64,000 bases of DNA. It comes from an uncultured Thermoleophilia bacterium. Its GTDB lineage: Bacteria; Actinomycetota; Thermoleophilia; UBA2241. Positions 1-64,000 of this stretch are shown here, piece after piece (positions within the stretch are counted from its first letter, which is position 1; each line of letters starts with the position of its first letter). Position numbers and translations under genes: made by a program. The notes under the pieces are model-generated. The model saw only the letters and a list, made by a program, of their open reading frames with translations, had not been told where the DNA came from and made no database searches. The DNA is taken from positions 30,443 through 94,442 of the forward strand of contig CAVVGY010000006.1 in assembly GCA_963747935.1 (NCBI GenBank). Direction: 5' to 3'.

Positions 1-428
1 CGGGCGGCGGCGCACCCCGCGCACAGCCCGCTCAGCTGCAGGAAGTGGCCGGTGATGCTGTAGCCCGTCTCCTGCGCCGCGGCGTCGGCGATGCCGCGCA
101 TGTCGCAGGCGGTGAACTCGGTGACGCGGCCGCAGCCGCTGCACACCACGGTGTGGCCGTGTTCGGCGCTGGCCGGGACGAAGCTCTCGCAGTGGTCCCG
201 GCCGTGCACCCTGCGCAGGGCGCCGACCTCGGTGAGGACCTCGAGCGTGCGGTAGACGGTGGTGAGTCCGAGCTCCGGGCACTCCGCACGCGCGGCGTCG
301 TACACCTGCGTCGCGCTGAGGCTGGAGGGCGCGGTGGCGATGGCCTCCAGCACCGCGCGTCGCTGCCGGGTGAGGCGCAGGCCTCGCTCGGCGAGCGCGG
401 CGGAGACCTGCGCGGCGTCGAAACTCAC
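1..428 (-). CDS. Fur-family regulator, probably Zur (3' end outside window)
   Basis: Own translation from GTG at 428, absent from the ORF track: MSFDAAQ...GLRLTRQRRAVL...LGLTTVYRTLEVL...HGHTVVCSGCG...LSGLCAGC; Fur HTH plus two CxxC. Confidence 0.9.
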   Translation of the reverse strand, partial: MSFDAAQVSAALAERGLRLTRQRRAVLEAIATAPSSLSATQVYDAARAECPELGLTTVYRTLEVLTEVGALRRVHGRDHCESFVPASAEHGHTVVCSGCGRVTEFTACDMRGIADAAAQETGYSITGHFLQLSGLCAGCAAA

Positions 429-450
429 GGGTCGGCTCCCTTTCTGAAAG

Positions 451-465
451 TGAAAACCTTTTTCA
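451..465. promoter_or_regulatory. Zur/Fur-type operator palindrome TGAAAA-CCT-TTTTCA
   Basis: AT-rich 6-3-6 inverted repeat just upstream of the fur-family start; resembles the actinobacterial Zur box TGAAAAnnnTTTTCA. Confidence 0.7.
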
Positions 466-516
466 GTAAGGAAGCGAGCCTAGCACGAGCTCAGGACACG
501 CGCAACGGAGTCGGCG

Positions 517-1185
517 TCAGTGGTGCGAGGTGTAGGGGCAGGCGGCGATGCAGATGCCGCAGATCTGCTTCTCGACGGCGGTGAACTGCGCCATCTGGTG
601 GCGGCAGGCGGCGGCGTCGAACAGCAGTTCGCGCGCCATGCCCGGCCGCCATGTGACGTCGCGGCCGCAGCCGGCCGGGCACGCGTCCACGCACGCGCGG
701 CAAGTGCCGCAGGCGCTCTCCGTGACCGGCTCGCCGGCCGGCAGGCCGAGGTCGGTGAACACGGTGGCCAGCCGGACCGCCGGTCCGAACTGGGGCGAGA
801 TGAACAGCGCCGTCTTGCCGATCCAGCCGAGGCCGGCGACCGTGGCGGCGGTCTTGTGCGGGAACACCGAGGACCCGTTGGCGCCGTCGTAGGTGGCCGG
901 CACGCGCTCGGCCGTGTGCCCGTGGACGGTGAGCACGTCCACCAGGATCCCGGTGGCGTCGTCGAGCGCCACGTTCACGCGCTGGTACTCCTGCTGGTAG
1001 TCCTGGGTGGGCCCGTGGGTGAGCCCGCGCACCACCAGCGGGTCCAGCCGCATGAGGATCGAGATGGCCGTGGGGTACTCGGGGGCGCCCGGCAGGCGCG
1101 GGTCGTTGGCGGCGACGCCCCAGGCGTCGACTTCTTTGGTGCGCAGGATCTGGCCGATGGCGTGGCGGTCGAGCACGTGGAGCAT
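517..1185 (-). CDS. 4Fe-4S dicluster protein, epoxyqueuosine reductase (QueG)-like
   Basis: HKTAATVAGLGWIGK, FGPAVRLATVFTD, CGTCRACVDACP and CGICIAACP motifs; start set at ATG 1185. Confidence 0.8.
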   Translation of the reverse strand: MLHVLDRHAIGQILRTKEVDAWGVAANDPRLPGAPEYPTAISILMRLDPLVVRGLTHGPTQDYQQEYQRVNVALDDATGILVDVLTVHGHTAERVPATYDGANGSSVFPHKTAATVAGLGWIGKTALFISPQFGPAVRLATVFTDLGLPAGEPVTESACGTCRACVDACPAGCGRDVTWRPGMARELLFDAAACRHQMAQFTAVEKQICGICIAACPYTSHH

Positions 1186-1441
1186 GTGACCCCTTGACGT
1201 CGGACTGGGAGGGATGCGGAGTGCGGTGGTCCCCCGACCGTCCCATCGTCGCATCGGGGAGTCGACGGCCACAATGGACGCGGCGAACGGAATTCGCTGT
1301 CGATGTTGTCCCAATTGGCGCGTGCCGGGAGGGTTCCGTCCGTTTGAAGATTCGTGCAGTACGTCACAAGCAGCGTTTATTTTCGCGGCCATCCGGTGAC
1401 CCTCAGGAGTGCAAACCGCTAAGCGAGGAGGAGGTGAGACC

Positions 1442-1510
1442 ATGGGACCTGTGAACTTCAACAGGACGAAGGTGAAGCAGGAGGATCGCTACGGCAAGCG
1501 CCGCAAGTGA
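1442..1510 (+). CDS. Candidate 22-aa basic small protein MGPVNFNRTKVKQEDRYGKRRK
   Basis: Strong SD GAGGAGGAGGTG before ATG, GC3-rich codons, downstream hairpin. Confidence 0.45.
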   Translation: MGPVNFNRTKVKQEDRYGKRRK

Positions 1511-1559
1511 CCCCAGGCAGACGATGAACGGATCATCCGACAGCGTACCTTCGCCACCC

Positions 1560-1596
1560 GGGAGGGGCGGTTCCGTGAGTCAGGACCGCCCCTCTC
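1560..1596. terminator. Hairpin between the convergent sORF and copA
   Basis: GGGAGGGGCGGT...ACCGCCCCTCTC inverted repeat. Confidence 0.6.
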
Positions 1597-1609
1597 GTCG
1601 CGTACGGGG

Positions 1610-4087
1610 TCAGTTCGCGCGGAACCGGCGCAGCCGCAGGCTGTTGGTCACCACGGTGACGCTGCTCAGGCCCATCGCCGCGGCTGCGTAGATGGGGTTG
1701 AGCAGGATCCCGAACGCCGGGTAGAACACGCCGGCCGCCAGCGGGATGAGCGCGACGTTGTAGGCGAACGCCCAGAACAGGTTCTGCTTGACGGTGCGGA
1801 TCGTCGCTCGCGAGAGCTCCACGGCCGTGGCCACGCCGCCCACGTCGCCCGACATGAGCGTCACGTCGCTCGCCTCCATGGCGACGTCGGTGCCGGTGCC
1901 GATGGCGATGCCGACGTCGGCCTGCGCGAGCGCCGGGGCGTCGTTGATGCCGTCGCCGACCATGGCCACGCGGCGGCCGTCCGCCTGCAGGGCCGCCACC
2001 TCGGCGGCCTTCTGCTCCGGCAGCACCTCGGCGATCACCTTGCCGATGCCCACCTGGGCGGCGATGGCCTGCGCCGTCGCCGCCTGGTCGCCGGTGAGCA
2101 TCACGACGTCGAGGCCGAGCTGCCTGAGGCGGCTCACCGCCGCCGCCGAGCTCGGCTTGACCGTGTCGGCGATGGCGATCGCCCCGACCGGCTCGTCGTC
2201 CACCATGATGGTGACGACCGTCTTGCCCTCGCCGGCGAGCTTGGAGGCCTCGTCGCCGGCGTGGCCGGCCAGGCGCTCGTTGCCGGCCACCACGGTGTGG
2301 CCTTCGACCTGCGCGCGGATACCGTGGCCGGCGATGGCCTCGAACCCGGTCGACGCCGGCACCTGCAGGCCGCGCTCTTCGGCGGCGGCCAGGATCGCCA
2401 CGGCGAGCGGGTGCTCGCTGCCGCGCTCGGCGCCGGCCACCAGGCGCAGCAACCCGGAGTTGTCCAGGGCCTGCCCGTCGATGCGGTGCACGCCGTGGCC
2501 GGAGCCGAACAGCACGACGTCGGTCACGCGCGGCTTGCCCTCGGTGATGGTGCCGGTCTTGTCCAGCACCACCACGTCCAGCTTGTGCGCCGTCTCCAGC
2601 GCCGCGCCGTCGCGGATGAGCACGCCGTTCTCGGCGCCCTTGCCGGTGCCGACCATGATCGCCGTCGGCGTCGCCAGGCCGAGCGCGCACGGGCACGCGA
2701 TGACCAGCACGGCGACGAAGTTGAGCAGCGCGTAGTTGAGCGCCGGGGAGGGGCCGAACACCAGCCACACGACGAGCGTGACGGTGGCGATGACGATGAC
2801 GGCCGGCACGAACCACGCGGCGATCACGTCGGCCAGGCGCGCGATGGGCGGCTTGGAGCCCTGGGCCTGCTCCACGAGGCGCACGATCTGGGCCAGGGCG
2901 GTCTCGCTGCCGACCTTGGTCGCGCGGAACGTGAACGACCCGGTGGTGTTCATCGTGGCGCCGATCACCTCGTCGCCGGCGTGCTTGCCGACCGGGATGG
3001 GCTCGCCGGTGAGCATGCTCTCGTCCACCGCCGAGCCGCCCTCCTCCAGCACGCCGTCCACGGGGACCTTCTCGCCGGGGCGCACGACGACGAGGTCGCC
3101 CACCAGCACCTGGGCGACCGGCACGTCGGTCTCCGCCCCGTCGCGGACCACGCGCGCGGTCTTGGGCTGCAGGCCGATGAGGGCCTTGATGGCGGCCCCG
3201 GTCTGCCCCTTGGCGCGCGCCTCGAGCAGCCGCCCGAGCAGGATGAGCGTGATGATGAACGCGGCCGAGTCGAAGTACATCGGCACGCTCATCCCCTGAT
3301 GCTCGAACAGGCTGGGGAAGAGCACGCCGATCACACTGTAGATGTAGGCCGCCGACGAGCCCATGGCGACCAGCGTGTTCATGGTCGTCGTGCCGTGCTT
3401 CAGCGCGGACCAGGCGGTGGTGTAGAACTGCCACCCCACCCAGAACTGCACGACGCTTGCCAGCGCCCAGAGCAGGTAGCCGTTGTGCATCCACTCGGGC
3501 AGGAAGGTGAACCACTCCATCTGCATGGTGCCGGCGAAGATGATGATGCTCAGCACGAAGCCGGCGATGACCTTGGTCTTGAGCTTGCGGTAGGCGGCGG
3601 CGCGGGCGGCCTCTTCCGCGTCCACCGCCGCCTCCACGGCCTCCTCGCCGGTGCCCGGCGCCGGCTCCACGACGTCGTAGCCGGCGCCGCGCACGGCCGC
3701 CACGAGGTCCTGGTAGCTCGCCTGACCAGGGATGTAGTGCACGGTGGCCTTCTCGGTGGCCAGGTTGACGTCGGCTTTGAGCACGCCGGGCGGGGTGCGC
3801 AGAGCCTTCTCCACCCGGCCCACGCAGCTCGCGCAGGTCATGCCGATGATGGGGATGGTCTCCTGCGCGGTCACCACGCCGTAGCCGGCGCCCTCGATGA
3901 CCGCCACCAGGTCTCCGGTCGACACCTCGCCGGGGTCGAAGGTCACGGTCGCCTTCTCGGTGGCGAGGTTGACGTTGGCCTTGTCGACGCCCTCCGCCTT
4001 GCCGATGGCGCGCTCGACCCTCGCGACGCAACTCGCGCAGGTCATGCCGGTCACCGGCAGTTCGACGGTGGTCTCGTGGTCGCTCAT
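1610..4087 (-). CDS. copA: Copper-translocating P1B-type ATPase
   Basis: Two GMTCASC HMA domains, [26 protein letters not shown] and MxxSS motifs. Confidence 0.95.
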
Positions 4088-4162
4088 CAAGTCTCCGTGG
4101 TCGTCCGGGAAGTCGAGCCTACAGCAGCCTCGCTGATTGTGTTCCCGAGCTCAAACAGATGG

Positions 4163-4176
4163 TACCCCCAGGGGTA
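4163..4176. promoter_or_regulatory. CsoR-type operator TACCCC-CA-GGGGTA
   Basis: Perfect C/G-tract inverted repeat about 75 bp upstream of copA. Confidence 0.75.
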
Positions 4177-4243
4177 TGCCGAAGCGACCTCCTGCACGCC
4201 CGGTATGATTGCCGCGGAACGGCAGCGAGGAAGTGAGATCACG

Positions 4244-5549
4244 ATGGCCATCTGGGACCCGCAGCACGAGACCATGGACCGCGAGCGCATCGAGGCGCTG
4301 CAGTCCGAGCGCCTGCAGCCGATGCTCGAGCGCGTGTACGACAAGGTCCCGTTCTACCGCTCGGCGCTGGACGAGGCGGGGTTCGCGCCCGGCGACGTCG
4401 CCGGTCTCGACGACCTCAGGAGCCTGCCGTTCACCGAGAAGAACGACTTCCGCGACGCCTACCCCTACGGGCTGTTCGCCGTGCCTCTTGACTGAGGTGG
4501 TCGAGATCCACTCGTCGTCCGGCACCACCGGCAAGGCCGTGGTCGGAGGCTACACGCGCGCCGACCTCGACACCTGGACCGAGCTCGTGTGCCGCCTCGC
4601 GGTGGCGGCGGGCGCGCACAGCGGCGACATCGCCCAGGTCGCGTTCGGCTACGGCATGTTCACCGGCGGGTTCGGCCTGCACTACGGGCTGCAGAAGGCC
4701 GGCGTGGCCGTGCTGCCCATCAGCGCCGGCAACACCTCCCGGCAGATCAAGCTCATGCAGGACTTCGGCACCACCATCCTGATCGCCACGCCGTCCTACG
4801 CGCTGTACATCGGCGAGGTGCTGCAGAAGCACGGCGTCGCGCCCGAGGAGCTCAAGCTCCGGCTCGGCATGTTCGGCGCCGAGACCTGCAGCGAGGAGAT
4901 GCGCCGGCAGATCGAGGCCCGGCTGCCGATGGTGGCCACCGACAACTACGGGCTCACCGAGCTCACCGGGCCGGGCGTGGCCGGCGAGTGCGAGTGTCGC
5001 GCCGGCATGCACATCTCCGAGGACCACTTCATCGCCGAGTGCCTCGACCCGGTCACCGGCGAGCCGGTGGGCGAGGGCGAGATCGGCGAGCTCGTGGTCA
5101 CCGCCCTCACCCGCGAGTGCTCACCGGTGCTGCGCTACCGCACCCGCGACCTCACCACGCTCACGCGCGAGCCCTGCGCCTGCGGGCGCACCACCGCGCG
5201 CATGGGCAAGGTCGTGGGCCGCACCGACGACATGTTCATCATCAGCGGCGTCAACATCTTCCCCTCGCACGTGGAGAGCGTGCTCTTCCAGATCGAGGGC
5301 GTGGAGCCGTTCTACCAGATCGTGCTGGGGCGTTCGCCGGCCGGCCTGGACACGTTCGAGGTGCACGTGGAGGTCACGGACGGCCTGTTCGACGGCTGGA
5401 TGGACGACCTGCGGGCGTTCGAGCGCCGGGTCACCGAAGAACTGCGCTCGGCGCTCCTCGTCCGGCCCAAGGTCAAGCTCGTGGAGCCGGGCACGCTCGA
5501 GCGCAGCGAGGGCAAGGCCAAGCGCGTCATCGACGACCGGCCGGCCTGA
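4244..5549 (+). CDS. paaK: Phenylacetate-CoA ligase (one frameshift near 4490)
   Basis: MAIWDPQHETMDRE...LPFTEKNDFRDAYPYGLFAV in one frame, then HSSSGTTGK, FGYGMFTGGFG, YGLTE, LRYRTRD in another. Confidence 0.85.
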
Positions 5550-5986
5550 CTCCGGCGAGCGGCCGGCCCGGCCGCGCGAGCCTGACGATCGAGCCCGCGG
5601 GCAGCCTCAGCAAGTGCGCGCGGACCGGGGGGCGGATGGCACACGCAGGCCGACGGCGCGAGCCCCCGCTTCGCGCCGCCGGCCAATGTCGAAGTCGACT
5701 GGGAAATCTCTCTCTCAGAGTCTTCCGGTCTCCTTGCCCATAGTGTCGGGCGGCGGTGCGCGGGAGCGCATAGAACACGCGTCTAGACGTGACGGCCTGC
5801 GTTGTCAGGAGCGGCTACCGCACCTCCTGCCATGACGGAGATCGCCGGGTGGCAACGGTATCCGGTCAGAGCCGGTTGCGGAGAGCCATTACTATGTGCA
5901 TGGTGTTGCCAAGGTCCACGTGGCGTCCGTCAGGTCGTTCACGCGGACTCTCAGAGGCCCCGGGGTGGGGGCGTGAAGGAGGATGC

Positions 5987-7202
5987 ATGTCCAGGCGCTG
6001 GTACCTTTTGTTGTCGGCCGCGATGATCCTGGCGGTCTCGGCGGCCTTGCCCGCCGTCGTCGACGCCGGCGTCGCGCCCAGCGTGACCAAACCCATGTTC
6101 TCTGCGACGCCGGTCGCGGCGGTCCCCTTCACCGTGTCCGGCACGGTGCGGCCGAAGGCGACGGCGGATTCCCGGACGGCCGTCAGGGTCGCGCTCTCCA
6201 CGTTCTCGAACGGGCGCTGGGAGACGACGGGCACCTACCGCGCCAGGCTCGTCGCCGGCAAGTCCGGCACCGCCTACTCGCGGCAGCTCACCGTCCCCGC
6301 AGACGGCAGATACGCCGTGAGGGCCTTGCACTACCGCGCCGGCAGGCTGGTCGCCAGGTCCGCGCTCGCCGCGTTCGACGTGGCCCGGCGTGTCACCATC
6401 GACTCCAACGTGAATGGGTGGCTGGCGCCGGATCTCGCAGAGACCATCGTGCCCCCGGACACGCCGCTCGACGTCGTCTTCACCACGCCGGCCGACTGGG
6501 CCGCTCCGCTGGTGGACGGGAAGCCGCTGAACGGCGCGGCGCACTTCATCTGGGGCGACTTCGAGAAGGTCGACGCCGCCGGGCTCATCTGGCACACCGA
6601 CGGCCTGGAACCCGGCCGCTACGACTGGATGCGCGACGGGATGCCCAAGTACGGCACCGGCTGTCCTGGTCGTCGCCAGCAGATCGACATCGACAAGGTC
6701 TCGCACGCGGACACGCACGCGCTGCCGTATCTGCCGGCGGACCTCTCGTTCGGCGAGGTCAGCTCCGGGGACATGGGGGGCTGCGCCCGCAGCATCGCGT
6801 TCACCACCCGCATCTTCTCGCAGACGAGCGCCAACCCGCTCGTGTGGCACACCGACGGCCTGGTCCCCGGCAGCTACGACTGGAAGTGCTGGATGGACGC
6901 CTGCCACTACGGCAAGCTCGTGGTCGACGACGCCGCCGACGTGGCCATCGATTCGGATCCTCTGGACTCCCAGACGGTGGTCGCGGCCGGCACGCCGCTC
7001 GGACCTGGTCTTCAGCGGCGCCCGGATGATGTGCTGGCGGACCATCCACTTCACCACGCCGAGTGACCTCACCAAGACGGTGTCCTACTCGGCCGCGGAT
7101 CCGCACGTGACGTGGCACACGGCCGGTCTGGCTGCGGGCTCTTACGAGTGGGAGTGCTGGATGGGGCCGCAGTGCCATCACGGAACCATCGTCGTCCAGT
7201 AG
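5987..7202 (+). CDS. Secreted protein: beta-rich N domain plus three tandem cupredoxin-like repeats (frameshift near 7000)
   Basis: Signal peptide; repeats WHTDGLEPGRYDWM, WHTDGLVPGSYDWKCWMDACHYG, WHTAGLAAGSYEWECWMGPQCHHGTIVVQ; TAG at 7200-7202. Confidence 0.65.
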
Positions 7203-7215
7203 GGAGGGAGACCAC

Positions 7216-7623
7216 ATGCGCAAGTCCCTGACGGGAGTCCTCATGGTGCTGCTGGTGGCGGCGCTGCTGGCGTGCGCCGCCGCGGTGGCCGGCGCCAGGA
7301 TCACCTACACCACGAGCAAACCGGTGCTGTCCAACGCGCCCAAGAAGGACAGGCCGTTCACAGCGTCCGGCTACATCAAGCCCAAGTCGACCAAGTCCAA
7401 CCGCGCCACCGTCAAGATCATCCTCTGGATGAAGTACGGAGACGACTGGGGCGTCATGGACACCTACTGGGCCAAGCTCTCGGCGCGGAATTCCAGCAGC
7501 ACCAAGTACTCGGTCACCATCACGATCCCCATGAAGGGCGATCACGGTGTGCAGGCCATCCAGTACCGCAAGGGCAAGAAGGTGTCGTCGTCCGCCACGA
7601 GGTACTTCTACGTCACGCCGTAG
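7216..7623 (+). CDS. Secreted hypothetical protein, paralogous to the N domain of the upstream gene
   Basis: SD GGAGG, signal peptide, KPVLS..PFTASG.IKPK aligns with KPMFS..PFTVSG.VRPK. Confidence 0.75.
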   Translation: MRKSLTGVLMVLLVAALLACAAAVAGARITYTTSKPVLSNAPKKDRPFTASGYIKPKSTKSNRATVKIILWMKYGDDWGVMDTYWAKLSARNSSSTKYSVTITIPMKGDHGVQAIQYRKGKKVSSSATRYFYVTP

Positions 7624-7649
7624 CCCTCTGCCGGAGCGGGGGAGGAGCC

Positions 7650-8169
7650 GTGACGGAGCGGCGGACGTGGGTCCGTGACGTGCTCCTGCTCGTGGTCGTG
7701 ATCGCGGTCGCCGCGCCGGCGGTCGTGCTGATCACCAGGGCCCTGACGGGCGCCGGAGACCTGAAGGCGGTGGAGGGCCCATCGGCGGCTGGAAGCCCGG
7801 TGGCCGCCGCGTCACCCAGCGGCCCTCCGCAGACCTGCACCAGCTGCTGGGTGGACAAGGGCGCGCCGGCCCCGGCCGTCGCGGGCGTCACGCGGCTCGA
7901 GGACGGCGTGCAGCTGCTCGAGGTGGGTCTCGAGGGTGGCTACTACCGGCCGAACCGCTTCACCGTGCGCGCGGGCGTGCCCGTCAAGGTCGTGTTCACC
8001 GGCTGGGCCGAGGACTGCCTCGGCCAGCCGGAGTTCCCCGAGCTCGGGCTCAAGGGTGACCTGAGCAGCACCGGACGGGTGGTGTTCCCTCTGGGTGCGC
8101 TCGAGCCCGGGTACCTACACGTTCACCTGCGCCATGGGCGTGAACGAAGGCAGGATCACCGCCGAGTGA
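7650..8169 (+). CDS. Membrane-anchored CupA-like cupredoxin (frameshift near 8110)
   Basis: N-terminal TM, CTSC, GYYRPNRFTVRAGVPVKVVF..DC, restored C-terminus PGTYTFTCAMGVNEGRITAE. Confidence 0.75.
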
Positions 8170-8192
8170 CGCGCGCGCCGCGTGGCCTGGGC

Positions 8193-10235
<2,043 letters not shown>

Positions 10236-10623
10236 AAGTGACCTCCCGCCCGCTCGTGGCCCACAGTCTAGCGCATCGGCAGGCCGGCAGAAGGCCCTCC
10301 GAGCATGGTCAAGGTGGACGACATCGCGAGGAGAAAAGTGCCGGGCCGGCGGGGGCCTTCACCGGATGCGGGCAGTCCGGCGTCTTACGAAGGAGACCGG
10401 CCCGGCTGAGAGAGAGGATGAGATGCCGGACCAGACTCAGTCCGGTGAGTTATCAGAGTCCTACCCGGTCTCACCCCTGCCTATCGGCAGGCAGGGGTCG
10501 CCCTTGAGGGCGGCGCCGGCCAAAGCGTTGCCTGGCCGGACGTACCCGGCGGGCCCGGGCGGCGCCGCCTCCGCGGGCGGGCGTCGGCTATACTGTCGGC
10601 CTCAAAGACGCAAGGGAGCGCCC

Positions 10624-11964
10624 GTGTTCAGCAAGATCCTCATCGCCAACCGCGGCGAGATCGCCATCCGCATCATCCGCGCCTGCCGCGAGCTCGGCGT
10701 GGGGAGCGTGGCGGTGTACAGCGAGGCCGACGCCGAGTGCCTGCACGTCAGATACGCCGACGAGGCCGTGTGCATCGGCCCGGCGCCGGCCGCACAGAGC
10801 TACCTGGTCATGCCGGCGCTCATCCAGGCGGCCCAGCAGACCGGCGCCGAGGCCATCCACCCGGGCTACGGGTTCCTGGCCGAGCGCGCCGAGTTCAGCC
10901 GCCTGTGCCGCGACCAGGGCATCAAGTTCATCGGCCCGTCGCCGGAGAGCATCGAGCTCATGGGCGACAAGGCGCAGGCGCGGGCGACGATGACCGCCGC
11001 CGGCGTGCCCATCACCCCGGGCTCCGAGGGCATCATCGAGAGCGCCGCCGAGGCCGAGGTGGTCGCGCGCGACATCGGCCTGCCGGTGATGATCAAGGCG
11101 TCGGCGGGCGGCGGCGGCAAGGGCATCCGCATCGCCACCGAGGCCTCCGAGCTGGCCGGCGCCGTGCGCCAGGCCCAGGCCGAGGCCGAGGCGGCGTTCG
11201 GCAACGGCGCCGTCTACGTCGAGAAGTACATCGGCGCCCCGCGCCACATCGAGATCCAGGTGCTCGCCGACGGCAAGGGCCACGGCATCCACCTCGGCGA
11301 GCGCGACTGCAGCATCCAGCGGCGCCACCAGAAGCTCATCGAGGAGGCGCCGTCGCCGGCGGTGAGCCCCGAGCTCCGGGCGCAGATGGGCCAGGCGGCC
11401 GTGGCCGCCGCCATCGCCGCGCACTACGAGGGCGCCGGCACCGTCGAGTTCCTGCTCGACAGCGACGGCAGCTTCTACTTCATGGAGATGAACACGCGCG
11501 TGCAGGTCGAGCACTGCGTCACCGAGATGGTGAGCGGCGTGGACATCGTCAAGACCGGCATCCGCATCGCCGCCGGCGAGGGCCTGCCGCTGCAGCAGGA
11601 CGACATCCGCATCGAGGGTCACGCCATCGAGTTCCGCATCAACGCGGAGGACCCGGCCGAGAACTTCATGCCCTCGCCCGGCGTGGTCACGCAGTGGATC
11701 CCGCCGGGCGGACCGTGGGTCCGCCTCGACAGCCACGTCTACCAGGGCTACCTGGTGCCGCCGTTCTACGACAGCCTGCTGGGCAAGCTCATCGTGTGGG
11801 GGCGCGACCGCGAGGAGTGCCTCGCGCGCTCGCGCTGGGCGCTGGACGAGTTCCTGGTGGACGGCGTCAAGACGGTGATCCCGTTCCACCGCCTGGTGAT
11901 CGACCACCCGCTGTTCGTGGCGGGCGACGTCAACACGCACTTCATCGAGGACCACCTGGACTAG
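10624..11964 (+). CDS. accC: Biotin carboxylase subunit
   Basis: FSKILIANRGEIA, HPGYGFLAE, GGGGKG, RDCSIQRRHQKL, EMNTRVQVEH, YDSLLGKLIV. Confidence 0.93.
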   Translation: MFSKILIANRGEIAIRIIRACRELGVGSVAVYSEADAECLHVRYADEAVCIGPAPAAQSYLVMPALIQAAQQTGAEAIHPGYGFLAERAEFSRLCRDQGIKFIGPSPESIELMGDKAQARATMTAAGVPITPGSEGIIESAAEAEVVARDIGLPVMIKASAGGGGKGIRIATEASELAGAVRQAQAEAEAAFGNGAVYVEKYIGAPRHIEIQVLADGKGHGIHLGERDCSIQRRHQKLIEEAPSPAVSPELRAQMGQAAVAAAIAAHYEGAGTVEFLLDSDGSFYFMEMNTRVQVEHCVTEMVSGVDIVKTGIRIAAGEGLPLQQDDIRIEGHAIEFRINAEDPAENFMPSPGVVTQWIPPGGPWVRLDSHVYQGYLVPPFYDSLLGKLIVWGRDREECLARSRWALDEFLVDGVKTVIPFHRLVIDHPLFVAGDVNTHFIEDHLD

Positions 11965-12005
11965 TCTCGACTGGCCGCGCCGGGCGCGGCCCGAAGGGAG
12001 GCGAC

Positions 12006-12272
12006 GTGAGTCCGCGTTCATGCCGGGATCGGGCGGAGGTTCCGCTCGACCTCGTGTTCGTGGCGATCGTGGTCGCCGTGGTCGTCGGCCTGGTGGGCTG
12101 GTTCCTGTTCCGGACCGGCGGCTGGCTGTGGCTGATCGTCGCGATCATCGTCGGGGGCGCTACCGCTCTGGTCATGAGGCCGGTGTTCAGGCGCCGACGC
12201 GCCGACCTCGAAGAGCGCCGACGGCTCGTCGGCCACGACGCGTCCTGGACGAGCGGCAGGGAAGAAGAATAG
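12006..12272 (+). CDS. Small membrane protein with two TM helices
   Basis: SD GGAGG then GTG; two hydrophobic segments and an Arg-rich tail. Confidence 0.55.
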   Translation: MSPRSCRDRAEVPLDLVFVAIVVAVVVGLVGWFLFRTGGWLWLIVAIIVGGATALVMRPVFRRRRADLEERRRLVGHDASWTSGREEE

Positions 12273-12383
12273 CCGCGCCGGTGGGCGGGCAGACCTGGTG
12301 CTCCAGCCCTCTGTCTGCGGATAGCCGGCGGCTATCCCTCTGGGCTCTTCTGGCGGTCAGGTCCGCGAAATGGATAGCCGACG

Positions 12384-13140
12384 GCGCGGTCGGCGACCTC
12401 GGGCGGGCGCTCGCGGATCGAGACCGCGTCCACGATGCAGCCGCGGCCCTGCCCTCTGCGGCCGCCCTTCTTCGCTTGGCGCATGCGTGCGCCGGTGCGC
12501 AGGTGCGCGGTGAGCTCCTTGCGGAGCACGCCGCGGGCCTGGACGAAGAGGCTGCGGTAGATCGTCTCGGTGGACACCTGCAGAGCCTGCTCTCCTGCGT
12601 AGGTGCGCGCAGGCCAGCCGGAGATCTGCCCGGCGACCAGTCGTCGGCGAGCCTGGCGGCGACGAGCGCCCGCAGCCGCGGCTCGGCGGCCAGCTTGCAG
12701 GGCTTGGGGCGCAGGGCGCGGCGCCAGGCGTGCTCGTCGGCGCGGGTCGCCCGATAGCGCCGGCGCCCGCCATGGCGGGCCACCTCGCGGCTGACCGTCG
12801 AGGGCGCCCGCCCGAGGCGCCTCGCGACCTCCAGCAGCGAAGCGACGTCGGCCAGTCCGCGCGAGACCTCCCACGCTCGAGGAGGGAGAGCACCCGAGGC
12901 GAGCGCCGGCGGGGCAGGCGGTGCGAAGCCGGCACTCGACACGACGACGCACCGGACGGGACCCCACTCGGTGCCCAATGCCCGCCCGATCGCGCAGAAC
13001 GACTCGCCGGCCTGCCAACGCGACCACAGCTCGCGCCTCTGCTCCGGCGTCGTGGTTCCATCGCCTTCTGCGAGCCATCCAGCCACCTCCCTGTCGAAGC
13101 AAGACCATAGCTGGTGTTGCATCGACCGGTGGAACCCACC
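12384..13140 (-). mobile_element. IS30-family insertion sequence remnant (frameshifted, lacks the DDE domain)
   Basis: ARRLGRAPSTVSREV HTH, RRALRPKPCKLA, STETIYRSLFVQARGVLRKEL, SIRERPPEVADRAV then truncation; terminal repeat-like GGTGGGTTCCACCGGTCGATGCAACACC at 13140-13113. Confidence 0.88.
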
Positions 13141-13242
13141 GACGGCTATCCGTCTTCAGAGCGTCCCGCGAGACACCACTCCCTGGAGTCCACTGCCCAG
13201 GCGTCCCAGACCGGGCGGTGGCGGCCCCTCGGCGAGCCGCCC

Positions 13243-14127
13243 TCAGTCGCCCGCGCCCGGCTCGTCGGGCGGCGCGGGCCGGACGGAGAACCCGGCGGCG
13301 GCGATCTGCGCCAGCAGCTGGTCCGCCGCCGGCGCCAGGAGCGCGGCGACGGCGGCTTCGCTCTCGCCGCGCCCGCTCAGCGTGACCTTGATGACGCGCG
13401 TGCTGCCCAGCACCTTGGCGCGCGACTTGACGTACACCGCCGGGTGCTGCTCCTCGGCGGCGCGCAGGATGTCGGCGATGGCCGACTCGTCCTGCAGCTC
13501 CACCTCGAGCGAGCGCTCCTCGTAGCGCGCGTCGCCGAACACCTCGGCGACCAGCGGCCCGAGCGACTCGTCGACGATCGCCTTGAGCTCTCCGGGCACG
13601 CCGGGCAGCGAGACGACGCGCGTCACGCCGCTGCGGCAGAGCACGCCCGGGGCGCCGCCGATGGGGTTGACGAGCGGCTCCGCGCCGGCGGGCAGCCGCG
13701 CCATCTTGCGGCGGTTCTCGTTGAGCTCCGGGAACGGCACGTAGCCGGCCGCGAAGAACTCCTGGTACTTGGCCGCGACCATGCGCTCGGCCTCGGGGTG
13801 CAGCTCCAGCGGGACCCCGAGGCCCAGAGCGACGCCCTCGAGCGTGCGGTCGTCGCTGGTGGGCCCGAGCCCGCCGACCGTGAAGACGAGGGCGGGCACG
13901 CGGCCGAGGCAGCTGCGCAGCTCGGCGCCGATCGCGTCCACGTCGTCGCGCAGCATCACCGTGCGGCGCACCAGCCCGCCGAGGGCCGTCACGCGCGTGC
14001 ACAGCCAGTTGGTGTTGGTGTCGAGCACGTCGCCGATGAGCACCTCGTTGCCGGCCGAGACGATCTCGACGATCGGCGCCCCGGTGGCGGGGTCGAGGGG
14101 GCCATGCGTGGGGATGCTGCCGCTCAT
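13243..14127 (-). CDS. Molybdopterin-binding / CinA N-terminal-like protein
   Basis: IVSAGNEVLIGDVLDTN, GGLGPTSDDRT, LPGVPGE. Confidence 0.85.
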   Translation of the reverse strand: MSGSIPTHGPLDPATGAPIVEIVSAGNEVLIGDVLDTNTNWLCTRVTALGGLVRRTVMLRDDVDAIGAELRSCLGRVPALVFTVGGLGPTSDDRTLEGVALGLGVPLELHPEAERMVAAKYQEFFAAGYVPFPELNENRRKMARLPAGAEPLVNPIGGAPGVLCRSGVTRVVSLPGVPGELKAIVDESLGPLVAEVFGDARYEERSLEVELQDESAIADILRAAEEQHPAVYVKSRAKVLGSTRVIKVTLSGRGESEAAVAALLAPAADQLLAQIAAAGFSVRPAPPDEPGAGD

Positions 14128-14216
14128 GGCCCCAGTCTCGCAGAGGCCCGGATGCGCGGGCAAGGCCGCTTCGCGCTCGCGGTATACTCGCAGCAACAGT
14201 CGAGCAGGAGCCGCCC

Positions 14217-14921
14217 ATGCCCCAGAAGCCGCTGACCATCGTCCAGCACGAGCCCGACGACCCGCCCGGCAGCATCGCCGTGGCGCTCGAGGAGCTCGGG
14301 GTGCCGTTCGAGGTGTGCCGGGTCGACCTCAACGAGACGCTGCCGGCCGGTCCGCACGACACGGCGGGTCTGATCAGTCTCGGCGGCGCCATGCACGTCG
14401 ACCAGGAGCGCCAGTATCCGTTCCTCGCCGACGAGATCCACCTCATGCGGCGCATGGTCCACGAGGGCGCGCCGGTGTGGGGCATCTGCCTCGGCGCGCA
14501 GCTGCTCGCCATCGCCGCCGGCGGCGCGGCCTACAGGCGCAAGCGCCCCGAGGTCGGCTGGACCAGCATCGAGAAGGTCGCCGACGACCCGCTGCTGCAC
14601 GGCATCTCGTCTCCGTTCACGGCGTTCAACTGGCACGCCTACTCGTGCAAGATCTCGCCGACCTCTCACCTCGTGGCCACGTGCGGCGACGGCGTGCAGG
14701 TGTTCCGCGCCGGCGGCAGGGCCTGGGGCACGCAGTTCCACCCCGAGGTGGACGCCGAGATGGCGCCGCACTGGGTGCGCGACGCCGTCAAGGAGCAGAA
14801 GCACCTGGGGCCGGAGTTCGCCGAGCAGTTGCAGCGGGAGACCGACGAGCGGCTGGCCGGCTATCCGGCGTTCTGCCGCCGCATCACCGAGAACTTCCTC
14901 GTCGCCTCCGGCCTGCTCTAG
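14217..14921 (+). CDS. Type 1 glutamine amidotransferase
   Basis: GICLGAQL nucleophile Cys, QFHPE His-Glu. Confidence 0.9.
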   Translation: MPQKPLTIVQHEPDDPPGSIAVALEELGVPFEVCRVDLNETLPAGPHDTAGLISLGGAMHVDQERQYPFLADEIHLMRRMVHEGAPVWGICLGAQLLAIAAGGAAYRRKRPEVGWTSIEKVADDPLLHGISSPFTAFNWHAYSCKISPTSHLVATCGDGVQVFRAGGRAWGTQFHPEVDAEMAPHWVRDAVKEQKHLGPEFAEQLQRETDERLAGYPAFCRRITENFLVASGLL

Positions 14922-15029
14922 AGAGCAGAGCCGTCCGGACCCGAGCCTGCTCGGGTCGGCACGGCGTCGAACCGACCCCGTACGCACAGAGGCGGCGCCG
15001 GGGAGCGCCGCCTCGTGCACCAGTTTCCT

Positions 15030-15131
15030 GGCAGCCCCCCGGGGAGGGGGGCTTGTGAAAGGAGCCATGGGGTGGTACCTGGAGGTACCTTGCGTAGGGG
15101 AGGGGTGTGTGGAGGGGGACTCCGCTACGCA
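15030..15131 (-). ncRNA. Candidate sRNA with C-rich loops
   Basis: Extended -10 TGGTAATAT at 15146-15138; hairpins TGCGTAG/CTACGCA, GGTACC/GGTACC and AGCCCCCC/GGGGGGCT. Confidence 0.4.
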
Positions 15132-15216
15132 GACGGTATATTACCACCACCCCGACAGTTGAAACCACCCCCGTAGTGTTAAGCAATGTGAAGGGCCAGA
15201 TTTGGCGGAGGCACGG

Positions 15217-16769
15217 GTGACGGAGACGCCGCGGCGCACCCTGTTCGAGGTCGAACGGGAGAAGCGCTGGCGCATCTGGCTGCTCTTCGGGCTGCTGCTG
15301 GTCCTCGCGTTCGTGAGCGCGTGGGTGGGCTGTCTCATCGTGACCGTCGTCCTGTACCTCGCGCTCCCCGAGCCGGTGATCGTGACCTGGCTGTTCACTC
15401 CGCTCGGCGTCGCGATCGTCCTCGGCGCCGCCCTCGCGCTCTCGCTCGTGTACTGGGGCCTCGCCCAGATCGGCGCCCGCGGCCGGCTGCTGAAGGCCAT
15501 GCACTGCCGGCCGCTCGACCCGGGCGACCGCTACCACGAGCGGCTCGCCAACATCGTCGAGGAGATGCGCATCGCCACCGGCGCTCCGCGCATCGAGTGC
15601 GTCACGGTGCGCACCGTGGGCCTCAACGCGTTCGCGTTCAGCGACCTCCACGGCGCCGGGGTCATCGGGGTGACCGAGGGCGCGCTGGCCAGGCTCTCGC
15701 GGCAGCAACTGCAGGCGGTGGTGGCGCACGAGTTCGCGCACATCCTGTCCGGCAGCTACGTGACCGTCACCGTGTCGTGCCTGCTGTTCGGCATCTACTC
15801 GTCGCTCATGGAGCGCATCGACGGCGCCACGGACGCGACGGCGGACACGGAGGGCAGGGTCGGCCCTCGTCGTCATGGTGCCGTTGCGGGGCTGGCTCTG
15901 GGTGATGCAGCTGGCGGCGTCGGTGGTCAACGCGGCCATCAGCCGCCAGCGTGAGTGGCAGGCCGACCTGGCGGCGGTGCGGTACACGCGCGACCCGCTG
16001 GCGCTGGCCGAGGCCCTGCGTGTGGTCTCGCGCCACCCCGGCGGGGCCGGCTACATCCCCGAGGGGCTCGGCCCGCTGTGCATCCGCGCCACCGGCAGCC
16101 TGGGCTGGCCCAACGTCGCCTGGCGCGACACCCACCCGCCCCTCGAGGCCCGCATCCGGATGCTGCTCGGCGTCGCGCACGTGTCCCCGGGCGAGTTCGA
16201 GCGGCAGGCGGCCCAGGCCGGCGAGGACTTCGAGCGCCGGGAGCACTGGGCGCCGGCGCCGCCCGCGCAGCGTCCTGCGGCGCCGGCGCTCGGCGCCACG
16301 CCGCCTGGTGCGGCGCTCGGCGCTCGGCTGGTCGCGGCGCCGCTCGCCGCCGCGCGGTCCGGTCTCGGCAGGCACGAGCTGCCCGGCCTGCGGCGCCGGC
16401 CTCGTGCGCACGCCCTACGAGGGCATCGACATCGTGACCTGCGACCGCTGTGGCGGCCGGCTCGTGACGACCGCGCAGGTGGGCAAGCTGCTGGCGCGCC
16501 GCGAAGCCGGCTTCTCCGACGACCAGCGCCGGGTGGCCGAGCTCGTCACGGCGTCCGGCGACAGCCTGCGCCGCGCCGCCGTGCTCGCCCGCGGCAAGGC
16601 CGGCGTTGCGCTCGTCCCCTGCCCTGCGTGCGCCGCGCCGATGATGCGGCGCCACTACAGCTACGAGTACGCGGTGGAGATCGACCACTGCGTGCGCTGC
16701 GACCTCCTCTGGTTCGAGAAGGACGAACTGGAGGCGCTGCAGATCCTGGTGGAACGGCAGGCGGGCTGA
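15217..16769 (+). CDS. HtpX-like M48 metalloprotease with two C-terminal zinc ribbons (frameshifts near 15860 and 16350)
   Basis: NAFA, AHEFAH, SRQREWQADLAA, THPPLEARI; CPAC..CDRC and CPAC..CVRC. Confidence 0.75.
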
Positions 16770-16875
16770 TGCGGCTTCCTCTACACTTGGACGGCGCACC
16801 TTGCCGGCGGGTCGTGCGTCTCCTGTGGGTCGCGCTTCCGCCGGCGCGACCTTCGCCTGCCACGACTCACGACCG

Positions 16876-18732
16876 ATGAACGATCAGCACCGCGACCCAG
16901 ACGCCGCCGGCGTCCCGACCCTGCTCGCCGGCCGGTATCGCATCATCTCCCCGCTCGGGAGCGGAGGGATGGCCGACGTCTACCTGGCGGAGGACGAGCG
17001 GCTCAGCCGCCGGGTCGCCGTCAAGGTGCTCAAGGCGCGCCTGGCCGCCGACGACGAGTTCGTCGAGCGGTTCCGCATCGAGGCGCAGGCGGCGGCCAGC
17101 CTCAACCACTCCAGCATCGTGGCCGTGTACGACCGCGGCAGCGCCGACGGCGTCACCTACATCGCCATGGAGTACGTGGCCGGCGAGTCGCTCAAGCAGC
17201 GTCTGCGCCGCGACGGCGCGCTCCCGCCGGACGAGGCCGTGGCCGTCGCGCTCGCGGTGCTCTCAGCGCTCGGCGCGGCGCACGCGCGCCACATCGTCCA
17301 CCGCGACGTGACCTCGTACAACGTCATGCTGGCGGAGGACGGGCGCGTGGTGGTCACCGACTTCGGCATCGCACGCATGGGCGACTCCGCGCTGACGCGC
17401 ACCGGAGCCATGATGGGCACGTCCTCCTACCTCTCGCCGGAGCAGGCCCAGGGCCGGCCGGCGGACGAGCGGTCCGACCTCTACAGCCTCGGCGTGGTGC
17501 TCTACGAGATGCTCACCGGGCGCGTGCCGTTCAAGGGCGAGTCCGACGTGGCCGTGGCCATGCAGCACGTGCAGGCGGCCCCGCCGAACCCGCGCACGCT
17601 CACGCCGGCGGTGTCGGAGGCGCTCGCGGCGACGGTGATGCGCGCGCTGAGCAAGGACCCGTCGGACAGGTTCCAGGACGCCGAAGAGTTCGCGGCCGCG
17701 CTGCGCAAGGCGCGGCGGCCGGCGCGGAACGACCGCGGCGCGAGCGTCGCGGTGGGCGAGGGCGCCGGCCACGGTACGCTCGCGGCCGCCGGTGTGGCCG
17801 CGGCCGCCGGCGCCGGCGCGGCGGCGGGAGCGTCCGTGCTGGGCGCGGTCGCCGCTCCTCCGGCGCCCGCGCGGGCCGCGGTCACACCCGCTCCGCAAGC
17901 CCCTGCTCCGCCTGCCGTCGCGCCGCCCGCCCCAGCGGCGGCTGCCGCCGGCGGCGAGCCGCTGGTCACTGTCGTCGTGGCGGAGGCCCCTACCAGGTAT
18001 CACTCCGCCGAGCCCGCGACGACCGTCCGCCCGCGTCCGCGACGCCGGATCCGGCGGTACCTGCTGCTCGCGCTGCTCGTGCTGGTGGTGGCCGCGGCCG
18101 GTTGGGTCGCCTACATCACCTGGCTGGCGCCCGGCACCACGGTCCCGAGCCTCGTCGGCGAGCGGCGCACCGACGCCGTCCAGGCGCTGCGCGACGAGGG
18201 TCTCAAGCCGGCGCTGCACTACGTGTGGGCCGACAGGTACGCCGAGGGCGAGGTCGCTCGCCAGGCCCCGCGCGGCGGCCAGCGCGTGGACGACGGCGTC
18301 AAGGTGGACCTCTGGGTGAGTCGCGGTCCGCTCCACCTGCCTGCGCCCGACCTCTCGGGCTCGACCGCCACGGCGGCCAAGGACACGCTCGAGGGCGCGT
18401 CGCTCACCTACAAGAGCCATCGGTCCGCCTCGGAGAGCGTGCCCAAGGGGCAGGTGTTCCGGCAGAAGCCGGCCGCCGGCAAGACGGTGCAGCGGGGAGA
18501 TACGGTGACGTTCTGGGTGAGCAGCGGGCCGCCCAAGGTCTACGTGCCCGACGTGGTCGGCCTCTCGCAGGGCGACGCCCAGGCGCAGCTCGAGGATGAG
18601 GGGTTCGTGGTGAGCGTGGACTACGTGGCCGGCTGGGGCGAGATGCCCGGCGACGTGGTGGGCCAGGACCCGGTGGCCGGCACCAAGGGCCGGGCCGGCG
18701 ACGAGATCGTCATCCAGGTCGCCGTGTTCTGA
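16876..18732 (+). CDS. pknB: Stk1/PknB-type Ser/Thr kinase with PASTA domains
   Basis: LGSGGMADVY, VAVKVL, HRDV, DFGIA, YLSPEQ, TM segment, three PASTA-like repeats. Confidence 0.85.
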   Translation: MNDQHRDPDAAGVPTLLAGRYRIISPLGSGGMADVYLAEDERLSRRVAVKVLKARLAADDEFVERFRIEAQAAASLNHSSIVAVYDRGSADGVTYIAMEYVAGESLKQRLRRDGALPPDEAVAVALAVLSALGAAHARHIVHRDVTSYNVMLAEDGRVVVTDFGIARMGDSALTRTGAMMGTSSYLSPEQAQGRPADERSDLYSLGVVLYEMLTGRVPFKGESDVAVAMQHVQAAPPNPRTLTPAVSEALAATVMRALSKDPSDRFQDAEEFAAALRKARRPARNDRGASVAVGEGAGHGTLAAAGVAAAAGAGAAAGASVLGAVAAPPAPARAAVTPAPQAPAPPAVAPPAPAAAAAGGEPLVTVVVAEAPTRYHSAEPATTVRPRPRRRIRRYLLLALLVLVVAAAGWVAYITWLAPGTTVPSLVGERRTDAVQALRDEGLKPALHYVWADRYAEGEVARQAPRGGQRVDDGVKVDLWVSRGPLHLPAPDLSGSTATAAKDTLEGASLTYKSHRSASESVPKGQVFRQKPAAGKTVQRGDTVTFWVSSGPPKVYVPDVVGLSQGDAQAQLEDEGFVVSVDYVAGWGEMPGDVVGQDPVAGTKGRAGDEIVIQVAVF

Positions 18733-18734
18733 CG

Positions 18735-19172
18735 GTGGACGCCGTTCTCCAGTTCCTCGGCGTCGCCGCGATCGCCATCGTCGAACTGTGGGCCGCTGTG
18801 CCCGCGGGCATCGCGATGGGGCTCCCGGCGCTGTCCGTGTGGGTGGCCACGCTCGGGGGCGCTCTCGTGGGGATCACGGTGGTCGTGGTCGCGGGAGACC
18901 GCTTGCGGACGTGGCTCGTGGACCGTTTTGGGCACGGGGGCGCGCGCGAGGGCGGCCGGCTGCGGGCGCTGTGGGACCGGTACGGCGTGATCGGCTGGGG
19001 TCTGCTCGCGCCGCTCCTGCTCGGGGCGCCTCTGGCGGCGGCGATCGGCGTCGCTCTCGGCGGGGCGCGCCGGCGTCTGGTGTTCTGGCTGGGGGCCGGG
19101 GCCGCACTCTGGACGACCGTCCTCACCGTGGCCGTCGCTCTCGGCCTGGATGCCGTGCAGACCTGGCTCTGA
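18735..19172 (+). CDS. Small multidrug-export-like membrane protein (COG2426-like)
   Basis: IVELWAAVPAG motif, several hydrophobic segments. Confidence 0.65.
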   Translation: MDAVLQFLGVAAIAIVELWAAVPAGIAMGLPALSVWVATLGGALVGITVVVVAGDRLRTWLVDRFGHGGAREGGRLRALWDRYGVIGWGLLAPLLLGAPLAAAIGVALGGARRRLVFWLGAGAALWTTVLTVAVALGLDAVQTWL

Positions 19173-19218
19173 AGACTCACCCACGGCGCTCACGACGGAG
19201 TCGCCTCGACCCGGCGTG

Positions 19219-22200
19219 TCAGCCGGTGCGACCCGGCCGCGTGCGCGGCTCCACGGCCGGGAGCTCCCAGGCGTCGGGCCGCCGGGTGGTGAGGCCGCCG
19301 GGGACGGAGCCCCCGCCGGCGGCCGGGCCCGCCGTGGCCGGAGCGCCGCCGGCCGGCCGTCCGCGACCGCCGTCCCGGCCGCGGGCCTCGCCGCGGCCGA
19401 CGGCGCGCAGCAGGTCGCTGATGCGGTGCGCCACCACCGCGAGCCCGTGCTCCTCGTCGTTCTGCAGCTCGCCCTCCACCAGCAGGTACACCGCGTCCTT
19501 GAGCACCTTGCCGTACTTGAGGTAGACGTCGTTGAAGACCACCACCTGGCCGAGCTCGGTCTCGTCCTCGAGCGTGAGGAACATGGTGCGGTGGCCGCTG
19601 CGGATCCAGGGCATCTGGGCGCGCTCGAGCACGCCGGCGAGGCGCACGCGGCGGCCGTGGCGGAGCTCGGGCAGCCGCGCCATGGGCGTGACCCCGAGCG
19701 CCTTGATCTCGTCGCGCACGAAGTGCAGCGGGTGGGCGCCGACGTTGAGGCCGAGCAGCTCGAGCTCGATGGCGGCGCGCCGCTCGGCCGGCCAGTCGGG
19801 CAGGAAGCTGAGCGGGCCGAACTGCTCGTCGAGCGCGAGGCGCGGCTGGTCGAGGCCGTCGTCGCCGGCCGTGCCGGCCGGCGCGTGGGACGCGGAGCGT
19901 GCGCCGGCGTACAGCAGCGGCACCTGCGCGACCAGCTCCTCGCGGCGCACGCCGAGCGCGTCGAAGGCGCCGAGGCGCGCGAGGTTCTCCGCGATCTCGC
20001 GGCTGACCCGCGTGCGCGCGACGAAGTCGGCCAGCGAGGTGTACGGGCGCGGCGGGCCGGCCGGGGCAGCTCGCCGGGCCGGTCGCCGCGCGCCTCGACG
20101 ATGGCCCGGCGCGCGGCCGCGCTCATCTCCTTGACGTACGCCAGCCCGACGCGCAGCGCCGTGCCGTCCCGCTCCACCTCGAACCACTCGCCGCTGAGGT
20201 TGACGTCGAGCGGCAGCACCGCGAGCCCGAACCGCCGCGCGTCGTTGAGCACCACCCGCGGCGAGTAGAACCCCATGGGCTGGTTGTTGAGGATGCCGGC
20301 GTAGAACTCGGCCGGGTAGTGCGCCTTGAGCCAGGCCGAGGCGTTGCAGACGATGGCGAAGCAGGCGGCGTGCGCCTTGTTGAAGCCGTAGGCGGCGAAC
20401 CCGCGGAGCTGGCGGAAGACCTCGTCCGCGACCTCCTGTGAGGCGCCGCGCGCCATCGCCTTCTCGACGAAGTTGCGGCCGATGGCGTCCATCTCCTCCA
20501 TGGAGCGCTCGTGGGTCATGGTGCGGCGCAGCAGGTCGGCCTCGGCGAGGCTGAAGCCCGCGACCGCCGAGGCCACCTCGATGACCTGCTCCTGGTAGAC
20601 GATGACCCCGTAGGTGCGGCGCAGGATGCGCTCCATGGCCGGGTGCGCCACGACGACGGGCTCGCGCCCGTGCCGCCGCCTGATGAACGGCGCGATCATG
20701 TCGGCCTGCAGCGGGCCCGGCCGGAACAGCGAGATGGCGGCGATGACGTCCTCGAAGTCGCGCTCCTGCAGGCGCGTGGCCAGGTTGCGCTGCCCCGAGC
20801 TCTCGAGCTGGAACAGCCCGACCGTGCGCGCCGAGCGGACGAGCTCGTACACCTTGGGGTCGTCGCGCGGGAGCTCCCAGGCGCTGACGTGCTCGCCGGT
20901 GCGCGCCTCGATGCGCCGCACCGCCTCGGCGATGGCGGAGTGCATCTTGAGCGCGAGGATGTCCATCTTGACGAGGCCCAGCGTCTCGACGTCGTCCTTG
21001 TCGAACTGGGCCACCACCACGCCCTTGGCCGCCCACTGCAGCGGCACGCGGTCGGTGAGCGGGTCGCGCGAGAGGATGAACCCGCCCAGGTGCGTGCCGA
21101 GGTGGGCGGGGAAGCCGGACAGCCGCTCGGCGACGTCGACCAGGCGGCGGTAGTGCGGGTGCTGGAACTCGTGGCCGGCGAGCTCGGGGCGCTCGGCGAG
21201 CATCTCCCCGAGCTTGGCCGCGCTGCCCCACGGCACCTTGCGCGAGAGGCGGTTGATCTCGTCCGGCGTGAACCCGAACGCGCGGCTGACGATGCGCACC
21301 GCCGACGGCGCGCGCACCGTGTTGACGGTGGCGACCATGGCGACCTTGTCGTGGCCGAAGCGCTCGTAGATGTACTGGATGACCTCGTCGCGGCGCGCCG
21401 AGCAGAAGTCGATGTCCACGTCCGGCATCTCGCGGCGCGCCGGGTTGAGGAAGCGCTCGAAGAGCAACTCGTGCTCGATGGGGTCGGCGTCGGTGATGCG
21501 CAGCACGTAGCTGACGATGCTGTTGCCGGCGGAGCCGCGGCCGGAGTAGTAGATGCCGCGGCCCAGGGCGAACTCGACGATGTCGCGCACGGCGAGGAAG
21601 TACTCGGCGAAGCCGAGCTCCTCGACGACCTTGAGCTCGCGCTCGAGCCGCGCCGTGACCTCGGCGGTGAGCGGCCGGTAGCGCTCGGCGGCGCCCTCGA
21701 AGCAGCGCTTCCAGAGCAGGGAGAAGGCGGTCTCGCCCGGCGGCAGCGGGTAGGCGGGGAAGAGGAGCCTGCCGAGCCCGAGGTCGAGGTTGCAGCGCGC
21801 GGCGATGCGCTCGGCGTTGGCGTAGGCCTCCGGGTAGCGCTGGAACAGGCGGTGCATCTGCCCGGGGCCTTTGAGGTAGAGCTCGGCGTTCTTGCGCCCC
21901 AGCGGGTTGGGCAGCGGCTGGTTGGCGGCCTCGGCGGCGAGCACGTCGTGCAGGCCGGCGTCGGCCTTGACCGTGTAGTGGACGTCGCCGGTGGCGACGG
22001 TGGGGATGCGCAGCTCGTGGGCGAGGAGGTCGAGGGCGCGCAGCGAGGCGTCCGAGTCCGGCAGCAGCTCGTGCTGCAGCTCGATGAAGTACTCGCGGCC
22101 GAAGATGCCGCGGAAGACGGAGGCCGCGGCGCGGGCGCCGGCCTTGTCGCCGGCGAGCAGCCGCGACCAGACCTCGCCGCGGCGGCAGCCGCTGAGCGCG

Positions 22201-22801
22201 ACGAGGTGGCCGCCGTGCTCGGCGAGCGTGGCGAGCCGGGCCAGCGGAGGCTCGCCCGGGTGCTCGAGGTGGGCGGCGCTGATGATGCGGCACAGGTTGC
22301 TCCAGCCGGCGTAGTCCTTGGCGAGCAGCACCAGGTGGTACCCGCCGGCGCCGGAGGCGCGGGCGGCGGAGGGCGGCACCGTGGCCGCCGCCTTGAGGTG
22401 GGCGATGCGGCCGTCCGGCGCGAGCGCGGCCGCTCTCGCGGCGCCTGCCCCGTCCGAGGATGCGCCCAGCGCGCCCAGCGCGGCCGCCGCGGCGGGATCG
22501 GCGGCGCGGCGGCGGCGGCGGGCGCGGACGAGGCCGCCGCGCCGTCGTCCGCGCCCGGCTCCCAGATCCGGCCGCCGGGCCCGACCGCCGGCTCGACCGT
22601 GAGCTCCACGCCGACGATGGGCTTGATGCCGGCCGCCTTGCACGCCTGGTAGAAGCGCACGGCGCCGTACAGCCCCTCGTGGTCGGTGACGGCCAGCGCC
22701 GGCATGCCGAGCTCGGCGGCGCGCATGACCACCTCGTTGATGCGGCAGGCGCCGTCGCCGAACGAGAACGTGGTGTGCAGGTGCAGGTGGACGAAGCTCA
22801 C
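19219..22801 (-). CDS. dnaE2: Error-prone DNA polymerase III alpha (frameshifts near 22400-22600 and 20060)
   Basis: PHP HLHLHT/TDH, GRGSAGNS, PDVDIDF, QLESSGQ, YGFNKAHA, NNQPMGFYSP, OB fold FLTLEDET. Confidence 0.88.
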
Positions 22802-22820
22802 CGTGGCCTCCGGGACATGG

Positions 22821-23156
22821 TCATCCGAGCTCCCGCTCGAGCGCCCACGCCTTGCTGAGGCGGTCGTAGCGCAGGTCGACGACGCGGCCGCCGGCGCGCA
22901 CCCGCCAGTACGAGCGGCTGACGTGGCCCTCGTCCTTCCACCAGCCGGTCTCGAGGACCCACGTCTCGAGCACGCGCTCGACCTGGTAGCGGCGGCGGCG
23001 CCAGACGAAGGCGACCGGGCGCCGCGCCCGCTCGTCCCAGCTCACGGCGACCGGCACGGCCTCGCCGTTGGGGCCCGGGCGGCCGGCACGAGCCCGGGCG
23101 GCGCCGGTGAGGCGGTCGCTGGGTCTGTCTCCGGAGGTGGCTCCGCCGCTCGGCAT
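22821..23156 (-). CDS. DUF6504-like small protein in the dnaE2 operon
   Basis: PVAFVWRRRRYQVERVLETW..GWW...YWRV...W.L pattern. Confidence 0.75.
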   Translation of the reverse strand: MPSGGATSGDRPSDRLTGAARARAGRPGPNGEAVPVAVSWDERARRPVAFVWRRRRYQVERVLETWVLETGWWKDEGHVSRSYWRVRAGGRVVDLRYDRLSKAWALERELG

Positions 23157-23206
23157 GTGGGGCTCCTGACGTGCGGATGGACGGTGCTGCGGGGGCAATG
23201 AGCGTA

Positions 23207-23226
23207 ACACGAACATATGTTCGTGT
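23207..23226. promoter_or_regulatory. LexA SOS box
   Basis: Perfect palindrome ACACGAACATATGTTCGTGT containing CGAAC-N4-GTTCG, upstream of the dnaE2 operon. Confidence 0.9.
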
Positions 23227-23283
23227 AAACGTCGGACGGAAAGGGGGGACTGCGGCGGCGTGGCCCGGGGTCGGCGCGGCGCA

Positions 23284-23383
23284 GGGAGGTATGCGCTCTG
23301 GGGGTCGGAGCCTCTGTCGGAGCCTTATCCGGCACCACATACGGCGCCGGACAAGGCTCCGACCCCCAGACACACATACTCCC
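23284..23383. repeat. REP-like palindromic element, copy 1
   Basis: Stem TCTGGGGGTCGGAGCCT (23297-23313) / AGGCTCCGACCCCCAGA (23354-23370). Confidence 0.65.
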
Positions 23384-23452
23384 TGCGGGCTGCTGCCGGG
23401 TAGAGCCGGCCGGAGCGGAGGGCTTCCGGAGCCCGCGCGAGGAGTCGCAGCG

Positions 23453-24211
23453 TCAGGCCGAGACGCTCACCTCGGCGAGGTCGTCCACCACCACGTCGGC
23501 GCCGTGCTCGCTGAGCGCGGCGGCCTGGCCGAGCCGGTCGACGCCGATGACGAGGCCGAACTCGCCGCGGCGTCCGGCCTCCACGCCGGAGAGCGCGTCC
23601 TCGACCACCACGGAGCGCGCCGCGTCCACGCCCAGGCGGCGCGCCGTCTCCAGGTACATCGCCGGGTCGGGCTTGCCCGGGAGCCCGACCTCCTCCGCCA
23701 CCACGCCGTCCACGCGCACCTCGAACAGGTCGGTGGTGCCGGTCACGTCCAGCACCATGGCCGTGTTCTTGCTCGAGGACATGAGGCCCACGTGGATCCC
23801 GGCCTCGTGCAGGTGCTTGATGAGCTCCACGGTGGAGGGGTAGGTCTTGACGCCGTGCTCGCGCACCTCGGCGTTGAAGAGGTCGTTCTTGCGGTTGCCG
23901 AGGCCGCAGACGGTCTCGCGCTCCGGCGGGTCCGACGGGTCGCCCATGGGCAGTCCGATGCCGCGCGAGGCGAGGAAGTCGCGCACGCCGTCGTAGCGCG
24001 GCTTGCCGTCCACGTAGCGCGCGTAGTCGGCGTCGAGGTCGAACGGGCGGAAGGGATCGCCGGCGCGCGCCGCCCGCTCCCGGAGGTACTCGTCGAAGAG
24101 GCGCTTCCAGGCGGCCGCGTGCACCGCCGCGGTCTGGGTGACGACGCCGTCCAGGTCGAAGATGACGGCGTCGTACTCGCTCCTCGCGATGGTGACGCGT
24201 GTGGTCTCCAC
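23453..24211 (-). CDS. Beta-phosphoglucomutase-family HAD hydrolase
   Basis: FDLDGVVT, YVDGKPRYDGV, GKPDP, VEDALSGVEAG. Confidence 0.88.
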   Translation of the reverse strand: METTRVTIARSEYDAVIFDLDGVVTQTAAVHAAAWKRLFDEYLRERAARAGDPFRPFDLDADYARYVDGKPRYDGVRDFLASRGIGLPMGDPSDPPERETVCGLGNRKNDLFNAEVREHGVKTYPSTVELIKHLHEAGIHVGLMSSSKNTAMVLDVTGTTDLFEVRVDGVVAEEVGLPGKPDPAMYLETARRLGVDAARSVVVEDALSGVEAGRRGEFGLVIGVDRLGQAAALSEHGADVVVDDLAEVSVSA

Positions 24212-24422
24212 GTCTTGCCTCCCGTCGGTCGTGCTGCGCTCTCTGCCCGGCAACGTTCCCGTTCCGTCGCAAGCCTCATCGTAGCCGCGCGGACGTTCCC
24301 TCGTCGTCGCCGGGTCGGAGTTGGACACACGCCCAGCTTGTGGCAGGATGGGCACAGCGTCATCGCGCGCGGGGGAGCGCCGCTCGGTGCGCTGGTAATG
24401 AACGGTCCAAAAGGGGGGTACC

Positions 24423-26291
24423 GTGAACCAGCACGTACGTGTCCGACCATTCCTCGTCCTCGTCTTAGCTGCCTTCGTGTGCATCTTCGGCCTCGTCTGG
24501 GCGATGGAGGCGATGGGCTCGGAGAGCCCAGCCGCCGGTTCATCCGCACCGGCCGCCGGCGCCGACAAGGTGGTGTACCGCGTCGGCTGGACGCGCGAGC
24601 CGGACAACCTCAGCCCCTTCGTGGGCTACAACGCGCCGGCCTTCGAGATCTGGTACCTCACCTACGACTCGCTGGTGGGGTACGACCCGGCCACCCTCTC
24701 GCCGATGAAGGGCGAGAACTCCACCGGCCTCGCCACCGACTGGACCGTCAGCGACGACGGCCTCGTCTGGACGTTCACGCTCCGCCAGAACGCCAAGTGG
24801 TCCGACGGCGTGCCGCTCACGGCCAAGGACGTCGCGTTCACCTACAACTACATCATCAAGAACGAGATGGAGAACCTCACCGCGTACACGCGCCTCATCA
24901 AAGAAGCCACGGCGCTGGACGACTACACGGTGCAGTTCACCTGCAGCAAGCCCAAGCCCGACATGATCCGTCACTGGGTGCCGATCCTGCCCGAGCACAT
25001 CTGGTCCAAGGTCGACCCCAAGCAGGCGGCGAGCGGCAAGTACACCAACAACCCGCCCTACGTCGGTTCCGGCCCGTTCAAGGCCGAGGAGTGGAAGAAG
25101 ACCTCGCACGTCAAGCTGGTCGCCAACCCGACCTGGTGGGGTCCCAAGCCCAAGATCCAAGAGATCTACTTCATGGCCTACACCAACAACGACACCCTGC
25201 TGCAGGACATCATCGCCGGCACCATCGACGGCGGCGTCGACCTCACGGCCACGCAGATGAAGCAGCTCAAGACCGATCCCAACATCACCTCCCGGGCGAT
25301 CACCGTCGACGGCTTCGACGACCTCGGGTTCAACTGCTACGACGGTCCGAGCAAGGGCCACCCGGTGCTGAAGGACGTCAAGTTCCGCCAGGCCGTCAAC
25401 TGGGCCGTGGACCGCGACAAGATCGTCTCGCTGGTCTGGGGCGGCACCACCACGCCCGGCACCACCATCATCCCGCCGAACTACTACACGGACCCGGACT
25501 GGCACTGGGAGCCCCCGGCGGAGACGGCCTACAAGTTCGACCCCGAGAAGGCCAAGCAGTTGCTCGAGGCGGCAGGCTACACGGACTCGGACGGCAACGG
25601 CATCCGCGAGTACAAGGGCAAGGACATCGAGCTCGGCCTGATCGCGCGCGAGGAGTCGGCGCAGAGCCAGATGACCGGCAAGCTCGTCGCCGGCTGGTTC
25701 GGCGACGTGGGCATCAAGGTCAACCTCGAGGTCATGGACGAGGCGACGCTCGGCGACCGTGAGCTCAACTACGAGGGCGACACCTTCACCCCGGACTTCG
25801 ACATGTTCCTGTGGGGCTGGTACCTCGACTACGACCCGGGCTCCATGCTGAGCTACATGACCAAGAGTCAGATCGAGAACTGGAACGAGACCTGCTGGTG
25901 GAGCGCCGAGTACGACCAGCTGTACGACCAGCAGGGCCAGGAACTCGACCCCGCCAAGCGCAAGGTGATCATCGACAGGATGCAGCAGATCCTGTACGAG
26001 GAGTCCCCGTACATCGTCACCGACTACGCGCCCGACTTCGAGGCCTACAACACGGCCAAGTGGGACGGCTACATCCAGATCCCGAGCCCGAACGGCAACA
26101 CGCTGCTGCCGCCGTTCGGTAACGGGGGATACGCCAACTTCATCAGCATCCAGCCCAAGGTGGCCGAGGCCACCACGGAGAGCGGCAGCAACACCGGCGT
26201 CATCGTCGCCGTCATCGCCGCCGTCGTGGTGCTGGCGATCGTGGTGGTCGTCATCGTGATCCGGCGCAAGCCGGCGTCTGAGGAGGACTGA
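24423..26291 (+). CDS. Family-5 (peptide/nickel) ABC substrate-binding protein with C-terminal TM anchor
   Basis: Signal peptide, LATDWTVSDDGLVWTFTLR..KWSDG.PLTAKDV, GSGPF, C-terminal hydrophobic helix. Confidence 0.9.
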   Translation: MNQHVRVRPFLVLVLAAFVCIFGLVWAMEAMGSESPAAGSSAPAAGADKVVYRVGWTREPDNLSPFVGYNAPAFEIWYLTYDSLVGYDPATLSPMKGENSTGLATDWTVSDDGLVWTFTLRQNAKWSDGVPLTAKDVAFTYNYIIKNEMENLTAYTRLIKEATALDDYTVQFTCSKPKPDMIRHWVPILPEHIWSKVDPKQAASGKYTNNPPYVGSGPFKAEEWKKTSHVKLVANPTWWGPKPKIQEIYFMAYTNNDTLLQDIIAGTIDGGVDLTATQMKQLKTDPNITSRAITVDGFDDLGFNCYDGPSKGHPVLKDVKFRQAVNWAVDRDKIVSLVWGGTTTPGTTIIPPNYYTDPDWHWEPPAETAYKFDPEKAKQLLEAAGYTDSDGNGIREYKGKDIELGLIAREESAQSQMTGKLVAGWFGDVGIKVNLEVMDEATLGDRELNYEGDTFTPDFDMFLWGWYLDYDPGSMLSYMTKSQIENWNETCWWSAEYDQLYDQQGQELDPAKRKVIIDRMQQILYEESPYIVTDYAPDFEAYNTAKWDGYIQIPSPNGNTLLPPFGNGGYANFISIQPKVAEATTESGSNTGVIVAVIAAVVVLAIVVVVIVIRRKPASEED

Positions 26292-26346
26292 CCGCAGGCT
26301 GAGTGGGCCCGGGCCGCGGGAGCGGGCCCCGGGCACACGAGTGGTA

Positions 26347-26385
26347 CCGGAGGGGGCGGGCGCCTGAGGCGCCCGCCCCCTCCGG
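26347..26385. terminator. Strong hairpin after the SBP gene
   Basis: CCGGAGGGGGCGGGCGCC-TGA-GGCGCCCGCCCCCTCCGG perfect 18-bp stem. Confidence 0.7.
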
Positions 26386-26508
26386 CGTTCAGACGTTGGC
26401 CGCACCCTGCGATACATCCTGCGAGCGGCGCGGGCGCAGGCAAGCCGCTCGCCGCCGAGAGATGCTCCTCGCGACGCGGGCGGGACCGCCTTTGAGCCCC
26501 TCGCGGCT

Positions 26509-26636
26509 GGGAGGGTACTGTCGGTCCGGGGGTCGGAGCCTCGGATGGTGCCATCCAGGTGCTATCGAGGTGCCATCGGAGGTGCCATCGAGGTGCCATC
26601 GAAGGCGCCGACCCCCCGGAGCACACCACCCTCCCG
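26509..26636. repeat. REP-like palindromic element, copy 2, with five 11-12 bp tandem repeats in the loop
   Basis: CCGGGGGTCGG / CCGACCCCC stem; GGTGCCATCGA-like units at 26547-26602. Confidence 0.7.
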
Positions 26637-26736
26637 GCCTCTGCGGGACTGGCCGCCGGCCGCGGCGTGCGCCTCGCCCCCCGGGCCGCGCGGGTCGGGG
26701 ACGGGGTCGATCTCGTCTCCGCGGCGTCGCGGAGAC

Positions 26737-28653
26737 TCACGCCCCAGTCGGTGACGCGTCCGTGGCCGCGGGCCCGGCCGGGGCATCGGGCTCGGTGGCG
26801 GCGAGCCGCACGACGGCGAGCAGACGGGCGGCGGCGGACGCAGTGTCCTCGCCGCCCGCGAAGAACTTGCGCAGGTCCACCACGTTGGGAGCCGCCCGGT
26901 GGGCCTCGACCCAGGAGTGGACCAGCAGCACCTCGTCGATGGCGGCCGCCGGCAGCGGCGGACGCGGCCGCTCGGCCGCGCTGAGTTCGGCGAGGAACGC
27001 CTGCGCGGACTGCTCGCCGAACGCCCCGCGGCCGACCTCGCGCTCGACGGCGACGCGCCCGCCGCGCACGCCCCAGAGCGCGACCCAGCCGCGCCGGTGC
27101 GCCGGGTAGGCGAGCACGAGGTCGTCATGCTCGGCCGCGCGCAGGCGGCGCACGGTGCGCAGCACGCGCTCGAGCGTCTCGCGCTGGTTCTGCAGGCGGG
27201 CCGCCTGCTCGAACGCCAGCGTCTTGACGAACGCCTGCTGGCGCTCGACCAGGCGCGCGTCGAGCGCGTCGCCCTGGCCCTCGAGCACGCGGCGCACCTC
27301 GTCGACGATCGCCGTGTACTCGCCGTTGAGCGTGCGCTTGCAGGGTGAGAGGCAGGCCCCGGTGCCGGCGCGCTGGCAGGCGTGGTCGCGGCCGTCCTTG
27401 GGCAGGTGCGCGCAGGTACGCAGCGGGTAGGCGCCGTTGACGGTGTCGACGAAGCGCCGGGCCAGGGAGGCCTTGCGGAACGGCCCGGCGTAGTACGAGC
27501 CGTCGTCACGAAGGTTGGGCGTGGCGTACAGGCGTGGGTACTCCTCGGCGCTGAGCTTGACGTAGTGGTAGCTGCCGGCGCGGGTGCCCTGCGAGTTGTA
27601 CGGCGGCCGGTGTTTGCCGATGAGCCTGCTCTCGAGCAGCAGAGCGCCGAACTCCGACCCCGTCTCGACGACGTCGATGCGCTCCAGCAGTTCCAGCGCC
27701 TGGCGGGCGTGGAACGCCTGCCGCTGCAGGAAGTGGTCGCGCGTGCGGCGCCGCAGGTTCTCGGCCTTGCCGATGTAGAGCGGCGCCCCCTTGGCGTCGC
27801 GCATGATGTACACGCCCGGCGACGTCGGGATCTTCTCCGTGAACGAGATCTTGTGGTAGTTGCGGCGCGTGCCCGGCTCGCAGAAGCGCGCGACCTCCTC
27901 GAGCGTGTTCATGCCCTGCTCCTGCAGCCAGGAGAGGAACAGCAGGAGCAGTTCGCCCGTGGCCTGTGCGTCGTGCAGCGCGCGGTGCACGGGCTTGACC
28001 CGGGTGTCGAAGCGGTAGGCGAGGGCGCTCAGTGAGCACTTCTGCTGCGGGCAGAGCTTGCGCGCCATGCGCAGGGTGTCGAGCGCGGGCCGCGGGAACG
28101 TCTGCCCGCGCAGCCGGCCGAGCTCGTAGTCGAGGAACCCGAGGTCGAACGGCGCGTTGTGCGCGACCAGCACGGAGTGCGCCGAGAAGTCGACGAACTT
28201 GGGCAGCACGACCTCGATCGGCGGCGCGCCGGCCACCGTCTCGTCGTCGATGCCGGTGATGCCGGTGATCATGGCCGGGATGCGCATGCCGGGGTTCACG
28301 AGCGCGGAGAACTGGGCGACCTCGCGCCCGCCCTCCACGCGCACGGCGCCGATCTCGGTGATCTTGCAGAAGCCGGGGGTGGCGCCGGTGGTCTCGATGT
28401 CGACCACGGTGAAGGCGACGTCGGCGAGGTCGCGGCGGGTGGCGCGCCAGGCCGCGAGCCCAACGTGCACGTCGCTCTCCCACGCGAAGCGCTCGTCGCC
28501 CTCGACGATGTCGGCGACGAGCTTGCGCATGAGGTCCGGAGGGCAGTTGACGACGGGGAAGAGGCGCGGCCACACCTCGCGGTAGTCGAGGGCTTCGCCG
28601 GCCTGCTCGAGCAGGCAGTGGAACTCATCGACCGTGGTGAACGCCAGCTGCAC
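26737..28653 (-). CDS. DEDD (DnaQ-like) exonuclease fused to a GIY-YIG/UvrC-like domain
   Basis: VVDIETTG, VAHNAPFD, HRALHDA; PGVYIM..LYIGKAENLRRR; Cys cluster and UVR-like coiled coil. Confidence 0.88.
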   Translation of the reverse strand: MQLAFTTVDEFHCLLEQAGEALDYREVWPRLFPVVNCPPDLMRKLVADIVEGDERFAWESDVHVGLAAWRATRRDLADVAFTVVDIETTGATPGFCKITEIGAVRVEGGREVAQFSALVNPGMRIPAMITGITGIDDETVAGAPPIEVVLPKFVDFSAHSVLVAHNAPFDLGFLDYELGRLRGQTFPRPALDTLRMARKLCPQQKCSLSALAYRFDTRVKPVHRALHDAQATGELLLLFLSWLQEQGMNTLEEVARFCEPGTRRNYHKISFTEKIPTSPGVYIMRDAKGAPLYIGKAENLRRRTRDHFLQRQAFHARQALELLERIDVVETGSEFGALLLESRLIGKHRPPYNSQGTRAGSYHYVKLSAEEYPRLYATPNLRDDGSYYAGPFRKASLARRFVDTVNGAYPLRTCAHLPKDGRDHACQRAGTGACLSPCKRTLNGEYTAIVDEVRRVLEGQGDALDARLVERQQAFVKTLAFEQAARLQNQRETLERVLRTVRRLRAAEHDDLVLAYPAHRRGWVALWGVRGGRVAVEREVGRGAFGEQSAQAFLAELSAAERPRPPLPAAAIDEVLLVHSWVEAHRAAPNVVDLRKFFAGGEDTASAAARLLAVVRLAATEPDAPAGPAATDASPTGA

Positions 28654-28873
28654 GCGATAATCCTACGCCGCGGCGACGACGGATGCACGGGGAGACCGGG
28701 CGAACCGGCCGGCCGGCCGCGCGGCCGTCTCCCGGCCGCGGCTTGCACGCTTGCGGCGTGCGTCGTTACGCTGCGGTACGAACCGGGTAGGTCCCTGACG
28801 AGTTCCCGGAAGAGTGTGCTCCGGCGCCGCGGCAAGCCGCCCGGCCGGAGCCCCTGCGCAGAGGAGTCACCCC

Positions 28874-29298
28874 GTGGATGTTGAGAAGCTTCACAACGAG
28901 GTCCTGCGCGCATTCAACGACTCGTGCGTGATCGCCACCAGGCAGTACAGCGGCCGGGGCTTCCGTCCCGCCGCCGACGCCTACTTCGAGGAGGACACGC
29001 GCGAGATCGTGGTGCGCTTCGACCTGGCGGGCGTCGTGATGAGCGACATCGAGCTGCTCGTCGACCGGCGCGAGCTCGTCGTGCGCGGCGAGCGGTCGTT
29101 CCAGACCAAGGAGGGTCGTGTCTACCAGCAGGTGGAGATGGACTACGGTCCGTTCGAGCGCCGCGTGCGCCTCATGGTCGACGTGGACCCTGAGGTGACC
29201 ACGGCGACGTACGAGGCCGGCATCCTCGAGGTCAGGCTCACCCTGACCCCGCAGGGCGGCGCCCGCAAGATAGATATCCAGACCGGGGGAGGTGACGA

Positions 29299-29302
<4 letters not shown>
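28874..29302 (+). CDS. Hsp20/alpha-crystallin small heat-shock protein
   Basis: PAADAY, LVVRGER, YGPFERRVRL, ATYEAGILEV. Confidence 0.88.
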
Positions 29303-31941
<2,639 letters not shown>

Positions 31942-32238
31942 GCGGCGGGCCACAGGCGAGCTGAGCGCCGGTGACGGGCCGGGGAGGACGGACCTCCCCG
32001 GCCCGTCCCGCGTCCGGCGTCCGTACGCGCCGTCCGCCCATCGGGTTCATGCCGCGCAGGGCGGGGACCGGTGGCCGTGGAAGAGGCGGTGCTCAACATC
32101 TGCCTCTACGAAGTGCCGCCGGGCGAGCTGCTCGTGCGCGTCGGCTCGGGCGGCCCGCCTTGCTCAGCGTCCCGCCGCACCATACCCTACCCGGGGAGCG
32201 CGCCGGTGTCTCCGGCGCGCCCGCACGAGGGGAGAGCC

Positions 32239-33003
32239 TTGCCCGACGACACCATCACCGACGACGCAGCCCTGAGCGTGCCCAGTGCGGCCGTGCTGGG
32301 CCGGGCCGCGCCGAGCTTCGTGCTCATCCTGCTCGCCGACGCCGCCGTGCTGTGGGCGGCCGTGGCCGGCGAGTGGTCGGTGCTGGCCGTCGTGATCGCC
32401 TGCGTCATCGACGGCCTGGCCGACGGCGTGCTGGCCTGGCTCCGCGCCCGCGCCTCCTTCGCCGCCGGCTCCGCCACCGACGCGCGCGACGCAGTGCTCG
32501 TGCGCGAGTTCATCAAGACCTACCTCATCGTCGTCGGCGTCCAGGCCGTCGTCGCGTACATGGTGTTCGGCGGGCTGCTGCTCAAGCCGGGCGGCGAGGC
32601 TCCGGTCGCGCCCGGCGCGCCCTTCGTCACCTGGCAGTTCTGGGCCGTGGTGGCCGGCCTCGTGCTGGTGCGCATCCTCACGTACCTCTGGGACTTCGTG
32701 CGCGGCGGCGAGGCCGAGGTGGTCCCGCCGGAGGCGGTCGTGTCGGAGCCGCTCCGCCGCCTCTTCGTTCTGCAGTTCGGCGTGCTGGCCGGCGCCCTCG
32801 TCGTGTACTGGGTGTTCCACTCGGCGCTCGCCGGCCTGGTCGTCCTGCTGATCGCGAAGACGGTCGCCGACCTCGTGCTGGCGGTGCTCGAACGTTTGCG
32901 CGTGGCGCGCATCGTGGCGGCGGTGGCCGCCGGGATCCAGCCGCGCGGAGTGGTCGACCGCCGCTCGCGCGCCCGGCGCGGCGGCCGCAAGCGCCGCCGC
33001 TGA
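32239..33003 (+). CDS. Multi-pass membrane protein (DUF6498-like)
   Basis: Several TM segments, PLRRLFVLQ and KTVADL motifs; TTG start inferred from SD. Confidence 0.6.
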   Translation: MPDDTITDDAALSVPSAAVLGRAAPSFVLILLADAAVLWAAVAGEWSVLAVVIACVIDGLADGVLAWLRARASFAAGSATDARDAVLVREFIKTYLIVVGVQAVVAYMVFGGLLLKPGGEAPVAPGAPFVTWQFWAVVAGLVLVRILTYLWDFVRGGEAEVVPPEAVVSEPLRRLFVLQFGVLAGALVVYWVFHSALAGLVVLLIAKTVADLVLAVLERLRVARIVAAVAAGIQPRGVVDRRSRARRGGRKRRR

Positions 33004-33085
33004 CGGCGCCCGGACTGCGGCGGACCCTCCGGCCGCGTGCCCCGCTTGTCGCCGGCGCGACGGCTGCGTTAGACTGCCCTTGTAG

Positions 33086-33101
33086 TCATCCGGCCGGATG
33101 A
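33086..33101. promoter_or_regulatory. Putative TetR operator TCATCC-GGCC-GGATGA
   Basis: Perfect palindrome just downstream of -10-like TAGACT (33070-33075) before tetR. Confidence 0.6.
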
Positions 33102-33178
33102 ATCCCGGCGAGTCCCGCCGGGGCGCCGGTCATGTCCTGAGGGGTCGTCCTGTGGCTGTCCGCCGACCGCTCGTCGTC

Positions 33179-33766
33179 GTGGAAACGACGGTCGAGCCGC
33201 TGAATCCTACGGCGCAGCGCATCCTCGAGGCCGCCAAGGAACTGCTGGCCCAGAAGGGGTTCTCCGCGCTCACGCTCGAGGCCATCGCGGCTGAGGCCGG
33301 CGTCAACAAGGCGGCGACGCGGTACCACTTCGGCAGCAAGGCTGGGCTGCTCGAGGCGCTCGTCGACGAGATCGTGCTCGATGAGTGCGCGTCCATGGCG
33401 CACGACCTCACCGGCGAGCCCACCCTCGACGAGCGCCTGGACAGCTTCTTCCGGAGCGTGCGCCGCATCGCGGTCGAGCCTGCCACGTTCGGTGGGTTCT
33501 TCGACGTCCTCCCACACGCTCTGCGCGACAAGGCGCTGCGCAAGCGCCTCGTGTACCTCTACGAGGTCTGGTACCAGTGGAACGCCGAGTGGCTGGACCT
33601 CGACGCGCTCGACGACGAGCGCAGGGAGGCGCTCGCCGGGTTGGGCCGGCTCGCAGCGGCCACTATCGACGGCATCGCCATCCAGAGTTCGATCCACGGC
33701 GCCGCCTACGACCCGGAGCCGACGCTGCGGGCCTTCCGGTTCTGTCTGGAGTCCGTGCTCCGCTGA
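33179..33766 (+). CDS. TetR/AcrR-family regulator (start uncertain; ORF opens at 33098)
   Basis: RILEAAKELLAQKGFSALTLEAIAAEAGVNKAATRYHFGSKAGLL HTH. Confidence 0.9.
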   Translation: METTVEPLNPTAQRILEAAKELLAQKGFSALTLEAIAAEAGVNKAATRYHFGSKAGLLEALVDEIVLDECASMAHDLTGEPTLDERLDSFFRSVRRIAVEPATFGGFFDVLPHALRDKALRKRLVYLYEVWYQWNAEWLDLDALDDERREALAGLGRLAAATIDGIAIQSSIHGAAYDPEPTLRAFRFCLESVLR

Positions 33767-33814
33767 GCGCACCTCCGGTGCGGTACGCCCGCGCAGGACC
33801 TTCGATCCCCAGCC

Positions 33815-33876
33815 TTGTCATGGTCACCTGCCTGTGCTAGCGTGCGTCCCGCGATTCATCCCTCCGGATGGATGAA
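33815..33876 (+). promoter_or_regulatory. Sigma70-type promoter plus second TCATCC/GGATG operator
   Basis: TTGTCA (33815-33820)-N17-TAGCGT (33838-33843); TTCATCC-CTCCGGAT-GGATGAA at 33855-33876. Confidence 0.65.
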
Positions 33877-33993
33877 ACTCGACTCGTTGCCAGGGGGCGA
33901 TGAAGGAGGTCTCGCACAGGCACACGGCGTTGACGCGGCGGGTGCGACCCGCCGCGGTGTCAGTCGTCATCTACTGACAAGGGGGACCCTGCC

Positions 33994-34176
33994 ATGCCAA
34001 CAGATGAAGAGATCGTCCATCTCAAGAGCGAGCTCGCGGCGCGACTGGAACTCGTGAACAGCGACCCGGAGTACGAGGGGAAGCCGGCGACCGCGCGCGA
34101 CCAGATCATCCTCGCAGTGGTCGGGCTCGTCGTCCCGGCGATCATGATGATCGGGGGGTGGTTGATCTATGCCTGA
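33994..34176 (+). CDS. 60-aa single-TM protein overlapping the permease start
   Basis: SD AAGGGGG, C-terminal hydrophobic helix, stop overlaps next ATG. Confidence 0.7.
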   Translation: MPTDEEIVHLKSELAARLELVNSDPEYEGKPATARDQIILAVVGLVVPAIMMIGGWLIYA

Positions 34177-35665
34177 CGCACCGAGCAGCATGGAGCGGTC
34201 GGCCATCCGCGAAGCGGCGGAGGGCAGCTGGCCGGTCCTGCCGGGAGAACGCAACTGGGGACTCGTCGGGATCTTCGCGGTCACGATCTCGGCCGGTATC
34301 GCCGCGTGGAGCTACTCCATCGGCGGCGCGGTGTCCTGGTACCTGACCGCCGGCCTGGGGACCATCGCCATGATCGCCGGGTCCCTGGTGGGCATGTACT
34401 TCGTCACGGCGGCGGCGATGCCGGTGAGCGTCAAGTACGGCATCGACACCATCGCCGCCTGCAAGCCGCAGTACGGCACCAAGGGATCCGTGTTCGGGAT
34501 CTTCGCGCAGTACGCCTCGATCGTGGGGTGGAACTGCATCCTGATCATCTTGTTCGGCCGCGCCGCCGCCAACGTGCTCGCGGCCGGCGGCGTCATCGGC
34601 GAGGACTGGGTGTACCGCGTGTCGGTGATCCTCTCGCTCGTCACGATCGCCTACGTGTTCTACCTGGTCATCGGAGGCGCGGATTCCGTCCGCAACAACT
34701 CGATCTGGATCGCCGTGGCCGTCGTGATCGCCGGCCTGGTGGTGCTCTTCAGGCTGCTCACCCAGGTCGGCTGGGACACGATCGCGGCTGGCGAGCCCGC
34801 CTACGCGTCCGGCGACCTGCACCTCGACTACACGCTCGGCTTCGAGATCCTCGTCGCGACCGTGCTCTCGTGGTGGCCCTACATGGGCGGGATCATGCGC
34901 ATGAGCAAGAGCGTGAAGCAGGCCCTGCTGCCCTCGATGATCTGCCTCGGCATGATCACCGGAGTCATCGGGCTCATCGGGCTGTACGCCGGACTCGCGA
35001 CCGGCGATCCCGACCCGTCCATCTCGTTCGTCAAGGTCACCGGCCTGTGGATGGGCATCGTCGCGGTCGTCTTCATCGCCCTGGCCAACATCGGCACCGC
35101 GATCGTCGGCGTGTACGCCACCGGCATCGGGCTCAAGCAGATCCCCGCGCTGCAGTACCGCCTCAACTGGAAGTGGACGACCGTCATCGTGCTCGCGCCG
35201 GTAGCGATCATCGCGGCGTTCGTGCCCAACTGGTTCATGGACCACAGCCTCACCTACATGTACTTCCTCGGCCTGGTGTTCGCGCCCATCTGCGGCATCC
35301 AGATCGCGGACTACTACTTCTTCCGGCACCAGCGGCTCGACATGGTCTCGCTGTTCGACTACACGCCCGCGAGCCGTTATCACTTCTGGGGCGGCTTCAA
35401 CCCGGCCGCGTTCGTCGCCACGGCCGTCGGCTTCTTCGTCTATTGGTACCTGCTGGACCCGGTCACCTACGTCAGTCACAACGCGACCGCGTTCAAGTGG
35501 ATCAGCGCGTCGATCCCGTCGCTGCTCTCCGCGGCGGTGGTCTACGGCGTTCTCACCGCGCTCGTCATCAAGCCGCTGCGCAAGGGCGGGTACGAGCGCG
35601 TCCAGGCGCCGGTCTCCGTGCCCGCCGCCGCGGTGATGGAGACCGCGGGGAAGGCGGGCGAATGA
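34169..35665 (+). CDS. NCS1 / cytosine-purine permease family transporter
   Basis: About 12 TM segments, KYGI...YGTKGS, APICGIQIADYY, GGFNP motifs. Confidence 0.85.
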   Translation: MPDAPSSMERSAIREAAEGSWPVLPGERNWGLVGIFAVTISAGIAAWSYSIGGAVSWYLTAGLGTIAMIAGSLVGMYFVTAAAMPVSVKYGIDTIAACKPQYGTKGSVFGIFAQYASIVGWNCILIILFGRAAANVLAAGGVIGEDWVYRVSVILSLVTIAYVFYLVIGGADSVRNNSIWIAVAVVIAGLVVLFRLLTQVGWDTIAAGEPAYASGDLHLDYTLGFEILVATVLSWWPYMGGIMRMSKSVKQALLPSMICLGMITGVIGLIGLYAGLATGDPDPSISFVKVTGLWMGIVAVVFIALANIGTAIVGVYATGIGLKQIPALQYRLNWKWTTVIVLAPVAIIAAFVPNWFMDHSLTYMYFLGLVFAPICGIQIADYYFFRHQRLDMVSLFDYTPASRYHFWGGFNPAAFVATAVGFFVYWYLLDPVTYVSHNATAFKWISASIPSLLSAAVVYGVLTALVIKPLRKGGYERVQAPVSVPAAAVMETAGKAGE

Positions 35666-37077
35666 GCGACATCCTGACCCGCATGGGCGACGGCTACAGC
35701 GTGGAGCTGACGCTCGAGGAACTCCGCGAGGACATCGTCACCGGCTCGGCGGACGCTGCCCGCAAGGGCAAGATCCCCGTCCTCGAGAACGACGAGGTCG
35801 ACTACCTGGTCGAGATGTTCGCCAGCCCCACGCGCATCTGGGGGGTCGAGCGCGGGCACGAGGCGGTCCTGACCAAGGACGGCTCGACCAACTCGCTGTA
35901 CTCGGCGCAGCTCTCCTCGGGTGTCGGCCTGCCGCTCTCCCGCGAGCAGGCGTTCCGCACGTTCGAGCGGGCCTTCGGCTTCGACACCATGGAGGTCGGC
36001 CACTTCGACTACTCGGTCAAGCCGGCCAAGCCCATCGTCACCCTGGAGCAGACCAACGTCGAAGGCGTGCTCCACAACTGCATCATCCCGGTCTATTACG
36101 GCTTCATGCCGAACCTGGGTCTGTACTACCGGCCCGACGGGCAGTTCCCCAACCCGTCCGACCTGATGCCCAAGGGCCAGATCGCCGAGGCCAGGGCGGC
36201 GACCGAGGAGGCCTTGGTGGCCTGCCGGGACGACGTGATCTGGATGACCGGCAAGATGGCCGAGGTCGGCGTGGACGGCATCAACTACGACACCACCGCC
36301 TCCACGGGCGACGGCGAGTTCCTCGCCACGCTCGAGGCGGTCGAGTGGACGGCCAAGAACACCGACGTCTCCATCGAGGTGGGCATGGCGGCGGAGTGCG
36401 TGCTCGGCTTCCACGGGCAGCTCACCTACGACGGCGAGCGTCTCGCGGGGATGTGGCCGCACCAGCAACTGAAGGTGGTGGAGAAGGCCGGGGCCCACGT
36501 GTTCGGGCCCGTGGTCAACACCAACACGCGCCGGAGCACGCCGTGGAACCTGGCGCGGGCGGTCACGTTCATCAAGGCCGTCAGCGCCGAGGCCACGATC
36601 CCCGTCCACGCCAACGTGGGCATGGGCGTGGGCGGCGTGCCGATGTTCGAGCTCCCGCCGGCCGACGTGGTCACGCGCTGCAGCGCGGCGATGATCATGA
36701 TCGGCAAGGTCGACGGCTTGTAGGTGGGCACAGGCGATCCCAGCGGGATGAGCCTTGCTCACGCGCTGGCTTCCTCGATGGGCGGCATCCGTACCACCGG
36801 AGATCTGGTGGCCCGGATGCAGATGACCCGCAAGATGAGGTTGCCGGAGGCGAAGCGGTTTGTGGCAGACAAGCTCGGCCTGAGCGTGAGGGACATCAGC
36901 GACTCGACGGTCATGCGGGGCGTGCGCGAGGAACTCGACATCGGCGTCATCACCGCCGTGCCGGGGCTTGCGCGCGGTCTCGAGGCCAAAGCGCGCATCG
37001 CGGACCTGCTCGGCATCACCATCAACAGCGTCGAGCGGCTCAAGCGCAAGATGGGCGCATCCGCCCTCAGTCGATGA
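35662..37077 (+). CDS. mtbB: Dimethylamine:corrinoid methyltransferase MtbB homolog with in-frame amber codon (36721-36723, residue 354; predicted pyrrolysine), 471 aa
   Basis: TRMGDG, DTMEVGHFDYSVKPAKP, YGFMPNLGLYYRPDG, VNTNT, GMGVGGVPM, KVDGL-TAG-VGTGDP, GGIRTTGDLVARMQ, REELDIG; both ORF-track halves are in the same frame. Confidence 0.92.
36724..36762 (+). promoter_or_regulatory. Candidate PYLIS-like stem-loop directly 3' of the amber codon
   Basis: GTGGGCA/TGCTCAC, AGGC/GCCT and ATCCC/GGGAT nested stems with AGC loop. Confidence 0.5.
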
Positions 37078-37120
37078 CGGTCGACGCGCTGCCCGGCACG
37101 TAACCAGAGGAGGCACACGC

Positions 37121-38626
37121 ATGGCAACTGTGGAGCCGACGACCGTAGGTCCATACCCGACGCCGTACGCCGCGCCGGCAGATCCACCCATGGACTACAA
37201 GATGTACATCGGCGGCGAGTGGGTCGAATCGGAGAGCGGCGAGCGCTTCGACGTCTGGTCTCCCGGCGATGGAAGTCGCATCGGTTCGGTGCCCAAGGGC
37301 ACTACCGCGGACGTCAAGAAGGCCATCGAGGCGGCCAAGAAGGCGCAGAAGGAGATGGCCGCTCTCTCCATCCCGGCGCGCGCCAAGCTGCTGTTCAAGG
37401 CCAGCGAGATCGCGTACCGGCGCCTCGAGCACGACGCACGCGTGCTCTGCCGCGAATGCGGCAAGACGATCACCGAGGCGCGCAGCGAGATCGAGGACTA
37501 CTCCGCGCCGCACTTCATCGAGGCGGCCGAGGGCATCAAGCGCTACCGCGGCAGGATCAACCCGTCCATCCAGGAAGACACGCTGAACAAGCGCATCCTG
37601 GTCATCCACCAGCCGATGGGCGTGATCGGCATCATCTCGCCGTGGAACTGGCCGCACGACATCCCCAACATCGCGCTCACCCATGCGCTGGCCGCCGGGG
37701 ACGCGGTCGTCATGAAGCCGGCGAGCACGACGCCGTTCAGCGCGCTCATGCTCGCCGAGATCATCGAGGAGGCGGGCTTCCCGAAGGGCGTCGTCAACAT
37801 CGTCACCGGTCCAGGCCCTGTGGTCGGGGAGGAATTGGTCAGCAATCCCGGCACGGCCGCCATCCACTTCACCGGCGAGACGGGCACCGGCGAGCGACTC
37901 ACGCAGATCGCCGGCGTCAAGCGGCTCATGCTCGAGCTCGGCGGCAACGGGCCGCTCGTGGTGTGGGACGACGCGAACATCGAGGAGGCCGTCGAGGCCA
38001 CCATCACCGGCTGCTTCTACCTCGCAGGCCAGGTTTGCACAGCGTCCGAGCGCATCCTCGTTCACGAGGCTGTGCACGACGAGTTCGTCGAGAAGCTGGT
38101 GGCGCGGGCGAAGAAGGTCAAGGTCGGTAATCCGCTCGACGAGGGCACCGACATGGGCCCGCTCAACAACCCGAGCAACGTGGCGAAGGTGCAGGCGCAC
38201 TTCGACGACGCGAAGCAACGCGGCGGCAAGTTCCTCATGGGCGGCACCATCGACGGCATGTACGCCGAGGTGACCGTCGTCGACGGCGTGACCTCGGACT
38301 TCCTCATGGCGCGCGACGAGACGTTCGGCCCCGTCGCGCCGATCATGACGTTCAAGGACATGGACGAGTGTCTGAGGATCGCCAACGAGACGCCCTACGG
38401 ACTCCAGGGAGCCGCCTTCACGAGCAGTCTGCGCACCGCCTTCCTGCTCGGCGAGGGCATCGAGTGCGGTACTGTGCTCATCAACGAGACGAACAACTGC
38501 TGGGACCAGCTCTCGCCGTTCGGCGGCGTCAAGAAGAGCGGCCTGGGGCGCGAGCTCAGCGACTGGTGCTTCGACGAGCTGACCGAGACCAAGCAGCTCA
38601 ACATCGACATCAGCAAGGTGAAGTGA
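37121..38626 (+). CDS. NAD(P)-dependent aldehyde dehydrogenase
   Basis: ISPWNWP, KPAS, FTGE.GTG, LELGGN, GQVCTAS, ETFGPV, PFGGVKKSGLGRE. Confidence 0.93.
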   Translation: MATVEPTTVGPYPTPYAAPADPPMDYKMYIGGEWVESESGERFDVWSPGDGSRIGSVPKGTTADVKKAIEAAKKAQKEMAALSIPARAKLLFKASEIAYRRLEHDARVLCRECGKTITEARSEIEDYSAPHFIEAAEGIKRYRGRINPSIQEDTLNKRILVIHQPMGVIGIISPWNWPHDIPNIALTHALAAGDAVVMKPASTTPFSALMLAEIIEEAGFPKGVVNIVTGPGPVVGEELVSNPGTAAIHFTGETGTGERLTQIAGVKRLMLELGGNGPLVVWDDANIEEAVEATITGCFYLAGQVCTASERILVHEAVHDEFVEKLVARAKKVKVGNPLDEGTDMGPLNNPSNVAKVQAHFDDAKQRGGKFLMGGTIDGMYAEVTVVDGVTSDFLMARDETFGPVAPIMTFKDMDECLRIANETPYGLQGAAFTSSLRTAFLLGEGIECGTVLINETNNCWDQLSPFGGVKKSGLGRELSDWCFDELTETKQLNIDISKVK

Positions 38627-38934
38627 CTCTGCGGTAGAAGGCCGGGAGGCAGGTCGGCAGGGCGGCCGGGGCGGGAGCCCCGGCCGCCCTGCCACGTTTG
38701 ACGCCCGTCGTCCGGTGGGCGCCGGTCCAGGGGGGATGCCGGGTGTCGCAGCGCTCCGTCACGCTTGCCTCGGCGGCCTCGCCTTCTATACGATATCGCT
38801 ATACCACGATGCGATATGTGAGGCCGGGTACGGGGCGATTGCCCGGCCTTCGCCGTCGTTCTACGATTGCGAATCTGTGGGAGCCTGTCCGTCCGTCCCG
38901 GGCGGGAGCTTGAACCTTGGAGGGGGTGCTCAAC

Positions 38935-39321
38935 GTGAGCGCACAAGAGCGCGAGACGGCCAACGTCGGCGCCGGGTTGTGGAAGGGCATCGGCATGTGG
39001 GCCTGGATCCTCTTCCGCATCAGCGGGCTGGTCCTGGCCGCCTACCTGTTCGTCCACATCTGGGTCATCTCCCAGGGTCGCGTGAGCGGCGCGGGGACGC
39101 TGAACAGCTTCTTCGAGACGTTCGACAAGCCGTTCCTGGTGTTCCTCGACTCGGTCCTCGTGGCCGCCGTGCTGTACCACGCGCTCAACGGCGTGCGCAT
39201 CCTGCTGATGGACTTCGGCATCGGCATCCAGCGTCACAAGGCCGTCTTCTGGATCTGCATGCTGATCGCCGCCGCGGCGGTGTGGGGGTTCGCCTACAAG
39301 GCCATCCCCCTCATCTTCTAG
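38935..39321 (+). CDS. sdhC: Succinate dehydrogenase cytochrome b subunit
   Basis: FRISGL, HIW, YHALNGVRILLMD; three TM. Confidence 0.88.
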   Translation: MSAQERETANVGAGLWKGIGMWAWILFRISGLVLAAYLFVHIWVISQGRVSGAGTLNSFFETFDKPFLVFLDSVLVAAVLYHALNGVRILLMDFGIGIQRHKAVFWICMLIAAAAVWGFAYKAIPLIF

Positions 39322-39331
39322 GGAGGGGAAC

Positions 39332-39694
39332 GTGAGGACCGAGACACTCGATCGCAGCGCCGGCGGGATGTGGCCCTGGCTGGGCCAGCGCGTCACCGCC
39401 GTTGTCATCCTCGTCACCATCATGGTCCACCTGGTGCTCACGCACTTCGTGGCCATCGGCCAGCTCAGCTACGAGAACATCGGCGAGCGGCTGGCCATGA
39501 CGGCCGTGCTCGTCAACGACGTGCTGCTGCTGGTGGCCGTCGTGTACCACGCCCTCAACGGGGTGCGCATGGTCGTGCTGGACTACGGATTCAAGGGCAC
39601 GGGCGCCCGTCGCGGGCTCGCCGTGTTCCTCTGGGTCGTCGGCATCATCGCTGTCGTCTACGGCATCTGGGCCCTCTGGGTCTGGGTGAGCTGA
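39332..39694 (+). CDS. sdhD: Succinate dehydrogenase membrane anchor
   Basis: WLGQRVTA, HLVLTH, YHALNGVRMVVLDY. Confidence 0.85.
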   Translation: MRTETLDRSAGGMWPWLGQRVTAVVILVTIMVHLVLTHFVAIGQLSYENIGERLAMTAVLVNDVLLLVAVVYHALNGVRMVVLDYGFKGTGARRGLAVFLWVVGIIAVVYGIWALWVWVS

Positions 39695-39705
39695 GGGGGA
39701 GAGGC

Positions 39706-41412
39706 ATGCCACACCATCAGCTGATCGTGGTCGGCGGCGGGCTCGCAGGGCTCCGCGCCGCCGTGGAGGCCAAGGCGGACGGGCTGGACGTGGCGGTCCT
39801 CAGCCAGGTCCACCCCGGCCGCAGCCACTCGAGCGCCGCGCAGGGCGGCATCAACGCGGCGCTGGCCAACCACCCGGACGCCCACGACGACACGCCCGAG
39901 AAGCACGCCTTCGACACGGTCAAGGGCTCGGACTACCTGGCCGACCAGGACACCGCCATCCAGATGACCAAGGACGCCCCCGGCGTCATCTTCGAGATGG
40001 ACCACTGGGGCTGCCCGTTCAGCCGCTTCGACGACGGGCGCATCGCCCAGCGGCCGTTCGGCGGCGCCGGGTACCCGCGCACCTGCTACGGCGCCGACAA
40101 GACCGGCCACTACCTGCTGCACACGCTGGTCGAGCGCGCCTACGAGCGTCAGGTCAAGATGTACATCGAGGTCTTCGTCACCTCGCTCATCGTCGACGAC
40201 GGTCGCTGCCGCGGCGTCGTCGCCTACGACATGATCAAGGGCGGGTTCCACGCCTTCACGGCCGACGCCGTGGTCATGGCCACGGGCGGCGCCGGCCGCA
40301 TCTACGGCAACTCCACCAACGCCATCATCAGCACCGGCGCCGGCGCGGCCATGGCCTACCAGGCCGGAGTGCCCGCGGAGGACATGGAGTTCATCCAGTT
40401 CCACCCCACGGGCCTGCTCACCTCGCACATCCTCATGAGCGAGGCGTGCCGGGGCGAGGGCGGCTACCTCGTCAACGGCGAGGGCGAGCGCTTCATGGCC
40501 AGGTACGCGCCCAAGGCCATGGAGCTGGCGCCGCGCGACATCACCGCGCGCTCCATCACCACGGAGATCAACGAGGGCCGCGGCATCGGCGGAGCCGACT
40601 ACGTGAACCTCGACCTGCGGCACCTCGGCGCCGAGAAGATCCTCGAGCGGCTGCCCGGCATCCGCGACATCGCCATCCACTTCGAGGGCGTCGACCCCAT
40701 CGAGGAGCCCATCCCGATCCGCCCGGTCCAGCACTACACCATGGGCGGCATCGACACCGACGTGGACGGGCGCACGAGGCTCCTGGGCCTCTACGCGGCC
40801 GGCGAGTGCGCCTGCGTCAGCGTGCACGGCGCCAACCGGCTCGGCGGCAACTCGCTGCTCGAGACCGTCGTCTTCGGGCGGCGCGCCGGCATGGCCGTCG
40901 TGGCCGACCTCGAGGGCGGAGCCTCCGCCGGCGATCCCACGCCGGCCGCGGCCGGCGCCGTCACGGCCATGGAAGCGCGCGTCAAGGAGCTTGCGGCGCG
41001 CGGCGCGGACGGGGCCGACCCGTACGCCATCCGCGCCGAGATGATCGCCACCACGCGCGACTACTTCGGCGTGTTCCGCGAGGACAGCGTCATGCGCACA
41101 GGTCTCGAGACCCTGCGCCGGCTCAAGGAGCGCTGCAGCAAGATCGGTCTGCGCAACGCCGGCGGCGTGTTCAACCTCGACCTCATGCGCACGCTCGAGC
41201 TCGAGGGCATGGTCGACCTCTCCCTGTGCGTCGCCGAGGGCGCCCTCGCACGCACCGAGTCGCGCGGGTCGCACTCACGCACCGACTTCCCGGCGCGCGA
41301 TGACGAGCAGTGGCTCAAGCACACGCTCGCGTACTACACCCCGGAGGGGCCGCGGCTCGAGTACGCGCCCGTCACCCTCGGTCCCTTCGAGCCACAGGAG
41401 CGGAAGTACTGA
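39706..41412 (+). CDS. sdhA: Succinate dehydrogenase/fumarate reductase flavoprotein
   Basis: GGGLAG, RSHSSAAQGG, QFHPTG, HYTMGG, HGANRLGGNSL, ESRGSH. Confidence 0.95.
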   Translation: MPHHQLIVVGGGLAGLRAAVEAKADGLDVAVLSQVHPGRSHSSAAQGGINAALANHPDAHDDTPEKHAFDTVKGSDYLADQDTAIQMTKDAPGVIFEMDHWGCPFSRFDDGRIAQRPFGGAGYPRTCYGADKTGHYLLHTLVERAYERQVKMYIEVFVTSLIVDDGRCRGVVAYDMIKGGFHAFTADAVVMATGGAGRIYGNSTNAIISTGAGAAMAYQAGVPAEDMEFIQFHPTGLLTSHILMSEACRGEGGYLVNGEGERFMARYAPKAMELAPRDITARSITTEINEGRGIGGADYVNLDLRHLGAEKILERLPGIRDIAIHFEGVDPIEEPIPIRPVQHYTMGGIDTDVDGRTRLLGLYAAGECACVSVHGANRLGGNSLLETVVFGRRAGMAVVADLEGGASAGDPTPAAAGAVTAMEARVKELAARGADGADPYAIRAEMIATTRDYFGVFREDSVMRTGLETLRRLKERCSKIGLRNAGGVFNLDLMRTLELEGMVDLSLCVAEGALARTESRGSHSRTDFPARDDEQWLKHTLAYYTPEGPRLEYAPVTLGPFEPQERKY

Positions 41413-42137
41413 TGCGCACCGTCAACTTCCACATCAAGCGCTACGACCCGGCGCGCGACGAGAAGGGCAGCTCGCGCGTCCAGCAGTACGAGGTCCCGTA
41501 CGAGACGAGCCTCACCGTCCTCGAGGGCCTCTTCTACATCCAGGAGCAGCTCGACGGCTCGCTCTCGTTCCGCTACTGCTGCCGTGCATCCATTTGCGGC
41601 TCGTGCGCCATGTACATCAACGGCCGCTACCGGCTGGCCTGCCAGACCAACGTCCTGCACCTGCACACCGAAGAGGTGCACATCGAGCCGCTGCCGCACA
41701 TGCCGCTCGTCAAGGACCTGGTCTGCGACATGGACGACTTCTTCACCAAGTACGAGTACATCCAGCCGTGGCTGATCCGCCACAGCCAGGAGCCGGCGAA
41801 GGAGATCCTGCAGTCGCCGGCCGACCGCCACAAGCTCAACATGCCCATCGACTGCATCCTGTGCGGCGCCTGCTACAGCAGCTGCCCGTCGGTGTGGGGC
41901 GAGGACAACTACATCGGGCCCGCGGCGCTGCTCAAGGCGTACCGGTTCGAGGTCGACTCGCGCGACGAGGCCAAGAAGGAGCGCATGCCGCGCTGGGACA
42001 ACGAGCGCGGGGCCTACCGCTGCCACACCATCACCAACTGCATCGAGGCCTGCCCGAAGGAGCTGAACCCGACGGAGGGCATCCAGTGGCTCAAGATGGC
42101 GGCCGTGCGACGGAGGCTGTTCGGCAAGTCCAAGTGA
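41412..42137 (+). CDS. sdhB: Succinate dehydrogenase iron-sulfur subunit
   Basis: CRASICGSC, CILCGACYSSCP, CHTITNCIEACPK. Confidence 0.95.
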   Translation: MRTVNFHIKRYDPARDEKGSSRVQQYEVPYETSLTVLEGLFYIQEQLDGSLSFRYCCRASICGSCAMYINGRYRLACQTNVLHLHTEEVHIEPLPHMPLVKDLVCDMDDFFTKYEYIQPWLIRHSQEPAKEILQSPADRHKLNMPIDCILCGACYSSCPSVWGEDNYIGPAALLKAYRFEVDSRDEAKKERMPRWDNERGAYRCHTITNCIEACPKELNPTEGIQWLKMAAVRRRLFGKSK

Positions 42138-42648
42138 CGCGCCCGGCCGCGCGCGACCGGCGGCCCCGGGCACGATGAGTACCGCCGAGGGGCGGGCGGC
42201 CGGAAGCGCCGCCCGCCCCTCGCGCATCTTGGCGGCCGGAAGCGCCGCGCCCGCCATCCTCGCGCTTGCCGGAGCCCGCTCCGCCGGGACAGGCGAAGTG
42301 CCGCAGGGGCGCTCTGCAACTGTAGAGCCGATGTAGATACATCCGGGGCCTTCGCCTCTGTGTGTGGCCCGGAATGTATCTACTCCGTGTCTACGTTCTC
42401 AGAGGAGGGCTGCACCGTGTTGCCGGCGGCAGCGGTCAGGGTCGGAGGGTGGCGGCGGATCGGCGGTGGCGGGCGGGTGGCGGCGTTCGGCGAGCGGAGG
42501 GTGGCAGGCACACACACTCCTGCACCCTGTGGGCGGCCTCTATTGGCGGATACCCGCCGGGGATACATGAGGCGGGCCGGCAGGGGTGACGGCGGCGATA
42601 CGGATACCCGCCGGGTATCCGGATCCAGAGCGCCCGAACTGCGACCTC

Positions 42649-43728
42649 CTAGAGGAGGCCGTCGAGGGTGGCGATGAGCACGCCGGCGACGGTGACGACC
42701 GCCGCCAGCGTCAGGCGCAGGCCCGGATGCTCGCGCAGGAAGACGACGCCGAAGACGATGGAGAACACCGGCGTCGTCGCCATGATCAGCATCGCCAGGA
42801 CCGGCCCCAGCTCGACGATGGTGAGGTAGAACAGCACGCTCACCGACGCCTCGAGCATGCCGGCCAACACGATGAGCCACATGACGTGGCGGCGCGCCGC
42901 CGGCGTCAGCGGGCGCGCCGTCAGTCTGGGGCGGCGCCACAGCAGCAGGCCGCCGAGCATCAGCGCGCCGCACACCTGGCTCAGGAGCATCATCGTCGCC
43001 GTGGCGCGGCCGTAGGACTCGGCGGCGAGGTCGATGAGCACCGGGCCGAGTCCCCAGCCGGCGGCCGTGAGCACCGCCAGGCCGATGAGCTTGGCCTTGG
43101 ACGCCGGGGTGCGGCCGGCCGGCGCGGGACGGACCGATGGGGCGGAGGGGCCGTCCGGGGCGCGGTCGGCGGGGAGCACGTCGCCGTGGGCGGCGCCGGC
43201 GAGCGTGGCCGCGCGGGTCAGCTCCGATCCCGGTGCGTCCTCGCCGTCGTCCATCCAGCGCGAGATGAGCACCACGCCGGCCATGGTCACCGCCATGCCG
43301 GCGAGAGTCGCGACTCCGAACGCGGCGCCGACGATGATCCAGGCGAAGAACGCCGTCCACACGGGGTCGGTGCTGGTGATCGGCGCGATCACCGCGACCC
43401 GTTCGCCGCGCAGCGCGAAGTAGTAGGCGTTGAACGCGATCACCCACGTGCCGACGGCGGAGAGGGCTATCCAGCCCGCCGCCTCCGCGTTGATGCCGAA
43501 GCCGTTGTCCCAGAGGCCGAACACGGTGAGCGGCACGGTGATCACGAGCAGGCCGCAGATGGCCACCAGGCGGATGAAGAAGTTGACCGCGACGGGCGTC
43601 ACCGACGCCAGGATCTTCTTGTTCACCACCACGACCAGGGCCCACAACGCGGTCATGACGAAGGCGGCGGCGATCCAGGCTGTGTAGGTGCTCGTGGCTT
43701 CCCCTCCGAGGCTCCCGAACGGTCTCAC
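42649..43728 (-). CDS. EamA/DMT-family transporter (start uncertain)
   Basis: Two 5-TM repeats, IAPITSTDPVW and ATTPVFSIVFG.VFLRE. Confidence 0.82.
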   Translation of the reverse strand: MRPFGSLGGEATSTYTAWIAAAFVMTALWALVVVVNKKILASVTPVAVNFFIRLVAICGLLVITVPLTVFGLWDNGFGINAEAAGWIALSAVGTWVIAFNAYYFALRGERVAVIAPITSTDPVWTAFFAWIIVGAAFGVATLAGMAVTMAGVVLISRWMDDGEDAPGSELTRAATLAGAAHGDVLPADRAPDGPSAPSVRPAPAGRTPASKAKLIGLAVLTAAGWGLGPVLIDLAAESYGRATATMMLLSQVCGALMLGGLLLWRRPRLTARPLTPAARRHVMWLIVLAGMLEASVSVLFYLTIVELGPVLAMLIMATTPVFSIVFGVVFLREHPGLRLTLAAVVTVAGVLIATLDGLL

Positions 43729-43809
43729 TCCCCGCCGCAGTCTACCCCCGGCAGGTATACTCCCGGGAACGAAATGTATCCCTGCGCCGGGGCGCAGAGT
43801 GGAGGACGC

Positions 43810-44352
43810 ATGAAGACGTCAGTGGGCAAGACCAAGCTCGAGATCGCCAGCGGCGACATCACCCAGCTGGAGGTGGACGCGCTCGTGGCGCCGGCCTCCA
43901 CCGAGATGTGGATGGACCACGGCGTGGCGGCGGCCATCAAGCGCACCGGCGGCGACGCCGTGGAGAAGGAGGCCGTGCTGCAGGGGCCGGTCAAGGTCGG
44001 CGAGGCCGTCATCACCACCGGCCACGACCTCAAGGCCCGCTGGGTCGTCCACACCGCGATCTCGGACGACTACCCGAGCGGCCACGCGGACTCGCGCTCC
44101 ATCACCGCCGCGACGCGCTCGTCGCTGGAGGCCGCGCACCGCGCTCACGCGCGGTCGGTGGCGCTGCCCGCGTTCGGCACCGGCGCGGGCTCGTTCCCGC
44201 TCTACCAGTGCGCGAGCCTCATGGTCGCGGAGACGGTGGCCTACCTCAAGGAGCACCCCAACTCCGGGCTCCGTCACGTGATGTTCTCCGTGTACGACGA
44301 CGCGGCCAGGGTGGCGTTCAAGAACGCCATGCTCGGCATCAGCCGCTTCTAG
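43810..44352 (+). CDS. Macro domain protein
   Basis: GDITQLEVDALV, GVAAAI, GEAVITTG, VALPAFGTGAG. Confidence 0.88.
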   Translation: MKTSVGKTKLEIASGDITQLEVDALVAPASTEMWMDHGVAAAIKRTGGDAVEKEAVLQGPVKVGEAVITTGHDLKARWVVHTAISDDYPSGHADSRSITAATRSSLEAAHRAHARSVALPAFGTGAGSFPLYQCASLMVAETVAYLKEHPNSGLRHVMFSVYDDAARVAFKNAMLGISRF

Positions 44353-44378
44353 TACCCGGCGCCGGAGGGGGCTCGGCC

Positions 44379-45953
44379 ATGGTCCTCGCCTCACTCGTGG
44401 GGTCGACGGCCGGGACCGAGCAGGCTCTCGTCCTCCTGCTCATCATCGCCGCCGCCGTGGCGGTCGTCGCCCGGCGCATCGGCGTGCCGTACATCATCGG
44501 GCTGGTGCTCGTCGGGCTCGTCATCGGCGTCACCATGCACTGGGGCACGCTGCGCCTGTCGTCCGACCTCGTCTTCTACGTGTTCCTGCCCGTCCTGCTG
44601 TTCGAGTCGGGCTACCAGCTCGAGGCTACGCTGCTGCGCGACCAGTGGCTGCGCATCGCCGCGCTGGCGCTGCCCGGCGTGCTGGTCGCGTTCGCGCTCA
44701 CGGCCGCCGGGGTGCATCTGCTCGGCGGCCTCGCCTGGGGCGTCGCCCTCCTCTTCGGCGCGCTCATCGCCGCCACCGACCCCGTGAGCGTGGTGGCGCT
44801 GTTCCGCAAGCTCGGCGTCTCGCCCAGGCTCACGACGCTGGTCGACGCCGAGAGCCTGTTCAACGACGGCGGGGCCGCGGTGCTGTTCGCCGTCGTCGGC
44901 GCCGTCGTCGTGGACGGTCGTGCGTTCTCGGCCGGCTGGGCCGTGGGCCAGTTCCTCTGGATGGCGCTCGGCGGCATCGCCGTCGGCCTCGCGGTCGGCT
45001 ACGGCGCCTCGTGGATCCACCGCCGCATCGACGACCACATCATCGAGATCACGCTCTCGACGATCGTCGCCTACGGGTCGTTCCTGCTCGCCCAGGAGCT
45101 CGGGATGTCGGGCGTGGTGGCGTGCGTGACCGCCGCGATCGTGCTGGGCAACCTCGGACGTCGACGCACCATGAGCGCAGTGACCAGGGTCACGCTGACC
45201 ACGGTGTGGGACTACGCGGCGTTCGTGGCCAACTCGCTGATCTTCCTGCTCATCGGGCTGAGCGTGCACCTGGAGGTCATCCTGCGGCACGTCGGCACGG
45301 TGCTCATCGCCTTCGCTGTGGTCCTCGTGGCCCGCGCCGTGACGGTGTACGGGTTCGGGCTGATAGCGCGGGCGTTCGGCGCCGGCCCACCCCTGAGCTG
45401 GCAGCACATCCTGGTGTGGGGCGGCCTGCGGGGGACCATCGCCCTCGCGCTGGTGCTCAGCGTGCCGGCCGCGCTGGCGGGGCGGCAGGACCTCGTGACG
45501 GTGACGTTCGGCGTGGTCCTGTTGTCGCTGCTCGTCCAGGGGCTCACGATCCCGTGGGTCGCCCGCCGGCTCGGCCTGGCCGGCGAGGGCGGCGGGGCGG
45601 CGGAGAGGGAGCGGGAGGTGCTGCTGGACGGCTTCGTGCGCGCGCACGAGGAGCTGGACCGGCTGGAGGACGCCGGCGTCGTGGGCCGCCTGCGCCGGCG
45701 CGACCTCGAGCGGCTGCTCGACGAGGGCGAGTCGAGCCTGCTCGAGGGCCTGCCGCCGCTGGCCGACGAGCCGGCGGCCGGAGAGGCGGACCGGCTCGTG
45801 GAGCGCATCGGCGAGCTGGTGGCGCAGCGCCGCAGGCTCGACGCGCTGCGCCGTGCCGGCGCGGTGACGGACGCCGCCGCTGCGCCGCTCGCCCGCGCGC
45901 TCGACGAGCGCATCGCGCTGCTCGGCGCCCGGCTCTCGCCCTCGCGCGAGTGA
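44379..45953 (+). CDS. CPA1 Na+/H+ antiporter
   Basis: LPVLLFE, ATDPVSV, ESLFNDG, GGLRG motifs. Confidence 0.9.
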   Translation: MVLASLVGSTAGTEQALVLLLIIAAAVAVVARRIGVPYIIGLVLVGLVIGVTMHWGTLRLSSDLVFYVFLPVLLFESGYQLEATLLRDQWLRIAALALPGVLVAFALTAAGVHLLGGLAWGVALLFGALIAATDPVSVVALFRKLGVSPRLTTLVDAESLFNDGGAAVLFAVVGAVVVDGRAFSAGWAVGQFLWMALGGIAVGLAVGYGASWIHRRIDDHIIEITLSTIVAYGSFLLAQELGMSGVVACVTAAIVLGNLGRRRTMSAVTRVTLTTVWDYAAFVANSLIFLLIGLSVHLEVILRHVGTVLIAFAVVLVARAVTVYGFGLIARAFGAGPPLSWQHILVWGGLRGTIALALVLSVPAALAGRQDLVTVTFGVVLLSLLVQGLTIPWVARRLGLAGEGGGAAEREREVLLDGFVRAHEELDRLEDAGVVGRLRRRDLERLLDEGESSLLEGLPPLADEPAAGEADRLVERIGELVAQRRRLDALRRAGAVTDAAAAPLARALDERIALLGARLSPSRE

Positions 45954-46004
45954 GCGCCGGGGCACGGGCCGGCCGTCAGGCGGAGTCGCCGTCCGGGCGG
46001 GCCG

Positions 46005-47180
46005 TCAGACGGAGTCGCCGGCCGTGTGGGACTCGATCTCGCGCCCGAACACGGCCTTGATGAGGAACGGCGCCAGGATGGTCGTCGCCAGCACCATGCC
46101 CAGGATGGCGGCGTAGACGTCGTCGCCGATGGCTCCCTCCGCCAGGGCGAAGCCGGCCACCACGATGCCCACCTCGCCGCGCGGGGTCATGCCGACGCCG
46201 ACCTCGCGCGCCACCTGCTTGCCCTCCTTGCGCGCGCCCCAGGACCCACCGAGGTACTTGGTCACCACCGCCAGCAGCGTGAACACGGCGACGGCGAGCA
46301 GCACCGAGGGCTGCGTGAACGCGCCGAAGTCCAGGTAGGTGCCCATCATCACGAAGAAGAACGGCGTGAAGAACCAGGCCAGCGGCTCGAACCGCTTCTG
46401 GATGCCGGTGTGCTGGCGCAACTCGCTCATGGTGAGGCCGGCGATGAAGGCGCCGACGATGGCCGCCAGACCGATGTAGTCGGCGAGCAGTGAAAGCGCC
46501 AGCGTGAGGACCACGCCGATCTCGAAGAGGATGGAGACGTGCAGGTCCTTGAGCCAGTCGCGCAGGCGGATGACGAGGTGGGGGCCGAAGAACCCGATGA
46601 GGCCGACGTAGGCGATGGCCTCGACGATGAGCAGACTGAGGTTGAGCACGTCGACGTTGCCGCTGGTGGAGCCGCTCACGACGACGAGGACGATGAGGCC
46701 GAGCACGTCGTCGAGCACGGCGGCGGCCAGGATGATGCGCACGGCGCGACGCTCGGAGTGCCCCAGCTCGCGCAGCGCCCGGATGGTGATGCCGACGGAG
46801 GTGGCGGTGAGCGCCGTCGCCATGAACAGCGCCGAGCCGGTGCTCCAGCCGAACAGGAGGCCGATCAGCACGCCGCCGACGAACGGGAGCGTCGCGCCGA
46901 GCACGGCCACCTTGACCGCCGCGACGCGCGTCTCCATCAGTTCCGCCATGTGGGTCTCGAGGCCGGCCATGAAGAGCAGCATGATGACGCCCAGCTCGGC
47001 CATCGCGTCCATGACCTCACCGGAGTGCACGAGGTTCAGGAGCTGGGGGCCCAGGATCGCCCCGGCGGCGAGCTCGCCGACCACCACCGGCAGCTTGAGG
47101 CGCTGGAAGAGGTGCCCGAGCAGGCGCGCGCCGAGGAAGGCGAGGAAGAGCTGCAGCAGCGCGTTGGCGTGGCCCGACAC
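46005..47180 (-). CDS. CPA2 cation:proton antiporter
   Basis: LLFMAGLET, ATSVGIT, AAVLDDVLGL, GMTPRGEVG. Confidence 0.9.
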   Translation of the reverse strand: MSGHANALLQLFLAFLGARLLGHLFQRLKLPVVVGELAAGAILGPQLLNLVHSGEVMDAMAELGVIMLLFMAGLETHMAELMETRVAAVKVAVLGATLPFVGGVLIGLLFGWSTGSALFMATALTATSVGITIRALRELGHSERRAVRIILAAAVLDDVLGLIVLVVVSGSTSGNVDVLNLSLLIVEAIAYVGLIGFFGPHLVIRLRDWLKDLHVSILFEIGVVLTLALSLLADYIGLAAIVGAFIAGLTMSELRQHTGIQKRFEPLAWFFTPFFFVMMGTYLDFGAFTQPSVLLAVAVFTLLAVVTKYLGGSWGARKEGKQVAREVGVGMTPRGEVGIVVAGFALAEGAIGDDVYAAILGMVLATTILAPFLIKAVFGREIESHTAGDSV

Positions 47181-47237
47181 TGAGACCCCCCTTGGCTTGC
47201 GGGTATCCTTCTACCACATCGTACGGAGGAGGGAACA

Positions 47238-48278
47238 ATGCCGGGAGTCGTTCGCGACGGGACCGAGCTGACGGGCGGGAGCCTGACCGACGTCGCCGGC
47301 CTCTCCGTAGGTCACTGGACCGACCTCGACGCGGCCACCGGCTGCACCGTGGTGCTGTGCGACGGCGACGGCGCGGTCGCGGGCGTGGACGTGCGCGGGT
47401 CGGCGCCCGGCACGCGCGAGACCGACCTCCTCGACCCCGTGAACGCCGTGCAGAAGGTCCACGCTGTGCTCATCGGCGGCGGCAGCGCGTTCGGCCTCGA
47501 CGCCGCCTCCGGCGTGATGCGCTGGCTGGAGGCGCACGGCCGCGGGGTGGAGGTGGGCCCGCTGCGCGTGCCCATCGTCCCCGCGGCCGTGCTCTTCGAC
47601 CTCCCCGTGGGGCGGCCGGACGTGCGTCCGGACGCGGCCGCCGGCGAGGCCGCCTGCGAGGCCGCGACGACAGATCCGGTGCCGCAGGGCACCGTCGGCG
47701 CCGGCACCGGCGCGACCGTGGGCAAGGTAACGGGGTTCGAGCACGCCACCAAGGGCGGCCTCGGCTCGGCGAGCGTGCGGCTGGCCGGTGGCGTCACCGT
47801 CGGCGCGCTGGTGGCGGTCAACGCCGCCGGCGACGTGGTGGACCCGGCGAGCGGCGCCGTGATCGCCGGGCCGCGCCTGCCCGGCGGCGGGTTCGTGCGC
47901 ACCAGCGAGTGGCTGCTCGAGCACCCGCCCGAGGTCGGCGTCGGCAGCAGCACGACCCTGGCGGTCGTGGCCACCGATGCCGAGCTCACCAAACCAGAGG
48001 CGGCGAAGGTCGCGCGCATGGCCCACGACGGCCTCGCGCGCGCCATCGACCCGGTGCACACCATGCTCGACGGCGACACCGTGTTCGCGCTCGCGACCTG
48101 CGCCACGGGTGTGCGCGCCGACGTCACGGTGATCGGCGCGGCTGCGGCGACGGTGCTTGCCCGCGCCGTCCTCGCCGCCGTGCGCGAGGCCACGTCGCTG
48201 GCCGGTGTGCCGGCCGTCCGTGACCTGCCGCCGGCCGGGTCTGCGCCCGTCGGCGCGACTCCCGGAGTGCCCGCATGA
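47238..48278 (+). CDS. P1/S58 (DmpA-like) peptidase
   Basis: VRGSAPGTRET, GGSAFGL, GAGTGA, S-TTLAVVATDA, PVHTMLDGD. Confidence 0.88.
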   Translation: MPGVVRDGTELTGGSLTDVAGLSVGHWTDLDAATGCTVVLCDGDGAVAGVDVRGSAPGTRETDLLDPVNAVQKVHAVLIGGGSAFGLDAASGVMRWLEAHGRGVEVGPLRVPIVPAAVLFDLPVGRPDVRPDAAAGEAACEAATTDPVPQGTVGAGTGATVGKVTGFEHATKGGLGSASVRLAGGVTVGALVAVNAAGDVVDPASGAVIAGPRLPGGGFVRTSEWLLEHPPEVGVGSSTTLAVVATDAELTKPEAAKVARMAHDGLARAIDPVHTMLDGDTVFALATCATGVRADVTVIGAAAATVLARAVLAAVREATSLAGVPAVRDLPPAGSAPVGATPGVPA

Positions 48279-49282
48279 GCGCCTGCGCCGGCGGGCCGCC
48301 GTCCGGCGCGCTGCTGTACCTGTCGCGCGCCGACCTCGAGGCGCTCGGCGTGACGCCGCTCGAGGTGGTGGACGTGGTGGACGCCGGCTGCGCCGCCAAG
48401 GGCAGGGGTGAGGTGGTCATGCCGCCCAAGCTCAGCCTGCACGGCGAGGGCGACGCGTACTCCCAGGTCATGGCGGCGACCTTGGGTGGCGACGGTGGCC
48501 TGGGCGCCAAGTGGGTCACGCTCTTCCCGCAGAACGCGGCGCGCGGCCTGCCGATCACCAACGGTCTGGTCGTACTCAGCGACCCCGAGACCGGGCTGCC
48601 GTCGGCCGTGATGGACGCGGCGACGATCACGGCCTGGCGCACCGGCGCGAGCGTGGGTGTCGCCGCCCGCTACCTCGCGCGACCGGACGCCGCGGTGCTC
48701 GGCGTGCTGGGCTGCGGCGTGCAGGCCCGCGCCTCTGTGCGCGCGCTTGCGGCCGTGCTGCCCGGGCTGGCGCGCGTGCGCTGCCACGACGCTGTGCCCG
48801 CCGCGGCCGAAGACTGCGTCGCCGGGCTCGGCCGCGAGCTGCCCGGCCTCGACTTCGCCGTGGCGGCAGCTCCTGAGGACGTCGTCGCCGGCGCCGACGT
48901 CGTCGTCACCGCCATCACCATGACGGCCGACATCCGGCCGCCGCTCGGCCCGGGCCTGCTCCGGCCCGGGGTGCTCGCGGTGGCTCTGGACTACGACGCG
49001 GCCTGGAGCGGCGAGGCCATGGCTGAGTGCGACCGCTTCTTCTGCGACGACACCGCCACGGTGCGGGCTACGCAGGCGGCCGGCGTGCGCCTCGCCGGCA
49101 TCCCCGGCGAGATCGCCGGGGACCTCGGCGAGCTGGCCGCCGGCCTCGTCTCCGCCCGCGAACGCGGCGACGAGCGCCTGTTCTGCCTCAACCTCGGCAT
49201 GGCGCTCGAGGACGTTGTCACCGCCGGGCTGGCGCTGCGCCGCGCGCGAGAGCTCGGCGTGGGTCGGGAGTTGCCGCTCTAG
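48275..49282 (+). CDS. Ornithine cyclodeaminase/mu-crystallin family protein
   Basis: GAKWV..FPQN, ITAWRTGA, GCGVQA, GMALEDV. Confidence 0.88.
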   Translation: MSACAGGPPSGALLYLSRADLEALGVTPLEVVDVVDAGCAAKGRGEVVMPPKLSLHGEGDAYSQVMAATLGGDGGLGAKWVTLFPQNAARGLPITNGLVVLSDPETGLPSAVMDAATITAWRTGASVGVAARYLARPDAAVLGVLGCGVQARASVRALAAVLPGLARVRCHDAVPAAAEDCVAGLGRELPGLDFAVAAAPEDVVAGADVVVTAITMTADIRPPLGPGLLRPGVLAVALDYDAAWSGEAMAECDRFFCDDTATVRATQAAGVRLAGIPGEIAGDLGELAAGLVSARERGDERLFCLNLGMALEDVVTAGLALRRARELGVGRELPL

Positions 49283-49319
49283 GCGCTCTGGGACGAGGCC
49301 GCCGAGGACTGACGCCGGG

Positions 49320-49838
49320 TCAGGCGCCGAGCGTGAAGCGCCGGCGCTCGCGCAGCGGGCCCGCCGGCGTCTCCTCTACCAGCGTCACCTCCGTCGCGCG
49401 GCACAGCAGCGGCAGTCGCCGCGCGAGAGCCTCCTCGACGGTCTCGCGCTCTCCTGCCGTAGGGTCGACCGCCACCGTCACGTGCGGCGCGATGTCGTCG
49501 AACGCGCCGCCGTAGGGCGGGCACTCCGGCCACTCGTCCCAGATGAGCCGGGTGAGGGCGCGGAACGGCGCCGCCGGTTCGGGCAGCAGCACGGCGGCGT
49601 CGGCGAGTTCGGCCACGCGCGTGAGCGCGAAGGAGAACGCCGGCACGCCGGCCAGGAGGTCCTCAAGGCGGCGCTCGAGACGGTCGTCGACAGCGTCCAC
49701 CGGCACGAACGGCCAGAGCGCGGTGACGTGCGGCGGCAGGGCGCGGGCCGCGGCCGGCAGGCGGCCGGCCCACGGCGCGAGCAGCTCCGCCGCCTCCGCG
49801 ACGGGCACGATCAGCCCGGTCGAGAGCGGCCGGCTCAC
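49320..49838 (-). CDS. 2H phosphoesterase (2'-5' RNA ligase family)
   Basis: Two HxT motifs (PHVTAL, PHVTVA), PPYGGAF. Confidence 0.82.
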   Translation of the reverse strand: MSRPLSTGLIVPVAEAAELLAPWAGRLPAAARALPPHVTALWPFVPVDAVDDRLERRLEDLLAGVPAFSFALTRVAELADAAVLLPEPAAPFRALTRLIWDEWPECPPYGGAFDDIAPHVTVAVDPTAGERETVEEALARRLPLLCRATEVTLVEETPAGPLRERRRFTLGA

Positions 49839-49857
49839 GCGGGTGTCTCCGGCCGGC

Positions 49858-51020
49858 TCACGCGAGCTCCTCGTGCCGCTCCCGCAGCGCGCGCAGGAGG
49901 CCGAAGCAGCCGGTGAGCATCATGTCGCCGTGGGGCGCCGCGAACTCGGCCGGCAGCTCGCTGCCGGCGAGCAGGTCGCGGCGCGGCCCGGTGACGATCA
50001 GCGGCAGGCTCCAGGCGCCGGGGGCGTCGGGTTCGACGATGGTCCCGGCCACGCCCGCCGCGAGCACGGCGCCGTGCCCGTGGTCGTCGCGGACCTCCGC
50101 ACTCGTGAGGTCGCCGGCCAGCCAGCGGCGCAGCCGCTGCTCCAGGCCGGCGCGGTCCAGGCACACGGTGTGGTGCTCGAACACGCCGGCCACGCGGCCC
50201 TGCAGCGCCAGCAGGCACACGGTGTGGCCGTTGCCGACGTTGACGAGCACGGCGTCCTCGACGCCCTGGGGCAGTGCGCCGTACAGGGCGGCCGGCCCCG
50301 TGTCGCCGGCGAGCACCGGCACATCGCCGGCGAGAGTCTCGGCCGCCGCGGCGGCGGCCCCAGGCGCGTGAGCGCGCGCGGCACGTCGGCGGGTGCGTAG
50401 AAGAGGTCGCCGATCCGCCGGCCGGCGGCCACCGCCTGCTCCCACAGCGAGAAGCGGAGCACGCGGTTGGAACAGCCCGGCGCGTAGCCGTGGTCCTGCA
50501 CGGCCACGGCCACGGCGGCGAACTCCGGCTCCACGCCGAGCAGGCGCAGGGCCTGCGTGAGCGACGCCGCGTCCAGGTCGCCGGAGGCGACCTCGGCGGC
50601 GGCGTCCGGCGGCAGGCGCCGCAGCACTTCGTCCGCGGCGCCGTCCCCGACCACCCGCGCGCCCAGGGCGCGCACCCTGTCGAGGTCGTCGGCGAAGCTC
50701 GCGGCGGCCGACTCTGTGGCCACGAACGGGTGGCCGGCGGCGAGGTGGGCCTTCATCGCCTGCGTCACGGCGCCCCCGCCCATCACCGGCCCGCGGAAGA
50801 CGACCGTCTGGCCACGCTCCGTGGCCGCTGCGATGCGCGCTCCAACCACCTGGGTCGCCGAGGGCACCACGAGCTTGACGGCGTTCTCCAGCGGCTGGCC
50901 GGGGCGCGTGAGCAGGATGTCGCTGGTGCCGGCGCCGACATCGACGGCGAGCACGCCCGGGGTCGTCGTCCGGCCGGCGCTCGTCTCTCGGCCGGCGCCG
51001 GCCTGCGCTGCGGGGGTCAC
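49858..51020 (-). CDS. DUF1786-family protein (frameshift near 50360)
   Basis: AVDVGAGTSD, VMGGG, VQDHG...SNR, DTGPAA, NVGNGHT, FEHHT, GDMMLTGCFGL. Confidence 0.8.
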
Positions 51021-51052
51021 GGTGGGGAGGGCCTCGTCGCTCGGCCGCGGCC

Positions 51053-51784
51053 TCAGGCGGGCTGCCGCGTGGGCACGCCGCTGAGCCGGAGCTTCACCAC
51101 GTTGACCAGGGCCTCGGTGAAGATGTCGCCGCTCATCTTGCTCTCGCCCACCTTGCGGTCGACGAAGATGATGGGCAGTTCCACGATCTTGAAGCCCAGC
51201 TTGTGGGCGCGGTACGTCATCTCGATCTGGAAGCCGTAGCCCTTGGCGTTGACGGTGTCGAGGTCGATGGCCTCGAGTACCTCCCGCCGGAAGCACTTGT
51301 AGCCGCCGGTGAGGTCGTGGTACGGCAGGCCGAGGATGGCCTGGGCGTACAGGCAGCCGCCCCGGCTGATGAACTTGCGCGAGAGGCTCCAGTTCTCCAC
51401 GCCGCCGCCCTTGACGTAGCGCGACCCCAGGACCACGTCGGCGCCCTGGTCGATGCAGCGCAGGAAGTGCGGCAGGTAGGTGGCGTCGTGGCTGAGGTCG
51501 GCGTCCATCTCGAAGATGCGCTCGGCCCCCAGGGAGAGCGCCTCGCGGAACCCGGCGAAGTACGCCTTGGCGAGGCCCTCCTTGCCGGCCCGGTGCAGCA
51601 CGCTCACGTCCGGCACCTCGCGCGCGAGTTCGTCCGCCAGTTGCCCCGTGCCGTCCGGCGAGTTGTCGTCGACGATCAGCGTGTGCAGGTGCACGCCGTG
51701 CCCGTCGGCGACCTCGCGGATGCGCCCGAGCGCGTGGCGCAGGTTCTCGCGCTCGTTGTACGTAGGGAGGACGATGACGTTCAT
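51053..51784 (-). CDS. Polyprenol monophosphomannose synthase (GT2)
   Basis: LPTYNERENL, VDDNSPDGTG, EMDADLSHD, GYGFQIE, IIFVDRKVGESKM. Confidence 0.9.
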   Translation of the reverse strand: MNVIVLPTYNERENLRHALGRIREVADGHGVHLHTLIVDDNSPDGTGQLADELAREVPDVSVLHRAGKEGLAKAYFAGFREALSLGAERIFEMDADLSHDATYLPHFLRCIDQGADVVLGSRYVKGGGVENWSLSRKFISRGGCLYAQAILGLPYHDLTGGYKCFRREVLEAIDLDTVNAKGYGFQIEMTYRAHKLGFKIVELPIIFVDRKVGESKMSGDIFTEALVNVVKLRLSGVPTRQPA

Positions 51785-51988
51785 CGGGCTGAGTATATCG
51801 TGCCCGTCCGCCGGGCTCCGTCCGCCCCTTCTGTTAGCGTGCCGATCGCCGGATCCCGGCCGCATCGCGAGGGCTACGCGTAGTGCCGTAGAGCACGTAC
51901 TCATACCCTCAGGTAGAGGGTGAGAGTTCTCCAGCGTAAATCGACATGCAACGTCAACGCAAAGGGTGGTTGCGGGGCGAGCGCGAAT

Positions 51989-52034
51989 ACACTATAGTGG
52001 TGTCCGCACTGGCCTGGGGCACTACATCTTGTGG
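51989..52034. promoter_or_regulatory. Tandem NrdR boxes
   Basis: GCACTACATCTTGTGG (52019-52034) fits the consensus; ACACTATAGTGGTGT (51989-52003) fits with one base missing. Confidence 0.75.
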
Positions 52035-52049
52035 TGAGGCGAGTTTCCT

Positions 52050-52597
52050 TTGCGATGTCCATTCTGTAACAGCGATGAGAGCAAAGTCGTCGACTCGCGC
52101 GATTCCGAGGCCGGCGACGCCATCCGGCGCCGGCGCGAATGCCTGGCGTGCGAGCGGCGCTACACGACGTACGAACGCATCGAAGAGGTACCGCTCGTGG
52201 TGGTCAAGAGCGACGGCAGAGAAGAGTTGTTCACGCGGCAGAAGGTCCTCAACGGTCTGCTGCGCGCGTGCGAGAAGCGTGGCATCCCGCTCGAGCGCCT
52301 CGAGCGCCCTGCGACGACATCGAGAACGACCTGCGCCGCGTCACGGGGCGCCCGGTCACCAGCAGGATGGTGGGGGAGCGGGCGCTGCGCCACCTGCGCG
52401 ACATCGACAAGGTGGCGTACATCAGGTTCGCCTCCGTGTACCGGCAATTCGAGGACATCGAGGAGTTCCAGCAGGAGCTGGCCAGGCTGGAGCTCGCCGG
52501 CGTCGAGCCGCTCCCCGGCGAGGAGCCGCTTCCGGGCATCGACGCCGCAGAGCCAGCTTCATGGACGACATCATCTTCACCACACCGCACGCGGTGA
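52050..52597 (+). CDS. nrdR: Transcriptional repressor NrdR (frameshift near 52300)
   Basis: [29 protein letters not shown]; [15 protein letters not shown] in the next frame. Confidence 0.92.
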
Positions 52598-52618
52598 CTA
52601 CTCAGGGGAGAACGGGGC

Positions 52619-54879
52619 ATGACTGACACGGGGAAGGCAGTGATCGAGCTTTCGGCGAACGCACTCAAGGTGCTGCAGCGCCGCTACCTCAAGAAGGGCG
52701 AGAGCGGCGAGGCTGCTCGAGACCCCCGAGGAGATGTTCCGGCGCGTCGCGAAGGCGATCGCCCAGGCCGAGCGCCTGTACAACCCCGCGGCTCCCGTCG
52801 AGGAGTGGGAGGAGACCTTCTACCAGCTCATGACGAGCCTGGAGTTCCTTCCCAACAGCCCCACGCTCATGAACGCCGGCCGCGAGCTCGGCCAGCTCTC
52901 CGCGTGCTTCGTCCTCCCCGTGGGCGACTCCATGGAGTCCATCTTCGAGGCCATCAAGAACACCGCCCTCATCCACAAGAGCGGCGGCGGCACCGGCTTC
53001 TCCTTCTCGCGCGTGCGCCCGCACAACGACGTCGTGAACAGCACGAGGGGCGTCTCCAGCGGCCCGCTCTCGTTCATGAGCGTGTTCGACGCCGCCACCG
53101 AGACCATCAAGCAGGGCGGCACGCGCCGCGGCGCCAACATGGGCATCCTGCGCGTCGACCACCCGGACATCCTCGACTTCATCAGCGCCAAGCAGGACGA
53201 CGACCGCCTCAACAACTTCAACATCTCGGTGGCGGTCACCGACGAGTTCATGCGCGCCGTCGAGGCCGACGAGGAGTACGCGCTGGTCAACCCGCGCTCC
53301 GGCGAGTCGGTCCAGAAGCTCAACGCGCGCAAGGTCTTCAAGAACATGGTCAACCTCGCCTGGAAGAACGGCGACCCCGGCATCGTCTTCATCGACCGCA
53401 TCAACGAGGACAACCCCACGCCGCAGCTCGGCGAGATCGAGAGCACCAACCCCTGCGGCGAGCAGCCGCTGCTCCCCTACGAGAGCTGCAACCTGGGCTC
53501 GATCAACCTCTCGCGCGTCGTCCCCGACGGGCACGTCGACTACGGCGAGCTGGGGCGCATCGTGCGCACCGCCGTCCGCTTCCTCGACGACGTCATCGAC
53601 GTCAACCGGTATCCGCTGCCGGAGATCGAAGCCATGACCAAGGGCAACCGCAAGATCGGCCTCGGCGTCATGGGCTTCGCCGACATGCTCCTGCGCCTGC
53701 AGGTGCCCTACGACTCGGAGGAGGCCTGCCGCCTCGCCGCCGAGGTCATGGGCTTCATCCACGACGAGGCGCGCGCCGAGAGCGAGGATCTCGCCCGCGA
53801 GCGGGGCGTGTTCCCCAACTTCGAGGGCTCCATCTTCGACCGTCCCGAGGGCGCCCGCGTGCGCAACGCCACCGTCACCACCATCGCGCCCACCGGCACC
53901 ATCAGCATCATCGCCGGCTGCTCCAGCGGCATCGAGCCGATCTTCGCGCTCAGCTACGTGCGCGCCAACGTGCTCGACGACGACCGCATGGTCGAGGGGC
54001 ACCCGTACTTCGAGGAGGTGGCGCGCGAGCGCGGCTTCTTCAGCGAAGAGCTCATGAAGAAGATCGCCGAGGTGGGCACGGCGCGGCACGTGGACGGCAT
54101 CCCCGCCGGACGTGCAGCAGCGTCTTCGCCACCGCGCACGACATCACGCCCGAGTGGCACATCAAGCTGCAGTCGGCGTTCCAGAAGAGCACCGACAACG
54201 CCGTGTCCAAGACCGTCAACTTCCCCAACGAGGCCACGCGTCGACGACGTCGAGAACGTCTACCGCATGGCGTTCCGCACCGGCTGCAAGGGCGTCACCA
54301 TCTACCGCGACGGCAGCCGCGACGAGCAGGTGCTCAACGTCGGCCAGACCAAGAAGAAGCGGGAGCCCGATCCCGCCATCGGCGGCATCGCCACCACGCG
54401 GCCTTCGCGCCCGCAGCTGCTCACCGGCGAGACGCAGCGCATGGACACGGGCTGCGGCAAGCTCTTCGTCATCATGAACGACGACGAGTACGGCGCCCGC
54501 GAGGTCTTCGCCAACATGGGCAAGGCCGGCGGGTGCGCCTCGAGCAACACCGAGGCGCTGGGCCGGCTCATCTCGCTGGCGCTCAAGAAGGGCGCGTCTC
54601 CGCAGGAGGTCGTCGAGCAGCTCAAGGGCATCCGCTGCCACGTGCCGTACGGCATGGGCCCGAACGCCACGCTGAGCTGCGCCGACGCCATCGGCAAGGC
54701 GCTCGAGCGGCGGTACGTGGCCGGTGCGGCCGCGCGTGCCGACTCCGCCCCGGAGCCGCAACTCTCGCTGGTCGAGGCCGCGGCGGGCGCCTGTGCCGGA
54801 CTGCGGCGGCGTCGTCAGGCACGAAGGCGGCTGCACGGTCTGCTGCGATCCGGCCTGCGGCTACTCCAACTGCGGCTGA
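52619..54879 (+). CDS. nrdJ: Class II (B12-dependent) ribonucleotide reductase with TSCPD-type C-terminus (several frameshifts)
   Basis: [51 protein letters not shown], terminal Cys cluster. Confidence 0.9.
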
Positions 54880-54990
54880 CGCGGAGAGTCCCCTCAGTTC
54901 GTCCCCAGAGGCCGCTGCAGGTACAGTAGGGAGGTGAGCCGCGACTGCGGCTCGCCGAGCGCGCGGACGATCCACCACGGGAGGAATGCC

Positions 54991-55374
54991 ATGAGCGATC
55001 CCAGGCCTGACGCAGCCCCCACCAGTGGAGGCGGCGTCACCATCAACGACAGCGTGGTCGCCAAGGTCGCGTTCAAGGCGCTCGGCGGCATCGAGGGCAT
55101 CCACGCCCTGGGCGGCACCAGCGCCCGGGCGCTCGCGGGGCTGCGCGGAGACAAGGGCACGCCCGGCATCTCTGTCGACATGCGCGAGGGCGGCGTCGAT
55201 ATCGACATCACCATGAGCATCGTGTTCGGGGCGAGCGTCCCTGCCGTCGCCGAGGCCGTGCGCAAGGCGGTCTCGGACCAGGTCACGGCCACCACCGGTC
55301 TGCCGGTGCGCGCCGTCAACGTCATGGTCACCGACGTCGTCTTCCCGGAGGACCAGCCTGGCGCCGCGGGCTGA
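54991..55374 (+). CDS. Asp23/Gls24-family envelope stress protein
   Basis: VTINDSVVAKVA, FGASVPAVAEAVR, TGLPVRAVNVMVTDV. Confidence 0.85.
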   Translation: MSDPRPDAAPTSGGGVTINDSVVAKVAFKALGGIEGIHALGGTSARALAGLRGDKGTPGISVDMREGGVDIDITMSIVFGASVPAVAEAVRKAVSDQVTATTGLPVRAVNVMVTDVVFPEDQPGAAG

Positions 55375-55408
55375 GAGACGCCGGCCCGCCGGAGCGGCGG
55401 CCGGCTCC

Positions 55409-55946
55409 ATGACCCGTCTCGCGACGTTCCTGCTGCTGCTGGCCAGCGGCATCGTCGCGGCGCTGTTCGCCATCCGGCTCGTCTCGGTCGCCGCCGGCTG
55501 GCAGTTCTCGCCGTTCACGTACATCACACCCAGCAGCGGACACTCTCTGCTCGCCTGGCTGCTGGTCATCGCCATGGCCGTGCTCGCCGGCCTCATCTGG
55601 ATGGTGCTGCGGCACGATGCCGACGCTCTGTGGCTGGCGTCGGCGGCTGGTGACGGCGGCGTGCTGTCCCCAAGGAGGACCTGGAGCGGCTCGTCTGCTC
55701 CGCGGCGAACCGCGCGCACCCTGACGTGCTGAGGGCGGAGGCCGAGTTGTGGCAGCGCGGCGCTGAGCTGCGCGGCCGGGTGCGCATCTGGGCGCGGCCG
55801 CTGGCCGAACCCCGAGGCCGTGCGCGCCGCCGTCGAAGAGGGCGCGCGTCGCCAGGTCGCCCGTCTCACGCAGTCCGAGCTCGGGCGCTGCCGACGTCCG
55901 CGTGCGCGTGCTGCGCGTCACGCAGCTCGTGAGGTACCTGCCGTGA
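55409..55946 (+). CDS. Membrane protein of the Asp23 operon (frameshifted)
   Basis: Two TM segments then a soluble domain spread over three frames. Confidence 0.5.
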
Positions 55947-56497
55947 CCCCGCTCGCGCGCGTCATCGCCGTCGTGGCCGGCATCGTCTCGCTGCTGCTGT
56001 GCGGCGCCGCCCTCGTGCGCCAGGCGGCGCTCGCGACGGACGCCGACGTCAAGTGGAACGGCTCCGCCTGGTGGAGCGACCTCACGGCGGGCCAGTCCAC
56101 CGCGACCTTCGTCGCGGCGGCCGTGGTCACCGTGATCACGGTGCTGCTCATCGTCTTCGCCTACCGGCAGGTACAGCCGGCCGTCCCCCCGCAGGTCATC
56201 GAGTTCGCCGTCGAGGACGGCACCGCCAGGCTCTCCGTCCCGGCGCTGCGCAAGGCGCTTCGGCGCCGCTTCGAGGCCATGCTGCCGGGCTCGAGCGTCG
56301 GGGAGGTCGCCGTGAGCATGGACGACGCCGGCTGGAGCGTGCGCGTGGAGGCGGACGTCCCCGTCTGCGACCTCCGCGACGTGCAGGGAGCGGTGCTGCA
56401 CGCGTTCCGCGACGACATGCGCAAGGTCGCGGGCATCGAGATCTCGAGCCTCGACCTCGTGGTCACGTCGATGCGCACGGCGGCGAGGAAGGCCTGA
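55943..56497 (+). CDS. Membrane-anchored AmaP-like protein
   Basis: Two N-terminal TM segments, Asp23-like C-terminal pattern, operon context. Confidence 0.6.
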   Translation: MTPLARVIAVVAGIVSLLLCGAALVRQAALATDADVKWNGSAWWSDLTAGQSTATFVAAAVVTVITVLLIVFAYRQVQPAVPPQVIEFAVEDGTARLSVPALRKALRRRFEAMLPGSSVGEVAVSMDDAGWSVRVEADVPVCDLRDVQGAVLHAFRDDMRKVAGIEISSLDLVVTSMRTAARKA

Positions 56498-56499
56498 TG

Positions 56500-56597
56500 C
56501 AAAACGAAGACCTGGGAATCACCAGGTCTTCGTGAGAAGGCTCCCCGTGGTAGCTGGGGTGTCACACTTCTCCGCGTATCGAGCTGTGCGATACATC
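56500..56597 (-). ncRNA. Candidate sRNA or bidirectional terminator region
   Basis: Three consecutive hairpins; ACGAAGACCTGG/CCAGGTCTTCGT (56504-56533) is followed by a T run on the minus strand. Confidence 0.3.
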
Positions 56598-56671
56598 AGG
56601 ACCTTTCCCGCGGCCCGTATGACGGCAACCCCGTTGACCTCCGGCCGGCCGCACCCGACCGGTGGGTGCGC

Positions 56672-57733
56672 ATGAGTCCTGACGCTCCCGTCCGCGAGGA
56701 CCTCATCCCGCCGCAGTTCCGTCCGTCCCTGGTCGCGGCGGACCTGGACGGCACCCTCGTGGACCGTGCCGTCACCTGGGCCCCAGGACTGCCGGAGGCG
56801 CTGGGGGAGGTGCGCGCGGCCGGCGCCGGCACCATCATCTGCACCGGCCGCATGCTGCAGAGCGTGCAGCGCGTGGGCGCGCGCATCGGCGTCACGGAGG
56901 GCCCGGTGGTGTGCTACCAGGGCGCCCTCGTGGCCGACATCGGCACGGGGGAGTGGTGGCGCCACACGCCCATGGACGGCGCGGCGGCGGCCGAGGTCGT
57001 GCGTCACGTGCGGGCCATGGACCGCCAGCTCAACGCGTACATCGACGACCACCTCTACGTGGAGGAGCTCACCCCGTGGGCGCGGCGCTACGCCGAGCAC
57101 GTGGAGGTCGGCATCGACAGCGTGCCCGACCTGGAGGCCGAAGTGCAGCGGCGGCCGCCGACCAAGCTCGTCCTGGTCACGGCCGTGGACGACGTGGACC
57201 TGATCCTGCCGGGGTTGCAGGAGCGCTGGGCCGGCCGGCTCTACGTGGTGCGCTCCCAGCCCGAGTACATCGAGTTCACCGACGTCTCGGTGAGCAAGAG
57301 CGCGGCCCTCGCCTGGCTCTGCGAGCGGCTCGGCGTGCGCCGCGAGGACGTGGTGACCCTGGGCGACGGCATGAACGACGTGGACATGCTGCGCTGGGCC
57401 GGCCTCGGCGTGGCCGTGGCGGAGGCGGCGCAGGCGGTGCGGGACGCCGCCGATCTGGTGGTGCCGCGCGCCGGCGTGCCCGGGCTGCTCCGCGCGCTGG
57501 CCGCCCGGGTCCGAGCGCGCGGCGGCGCGGCGAAGGAGCAGAAGCGGAGCATAAGCGAAGGCGGCGCCTGGAGGGGTGGCGCCGCCTTCGAGGGGCCTCG
57601 GTGCTGGTGGGATAGCACCGGCCTTTGTCCCCCTGACGGGACACGCTGTTCATCAGTTTTGACTGTGAAAGCGCACAAAAAGAATACGCTCGAGCCTGCG
57701 GGCGGTCAAGGCCGTCCAGACTCGAGCGTGTGA
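56672..57733 (+). CDS. Cof-type HAD-IIB hydrolase (true end probably near 57520; tail likely spurious)
   Basis: DLDGTL, ICTGR, SKSAAL, GDGMNDVDML. Confidence 0.85.
   Translation: MSPDAPVREDLIPPQFRPSLVAADLDGTLVDRAVTWAPGLPEALGEVRAAGAGTIICTGRMLQSVQRVGARIGVTEGPVVCYQGALVADIGTGEWWRHTPMDGAAAAEVVRHVRAMDRQLNAYIDDHLYVEELTPWARRYAEHVEVGIDSVPDLEAEVQRRPPTKLVLVTAVDDVDLILPGLQERWAGRLYVVRSQPEYIEFTDVSVSKSAALAWLCERLGVRREDVVTLGDGMNDVDMLRWAGLGVAVAEAAQAVRDAADLVVPRAGVPGLLRALAARVRARGGAAKEQKRSISEGGAWRGGAAFEGPRCWWDSTGLCPPDGTRCSSVLTVKAHKKNTLEPAGGQGRPDSSV
57550..57674 (-). ncRNA. Candidate four-hairpin sRNA with its own sigma70 promoter
   Basis: TTGACC (57709-57704)-N17-TATTCT (57686-57681); four consecutive hairpins, last CGAAGGCGGCGCC-ACCCCTCCA-GGCGCCGCCTTCG. 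Confidence 0.55.
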
Positions 57734-57776
57734 AGAAATGTTGCGGGGCCGGCGCGGAGGCCCGTCAGTCTCCGTG

Positions 57777-58022
57777 TCAGTCCCTGCCGGCGCCGCGCAG
57801 GCCGATGCGCTTCTTGACCTCCACGTAGCGCGCCTGCAGCACGCGCTCGTGCGCGAGCTCCTCGTGCAGCAGCTGCTCGAAGACGGCGCAGGCCTCGGGG
57901 TCGGCGCAGCGCTCCAGGCCGCGCCGGTACTTCTCCTGCGCGGCCTGCTCGTCGGCCATCGCCTCCTCGAGGATGGCGAGGAGCTCGTTGTCGCCCAGCG
58001 GCCGCCGGTCCTCGCCGGTCAT
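57777..58022 (-). CDS. Small ferritin-like/rubrerythrin half-domain protein
   Basis: AMADEQAAQEKY...FEQLLHEELAH with ExxH. Confidence 0.7.
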   Translation of the reverse strand: MTGEDRRPLGDNELLAILEEAMADEQAAQEKYRRGLERCADPEACAVFEQLLHEELAHERVLQARYVEVKKRIGLRGAGRD

Positions 58023-58855
58023 CGGTTCTCCTTGGTCATCTTGAGCGTGAAGGTCAGAGGGAAGTCCTCGTGGCGGCCCTTGACGCGCAGCATGCCCCGC
58101 TCGTCCTTCTCGAGGAACTCGAACTGCAGGCCGGGCACCGTGTACGGCAGCTCGTGGAGGAAGTCCAGGCGCAGGCCGCGGCGCAGCAGCGGGTCGAGGA
58201 TCTCGCCGAAGCCGTGCAGCCCACTCGAACGTCACCGTGTTCTCGAACTTGGCCTGCGCGTCGGCGTAGTCGCCGTCCTCGTCGAACCGCTGCGGCTCGC
58301 CGTACTGGAAGTAGGGGTAGCCGATGCGCAGCGCGTCGGGCGTCGCCTTGTCGTCGAGCAGGAACGCGTAGGGGTGGAACTCGGCGATGTAGAACGTACC
58401 GCCGGGAGCGAGGAAGTGGTCGATGACCTCCGCCCAGCGCTCCAGGTCGGCCGAGCCAGAGCAGCACGCCCCACGAGGTGAACACGACGTCGAACGCGCC
58501 GGAGAGCGCGGCCGGCAGGCCGGCGATGTCGCTCTGGACGAAGGTGGCGCGCGAGGACAGGCCGACTTCAGCGGCCAGCGCGCGCGCCGTCCTGATCCCC
58601 TCGCCGGAGAAGTCGGCGCCGGTGACGACGGCCCCCTCGCGCGCCCAGCTCAGCGTGTCGAGCCCGAAGTGACACTGCAGGTGCAGCAGCCGGGTGCCCT
58701 CGTGGACGAAGGGCCCGAGCTCGCCGAGCTCGATCTCGCTGAGCGAGGTCTTGCCGGCCTTGAACCCGGCGCACGTCGTAGAGCTGCGAGCCGACGTGCA
58801 GGCCCACGGCCTCGTCCCAGCTCGCGAGGTTGGCCTTGAGGTAGTCGTCGAGCAT
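58019..58855 (-). CDS. Class I SAM methyltransferase (frameshifted paralog)
   Basis: LHLQCHFGLDTLSWAR, FDVVFTSWGVL, GGTFYIAEFHP. Confidence 0.8.
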
Positions 58856-58856
58856 C

Positions 58857-59786
58857 TCAGGCCTCCCCGGAGGCCCGGCTCGCCGCGTCCGCCGCCTTGC
58901 TCGCCCGCAGGGAGAAACTGAACGGCAGGTCGTTGCGGAGGCCGCCCTTGCCGTCCGGGAGCCACCACCAGCGGTCGTCGTCCTGCACCATCCAGTCCCA
59001 GAACGGCGCCGGGGAGGTGGGGAACTCGTGCAGGTGCTCCAGCCGCAGGCCGGCGGCCGTGAGTGCGCCGGTGATCTCCGAGATGCTGTGGTGCCAGCCG
59101 TAGGCGGTGAGGCCGGTGGTGTCGGCGTCGCGGTCGGCGTAGCTGCCCTCCACGGCGTCCACGTCGGGGGTGTCGGGCGCCGGCAGCAGGCGGTACCTGA
59201 CGTGTACGTCGTGCTCGCCCGGAACCTCGTCGAGCGCGGTGGCGAACGGGTGCAGCTCCGCGAGGTAGAAGATGCCGCCGGGGCGCAGGTGGCGGGCGAC
59301 GATCTGCGCCCAGCGGTCCAGGTCCGGCAGCCACTCGATAGCGCCCCAGCTGACGAAGACCACGTCGAACAGACGCTCGCCGAGGTGGGCGGAGGCGTCG
59401 TAGAGGTCGGCGCAGACGAACTCGGCGCGGCCGGACAGACCGACATCGTCGGCCAGGCGCCGCGCCAGCGCGATGGCCTCGTCGCTGAAGTCGAGGCCCA
59501 CGACCTCGGCGCCGAGACGCGCCCAGCTGAGCGTGTCGAGCCCGAAGTGGCACTGCAGGTGCAGCAGTGTGGTGCCTTCGTGGACGAAGGGCCCGAGCTC
59601 GTCGCGCTCCAGGGGCCAGAGCGACGAGGCGCCGGCCTTGAACCCCTCGACGTCGTAGAACGCGCTCTTCTCGTGCACCCTGGTCCAGTGGTTCCAGAGC
59701 TCGAGGTTGGCGGCCCGCGCCTCGGGCGGGACCGGGTCGGGCCGGACGGGATCGGCGGGGCCGGTGCCGTGGTCGCGTGTGGTCAT
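58857..59786 (-). CDS. Class I SAM methyltransferase
   Basis: LHLQCHFGLDTLSWARLGA, GLDFS, LRPGGIFYLAELHP. Confidence 0.88.
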   Translation of the reverse strand: MTTRDHGTGPADPVRPDPVPPEARAANLELWNHWTRVHEKSAFYDVEGFKAGASSLWPLERDELGPFVHEGTTLLHLQCHFGLDTLSWARLGAEVVGLDFSDEAIALARRLADDVGLSGRAEFVCADLYDASAHLGERLFDVVFVSWGAIEWLPDLDRWAQIVARHLRPGGIFYLAELHPFATALDEVPGEHDVHVRYRLLPAPDTPDVDAVEGSYADRDADTTGLTAYGWHHSISEITGALTAAGLRLEHLHEFPTSPAPFWDWMVQDDDRWWWLPDGKGGLRNDLPFSFSLRASKAADAASRASGEA

Positions 59787-59804
59787 GTCGAGAAGCCGTC
59801 CACG

Positions 59805-60446
59805 TCAGGGCGCCAGCCTCTCGAGGGCCCAGTCGCCACGATCGTCCAGGCGCAGCCTGAACCGGCCCGGGCACATGCGGCACTTGGCCTCGGCCCCGTC
59901 CGACGGCACGGGGCCGAAGTCGATCTCCCATCCGCAGAGCGGACAGAAGAGCACCACCGGCCTCGCAACCTCCTGCAGGCTCCGGACGACGCGGCGGAGC
60001 CCGTTGCGGTGCCCGGACTCGCTGCGCGCGAGCTCCTTGAACAGCTCCATGAGCTCGCGGTCCTCGGACCGGTAGGCGAACTGGCCGTAGATGACCACCG
60101 CCTCGTCCTCGAAGTCGTAGTCGCCGCGCAGCGCGGCCAGGTCGCCGGCCTGCCCGCGGGCGCCGTCCGCGAGCCTCAGCGGGTGGCGCCCGGTGGCTTG
60201 CGGGTCGAGTGCGGCGGCCGTGAGGTCGGCCCGCGCCGGGACCTCCAGGTCCGGGTCCTCGCCGTGCCGGCGAAGCCACGCGGCGAGCAGTTCGCGGTGC
60301 TCCGCCTCGTTGCGGCGCAAGGACTCCCAGTAGCTGACGAGCCGCGGGTCGGCGGAGGCGGCGGGGTGATCCACGTACCGGGCCACCGCCTCACGCTCCA
60401 GCCGGAGCGCCTCGCGCGCCAGGGCGATGTCGTTCTCTGCGGCCAG
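59805..60446 (-). CDS. Ferritin-like domain protein with C-terminal zinc ribbon (start uncertain)
   Basis: Two ExxH motifs (NEAEH, SESGH); CPLC...CRMC. Confidence 0.7.
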   Translation of the reverse strand: MAAENDIALAREALRLEREAVARYVDHPAASADPRLVSYWESLRRNEAEHRELLAAWLRRHGEDPDLEVPARADLTAAALDPQATGRHPLRLADGARGQAGDLAALRGDYDFEDEAVVIYGQFAYRSEDRELMELFKELARSESGHRNGLRRVVRSLQEVARPVVLFCPLCGWEIDFGPVPSDGAEAKCRMCPGRFRLRLDDRGDWALERLAP

Positions 60447-60459
60447 GTCGCGCTCCGGA

Positions 60460-60663
60460 TCAGTCGGGTACGCGGTACGCGACGGCGCGCATGAGCCCGA
60501 TGGTCTCCCCGTTCTCGCCCACCGTGGTGCTGTCGCTCACGGAGTACACCTTGTCGGCGCCCTCCTCCTGCAGGAACGCCTGCACCTCTGCGTCGAGGTC
60601 GTGCAACTCCCGCATGGTGGCGAAGATCTTGATCGGCGTCGCGAACGTCCTCATCTTGATCAT
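60460..60663 (-). CDS. 67-aa hypothetical protein
   Basis: SD GAGGAG, ATG, typical GC3 bias: MIKMRTFATPIKIFATMRELHDLD... Confidence 0.7.
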   Translation of the reverse strand: MIKMRTFATPIKIFATMRELHDLDAEVQAFLQEEGADKVYSVSDSTTVGENGETIGLMRAVAYRVPD

Positions 60664-60867
60664 CGCTGCTCCTCTCTCGAGTGCCGGCCGCCTGTGCGGC
60701 GCGTGGTGTGAGTGGTGCATATCCGCGGGCGGGGCAAGCATAACGCCCTGAGATTCCCGGCGTTCGGGGGCGTCACGACCCCCGGTTTCGTGCCGCGTTT
60801 GTCCAGCGGCGACGCATTGTGTGCCTGAAGAGCATCGGAAGCATTGGCTTGTGAAGGAAAGTGCGAT

Positions 60868-61585
60868 ATGTTCGCATACGTGGAGACCACGTACGACAAA
60901 GAAGGCGTGTATCTGGGCCGTCTGGCCGACGTCTTCGGTGATCCCACCCGGCGCAACATCTACCGTCATCTGCGCTCCAGCGACGGTCCTCAGTCGGCGA
61001 GCGAGGTCGCCGAGGTCTTCGGCCTGCACCGCACCGTCGCCCGCGCCCACCTGGAGAAGCTCGGCGAGCTCGGGCTGGTGTCCACGTCCACGCGCCGCCG
61101 CGCCGGCGGGGGGCGTCCCGCCAAGATCTACGCCATCACCGACGCCCGCCTCGAGGTCATGCTTCCGCCGCGCCGCTACGAGCGCCTGGCGCGGCTGCTC
61201 CTGCAAGCTCGTGAGCGAGACCGTCGAGCCGGACGTCGCCGCGTCCACCGCGGCCGCGCTGGGCCGTGCGTTCGGCGAAGACAGCGCGGCCGAGTTCGCC
61301 GGCGACGGCATCCAGCCGCCGGTCAGGCTCTCCCCGAGCGCCGTCATGGACTGGATGGACCTCGCCGGCTACGGCGCCACCCTGTCGTCCAACGGCAACG
61401 GCACCACCGTCATCGAGGTGCACAACTGCGTGTACCGCGAGCTCTCGCAGGAGTACCCCGAAGTCGTGTGCGCGTTCGACCGCAACATGCTCTGCGGCAT
61501 GCTCGGCGTCGACTCCTCGCTGCACACCCAGACGCACGCGCTGAGCGGCGGCGACACGTACTGCCGCCACGAGTTCAGTCTCTAG
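60868..61585 (+). CDS. ArsR-like HTH regulator with Cys-containing C-terminal domain (frameshift near 61205)
   Basis: GDPTRRNIY..ASEVAEVFGLHRTVARAHLEKL..GGRPAKIY; HNCVY..VVC...YCRH. Confidence 0.82.
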
Positions 61586-61639
61586 ACCCCCGCACACTTC
61601 CCTCAGCTCAGACTCGCTCGTCCCAGACCCACGACGCGG

Positions 61640-62468
61640 TCAGCCGTCCCCCGCGGTCGTGCGCCCCGTGAACGCGTCCATGCAGTTGTTGAGGCCGAAG
61701 AAGTCGGCGAGCTGGTCGAAGGCCCACACCGGCAGCAGCCGCATGGCCGGGAGCGTGCTGACCATGAACGGCATCTGCACCGACGGCCTGGTTGCGGCGC
61801 ACCGCTTTGAGGACGCGGTCGGCGACCTCCTGCTCCCGGAGCACGGGCAGCAGGAGGGGGAACCGCGTCTTCACGCCTGTGAACATGCCGGTGTCGATGT
61901 AGTAGGGGCAGACGACGGTGGTCCTGACCCCGGGCGCGCTGCGCCGCAGCTCCTGCCGCAGCGCCTCGTTGAAGCCGACGGCCGCGAACTTGCTCGCCGC
62001 GTAGTCGGTCTCGCGTGCGGTGCCGATGAGGCCCGCGGCGGAGGCCACGGTGACGACGTGGCCGCTCCCGCGGGCCTTCATGCCCGGCAGGAACGCCTTG
62101 GTGGTCCAGAAGAGCGCCAGCGTGTTGACCCGGAACGTGCGCTCGATCTTGTCGTCCGCCAGCTCCAGCAGCGGCTTGCCGCTGACGATGCCGGCGTTGT
62201 TGACGAGCACGTCGACGTCGCCGGCCGCCGCGCGCAGCTCATCGGCGCGGGCGTACACCTGCTCGCGGTCGCCGACGTCGCACGAGAAGGCGTGCGCCGC
62301 CGAGGCGCCGGCCTCCGAGGCCTCCAGCGCGACGCGCTCGGCGCCCTCCGCGTCCAGGTCCCAGATGGTCACCTCGGCGCCCACGCGGGCGCAACCGAGC
62401 ACGAGCAGCCGGCCGATGCCGCACGCTCCGCCGGTGACGAGGACGTGCTTGTTGTGCAGGGTGGTCAC
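61640..62468 (-). CDS. Short-chain dehydrogenase/reductase (frameshift near 61785)
   Basis: TGGACGIG, NNAG, YAASK. Confidence 0.88.
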
Positions 62469-62478
62469 CGGGCCCTCC

Positions 62479-64000
62479 TCACTTGATGCCGGGTACGTGC
62501 TTGAGCAGCCCGACCGCGGTCTTCATCACCGCCGCGTACTGGCCGTGGCTCAGGAACGGCGGCGTGCCGATGTTGAGCACGCGCTCCACCGACACCGTCT
62601 GCGGGTCGGTGTACTTGAGGATGCCGTGACGGCCGTGGCGCCGCTCGAGGCCAGATCTGCTTCCAGCCGCCCATCGGCGCCGCGGAGGCCCACGTGGCGG
62701 CGTAGGCCTCGTTGACGTTGACCGTGCCGGTCTCGATCCGGTGGGCGACCTCCCGGCCCGCCTTGACGTCCCGCGTCCAGACGCTGGCGTTGAGGCCGTA
62801 CTCGCTGTCGTTGGCGCGCGCGACCATCTCGTCCACCGAGGAGCAGCGGTACACGGCCGCGACGGGGCCGAAGGTCTCGGCGCGGCAGAGTTCCATCTCG
62901 TCGGTCACGCCCTCGAGGAGCGTGGGCTCGTAGAAGTACGGGCCGAGGTCGGGACGCGGCCGGCCGCCGGTGAGCACCGTGGCGCCCTTGCTCACCGCGT
63001 CGTCCACGTGCGCGGCGATCTTGGCGAGCTGGTCGGCGCTGGCGAGCGACCCCATGTCGTCGGCGAACGTGAGGCTGGAGCCGAGCCGCACCGCGCGCAT
63101 GCGCTCGGCGAGCCGGGGCACGAAGAGGTCGTAGATGGCGTCGTGCACGTACAGGCGCTCGATGCTGATGCAGAGCTGTCCGCTGTTGGACGTGATGCCC
63201 TGGAGCGCGCCGGGAACGGCCCGCCAGAGCGCGGCGTCCGGGAGCACCAGCAGCGCGTTCTTGCCGCCCAGCTCCATCGAGCAGTCCTTGAGTCGCTCGC
63301 CGCACTGCGCCGCGACGACGCGGCCGGTGGCGGTGGAGCCCGTGAACATCATGTAGTCGACGGCGTCGACCAGGGGCGTGCCGAGCTCGGATCCGCGGCC
63401 GGTGACCACCTGCAGGAGGCCGGCGGGCAGCCCCGCCTCCTCCAACAGCCCGGCCGCCCACAGCGCGGTGAGGGGCGTCTGCGCGTCGGGCTTGAGCACG
63501 ACGCCGTTGCCGGCCACGAGGGCGGGCAGGACGTCTCCAATGGACAGGGTGAACGGGTAGTTCCAGGGGGCGACGATGCCGATGACGCCCCGCGGCCTGT
63601 GGTACACGCGCGTCGAGGTGAGCACCGGGAGCGCGCCCTGCCTACGCTGCTCGCGCAGGAAGCCCGCGGCGGCATGGGCGTAGTACCGCGCCTGGATGGC
63701 CACGTCCAGCACCTCTTCGAACGCGTGGATGCGCGCCTTGCCGCTCTCGATCTGGATGAGGTCGAGGATCTCCTGCGCGTTGGCCAGCACCAGGTCGTGG
63801 TAGCGCAGGAGCACGGCGGCGCGCTCCGCCACCGGCCGCGCCGCCCAGTCGGCCTGCGCCTCACGCGCGGCTGCGCAGGCGCTCTCGACGTCGGCCGGCG
63901 CGCCCTGGGGCACCTCCGCCAGCACCTCACCGGTGAACGGCGCCTCGACCGGCGTCACGGGGCATCCCGGGGCGACGGCCGCGCGCGCCGCCAGGCGCGC
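62479..64000 (-). CDS. Succinate-semialdehyde dehydrogenase-like ALDH (5' end at or beyond window edge; frameshift near 62655)
   Basis: APWNYP, FTGSTATG, MELGGKN, GQLCISIER, ETFGPV. Confidence 0.85.

Follow-up and report, generated by a model that had tools for sequence, protein, structure and literature searches.

A TetR-linked operon joining an NCS1-superfamily permease, a pyrrolysine-type MtbB homologue and an aldehyde dehydrogenase in a Thermoleophilia bacterium

A compact group of genes in a pyrrolysine (Pyl)-using, Thermoleophilia-type actinobacterium probably forms, in the reading towards which we lean, a TetR-repressed accessory operon for the uptake and catabolism of some N-methylated amine that would be demethylated via a corrinoid protein and oxidized via an aldehyde. 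To our knowledge, Pyl-dependent methyltransferases act on three substrates only, mono-, di- and trimethylamine. Here, one clade of the dimethylamine:corrinoid methyltransferase MtbB is embedded in a conserved module whose unstudied carrier, predicted small subunit and aldehyde oxidizer imply a larger methylated amine. The window, that is, the whole stretch of 64,000 nucleotides that was analysed, carries the following features.

33098..33766, + strand: TetR-family repressor gene (PF00440, weak BetI-type C-terminal domain)
33855..33876, no strand: 22-bp palindrome (inverted repeat), candidate TetR operator
33994..34176, + strand: pep60, 60 aa, predicted small subunit of the permease (no family; conserved motif; complex prediction)
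34169..35665, + strand: NCS1-superfamily permease, 498 aa (PF02133)
35662..37077, + strand: mtbB, homologue of Pyl-type dimethylamine:corrinoid methyltransferase, 471 aa (PF09505, TIGR02368)
36722..36724, + strand: in-frame TAG read as pyrrolysine, residue 354 (single TAG, pyl genes in the genome)
37121..38626, + strand: NAD(P)-dependent aldehyde dehydrogenase (ALDH), 501 aa (PF00171)
38656..38693, + strand: perfect 17-bp stem with a 4-nt loop, 30 nt past the ALDH stop (hairpin search)

The sequence and the lists of open reading frames bear out the layout described in the sequence-only reading, with the peptide, NCS1-like permease and MtbB genes overlapping stop-to-start and the ALDH gene following after 43 bp. 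The TGA of the peptide gene (34174-34176) overlaps the permease gene, whose ATG is at 34169; the TGA of the latter overlaps the mtbB ATG at 35662 (ATGA); and the mtbB stop codon precedes by 43 bp the ALDH ATG at 37121, itself preceded by GAGGAGG. This grouping is more than chance: the same genes lie together in 18 further loci, and the set is found in numerous uncultured relatives. The hairpin at 38656-38693 likely marks the end of the operon; it lacks a T tail and is consequently absent from the list of the consensus terminator scan, which, together with the sigma-70 promoter scan, returned nothing useful in this region of 68% GC. The link to the adjacent sdhCDAB genes that had been raised as a speculation fails, as the perfect hairpin follows the ALDH gene and SdhA adjoins the module in none of the 78 other loci.

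The genome is that of a Pyl user. Contig C5, outside the window, carries tRNA-Pyl(CUA) (L011:4167-4239) and the pyl genes, in agreement with the earlier observation that none adjoins mtbB; the PylS C-terminal domain (317-320 bits), PylB (442) and PylC (329) all score above their cut-offs. Each of the eight mtbB copies of the genome contains exactly one TAG; the same holds for all copies listed from 39 genomes of the class, and an alignment of 48 MtbBs places the TAG of every one in a single column. It is extremely improbable that the TAG at residue 354 is a true stop and the gene a truncated or decaying mtbB: although TAG ends 389 of 2015 long open reading frames delimited by a rough caller, and is thus not a rare codon in this genome, and although PylD yields a partial match only (138.7 bits, cut-off 150, over positions 1-165 of the 266 in the model), the 117 codons past the TAG match the family profile to its end, the single-TAG pattern recurs in all these copies, the tRNA and the three other Pyl proteins are present and the partial PylD may reflect an assembly frameshift. 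MtbB relatives in the protein database end at 353 aa.

The regulator has an N-terminal helix-turn-helix domain matching PF00440 in Pfam (59.1 bits) and a C-terminus resembling the BetI-type PF13977 (25 bits, under the cut-off of 27); its true start may lie 20-35 codons downstream of the called one. Homologues with 53-79% identity adjoin the module in 18 other loci. The palindrome lying between the TetR and peptide genes, TTCATCCcTCCGGAtGGATGAA, is a candidate operator on sequence grounds: in a search of 0.99 Mb allowing up to 4 mismatches, all 14 matches, 2 of which are duplicate regions, adjoin the TetR gene of this module (L017, L026, L077-L080, L091, L097, L122, L124, L127 and the window).

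The permease matches PF02133 (58.2 bits, cut-off 23.5, residues 24-428) and falls far under the NCBIfam cut-offs of TIGR00800 (46.4 against 353.1 bits) and CytX (87.3 against 309.9), scores that place it in a distant, uncharacterized subfamily of the NCS1 superfamily. It has no sequence match among PDB entries, and a search of the protein Atlas led to generic 'purine-cytosine permease' clusters only. Its genomic context points to amines or aldehydes as substrate, in preference to nucleobases, hydantoins or vitamins. The permease module is accessory, a close orthologue of the permease being present in only 4 of the 61 genomes of the family. MttP, the Methanosarcina methylamine permease, is a carrier of the DME family with 10 helices, according to the accessible part of a preprint (bioRxiv 10.64898/2025.12.02.691841), which makes an NCS1-like transporter non-canonical for mtbB. 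The notion of methanogen MttP/MtbP as NCS1-type carriers, which would have rendered the present finding ordinary, is thereby rejected.

Directly upstream of the permease gene in 35 of 79 permease loci is pep60, a protein with a hydrophilic N-terminal part, a single hydrophobic helix at its C-terminus and the conserved motif RLxLV..DPxYEG...D...G..P...GW, and with no match in Pfam or NCBIfam. The predicted complex of pep60 and permease scores 0.84, against 0.01 for the best control; of 157 solved complexes 116 attain the mark set for this score, as do 2 of 215 mismatched pairs. Repeated runs share at least 82% of contacts, with a partner pLDDT of at least 82. The conserved pep60 is accordingly a predicted small subunit of the permease and, whatever the substrate, the pair represents a new candidate for a transporter with a small protein as subunit.

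The ALDH is assigned by PF00171 (501.5 bits, residues 34-492), and its translation displays ELGGNGP and GQVCTA, which we take to be the catalytic Glu and Cys motifs. It fits no characterized equivalog or subfamily, judging from its scores: the best NCBIfam models, lactaldehyde dehydrogenase (414 bits, cut-off 650) and succinate-semialdehyde dehydrogenase (SSADH; TIGR01780, 390.3 against 646.4), lie far under their cut-offs, the betaine-aldehyde dehydrogenase (BADH) models TIGR01804 and PRK13252 yield 376.5 and 360.8 bits against 668.6 and 593, and the best PDB matches are a mixture of an unnamed ALDH, SSADHs and BADHs, with no decisive subfamily.

Uniqueness of the synteny to this contig, which the sequence-only reading had counted against itself, is not what was found. 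A search with the permease found 162 relatives, and we surveyed 79 permease loci including the window; these loci are not independent samples, and near-duplicates occur among those from metagenomes (L092 and L022, for instance). MtbB adjoins the permease in 19 of the 79, together with ALDH or a tungsten-type aldehyde oxidoreductase (AOR), in three gene orders: TetR-MtbB-NCS1-ALDH, TetR-pep-NCS1-MtbB-(Corr)-ALDH, where Corr is a corrinoid protein, and NCS1-AOR-...-MtbB. Where 1.8 kb or more of downstream sequence is available (44 loci), 40 loci carry an ALDH or AOR gene; of the 25 loci that are amply flanked on either side, 24 do so. Eighteen of these 25 well-flanked loci also encode an N-methylamine enzyme: MtbB in 7, MttB in 6, an enzyme of the DAO+GCV_T dimethylglycine/sarcosine-dehydrogenase type in 4 and an FMN/Fe-S flavoprotein in 4. 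The pair of permease and aldehyde oxidizer is kept across four phyla and joined by differing types of N-demethylase; in other phyla its companion is a non-Pyl MttB, an FMN/Fe-S flavoprotein or an enzyme resembling dimethylglycine dehydrogenase.

Several of these neighbours deserve description. In Chloroflexota, an enzyme of about 825 aa with DAO, FAO_M and GCV_T domains follows the ALDH. In Bacilli, the FMN/Fe-S flavoprotein precedes the permease; its best score is to the mycofactocin-system FadH/OYE model, under the cut-off, and its designation as a demethylase rests on architecture. An NCBIfam scan of the dimethylglycine-dehydrogenase-like, FMN/Fe-S and AOR neighbours gave no equivalog-level names. 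Non-Pyl MttB genes lie within clusters L022, L084, L092, L108, L126, L029, L033 and L039; the last also contains choline-related neighbours, namely a glycyl-radical enzyme, its activase and a BCCT carrier, while L033 has a glycyl-radical enzyme and L105 a pterin-binding methyltransferase. Among aldehyde-forming families (alcohol or choline dehydrogenase, aminotransferase, amine oxidase, C-N lyase), none was assigned in the 25 well-flanked loci except for the glycyl-radical enzymes of two Desulfobacterota loci, and the neighbours scanned in the loci as a whole include no assigned choline dehydrogenase or oxidase. An Arthrobacter crystallopoietes plasmid repeats the set of small ORF, permease, ALDH and BCCT carrier, with a luciferase-like monooxygenase and an amidohydrolase in addition; plasmid searches returned generic annotations and no functional labels. 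A search of sequencing runs found no run with half of the stretch or more. Short contigs from a soil RNA library show about 90-100% likeness over parts of the permease, mtbB and ALDH genes, and one of them spans the mtbB TAG with no listed difference there; as these contigs belong to relatives and the library may hold DNA, nothing is concluded from them on expression or habitat.

MtbB itself scores 633.4 bits on PF09505 (cut-off 25) over residues 5-462, in a match that runs across the TAG, and 541.1 bits on the dimethylamine equivalog TIGR02368, well above its cut-off of 369.1. In a maximum-likelihood phylogeny, a step that the sequence-only reading had proposed, it falls into a clade with 98/96 support whose 12 rows comprise 10 permease-linked sequences and 2 at contig ends, so that the permease-linked MtbBs form their own clade apart from the genome's other paralogues. 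Only 6 columns of the alignment of 48 MtbBs are specific to this clade. The stretch around Pyl is conserved, with no obvious remodelling in the alignment; nothing in the sequence positively indicates a new substrate, and no sequence match was found among solved structures in the PDB.

The genome belongs to a soil or sediment actinobacterium specialized in methylamines: it encodes about 14 corrinoid proteins, some 25 members of the MttB superfamily and 2 pterin-binding methyltransferases. A tblastn search found no corrinoid protein gene on the window's contig C6; those of the genome are on other contigs. The absence of this gene does not hold, however, as a feature of the system: the closest locus, L079, has a corrinoid gene between mtbB and ALDH (213.5 bits on TIGR02370, cut-off 215.3), and L078 and L021 have one nearby.

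The operon might then function as follows. A ligand would free TetR from the palindrome at 33855-33876, and a two-part carrier, composed of the NCS1-like permease and its 60-aa single-helix subunit in a complex that is predicted, would bring the compound in. MtbB, with TAG354 read as Pyl, would transfer an N-methyl group to a Co(I) corrinoid protein encoded elsewhere, for which there are about 14 candidates, the corresponding gene being within the operon in close relatives. A pterin-binding methyltransferase, from what is known of the family, would hand the methyl group to tetrahydrofolate, and the ALDH, replaced in relatives by the tungsten-type AOR, would oxidize an aldehyde originating in the imported compound's carbon skeleton. 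Two variants may be envisaged. MtbB could act directly on a substituted methylamine or dimethylamine, the favoured candidate being N,N-dimethylglycine derived from a choline-type amino alcohol via its aldehyde; alternatively, the compound could be split into dimethylamine and an aldehyde, MtbB taking ordinary dimethylamine.

The sequence-only reading had proposed a larger N-methyl amine degraded through an aldehyde. The recurrence of the permease and aldehyde-oxidizer pair with different N-demethylases in four phyla fits this proposal, whereas the passing of the MtbB equivalog cut-off, the scarcity of clade-specific columns and the conserved Pyl stretch lend no support to a changed enzyme. The equivalog score and the conserved Pyl stretch favour an ordinary dimethylamine system, in which permease and pep60 import dimethylamine or another simple methylamine, MtbB uses a corrinoid protein from elsewhere and the ALDH is an unrelated passenger; the genome's other mtbB copies likewise lack an adjoining corrinoid gene and lie beside other permeases, of the APC type, and the corrinoid gene in the operon of close relatives is MtbC-like. 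We nevertheless judge such a system unlikely, for the tie of the permease to an aldehyde oxidizer in 40 of 44 informative loci includes Bacilli and Chloroflexota without any MtbB, the ALDH co-varies with the permease it adjoins (65-92% identity in the close group), its replacement by AOR at the same position suggests selection for function and the methylamine carrier known from methanogens is of a different family, according to the accessible part of the preprint (bioRxiv 10.64898/2025.12.02.691841).

MtbB could also have entered an older pep60-NCS1-ALDH module recently and without any functional connection to it, the module serving an amine that bears no methyl group, or an aldehyde. Cores that lack MtbB are more common (L018, L026 and the Chloroflexota loci are examples), the window's mtbB splits permease and ALDH genes that are directly adjacent elsewhere, and the close permease orthologue is patchy in the family; yet MtbB accompanies the module in 19 loci and three different arrangements, the linked MtbBs stand apart from the genome's remaining paralogues as a well-supported clade, N-demethylases of other types are found in these neighbourhoods in other phyla and mtbB overlaps the permease gene stop-to-start, which together render an insertion a good deal less plausible still. 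Within our preferred reading of an operon for an N-methylated amine, we put forward, very tentatively, the narrower proposal that the permease-linked clade is a Pyl-dependent methyltransferase for a substituted methylamine or dimethylamine and not for free dimethylamine, with N,N-dimethylglycine as lead substrate and sarcosine or an N-methyl amino alcohol as alternatives, the NCS1 carrier importing a choline-type compound whose aldehyde ALDH or AOR would oxidize. If true, this would provide an oxygen-independent route taking choline or glycine betaine demethylation past dimethylglycine, and the 7-8 MtbB paralogues per genome in the Thermoleophilia family would represent a radiation of substrate specificities. 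Dimethylglycine-type demethylases take the position of MtbB in other phyla. Confirmation would extend the known chemistry of the 22nd amino acid, account for the large expansions of MtbB among Thermoleophilia of soils and wetlands and reveal a bacterial methylated-amine sink competing with methylotrophic methanogens in wetlands.

Our literature search, whose coverage was of papers outside subscription, found none on NCS1- or ALDH-linked mtbB or on Pyl in Thermoleophilia. Actinobacteriota genomes assembled from a thawing permafrost mire express Pyl-encoding mttB/mtbB (PMC10805028) and share with the present host the phylum, a Pyl-type mtbB and a wetland or soil setting; the accessible part of that article assigns the genes to tri- and dimethylamine and makes no mention of a permease-ALDH module, a small subunit or paralogue clades.

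The mtbB/mtbC and mttCBP operons of Methanosarcina have in common with this one the enzyme family, the single Pyl codon and the association of a substrate-specific methyltransferase with a permease. A small subunit with a single helix, MttS (49 aa), accompanies the carrier of the methanogen too, according to the accessible part of the preprint (bioRxiv 10.64898/2025.12.02.691841); for pep60, no Pfam or NCBIfam family was found. The carriers themselves differ, being NCS1-like here and of the DME family there according to the same part, and this operon lacks a corrinoid gene and possesses a co-operonic ALDH. In a bacterial host, tetrahydrofolate and not coenzyme M would be the expected acceptor of the methyl group.

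Corrinoid-dependent N-demethylation of larger methylated amines is known in anaerobic bacteria from non-Pyl members of the MttB superfamily, such as MtgB (glycine betaine), MtcB (carnitine), MtpB (proline betaine) and MtyB (gamma-butyrobetaine); these belong to the MttB fold family and lack Pyl, whereas the enzyme here is a Pyl-containing MtbB. Their products are tertiary dimethylamines, and we know of no description of the further demethylation of these. The betI-betT-betBA choline loci similarly combine a transporter and an aldehyde dehydrogenase with a TetR regulator whose C-terminal domain is BetI-like, but in the present operon the ALDH stays under the BADH cut-offs, the transporter is NCS1-like and not BCCT, and the BetI domain is under its cut-off. 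Finally, the dimethylglycine demethylases (DMGDH/DMGO; DgcAB) find their likeness near the module in the DAO+FAO_M+GCV_T enzyme of Chloroflexota and the FMN/Fe-S flavoprotein of Bacilli.

The four-gene operon described in the sequence-only reading is correct, since coordinates, overlaps and family profiles all agree. Its features and the regulator gene that precedes it are as follows.

33098-33766: TetR gene upstream of the peptide gene, with a sub-threshold BetI-type C-terminal domain (Pfam)
33994-34176, + strand: 60-codon ORF encoding the peptide pep60, no Pfam or NCBIfam match
34169-35665, + strand: permease gene, 498 codons (PF02133, 58 bits)
35662-37077, + strand: mtbB, 471 codons (PF09505, 633 bits across the TAG; TIGR02368, 541 bits, cut-off 369)
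36722-36724, + strand: sole in-frame TAG of mtbB, residue 354
37121-38626, + strand: aldehyde dehydrogenase (ALDH) gene, 501 codons (PF00171, 501 bits)

Stop and start codons overlap by 8 nt between pep60 and the permease gene and by a 4-nt ATGA between the latter and mtbB, the gene of a dimethylamine:corrinoid methyltransferase (MtbB). The ALDH gene, preceded by GAGGAGG, starts 43 nt after the mtbB stop codon, in a window of about 68% G+C. In NCBIfam profile searches, the NCS1 and CytX models score far under their cut-offs on the permease, referred to here as NCS1-like, and every ALDH equivalog model likewise falls well short of its cut-off. The operon is flanked upstream by a Lon protease gene and the TetR gene and downstream by sdhCDAB. 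Pfam matched none of the ORFs in the 75% G+C interval from Lon to TetR (31971-33101), of which the one on the + strand has 376 codons and those on the - strand are shorter; Lon also closely precedes the TetR gene in three related loci (L017, L078 and L127). Downstream of the sdh genes, a 588-codon ORF (42586-44352) carries a C-terminal Macro domain (PF01661, 83 bits).

A 22-bp palindrome, TTCATCCcTCCGGAtGGATGAA, is found at 33855-33876 with the TetR gene on one side and pep60 on the other. Searching 0.99 Mb of sequence with up to four mismatches returned 14 matches (two duplicate regions included), all of which adjoin the TetR gene of the module formed by TetR, pep60, the NCS1-like permease, MtbB and either ALDH or a tungsten-type aldehyde oxidoreductase (AOR). 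In four loci, the TetR gene is preceded by the variant TTCAACCCACCGGTGGGTTGAA. A perfect 17-bp hairpin follows the ALDH gene (38656-38693), and none of the 78 other loci collected has SdhA adjoining the module; the operon is thus separate from sdhCDAB, and the functional link between the two that had been proposed as a speculation is not upheld.

The recurrence of the module was evaluated from its permease. Fifteen permease relatives were aligned, and 25 loci from species-representative genomes, 53 from metagenomes and the window constitute a set of 79 that contains near-duplicates such as L092/L022 and L088/L027. Neighbours were counted by tblastn with a panel of the window's proteins and of neighbours met along the way. 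Uniqueness of the synteny to this contig had been named beforehand as one ground for rejecting the proposed pathway; MtbB is encoded within 5.5 kb of the permease in 19/79 loci and the arrangement is therefore not unique. On this count the interpretation in the sequence-only reading is upheld, which leaves it supported in part. ALDH or AOR accompanies the permease in 40 of the 44 loci having at least 1.8 kb downstream of it. This fraction reaches 24/25 where the flanks measure no less than 3.5 kb downstream and 2 kb upstream, and 18 of these 25 loci also encode an N-methylamine enzyme (MtbB 7, MttB 6, dimethylglycine dehydrogenase (DMGDH)-like 4, FMN/Fe-S flavoprotein 4). Twelve of the well-flanked loci have a permease of at least 65% identity; every one of them encodes ALDH or AOR, seven encode MtbB and four a DMGDH-like protein. 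The gene order varies: TetR-MtbB-NCS1-ALDH in L017, L021, L098, L078 and others, TetR-pep60-NCS1-AOR-reductase-MtbB in L112, and NCS1-reductase-ferredoxin-AOR-MtbB in L104. The nearest relative, L079 (MtbB 88% and ALDH 90% identity), is arranged as TetR-pep60-NCS1-MtbB-corrinoid-ALDH. A close permease orthologue (at least 72% identity) is confined to 4 of the 61 genomes of the window's family, which makes the module accessory.

The MtbBs linked to this permease are clade-specific. In a maximum-likelihood tree of 48 full-length MtbBs (eight from the window's own genome, the permease-locus copies and 28 from a search of the class), the window's protein belongs to a clade of 12 rows with 98/96 support, 10 of them permease-linked; the remaining two, L054 (ALDH-linked) and L058, each lie at a contig end. 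A second permease-linked clade groups L017, L078, L112 and L051 (AOR plus corrinoid) with MttB-linked copies. Under the midpoint root used, in a tree devoid of archaeal outgroup, the sister of the window's clade includes the paralogues on contigs C5 and C3 of the same genome (69% and 59% identity), and those on C13 and C7 share 46-49% identity. The genomic context differs between these copies: TetR-MtbB-corrinoid-MttB-MttB(Pyl) downstream of a threonine-aldolase-like gene on C5, APC permease-MtbB-HAD on C3, MtbB-MttB pairs with TetR and APC permease genes on C13, and an MttB(Pyl) gene close to MtbB on C7. The eight TAG-bearing paralogues, the window's included, fall into clades specific to context (threonine-aldolase/TetR/corrinoid, APC permease/HAD and MttB-paired).

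The assembly (3.24 Mb, 17 contigs, 84.6% complete) yields eight PF09505 matches with exactly one TAG in each, and it encodes corrinoid proteins, pterin-binding methyltransferases and pyl genes. Contig C5 carries tRNA-Pyl(CUA), PylB (442 bits), PylC (329 bits), the PylS C-terminal domain (317-320 bits) and a corrinoid protein, together with a partial PylD (138.7 bits versus a cut-off of 150, model positions 1-165 of 266). The partial PylD is followed, just before tRNA-Pyl, by a 94-codon ORF in a different frame (L011:2943-4211 and L011:3850-4134); this split suggests a frameshift, which could be an error of assembly. A tblastn search of the genome recovered about 14 corrinoid proteins, about 25 MttB-superfamily genes (five like the Pyl form), one MtmB, two pterin-binding methyltransferases, five AOR genes and one DMGDH-like gene, and found no glycyl-radical enzyme and no BCCT carrier. 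The sole MtmB homologue, on C3, is divided into two ORFs in different frames (L013:2879-3436 and L013:3336-4262, model positions 1-148 and 157-450), which may stem either from misassembly or from a Pyl codon combined with a frameshift. Judging from this gene content, the organism is a methylamine specialist and reads TAG as pyrrolysine. MtbB is present in 39 of 201 sampled genomes of the class, among them 33 of the 35 from the window's family, most of which have at least seven scored copies, every one with one TAG.

The same core is associated with other enzymes in distant lineages. In Chloroflexota and Limnocylindrales, a Pfam scan of neighbours revealed pep60-NCS1-ALDH followed by a protein of about 825 aa (DAO+FAO_M+GCV_T+GCV_T_C), the domain architecture known from dimethylglycine or sarcosine dehydrogenases; in L019, a threonine-aldolase-like domain comes after this protein or is fused to it. 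In Neobacillus/Bacillus, a flavoprotein of about 670 aa (Oxidored_FMN+Pyr_redox_2) precedes NCS1 and ALDH, with sigma-54 or PucR regulators. The best NCBIfam match of this flavoprotein, the mycofactocin-system FadH/OYE model, is under cut-off, so that its putative demethylase role comes from architecture alone. Desulfobacterota display the order (non-Pyl MttB)-pep60-NCS1-reductase-ferredoxin-AOR with sigma-54 activators. In Desulfamplus, a glycyl-radical enzyme and a non-Pyl MttB, joined in L039:5-4135 by an activase and a BCCT carrier, stand directly 5' of pep60-NCS1-AOR (also L033:29-3667); this neighbourhood resembles a cluster of the choline-lyase type attached to the module. MttB genes also lie by TetR-MtbB-NCS1 in five Actinomycetota loci (L022, L092, L084, L108 and L126). 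Na+/H+ exchangers, of the NhaA type or other, also recur near the module, and L105 has a pterin-binding methyltransferase nearby. An NhaA-type antiporter is directly downstream, and PucR regulators upstream, in L040, L109, L113, L116, L117 and L121 (permease 45-49% identity), and other exchangers are close to the module in L021, L023 and L098. On the conjugative Arthrobacter crystallopoietes plasmid pLDW-10 (L130; NZ_CP018865.1, 201372-220769), the gene of a 'cytosine permease' with 39% identity is overlapped by an ORF of 69 aa, and the vicinity encodes an ALDH, a luciferase-like monooxygenase, a flavin reductase, an amidohydrolase, a BCCT carrier and a PucR regulator. The constant pair across lineages is the permease and an aldehyde oxidiser, and the variable partner is a predicted enzyme removing or oxidising N-methyl groups.

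We propose that the substrate releases TetR and would be imported by a carrier made of the permease and pep60. MtbB would then methylate a corrinoid protein whose gene lies outside the operon (within it in L079), the methyl group passing onward to tetrahydrofolate, and ALDH would oxidise an aldehyde derived from the same compound. The main gap is the aldehyde-forming chemistry, which is not encoded in the module clusters examined. One possible route would oxidise a choline-family amino alcohol via the aldehyde and then demethylate the glycine betaine or dimethylglycine so formed. Such a route explains why the TetR is BetI-like, why MttB genes co-occur, why a BCCT carrier and glycyl-radical enzymes are found as neighbours and why the alternative partners have dimethylglycine-demethylase architectures; it demands an MtbB accepting a substituted amine. 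The MtbB alignment has 78 invariant columns and just six clade-specific ones, and the Pyl surroundings DGL-O-VGTGDP.GMS..HALASSMGGIRT are conserved; these features count against a changed substrate. Alternatively, a compound R-CH2-N(CH3)2 might be cleaved into an aldehyde and dimethylamine, which leaves MtbB canonical and demands an unseen lyase or dehydrogenase. HpaB genes close to two Bacillus loci hint at arylethylamines as the substrate there, and permeases with 50% identity need not share a substrate.

In Actinomycetota, Chloroflexota and Desulfobacterota, homologues of pep60 (52-72 aa) are encoded directly 5' of the permease gene, with which their own genes often overlap. They share invariant R17, P25, Y27, G29, G44, P48, G55 and W56 and a hydrophobic C-terminal part forming one helix. 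Complex prediction from our own alignments scored the pep60-permease pair at 0.84 and the best control at 0.01. Of 157 solved complexes, 116 attained the mark applied, as did 2 of 215 mismatched pairs. The runs share at least 82% of contacts, with a partner pLDDT of at least 82, and place the pep60 helix against permease residues 60-91. These values, which express the confidence of a model and are not measurements, support the binding of pep60 to the NCS1-like permease in the proposed two-part carrier. The sole published analogy that we found is MttS and MttQ with MttP (bioRxiv 10.64898/2025.12.02.691841), a DME-family protein unrelated to the NCS1-like permease. Pyl-type mtbB has already been published for Actinobacteriota MAGs (PMC10805028). 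Pyl-MtbB in Actinomycetota is known; the novelty lies in the conserved module and its predicted two-part carrier.

Follow-up and report, generated by a model that had tools for sequence, protein, structure and literature searches.

No addition to the genetic code is rarer than pyrrolysine, whose use by bacteria has been linked to a small number of anaerobic Firmicutes and Deltaproteobacteria. The window analyzed here, a stretch of 64,000 nucleotides from an uncultured bacterium (GCA_963747935.1), contains a gene for a putative dimethylamine methyltransferase, mtbB, that is interrupted by an in-frame TAG. The question raised by this locus is whether the TAG is a pyrrolysine codon in a working gene, a genuine stop, or a defect of the gene or of the assembly. 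The genome available for answering it is a bin of 17 contigs with 84.6% completeness and 2.7% contamination. Neighboring housekeeping genes place the organism in the Thermoleophilia, within the Actinomycetota, as the preliminary description had surmised when it called the host Actinomycetota-like.

Translation of the forward strand at 35662-37077 yields one frame of 471 codons closed by a TGA stop, in which the single internal stop is the TAG at 36721-36723 (codon 354, context KVDGL*VGTGDP), in agreement with the frame first proposed. The upstream permease ORF ends in a TGA that shares the sequence ATGA with the start codon of mtbB (ATG, 35662-35664). Standard gene calling cuts mtbB in two at the TAG, the gene is present in public protein sets as 353-residue products, and the best 120 database relatives are all truncated products of 356 residues or fewer. 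The read-through product scores 633 bits with Pfam PF09505 (Dimeth_Pyl) over profile positions 4-462 of 463, and it matches the NCBIfam equivalog TIGR02368 over its full length with 541 bits (cut-off 369). These scores far exceed chance, and the original identification of the read-through product as MtbB is borne out by them. Identity to orthologues is as high after the TAG as before it, and dN/dS values against four orthologues are 0.11-0.21 before the TAG and 0.18-0.27 after it; by this measure, the post-TAG part of mtbB is under purifying selection as well. The preliminary description had also called the codon usage before the TAG host-like. This holds for the first part of the gene, with a GC3 of 0.977 against 0.981 in the neighboring lon gene, but GC3 drops to 0.855 after the TAG. 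Judged from its sequence, mtbB is an intact gene that encodes a full-length member of the MtbB family. The features of the locus are collected in Table 1.

Table 1. Position of mtbB, its internal TAG and associated RNA elements, and the flanking genes in the window.
Feature	Coordinates	Strand	Details
TetR-family regulator gene, upstream of the unit	33098..33766	+	Pfam TetR_N, 59 bits
NCS1-type permease gene	34169..35665	+	Pfam Transp_cyt_pur, 58 bits; stop overlaps mtbB start (ATGA)
mtbB codons 1-353	35662..36720	+	Before the TAG; GC3 0.977; dN/dS 0.11-0.21
In-frame TAG, codon 354, proposed pyrrolysine codon	36721..36723	+	Aligned on the UAG, positions 1-3, of Rfam RF02509
Rfam PYLIS_2 match (RF02509, mtbB pyrrolysine insertion sequence)	36721..36820	+	58.5 bits over model positions 1-100; gathering threshold 36
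mtbB codons 355-471 and TGA	36724..37077	+	Same frame as codons 1-353
Conserved 7-bp hairpin with AGAU loop	36794..36811	+	Within coding sequence, 70 nt after the TAG; RNAalifold, 88 sequences
Aldehyde dehydrogenase gene	37121..38626	+	Pfam Aldedh, 501 bits; 44 nt downstream of mtbB

The position of the TAG is conserved far beyond this copy. All eight mtbB paralogs of the genome carry exactly one in-frame TAG, always within the motif DG[LY]-TAG-[VI]GxGD; the paralogs are only 46-69% identical to the window copy, yet the position of the TAG is the same. In all ten orthologues that could be read, including one from a Syntrophomonadaceae and an archaeal record in which it is codon 356, the TAG shares one alignment column. 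The motif TAG was present at 89 of 89 related loci scanned, and in 76 of 82 loci a single TAG is the sole internal stop. The earlier placement of this codon in the pyrrolysine column therefore agrees with the bacterial and archaeal orthologues as well as with the Rfam alignment. The codon was also looked for in other sequencing, and the same TAG was recovered in contigs of other runs. Two contigs from unrelated DNA runs of different studies, X1 (36622-36839) and X4 (36680-36826), span the TAG with 0 differences and, thus, the TAG is not an assembly error. X20, the one RNA contig that spans the TAG, derives from a relative; it shows 14 differences, 3 of them unlisted. None of the sequencing runs compared covers more than 28% of the words sampled from the stretch, and their depth and coverage gaps carry no meaning. 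From its conservation and recurrence, the mtbB TAG is not a defect and almost certainly encodes pyrrolysine.

The predicted structure of the read-through protein (mean pLDDT 84.1, pTM 0.88) comprises eight strand-helix units arranged as a beta/alpha barrel, with residue 354 in the last barrel strand (E352-355). Among the 50 matches listed in a VIA structure search, the best solved structure was the methyl-transfer barrel of MetH (Z 18.6, rmsd 3.7, 253 aligned residues), followed by 4ay7, a corrinoid methyltransferase of Methanosarcina mazei (Z 17.4); generic barrels scored lower (Z 13-15), and the absence of MtmB and MttB from these 50 carries no meaning either way. Foldseek with the MtbB model returned generic TIM barrels only (TM 0.3-0.6), and no MtbB structure turned up when the PDB was searched by sequence with the read-through protein. 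As modeled, MtbB has the TIM-barrel fold that is typical of corrinoid-dependent methyltransferases.

A pyrrolysine insertion element could in principle assist decoding, and the Rfam PYLIS_2 model is matched by all eight mtbB copies of the genome. Much of the PYLIS_2 score may reflect conserved coding sequence. The 5' stem of PYLIS_2 is not formed in the window, where nine columns are non-standard pairs, and the RNAalifold consensus of 88 sequences retained the 3' hairpin alone out of the PYLIS_2 stems. In this hairpin, 98.1% of cells are paired compared with 91.3% in shuffles, and 30 cells are changed on both sides compared with 5.0 in shuffles; in neither case did any of 500 shuffles reach the observed value. 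Slid controls paired in no more than 56% of cells. The hairpin columns that covary, 75/90 and 78/87, fall at third positions of codons, such that the compensatory changes are at synonymous sites. The 3' hairpin is thus supported by covariation across the aligned sequences. The role of any PYLIS element in insertion is unsettled, according to the portion of PMC3639795 available.

The preliminary description had suggested that the genome be searched for pyrrolysine genes, corrinoid proteins and RamA-type activators, and all were found. The pyl cassette and the window lie on separate contigs of the one bin. On the former, contig C5, are pylSc (TIGR02367, 320 bits, cut-off 178), pylSn (TIGR03912, 128.5 bits, cut-off 51), pylB (441.8 bits, cut-off 348) and pylC (328.7 bits summed, cut-off 248). 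Directly after pylD, ARAGORN calls a tRNA-Pyl(CUA) at G000:C5:22166-22238; Rfam at its gathering threshold made no tRNA-Pyl call on L047. Its anticodon stem spans 6 bp, its variable loop has 3 nt and its D arm is small, traits that mark tRNA-Pyl. While pylB, pylC, pylT, pylSn and pylSc are whole, pylD is split over two frames with 139.6 and 39.7 bits, each below the cut-off of 150. The assembly has one extra base here relative to five congeners, at a site outside any long homopolymer, and pylD is intact in all five congeners tested. Because pylD is frameshifted, the strain as assembled would be unable to finish pyrrolysine synthesis. By its gene content, the genome encodes the means to make (pylB, pylC and a frameshifted pylD), to charge (pylSn and pylSc) and to deliver (tRNA-Pyl with a CUA anticodon) pyrrolysine. 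The initial proposal that this organism decodes UAG as the 22nd amino acid is accordingly favored by the TAG and the machinery, with the one-base frameshift of pylD in the assembly standing against it.

The genome holds 8 mtbB and 5 TAG-bearing mttB genes, hence 13 TAG-bearing methyltransferase genes, all of them unbroken apart from the TAG. The mtbB paralogs fall into at least two deep groups, and the orthologue group of the window copy comprises 8 rows of the tree with a support of 99. About a dozen small corrinoid protein genes are present, one of them directly after the mtbB copy on C5, a contig that carries mtbB, a corrinoid gene and a TAG-bearing mttB at 237-242 kb; a search of the window's own contig for corrinoid protein genes found none. 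In Methanosarcina, MtbB works specifically with a corrinoid partner of its own (excerpt of PMC9842639). Two RamA-like activator genes, five MT2-like genes of the URO-D family that adjoin corrinoid genes, an acetyl-CoA synthase and a haem-copper oxidase gene are encoded in the same genome. Frame-split genes elsewhere in it include an mtmB-like gene, several of the MttB family, one corrinoid gene, one RamA-like gene and a second COX1 copy. The 13 genes suggest that the organism is a methylamine specialist.

Release factor 1 is retained (493 bits, cut-off 423), and TAG ends 346 of 1832 crude long ORFs (18.9%). Since RF1 is kept and TAG terminates about a fifth of genes, UAG would be ambiguous in this genome, with the two meanings of pyrrolysine and stop. 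A crude screen for coding-like sequence in frame after a TAG gave 46 candidates, 33 of them beyond mtbB and mttB. From their sequence context, these 33 resemble adjacent genes rather than further pyrrolysine genes, and 26 of them have an ATG, GTG or TTG within 9 codons after the TAG.

At 5 of 13 related loci (L035, L036, L038, L040 and L041), the mtbB orthologue has a TetR homologue upstream, and the TetR gene of the window may regulate the unit. The permease falls short of the cut-offs of the NCBIfam NCS1/CytX models, and the aldehyde dehydrogenase matched no NCBIfam equivalog at cut-off. A permease homologue is linked to mtbB at only one of the 13 loci (L036, downstream) and an aldehyde dehydrogenase homologue likewise at one (L038, upstream), and both were rejected as conserved partners of mtbB. 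Two terminator-like sites inside mtbB are on the wrong strand and no more frequent than in shuffles. A promoter scan between the TetR gene and the permease found nothing. Inverted repeats are present in the 400-nt spacer.

Taken together, we consider it very likely that 35662-37077 encodes a functional dimethylamine:corrinoid methyltransferase MtbB in which UAG codon 354 is read as pyrrolysine. If the TAG had instead arisen by nonsense mutation or as a sequencing error, in a gene that is decaying or mis-assembled and not read through, the cut made by gene callers and the 353-residue database products would follow naturally. However, the codon stands at the same place in every related locus scanned, drawn from many assemblies, and in every paralog; it recurs without a difference in contigs of two other runs; the sequence downstream is under purifying selection; and a full decoding apparatus is encoded. 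This reading is already contradicted, and we regard it as extremely improbable. It is just as hard to credit the opposite extreme, in which every TAG would be read as pyrrolysine. Full reassignment of TAG has been described recently for some archaea (Kivenson et al. 2025, as cited in the part of PMC13695967 available), and the complete pyl system and many Pyl genes present here would fit it, but the RF1 score above its cut-off, the frequency of TAG at the ends of long ORFs and the resemblance of the other 33 post-TAG cases to adjacent genes all argue against it.

A strain-level loss of pylD is a different matter, as the gene could be intact and the pylD frameshift real. The UAG would then terminate translation and give a dead product of 353 residues, or pyrrolysine or its precursor would be obtained from neighbors, and the 13 TAG genes would have begun to decay. 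The extra base relative to five congeners, outside a long homopolymer, and the further frame-split genes of the genome are in keeping with such a loss. Scattered assembly indels explain the many split genes equally well, however, and the otherwise unbroken state of 8 mtbB and 5 TAG-bearing mttB genes, the purifying selection after the TAG in comparisons with close relatives, and the wholeness of the remaining pyl genes speak against it, which makes a true loss quite improbable. It is also conceivable, if unlikely, that pyrrolysine is used and that the substrate is another secondary or N-methylated amine rather than dimethylamine. The divergence of the paralogs into at least two deep groups, the TetR gene often found upstream in the orthologue group of the window copy, the lack of a corrinoid gene on the window's contig, and the permease and aldehyde dehydrogenase that adjoin mtbB would all suit such a substrate. 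On the other side are a score well over the cut-off of the dimethylamine methyltransferase equivalog TIGR02368 and a neighborhood that is not conserved, with permease and aldehyde dehydrogenase each at a single related locus. We know of no substrate other than dimethylamine for the MtbB family.

If dimethylamine-dependent MtbB with pyrrolysine at codon 354 is the correct reading, the locus may work as follows. By comparison with the family, Pyl-tRNA would compete with RF1 at the codon-354 UAG, and the conserved hairpin 70 nt downstream may favor insertion. The ambiguity of UAG is probably tolerated through expression of the pyl genes during methylamine use only, as in Acetohalobium, where pyl genes are expressed only with trimethylamine (excerpt of PMC11467909). 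The full-length MtbB, predicted to be a TIM barrel with pyrrolysine on its last strand, would then transfer a methyl group from dimethylamine to a Co(I) corrinoid protein encoded elsewhere in the genome, with RamA-like activators keeping the corrinoid cofactor reduced. In the methanogen system, MtbB methylates MtbC with dimethylamine and the MtbB amber codon is translated (excerpt of PMC9842639). From the corrinoid protein, the methyl group would enter C1 metabolism, for which acetyl-CoA synthase and MT2-like methyltransferases are present.

The system is closest in outline to MtbB1-3 of Methanosarcina barkeri, with which it shares family, similar length, a single in-frame UAG at the equivalent place (as judged via the Rfam mtbB element and the archaeal orthologue) and the Rfam 3' hairpin. 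In contrast, the host here is a bacterium, its PylRS is split into pylSn and pylSc, no corrinoid gene is adjacent, and the methyl group would have no route to coenzyme M and methane; a folate-linked C1 metabolism is suggested instead by acetyl-CoA synthase and the MT2-like genes. MtbB proteins of Thermincola, Peptococcaceae and Desulfobacterales show 55-60% identity, share the TAG motif and the hairpin, and are placed as sister to the actinobacterial clade in a tree built with FastTree only and rooted at the midpoint. A split PylRS and an ambiguous UAG are also reported for the Firmicutes and Desulfobacterota that use pyrrolysine (excerpts of PMC9630628 and PMC11467909). Compared with those bacteria, the present organism belongs to a different phylum, has 70% G+C and a haem-copper oxidase gene, and carries a much higher number of copies (8 mtbB and 5 TAG-bearing mttB).

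PylSc turned up in 72 of the 79 species-level genomes sampled from the family and, among congeners, in 23 of 24, compared with 1 of 400 genomes sampled across the phylum. On these counts, the pyrrolysine machinery is a family-wide trait of an uncultured soil and wetland lineage of Thermoleophilia. Family members have up to 13 Pyl methyltransferase genes, and in some of them pylS shares its contig with a haem-copper oxidase gene. The record of an isolate, bog_752, contains an orthologue that is 77-78% identical to the protein of the window. The preliminary description had taken pyrrolysine to occur mainly in methanogens, some Firmicutes and Deltaproteobacteria, and this must be widened, as Actinobacteria already appear in two reports. 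A 2022 survey lists PylRS in "two Actinobacteria" (Guo et al., excerpt of PMC9630628), and a 2023 peatland study describes Actinobacteriota MAGs with expression of mttB and mtbB genes that encode pyrrolysine (excerpt of PMC10805028). The phylum and the genes are common to these reports and ours. Pyrrolysine is therefore not new to the Actinomycetota, and it has so far been mentioned there only briefly: the available parts of the two papers give it one sentence each and hold nothing on the pyl cassette, tRNA-Pyl, copy numbers, spread in the class, RF1 and TAG usage, or the hairpin. Literature searches found no relevant paper on pyrrolysine and Thermoleophilia, none on the topic of pyrrolysine and Actinomycetota among the matches listed, as judged by title and start of abstract, and none among the matches listed for Thermoleophilia with mttB, mtbB or dimethylamine methyltransferase.

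The lineage is high in G+C and common in soil and wetland metagenomes. Because gene callers truncate all TAG-bearing genes at this codon, standard annotation does not reveal how these bacteria metabolize methylamines. It is possible that the family is the largest bacterial clade encoding pyrrolysine, its 72 genomes with PylSc standing next to 81 bacterial genomes in the 2022 survey, that pyrrolysine-dependent breakdown of methylamines is not confined to strict anaerobes and could divert methylamines from methanogens in oxic-anoxic soils, and that the hairpin is a true insertion signal by which UAG is read as pyrrolysine in these genes and as stop in others; we put this forward tentatively and hold the combination to be rather doubtful. 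The split PylRS/tRNA-Pyl pairs of an actinobacterium with 70% G+C could interest engineers of code expansion. With RF1 kept, TAG in ordinary use and a covarying hairpin, the organism offers a natural system in which to ask how one codon keeps two meanings. For di- and trimethylamine, methylotrophic methanogens would face competition from these bacteria.

The mtbB gene of the window is a single frame of 471 codons that ends in TGA and has one internal stop, the TAG at 36721-36723 (codon 354), in the context KVDGL*VGTGDP; its ATG shares an ATGA overlap with the stop of the upstream ORF. Mechanical ORF calling divides the gene into two ORFs, and translation confirmed in every detail the preliminary description of one 471-residue frame split at codon 354. 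When read through, the protein matches Pfam PF09505 (Dimeth_Pyl) over its full length (633 bits, profile positions 4-462 of 463) and the NCBIfam equivalog TIGR02368 at 541 bits (cut-off 369), in agreement with its proposed identity as MtbB. The claim that the TAG lies on the known pyrrolysine site also holds. Rfam RF02509 (PYLIS_2), described as built from the 100 nt starting at the UAG of mtbB genes (PMC3639795), matches 36721-36820 at 58.5 bits (gathering score 36) with model positions 1-3 (UAG) on this TAG, and the amber codon of M. barkeri mtbB is described as translated as pyrrolysine (PMC9842639, PMC11467909).

Four lines of sequence evidence agree in indicating that the TAG is not a defect. 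The genome contains eight MtbB-family matches, every one of them interrupted by a single in-frame TAG within the motif DG[LY]-TAG-[VI]GxGD, and the other copies are just 46%-69% identical to that of the window. When orthologous loci from other public assemblies are read through, the TAG falls in the same alignment column in 10 of 11 (locus L046, for which the frame used broke off after 69 codons, was left out of this comparison), including one from Syntrophomonadaceae at 49% identity and an archaeal one at 46%, with its TAG at codon 356. In a wider set, 76 of 82 loci contain no stop apart from a single TAG in the motif, and the remaining six have an extra stop or, in locus L104, a frame problem; an all-frame scan that included the seven other paralogs found the TAG in the motif in 89 of 89 loci. 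Orthologues are conserved to the same degree on either side of the TAG, and with dN/dS against four orthologues of 0.18-0.27 after and 0.11-0.21 before the TAG, the later part is under purifying selection. Contigs from two DNA sequencing runs of different studies, X1 (36622-36839) and X4 (36680-36826), cross the TAG with no differences, and a contig from a soil RNA library crosses it with 14, none of the 11 listed being on the TAG; these runs are not from the source sample, as no run had more than 28% of the sampled words of the stretch. Among 8000 candidates scored from public protein collections, 1549 are MtbB relatives at E <=1e-20, and the best 120 of these, at 292-356 residues, span no more than 75% of the query, so gene callers evidently cut them at the TAG.

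The genome (3.24 Mb, 17 contigs, 70% G+C, 84.6% complete, 2.7% contamination) also encodes the means of decoding. A pylS in two parts (pylSn and pylSc), pylB, pylC, and a tRNA with anticodon CUA, all named in the preliminary description as expected partners, are present on contig C5, with protein scores above cut-offs. The anticodon stem of the tRNA is 6 bp long, the variable loop 3 nt, and the D arm small, all of them hallmarks of tRNA-Pyl. Since C5 carries a further mtbB, a corrinoid gene, and a TAG-bearing mttB at 237-242 kb, the cassette and pyrrolysine genes are physically linked, though the window itself lies on contig C6. The reading of UAG as pyrrolysine in a Thermoleophilia bacterium is supported by TAG conservation, by selection past the TAG, and by the pyl genes. 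The remaining gene, pylD, is present but split between two frames, each piece scoring under the cut-off. The split is due to a single additional base compared with five congeners, in each of which pylD is intact, and several other genes of the same assembly are likewise split between frames. An assembly indel is plausible, the alternative being a true lesion, and the split pylD is the main caveat for pyrrolysine decoding in this strain. Between pylSn and pylSc (C5 23776-26347; 8776-11347 in the fetched stretch L047) lie radical-SAM, corrinoid protein, and SAM-dependent methyltransferase genes, which are unusual passengers in a pyl cluster.

Features around mtbB in the window (upstream to downstream) and of the pyrrolysine cassette on contig C5 (in contig order)
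Feature	Location	Coordinates	Strand	Remarks
lon	window	29299-31941		
DUF6498 gene	window			between lon and TetR gene
TetR-family regulator	window	33098-33766		
spacer	window	33767-34168		400 nt
NCS1-type permease	window	34169-35665		
mtbB	window	35662-37077	+	
aldehyde dehydrogenase	window	37121-38626		
sdhCDAB	window	38917-42137		
pylB	C5	19025-20083		442 bits, cut-off 348
pylC	C5	20088-21329		329 bits summed, cut-off 248
pylD	C5	21329-22133		L047:6329-7133; two frames
tRNA (anticodon CUA)	C5	22166-22238		
pylSn	C5	23385-23714		128.5 bits, cut-off 51
corrinoid protein gene	C5			between pylSn and pylSc
pylSc	C5	26340-27065	opposite to rest of cassette	320 bits, cut-off 178

The genome encodes RF1 (493 bits, cut-off 423), and a crude collection of 1832 long ORFs of coding character ends in TGA in 1418 cases, in TAG in 346 (18.9%), and in TAA in 68; TAG also terminates several genes of the window itself, such as lon. 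Because RF1 is present and TAG ends ordinary ORFs, UAG stays a stop codon, and the organism does not read every TAG as pyrrolysine. A known bacterial solution is that of Acetohalobium arabaticum, in which the pyl genes are described as expressed only during methylamine use (PMC11467909); by analogy, expression in the organism of the window may be limited in the same way. A tRNA-Sec (anticodon TCA) was called by ARAGORN on contig C8 (81551-81648), so that selenocysteine may be encoded in this genome alongside pyrrolysine. The two together have been described for some Deltaproteobacteria.

The RNA downstream of the TAG appears to be constrained as well. From an alignment of 88 distinct sequences, spanning 105 nt from the TAG onward without need of gaps, the only element that RNAalifold retains is a hairpin of 7 bp around an AGAU loop, at columns 74-91 (window 36794-36811). 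Compensatory changes occur in pairs 75/90 (CG 52, UG 10, GC 9, UA 8, AU 3, GU 1) and 78/87 (CG 56, UG 22, GC 9), all four columns being third codon positions. Paired cells amount to 98.1% against 91.3% in shuffles and cells changed on both sides to 30 against 5.0 (0 of 500 shuffles as high in either case), with the structure derived from the same 88 related sequences that were tested; when the partner is slid by 1-3 columns, at most 56% of cells pair. The hairpin corresponds to the 3' stem of the RF02509 model, whose 5' stem is not formed in the window (model alignment at 36721-36820). Codon usage before the TAG is host-like, as had been described, with a GC3 of 0.977 (neighbouring genes 0.92-0.98), but after it (36724-37074) GC3 falls to 0.855, which fits constraint on the RNA. 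Of the 88 sequences, at least 90% have GGA as the glycine codon at columns 79-81, although G+C-rich genomes usually prefer GGC or GGG. Together, the low GC3 and the conserved GGA suggest constraint on the RNA sequence, and the hairpin is a candidate for a role in pyrrolysine insertion.

Of the neighbours of mtbB, the TetR link alone looks conserved: among 13 related loci, a TetR homologue lies upstream in five, sdhC follows in two, and the permease and the aldehyde dehydrogenase are each linked in one. The spacer contains several inverted repeats, among them one with 74%-complementary arms of 19 nt (33964-33982 and 33992-34010); these are possible operator sites, and the spacer gave no Rfam match.

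MtbB is described as methylating the Co(I) corrinoid of its cognate protein, with dimethylamine as the donor (PMC9842639), and by family the enzyme of the window would do the same. Its predicted structure (33-row alignment) is a beta/alpha barrel (mean pLDDT 84.1, pTM 0.88) with residue 354 on the last strand. A sequence search of the PDB found no solved MtbB; the best structural matches are methyl-transfer barrels, with MetH at the top (Z 18.6, rmsd 3.7, 253 aligned), followed by a Methanosarcina mazei corrinoid methyltransferase (Z 17.4) and BHMT (Z 16.9), against Z 13-15 for unrelated barrels. The corrinoid proteins and RamA-type activators sought as partners are encoded, as about a dozen small corrinoid proteins, none on C6, and two RamA-like genes; five MT2-like genes beside corrinoid genes and an acetyl-CoA synthase (contig C10, 124727-125191) were also found. 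Five full-length mttB genes have one TAG each. The 34 other MttB-family rows, on many contigs, lack a TAG (one has a TGA), about 17 being near-full-length and the rest fragments of split genes; they represent the non-pyrrolysine (quaternary amine type) branch, which is very greatly expanded. Finally, we note an MtmB-family gene adjoining a corrinoid gene on contig C3 (57881-59243; loci L032/L033), without in-frame TAG and split between two frames near HMM position 150; it could be an MtmB homologue that does not use pyrrolysine, or a broken gene, or both at once.

The Actinomycetota-like host proposed earlier is borne out, as the nearest relatives of lon (11 loci, 81%-97% identity) are mostly titled Thermoleophilia, the next tier (60%-67%) is mostly Solirubrobacterales, including cultured Solirubrobacter, and the closest mtbB orthologues (91%-92%) are in Thermoleophilia MAGs with lon or sdhC alongside. 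Of 24 other genomes of the genus, taken as relatives, 23 have PylSc above cut-off. When 400 genomes were sampled across the class (E <=1e-40), PylSc occurred in 72 of 79 members of the family, including 43 of 48 in the genus and members of nine further genera, and in 9 of 61 members of a second family, and none of 260 genomes from ten other families had it; a phylum-wide sample of 400 yielded one, a member of the second family. In a FastTree of 90 MtbB rows (midpoint root only, with the frame-damaged L104 as a long branch), the window's copy and two paralogs fall in a 66-row clade (support 98) that is actinobacterial apart from two rows titled Deltaproteobacteria MAG248. A 15-row clade of Firmicutes, Desulfobacterota, and one Actinomycetota record, in the same polytomy, is its apparent sister, and the five other paralogs lie outside both. 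The two exceptional rows (L074 and L081, 'Deltaproteobacteria bacterium isolate MAG248') sit deep within the actinobacterial clade beside Thermoleophilia rows and could reflect a mislabelled or mixed bin, or recent transfer.

A full-length haem-copper oxidase subunit I (C8 155705-157045, 533 bits) co-occurs in this genome with acetyl-CoA synthase, and the window holds succinate dehydrogenase genes. The oxidase is present in three of five congeners checked, and in G012 it shares a contig with pylSc; the two most complete of the five lack it. Because known pyrrolysine encoders are described as anaerobes in a 2022 survey (PMC9630628), the co-occurrence of oxidase and pyrrolysine genes is noteworthy, while saying nothing on simultaneous use.

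Novelty of pyrrolysine for the phylum has been overtaken by two brief published mentions: Guo et al. 2022 list 81 bacterial genomes with PylRS, of which two are actinobacterial (PMC9630628), and Ellenbogen et al. 2023, working on peatland, describe expression of pyrrolysine-encoding mttB and mtbB by Actinobacteriota MAGs and name the genera Bog-752 and RBG-16-64-13 among active methylotrophs (PMC10805028). A record titled isolate bog_752 holds an orthologue 77%-78% identical to the MtbB of the window. Literature searches on pyrrolysine with Thermoleophilia, Actinomycetota, or RBG-16-64-13 returned nothing beyond these mentions, and those on Thermoleophilia with mttB or mtbB nothing further. 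As far as such searches reach, the spread of the trait throughout the family, the extent of the pyrrolysine gene set, the retained RF1 with ordinary TAG usage, the covarying hairpin, and the oxidase co-occurrence appear undescribed. Judged from its sequence and those of its relatives, the mtbB of the window is a genuine pyrrolysine-encoding gene of a Thermoleophilia bacterium.

Follow-up and report, generated by a model that had tools for sequence, protein, structure and literature searches.

Bacterial SECIS elements are obligatory and are read by a dedicated factor, SelB. Viral 3' read-through stem-loops and pseudoknots are conserved and have been experimentally tested. For pyrrolysine (Pyl), an mRNA signal for insertion has been debated for some two decades. 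One candidate is the PYLIS of Methanosarcina barkeri mtmB1 (Rfam RF01982 PYLIS_1), which, like the element considered here, is a stem-loop 3' of a Pyl UAG and was proposed to favour translation of that codon. According to the available part of PMC2933860, replacement of the mtmB1 PYLIS gave less full-length product, Pyl insertion was not abolished and the element is non-essential; reviews treat PYLIS in the same way, and as poorly supported by covariation. The same part of that text describes the covariation in mtmB as limited, with nothing similar seen in mtbB, and has Pyl-tRNA carried by the general elongation factor. An early survey reported bacterial methyltransferase genes to be without a common structure (PMC1976440). 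In the accessible sections of PMC3639795, a fairly canonical consensus structure is said to be drawable for mtbB, unlike mtmB, and none for mttB; the Rfam family PYLIS_2 ("Pyrrolysine insertion sequence mtbB"), which is a predicted family, presumably originates from this paper. In ribosome profiling of M. acetivorans, neither the mtbB nor the mttB UAG showed a distinct pause, and PYLIS goes unmentioned in the available text of that study (PMC13663744, 2026), as it does in the available part of PMC12626013.

The locus considered here lies in a window of 64,000 nucleotides (the whole stretch of DNA that was analysed) from an uncultured Thermoleophilia bacterium, whose assembly comprises 3.24 Mb in 17 contigs and is 84.6% complete, with 70.4% G+C. 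It is an mtbB gene with an ATG at 35662, which overlaps the stop codon of the upstream permease gene (ATGA), and a stop at 37075-37077. When the internal TAG is read through, the translation matches Pfam Dimeth_Pyl PF09505 with an E value of 3.7e-190 (profile positions 4-462 of 463), and the nearest mtbB relatives are found in MAGs labelled Thermoleophilia or Actinomycetota. The features of the locus are listed below in window coordinates; codons, base pairs and distances are counted from the TAG.

35662..37077, + strand: mtbB coding sequence (dimethylamine methyltransferase) with one in-frame TAG, from the PF09505 match, the list of open reading frames and the read-through translation
36718..36720, + strand: codon -1, TTG (Leu), a rare codon kept before the Pyl codon (codon-bias G = 182, second of 149)
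36721..36723, + strand: pyrrolysine codon TAG, in the same column in 91/91 copies, with tRNA-Pyl(CUA) and PylS elsewhere in the genome
36721..36820, + strand: match to Rfam RF02509 PYLIS_2, model positions 1-100 (58.5 bits, gathering score 36)
36724..36762, + strand: hairpin 1, predicted, 16 bp in three stems, lineage-variable, from the fold, shuffles, recodings and homologue comparison
36785..36820, + strand: hairpin 2, the predicted conserved core, from pair counts in 90 sequences, covariation and codon-permutation windows; outer stem 36785-36791 with 36814-36820, inner stem 36794-36800 with 36805-36811, loop AGAU at 36801-36804
36799..36804, + strand: codons +26 (GGA) and +27 (GAT), with codon-bias G = 197 at +26, top of 149 columns

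The tRNA-Pyl(CUA) of the genome is typical, with an anticodon stem of 6 bp, and the C-terminal domain of PylS is present (320 bits). Comparison by eye of the anticodon loop and stem with the bases flanking the UAG gave no pairing beyond the codon. TAG terminates 703 of the 2542 open reading frames in a crude set (long and GC3-rich, rough, and possibly including antisense frames) and is clearly not a rare stop in this genome. RF1, too, is encoded (493 bits, above the cut-off), so that UAG has a double meaning here. The genome carries eight mtbB paralogues with one TAG each and 39 matches to the MttB family, and five MttB genes contain a TAG. An mtmB homologue (C3:57881-59243) was set aside as a third test case, as its two Pfam pieces do not share a frame and TAG is absent from the matched parts.

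The first-pass annotation, made from the letters alone, had proposed a PYLIS-like stem-loop at this amber codon, and a PYLIS-type mRNA element was indeed found 3' of the UAG in the form of the PYLIS_2 match (E 1.8e-11 on the whole window). Position 1 of the model aligns to the TAG at 36721 of a PF09505 gene, in an organism with tRNA-Pyl and PylS, and the model scores above threshold in all eight paralogues of the genome (48.5-72.5 bits). The kind of element is already catalogued, and the present copy is an added member and a clean internal control. It differs from the mtmB1 PYLIS both in gene family and in structure. Relative to the PYLIS_2 model, the first hairpin stands in roughly the same place (model 7-38, here 4-42) and has the same 5' arm, whereas its 3' arm is moved by two bases and an outer stem of 7 bp is added; with the consensus pairing of the model (7-38), five of the 11 pairs are non-canonical here. 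None of the seven pairs of the consensus hairpin 2 (model 73-92) is flagged as non-canonical, and this hairpin has an outer extension in the present copy (65-71 with 94-100) that carries no annotation in the model. Conserved coding sequence contributes much to the score of the element. All five Pyl-mttB genes of the genome pass the RF02510 PYLIS_3 model, even though excess structure is absent from them at +4 (z -0.1 to +1.2), which indicates that such models also reward conserved coding sequence.

Hairpin 1 (GUGGGCACAGGCGAUCCCAGCGGGAUGAGCCUUGCUCAC) begins at 36724, directly after the TAG at 36721-36723, as had been claimed. It folds with stems of 7, 4 and 5 bp and a 3-nt loop, at an MFE of -22.1 kcal/mol and with 80% of the ensemble, which bears out the three-segment hairpin of about 16 bp described by the first-pass annotation, and it is retained in the MFE structure when 36700-36900 is folded (201 nt, z -2.55 against shuffles). 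Dinucleotide shuffles of the hairpin have a mean of -11.4 kcal/mol (z -4.26), with one of 200 equally stable. The expectation that it would be more stable than synonymous controls holds in part: it lies above most recodings but is just modestly unusual, with 63 of 3000 equally stable when the 13 amino acids are fixed and codons are drawn by genome usage (mean -14.9 kcal/mol, sd 3.3, p ~0.02). The protein sequence alone thus already yields about -15 kcal/mol at this site. Under uniform synonymous choice 4 of 3000 are equally stable, and when the gene's own codons are permuted (40 times) the hairpin segment has a z of -2.88 and ranks second of the 87 segments folded along the gene. The rare A/T-ending codons that had been pointed out, ACA, GAT, CTT and GCT, are present at codons +3, +5, +11 and +12, and A/T-ending codons account for 8 of the 33 codons after the TAG vs 14 of the 416 elsewhere in the gene (Fisher p 5.6e-5); atypical codons run to about +27, with a few further at +46 to +48. 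The effect of single swaps on the hairpin is mixed. Replacing GAT by GAC weakens it by 2.9 kcal/mol, and ACA by ACC or CTT by CTC by 2.2 kcal/mol each, ACA to ACG costing just 0.3, and two swaps, CTT to CTG (-24.5) and GCT to GCC (-25.1), stabilise it beyond the native value. Taken together, the recodings and the single swaps make hairpin 1 a moderately unusual structure that accounts for the rare codons only in part.

These values bear on the idea that hairpin 1 is functionless, being a by-product of the self-complementary codons of the encoded peptide (V-G-x-G-D-P-x-G-M...H) in GC-rich DNA together with synonymous drift, so that selection would act on nothing but hairpin 2 and the codon constraints that flank it. 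We regard this as a real possibility that is on balance rather doubtful. The stability already reached by the same-protein null and the modest single-gene p value are in its favour, as is the fact that GCT and CTT are not the optimal codons for the hairpin; it is at odds with the pairing of GAT and of ACA with CTT, each of which adds 2-3 kcal/mol over C-ending alternatives.

For comparison among homologues, 80 public loci (from 464 relatives found) and the eight paralogues gave 91 copies, and the alignment (A2) contains 90 sequences that differ from one another within the 108 nt starting at the TAG. Gene-wide tests required 1020 nt 5' and 330 nt 3' of the TAG and were made with 82 genes, five with a second in-frame stop and one with a short flank or an N being left out; thinning to less than 85% nucleotide identity reduced these to 39 genes, centred on Actinomycetota. 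Structure was assessed in 42-nt windows placed every 15 nt (87 windows), each against 40 codon permutations of the same gene, and the tree of the 82 genes was built without the codons of the element. A further sample of 401 Bacillota genomes, 21 of them with mtbB, supplied 26 non-redundant genes for the fold test.

In the 39 genes, the windows at +64 and +4 are the two most negative of the 87, +64 being first. At +4 the mean z is -0.84 and 9 of the 39 genes lie below -2 against a background of 5.1% (Mann-Whitney p 0.0017, kinship uncorrected), and at +64 the mean is -1.23 with 8 of 39 below -2 (p 2.7e-9, also uncorrected for kinship). The excess at +4 is found in three separate clades (mean z by clade -0.9, n=20; -2.16, n=2; -1.64, n=6; +0.09, n=9), and where hairpins are present they pair differently between clades. 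Both this recurrence with other base pairs each time and the second rank of the +4 position argue against a mere by-product. The remaining comparisons agree better with one. The 26 Bacillota genes have no excess structure at +4 (mean z +0.02, rank 55 of 87), and three of the eight paralogues of the same genome (L002, L005 and L006) are without signal at hairpin 1, with z of +1.5, +2.0 and +0.6. Over the 90 homologues, 62.5% of the hairpin 1 pair cells are formed in its own register and 64.1% in the Rfam register, and RNAalifold recovers no hairpin 1, keeping only the inner stem of hairpin 2. Hairpin 1 is without independent covariation. A coupling of GAU with GGG was considered as inner-stem covariation (raw odds ratio 4.8, p 0.002), but it is lost phylogenetically: of 11 independent pairs, 9.7 are without a difference and 0.9 change in the same direction. 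Neither is synonymous change suppressed at hairpin 1, where the ratio of observed to expected is 0.84-0.97 over codons +4 to +12.

The first-pass annotation had gone further, taking hairpin 1 for an RNA signal that constrains the synonymous sites and marks this UAG as sense. Of the constraint, one part stands, since synonymous sites near the UAG are constrained family-wide, as set out below, but what is conserved is not the hairpin that had been flagged. As for the marking of UAG, a SECIS-like cis signal needed for Pyl insertion would be in keeping with the position of hairpin 1 directly 3' of the UAG, with its stability above controls and with the use of TAG as a common stop in the genome; like the bacterial SECIS, hairpin 1 would be a coding-sequence hairpin just 3' of a recoded stop codon. 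The eight paralogues, however, share one translation machinery and some are without hairpin 1, which therefore cannot mark UAG as sense. Unlike the SECIS, it appears dispensable in paralogues of the same cell, and in place of a presence at every recoded codon, its signal is lacking from L002, L005 and L006 as well as from the five Pyl-mttB genes, which have no hairpin at +4. It is also unconserved in the family, and the use of the general elongation factor by Pyl-tRNA and the non-essential PYLIS of mtmB1, both from the available part of PMC2933860, fit poorly with an obligatory signal. We consider a SECIS-like role of hairpin 1 highly improbable. The within-cell comparison of paralogues shows hairpin 1 to be apparently dispensable, and its presence in several Actinomycetota clades makes it at best an optional, lineage-specific addition.

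To judge from the sequence comparison, hairpin 2, not hairpin 1, is the structure under constraint. At +65 to +100 from the UAG, 89.8% of its pair cells are formed in the 90 sequences (90.6% over the 90 homologues in the Rfam register, with compensatory changes at 75-90), and its window has the most negative codon-permutation z in both gene sets, the 26 Bacillota genes having a mean z of -1.91 at +64 (rank 1 of 87, 42% below -2). Pair 78-87, which is unpaired in the Rfam model, is formed in 90 of 90 sequences (CG 51, UG 20, GC 16, UA 2, AU 1) and joins the third base of a Thr/Ala codon to the third base of a Leu CUN codon, so that its changes are synonymous. Its state changes at least 20 times on the tree of 82 genes, and all seven phylogenetically independent G/C switches are compensated (sign test p 0.016). 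Pair 75-90 (CG 52, GC 12, UA 7, UG 7, AU 5, with 7 unpaired) and pair 69-96 (CG 49, GC 21, formed by Ile AUC with Arg CGG/AGG or by Met AUG with Arg CGC) go in the same direction, with too few independent pairs for a test. These clear compensatory changes differ from the covariation in the mtmB1 PYLIS, which is limited according to the accessible portion of PMC2933860. On the opposite strand the G-U pairs 76-89 and 79-86, which never vary, would turn into C-A mismatches, and the structure therefore belongs to the sense RNA. Synonymous identity over hairpin 2 is 1.10-1.17 in 9-codon windows (95th percentile 1.26) and thus without a peak, the highest windows lying elsewhere in the gene and over neither hairpin. 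The absence of a peak is expected where sites co-vary instead of freezing; for hairpin 1 it argues against constraint.

The codons around the UAG and in the loop of hairpin 2 are constrained as well. Among 149 conserved degenerate columns, the six strongest codon-bias outliers are +26, -1, +27, -2, +39 (Arg) and +28 (Leu). Codon +26 is GGA in 39 of the 39 genes, where GGA makes up 8% of Gly codons, and in 82 of the 82; in the present gene it is the sole GGA among 44 Gly codons (450 codons counted), and the GAT at +27 is one of two. The loop of hairpin 2 begins with the third base of this GGA and ends with the third base of this GAT. At -1, Leu is encoded by TTG in 29 and TTA in 6 of 35 genes, and over the 82 genes the codon is TTG in 66, TTA in 9 and TAC in 7, TTG accounting for 7% of the Leu codons in the genome's crude set. 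Codon +27 (Asp) is GAT in 27 of 39 genes and codon -2 (Gly) is GGG in 25 of 39. The Bacillota show similar choices, with GGA in 27 of 30 at +26 and TTG in 25, TTA in 4 and TTT in 1 at -1. Taken over codons +1 to +33, A/T-ending codons reach 20.3% in the 39 genes vs 10.1% elsewhere, the element being the richer part in 35 of them. A single-sequence fold suggested that the UUG 5' of the UAG pairs over a long distance with CAAG, which lies some 150 nt further 3' in the conserved D-K-L codons, but this was unsupported: RNAalifold over codons -12 to +60 of the 39 genes gave no such pairing, and the UUA variants come without a matching change.

A side comparison with the Pyl-mttB genes was made for the same genome and class. 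Codons +22 to +24 are GCG-TTG-GCA in the five Pyl-mttB genes of this genome and in all 27 distinct ones from the class, TTG and GCA being rare codons, and a 6-bp hairpin (GUUGGC/GCCAAC with an AGGN loop) is found at +69 to +84. Where codon -1 of these 27 genes is Leu, it is TTG in 12 of 12. In the genome, 14 Pyl-free MttB paralogues have common codons at the site and are without the hairpin, and the Rfam PYLIS_3 consensus carries no annotation of the hairpin at +69 to +84. The site is invariant, and so says nothing about pairing, and the genes form one clade, so that they count as one observation. The hairpin and the rare codons of Pyl-mttB are therefore a lead.

The position of hairpin 2 raises the question of whether it and the constrained codons serve a role other than decoding, as a programmed slow-down or as a site of mRNA stability or processing. 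In the first case, rare codons or the Shine-Dalgarno-like GGAG (GGA-GAU) would aid folding of the C-terminal domain or docking of the cofactor. Hairpin 2 begins 65 nt from the UAG and so probably beyond the reach of a ribosome decoding it, the GGAG is invariant, and the rare third bases in hairpin 2 are at unpaired positions, all of which would suit such a role. It sits less well with the presence of codons -1 and -2, at the UAG itself, among the strongest codon-bias outliers, and with the rare codons and small hairpin that the unrelated Pyl-mttB family has at a similar distance from the UAG (one clade and one observation) and that its 14 Pyl-free paralogues are without. On this evidence we find a non-decoding role unlikely.

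The reading that we favour, and hold to be probable if far from certain, is that hairpin 1 is the variable 5' hairpin of a two-hairpin mtbB element (PYLIS_2) in which hairpin 2, its loop and codon -1 are held fixed. The fixed part would consist of hairpin 2, 65-100 nt 3' of the UAG and preserved through compensatory synonymous changes, of the AGAY loop that results from a rare, invariant GGA codon and the GAU or GAC after it, and of a UUR (or UAC) codon directly 5' of the UAG. We infer a read-through role for the element, which would act in cis on the translating ribosome in a cell that has RF1 and commonly uses UAG as a stop as well. A ribosome with UAG in its A site encloses about ten further bases of the mRNA on the 3' side. 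With this geometry, the outer stem of hairpin 1 (7 bp) must by then be unwound and the inner stem must be at the entrance; the GC-rich inner 9 bp (36735-36758) would then stand at the mRNA entrance like the 3' read-through stimulators, and could shift the competition between Pyl-tRNA and RF1. By analogy, this arrangement resembles that of viral stimulators such as the MuLV gag-pol pseudoknot, where a stable structure lies a few bases 3' of the UAG at the mRNA entrance, although hairpin 1, in contrast to those, is variable and predicted. Hairpin 2 is probably too distant from the UAG to touch the ribosome that decodes it.

A wider interpretation, which we put forward as speculative and for now improbable, is that a composite mRNA context, and not a SECIS-like hairpin, helps Pyl decoding in bacteria that retain UAG as a stop. 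This context would comprise, jointly, a P-site codon of the form UUR; some 70-85 nt downstream, a small hairpin whose loop reads AG-purine-N and which is built from codons that are otherwise avoided (GGA in mtbB and, in the Pyl-mttB genes of the class, TTG-GCA); and, in GC-rich Actinomycetota, an extra roadblock hairpin directly 3' of the UAG. If true, two unrelated enzyme families would have converged on one layout, and the notion that Pyl is inserted without the need for a cis signal would be reopened.

With eight diverged mtbB paralogues served by one machinery, and with TAG still a frequent stop, the genome allows a comparison within a single cell, in which the hairpin adjacent to the UAG appears dispensable while the second hairpin and a few specific codons appear to be held fixed. 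Hairpin 2 and these codons are concrete and cheap targets for synonymous-mutation reporters and for the design of amber-suppression contexts.

The 3.2-Mb genome assembly of the source organism (G000) holds eight genes for dimethylamine methyltransferase (mtbB), five MttB-family genes with an in-frame pyrrolysine (Pyl) TAG codon (Pyl-mttB) and 39 MttB-family matches overall, and tRNA-Pyl, tRNA-Sec and RF1 are all present. TAG is also the stop codon of 703 of 2542 long ORFs, roughly a quarter of what is a crude ORF set. The features considered, with mtbB codons numbered from the TAG, are the following.

Window 33098-41412: mtbB neighbourhood, in the order TetR-family regulator, NCS1-type permease, mtbB, aldehyde dehydrogenase, fumarate-reductase-like flavoprotein
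Window 36718-36720: codon -1, before the Pyl TAG (counts over loci L001-L098 and L121-L150)
Window 36799-36804: Gly codon +26, GGA, then GAT or GAC at +27
G000 C5:22166-22238: tRNA-Pyl
G000 C13:28113-29516: Pyl-mttB, with four others in G000 (L099-L103); further loci L151-L180
G000 C3:57881-59243: MtmB homologue, two matched pieces (L119, L120)
G000 C3:5649-7130: MttB-family match with one in-frame TGA (L108)

The stop of the NCS1-type permease overlaps the start of mtbB (ATGA), and no corrinoid protein was found among the scanned neighbours. Elsewhere in the genome, the two pieces of the MtmB homologue differ in reading frame, and neither matched part contains a TAG; they could represent either a frameshifted gene or a Pyl-free MtmB-like gene. 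The TGA-containing MttB-family match occurs in a genome with tRNA-Sec; since it overlaps the end of the adjoining match, a pair of neighbouring genes may be all that it represents.

Directly 3' of the TAG, codon +1 of the window mtbB is GTG, so that the mechanical ORF list contains a 117-aa ORF (36724-37077) beginning exactly at this codon. GTG also occupies codon +1 in 62 of 82 homologues. The anticodon stem of tRNA-Pyl, GUGGG/CCCAC, has the same five bases as the outer-stem arms of hairpin 1, the stem-loop beginning at this codon, in several mtbB paralogues. These arms are encoded by Val-Gly and x-His codons, and the match is probably a coincidence.

Further downstream, codon +26 is GGA in all 82 mtbB genes, against a GGA usage of 8% for Gly. 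The resulting GGAGAU is Shine-Dalgarno-like and doubles as the loop of the conserved hairpin 2; selection could be acting on either. In the Pyl-mttB genes, a predicted hairpin of 6 bp, capped by an AGGN loop, lies 69-84 nt 3' of the TAG and resembles mtbB hairpin 2 in its distance from the TAG and in its loop start. It is formed by the rare codons GCG-TTG-GCA, kept in 27/27 Pyl-mttB genes; the 14 Pyl-free MttB paralogues of G000 have CTC/GCC-type codons at this site.

Codon usage is also biased immediately before the TAG. Codon -1 of the 82 mtbB genes is TTG (66), TTA (9) or TAC (7) and never CTN, although about 86% of the Leu codons within these genes are CTC or CTG. The 30 Bacillota mtbB genes have TTG (25), TTA (4) or TTT (1), and all 12 of the 27 Pyl-mttB genes with Leu at this position use TTG. 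This bias points to a putative effect of the P-site codon, or of its tRNA, on UAG decoding.
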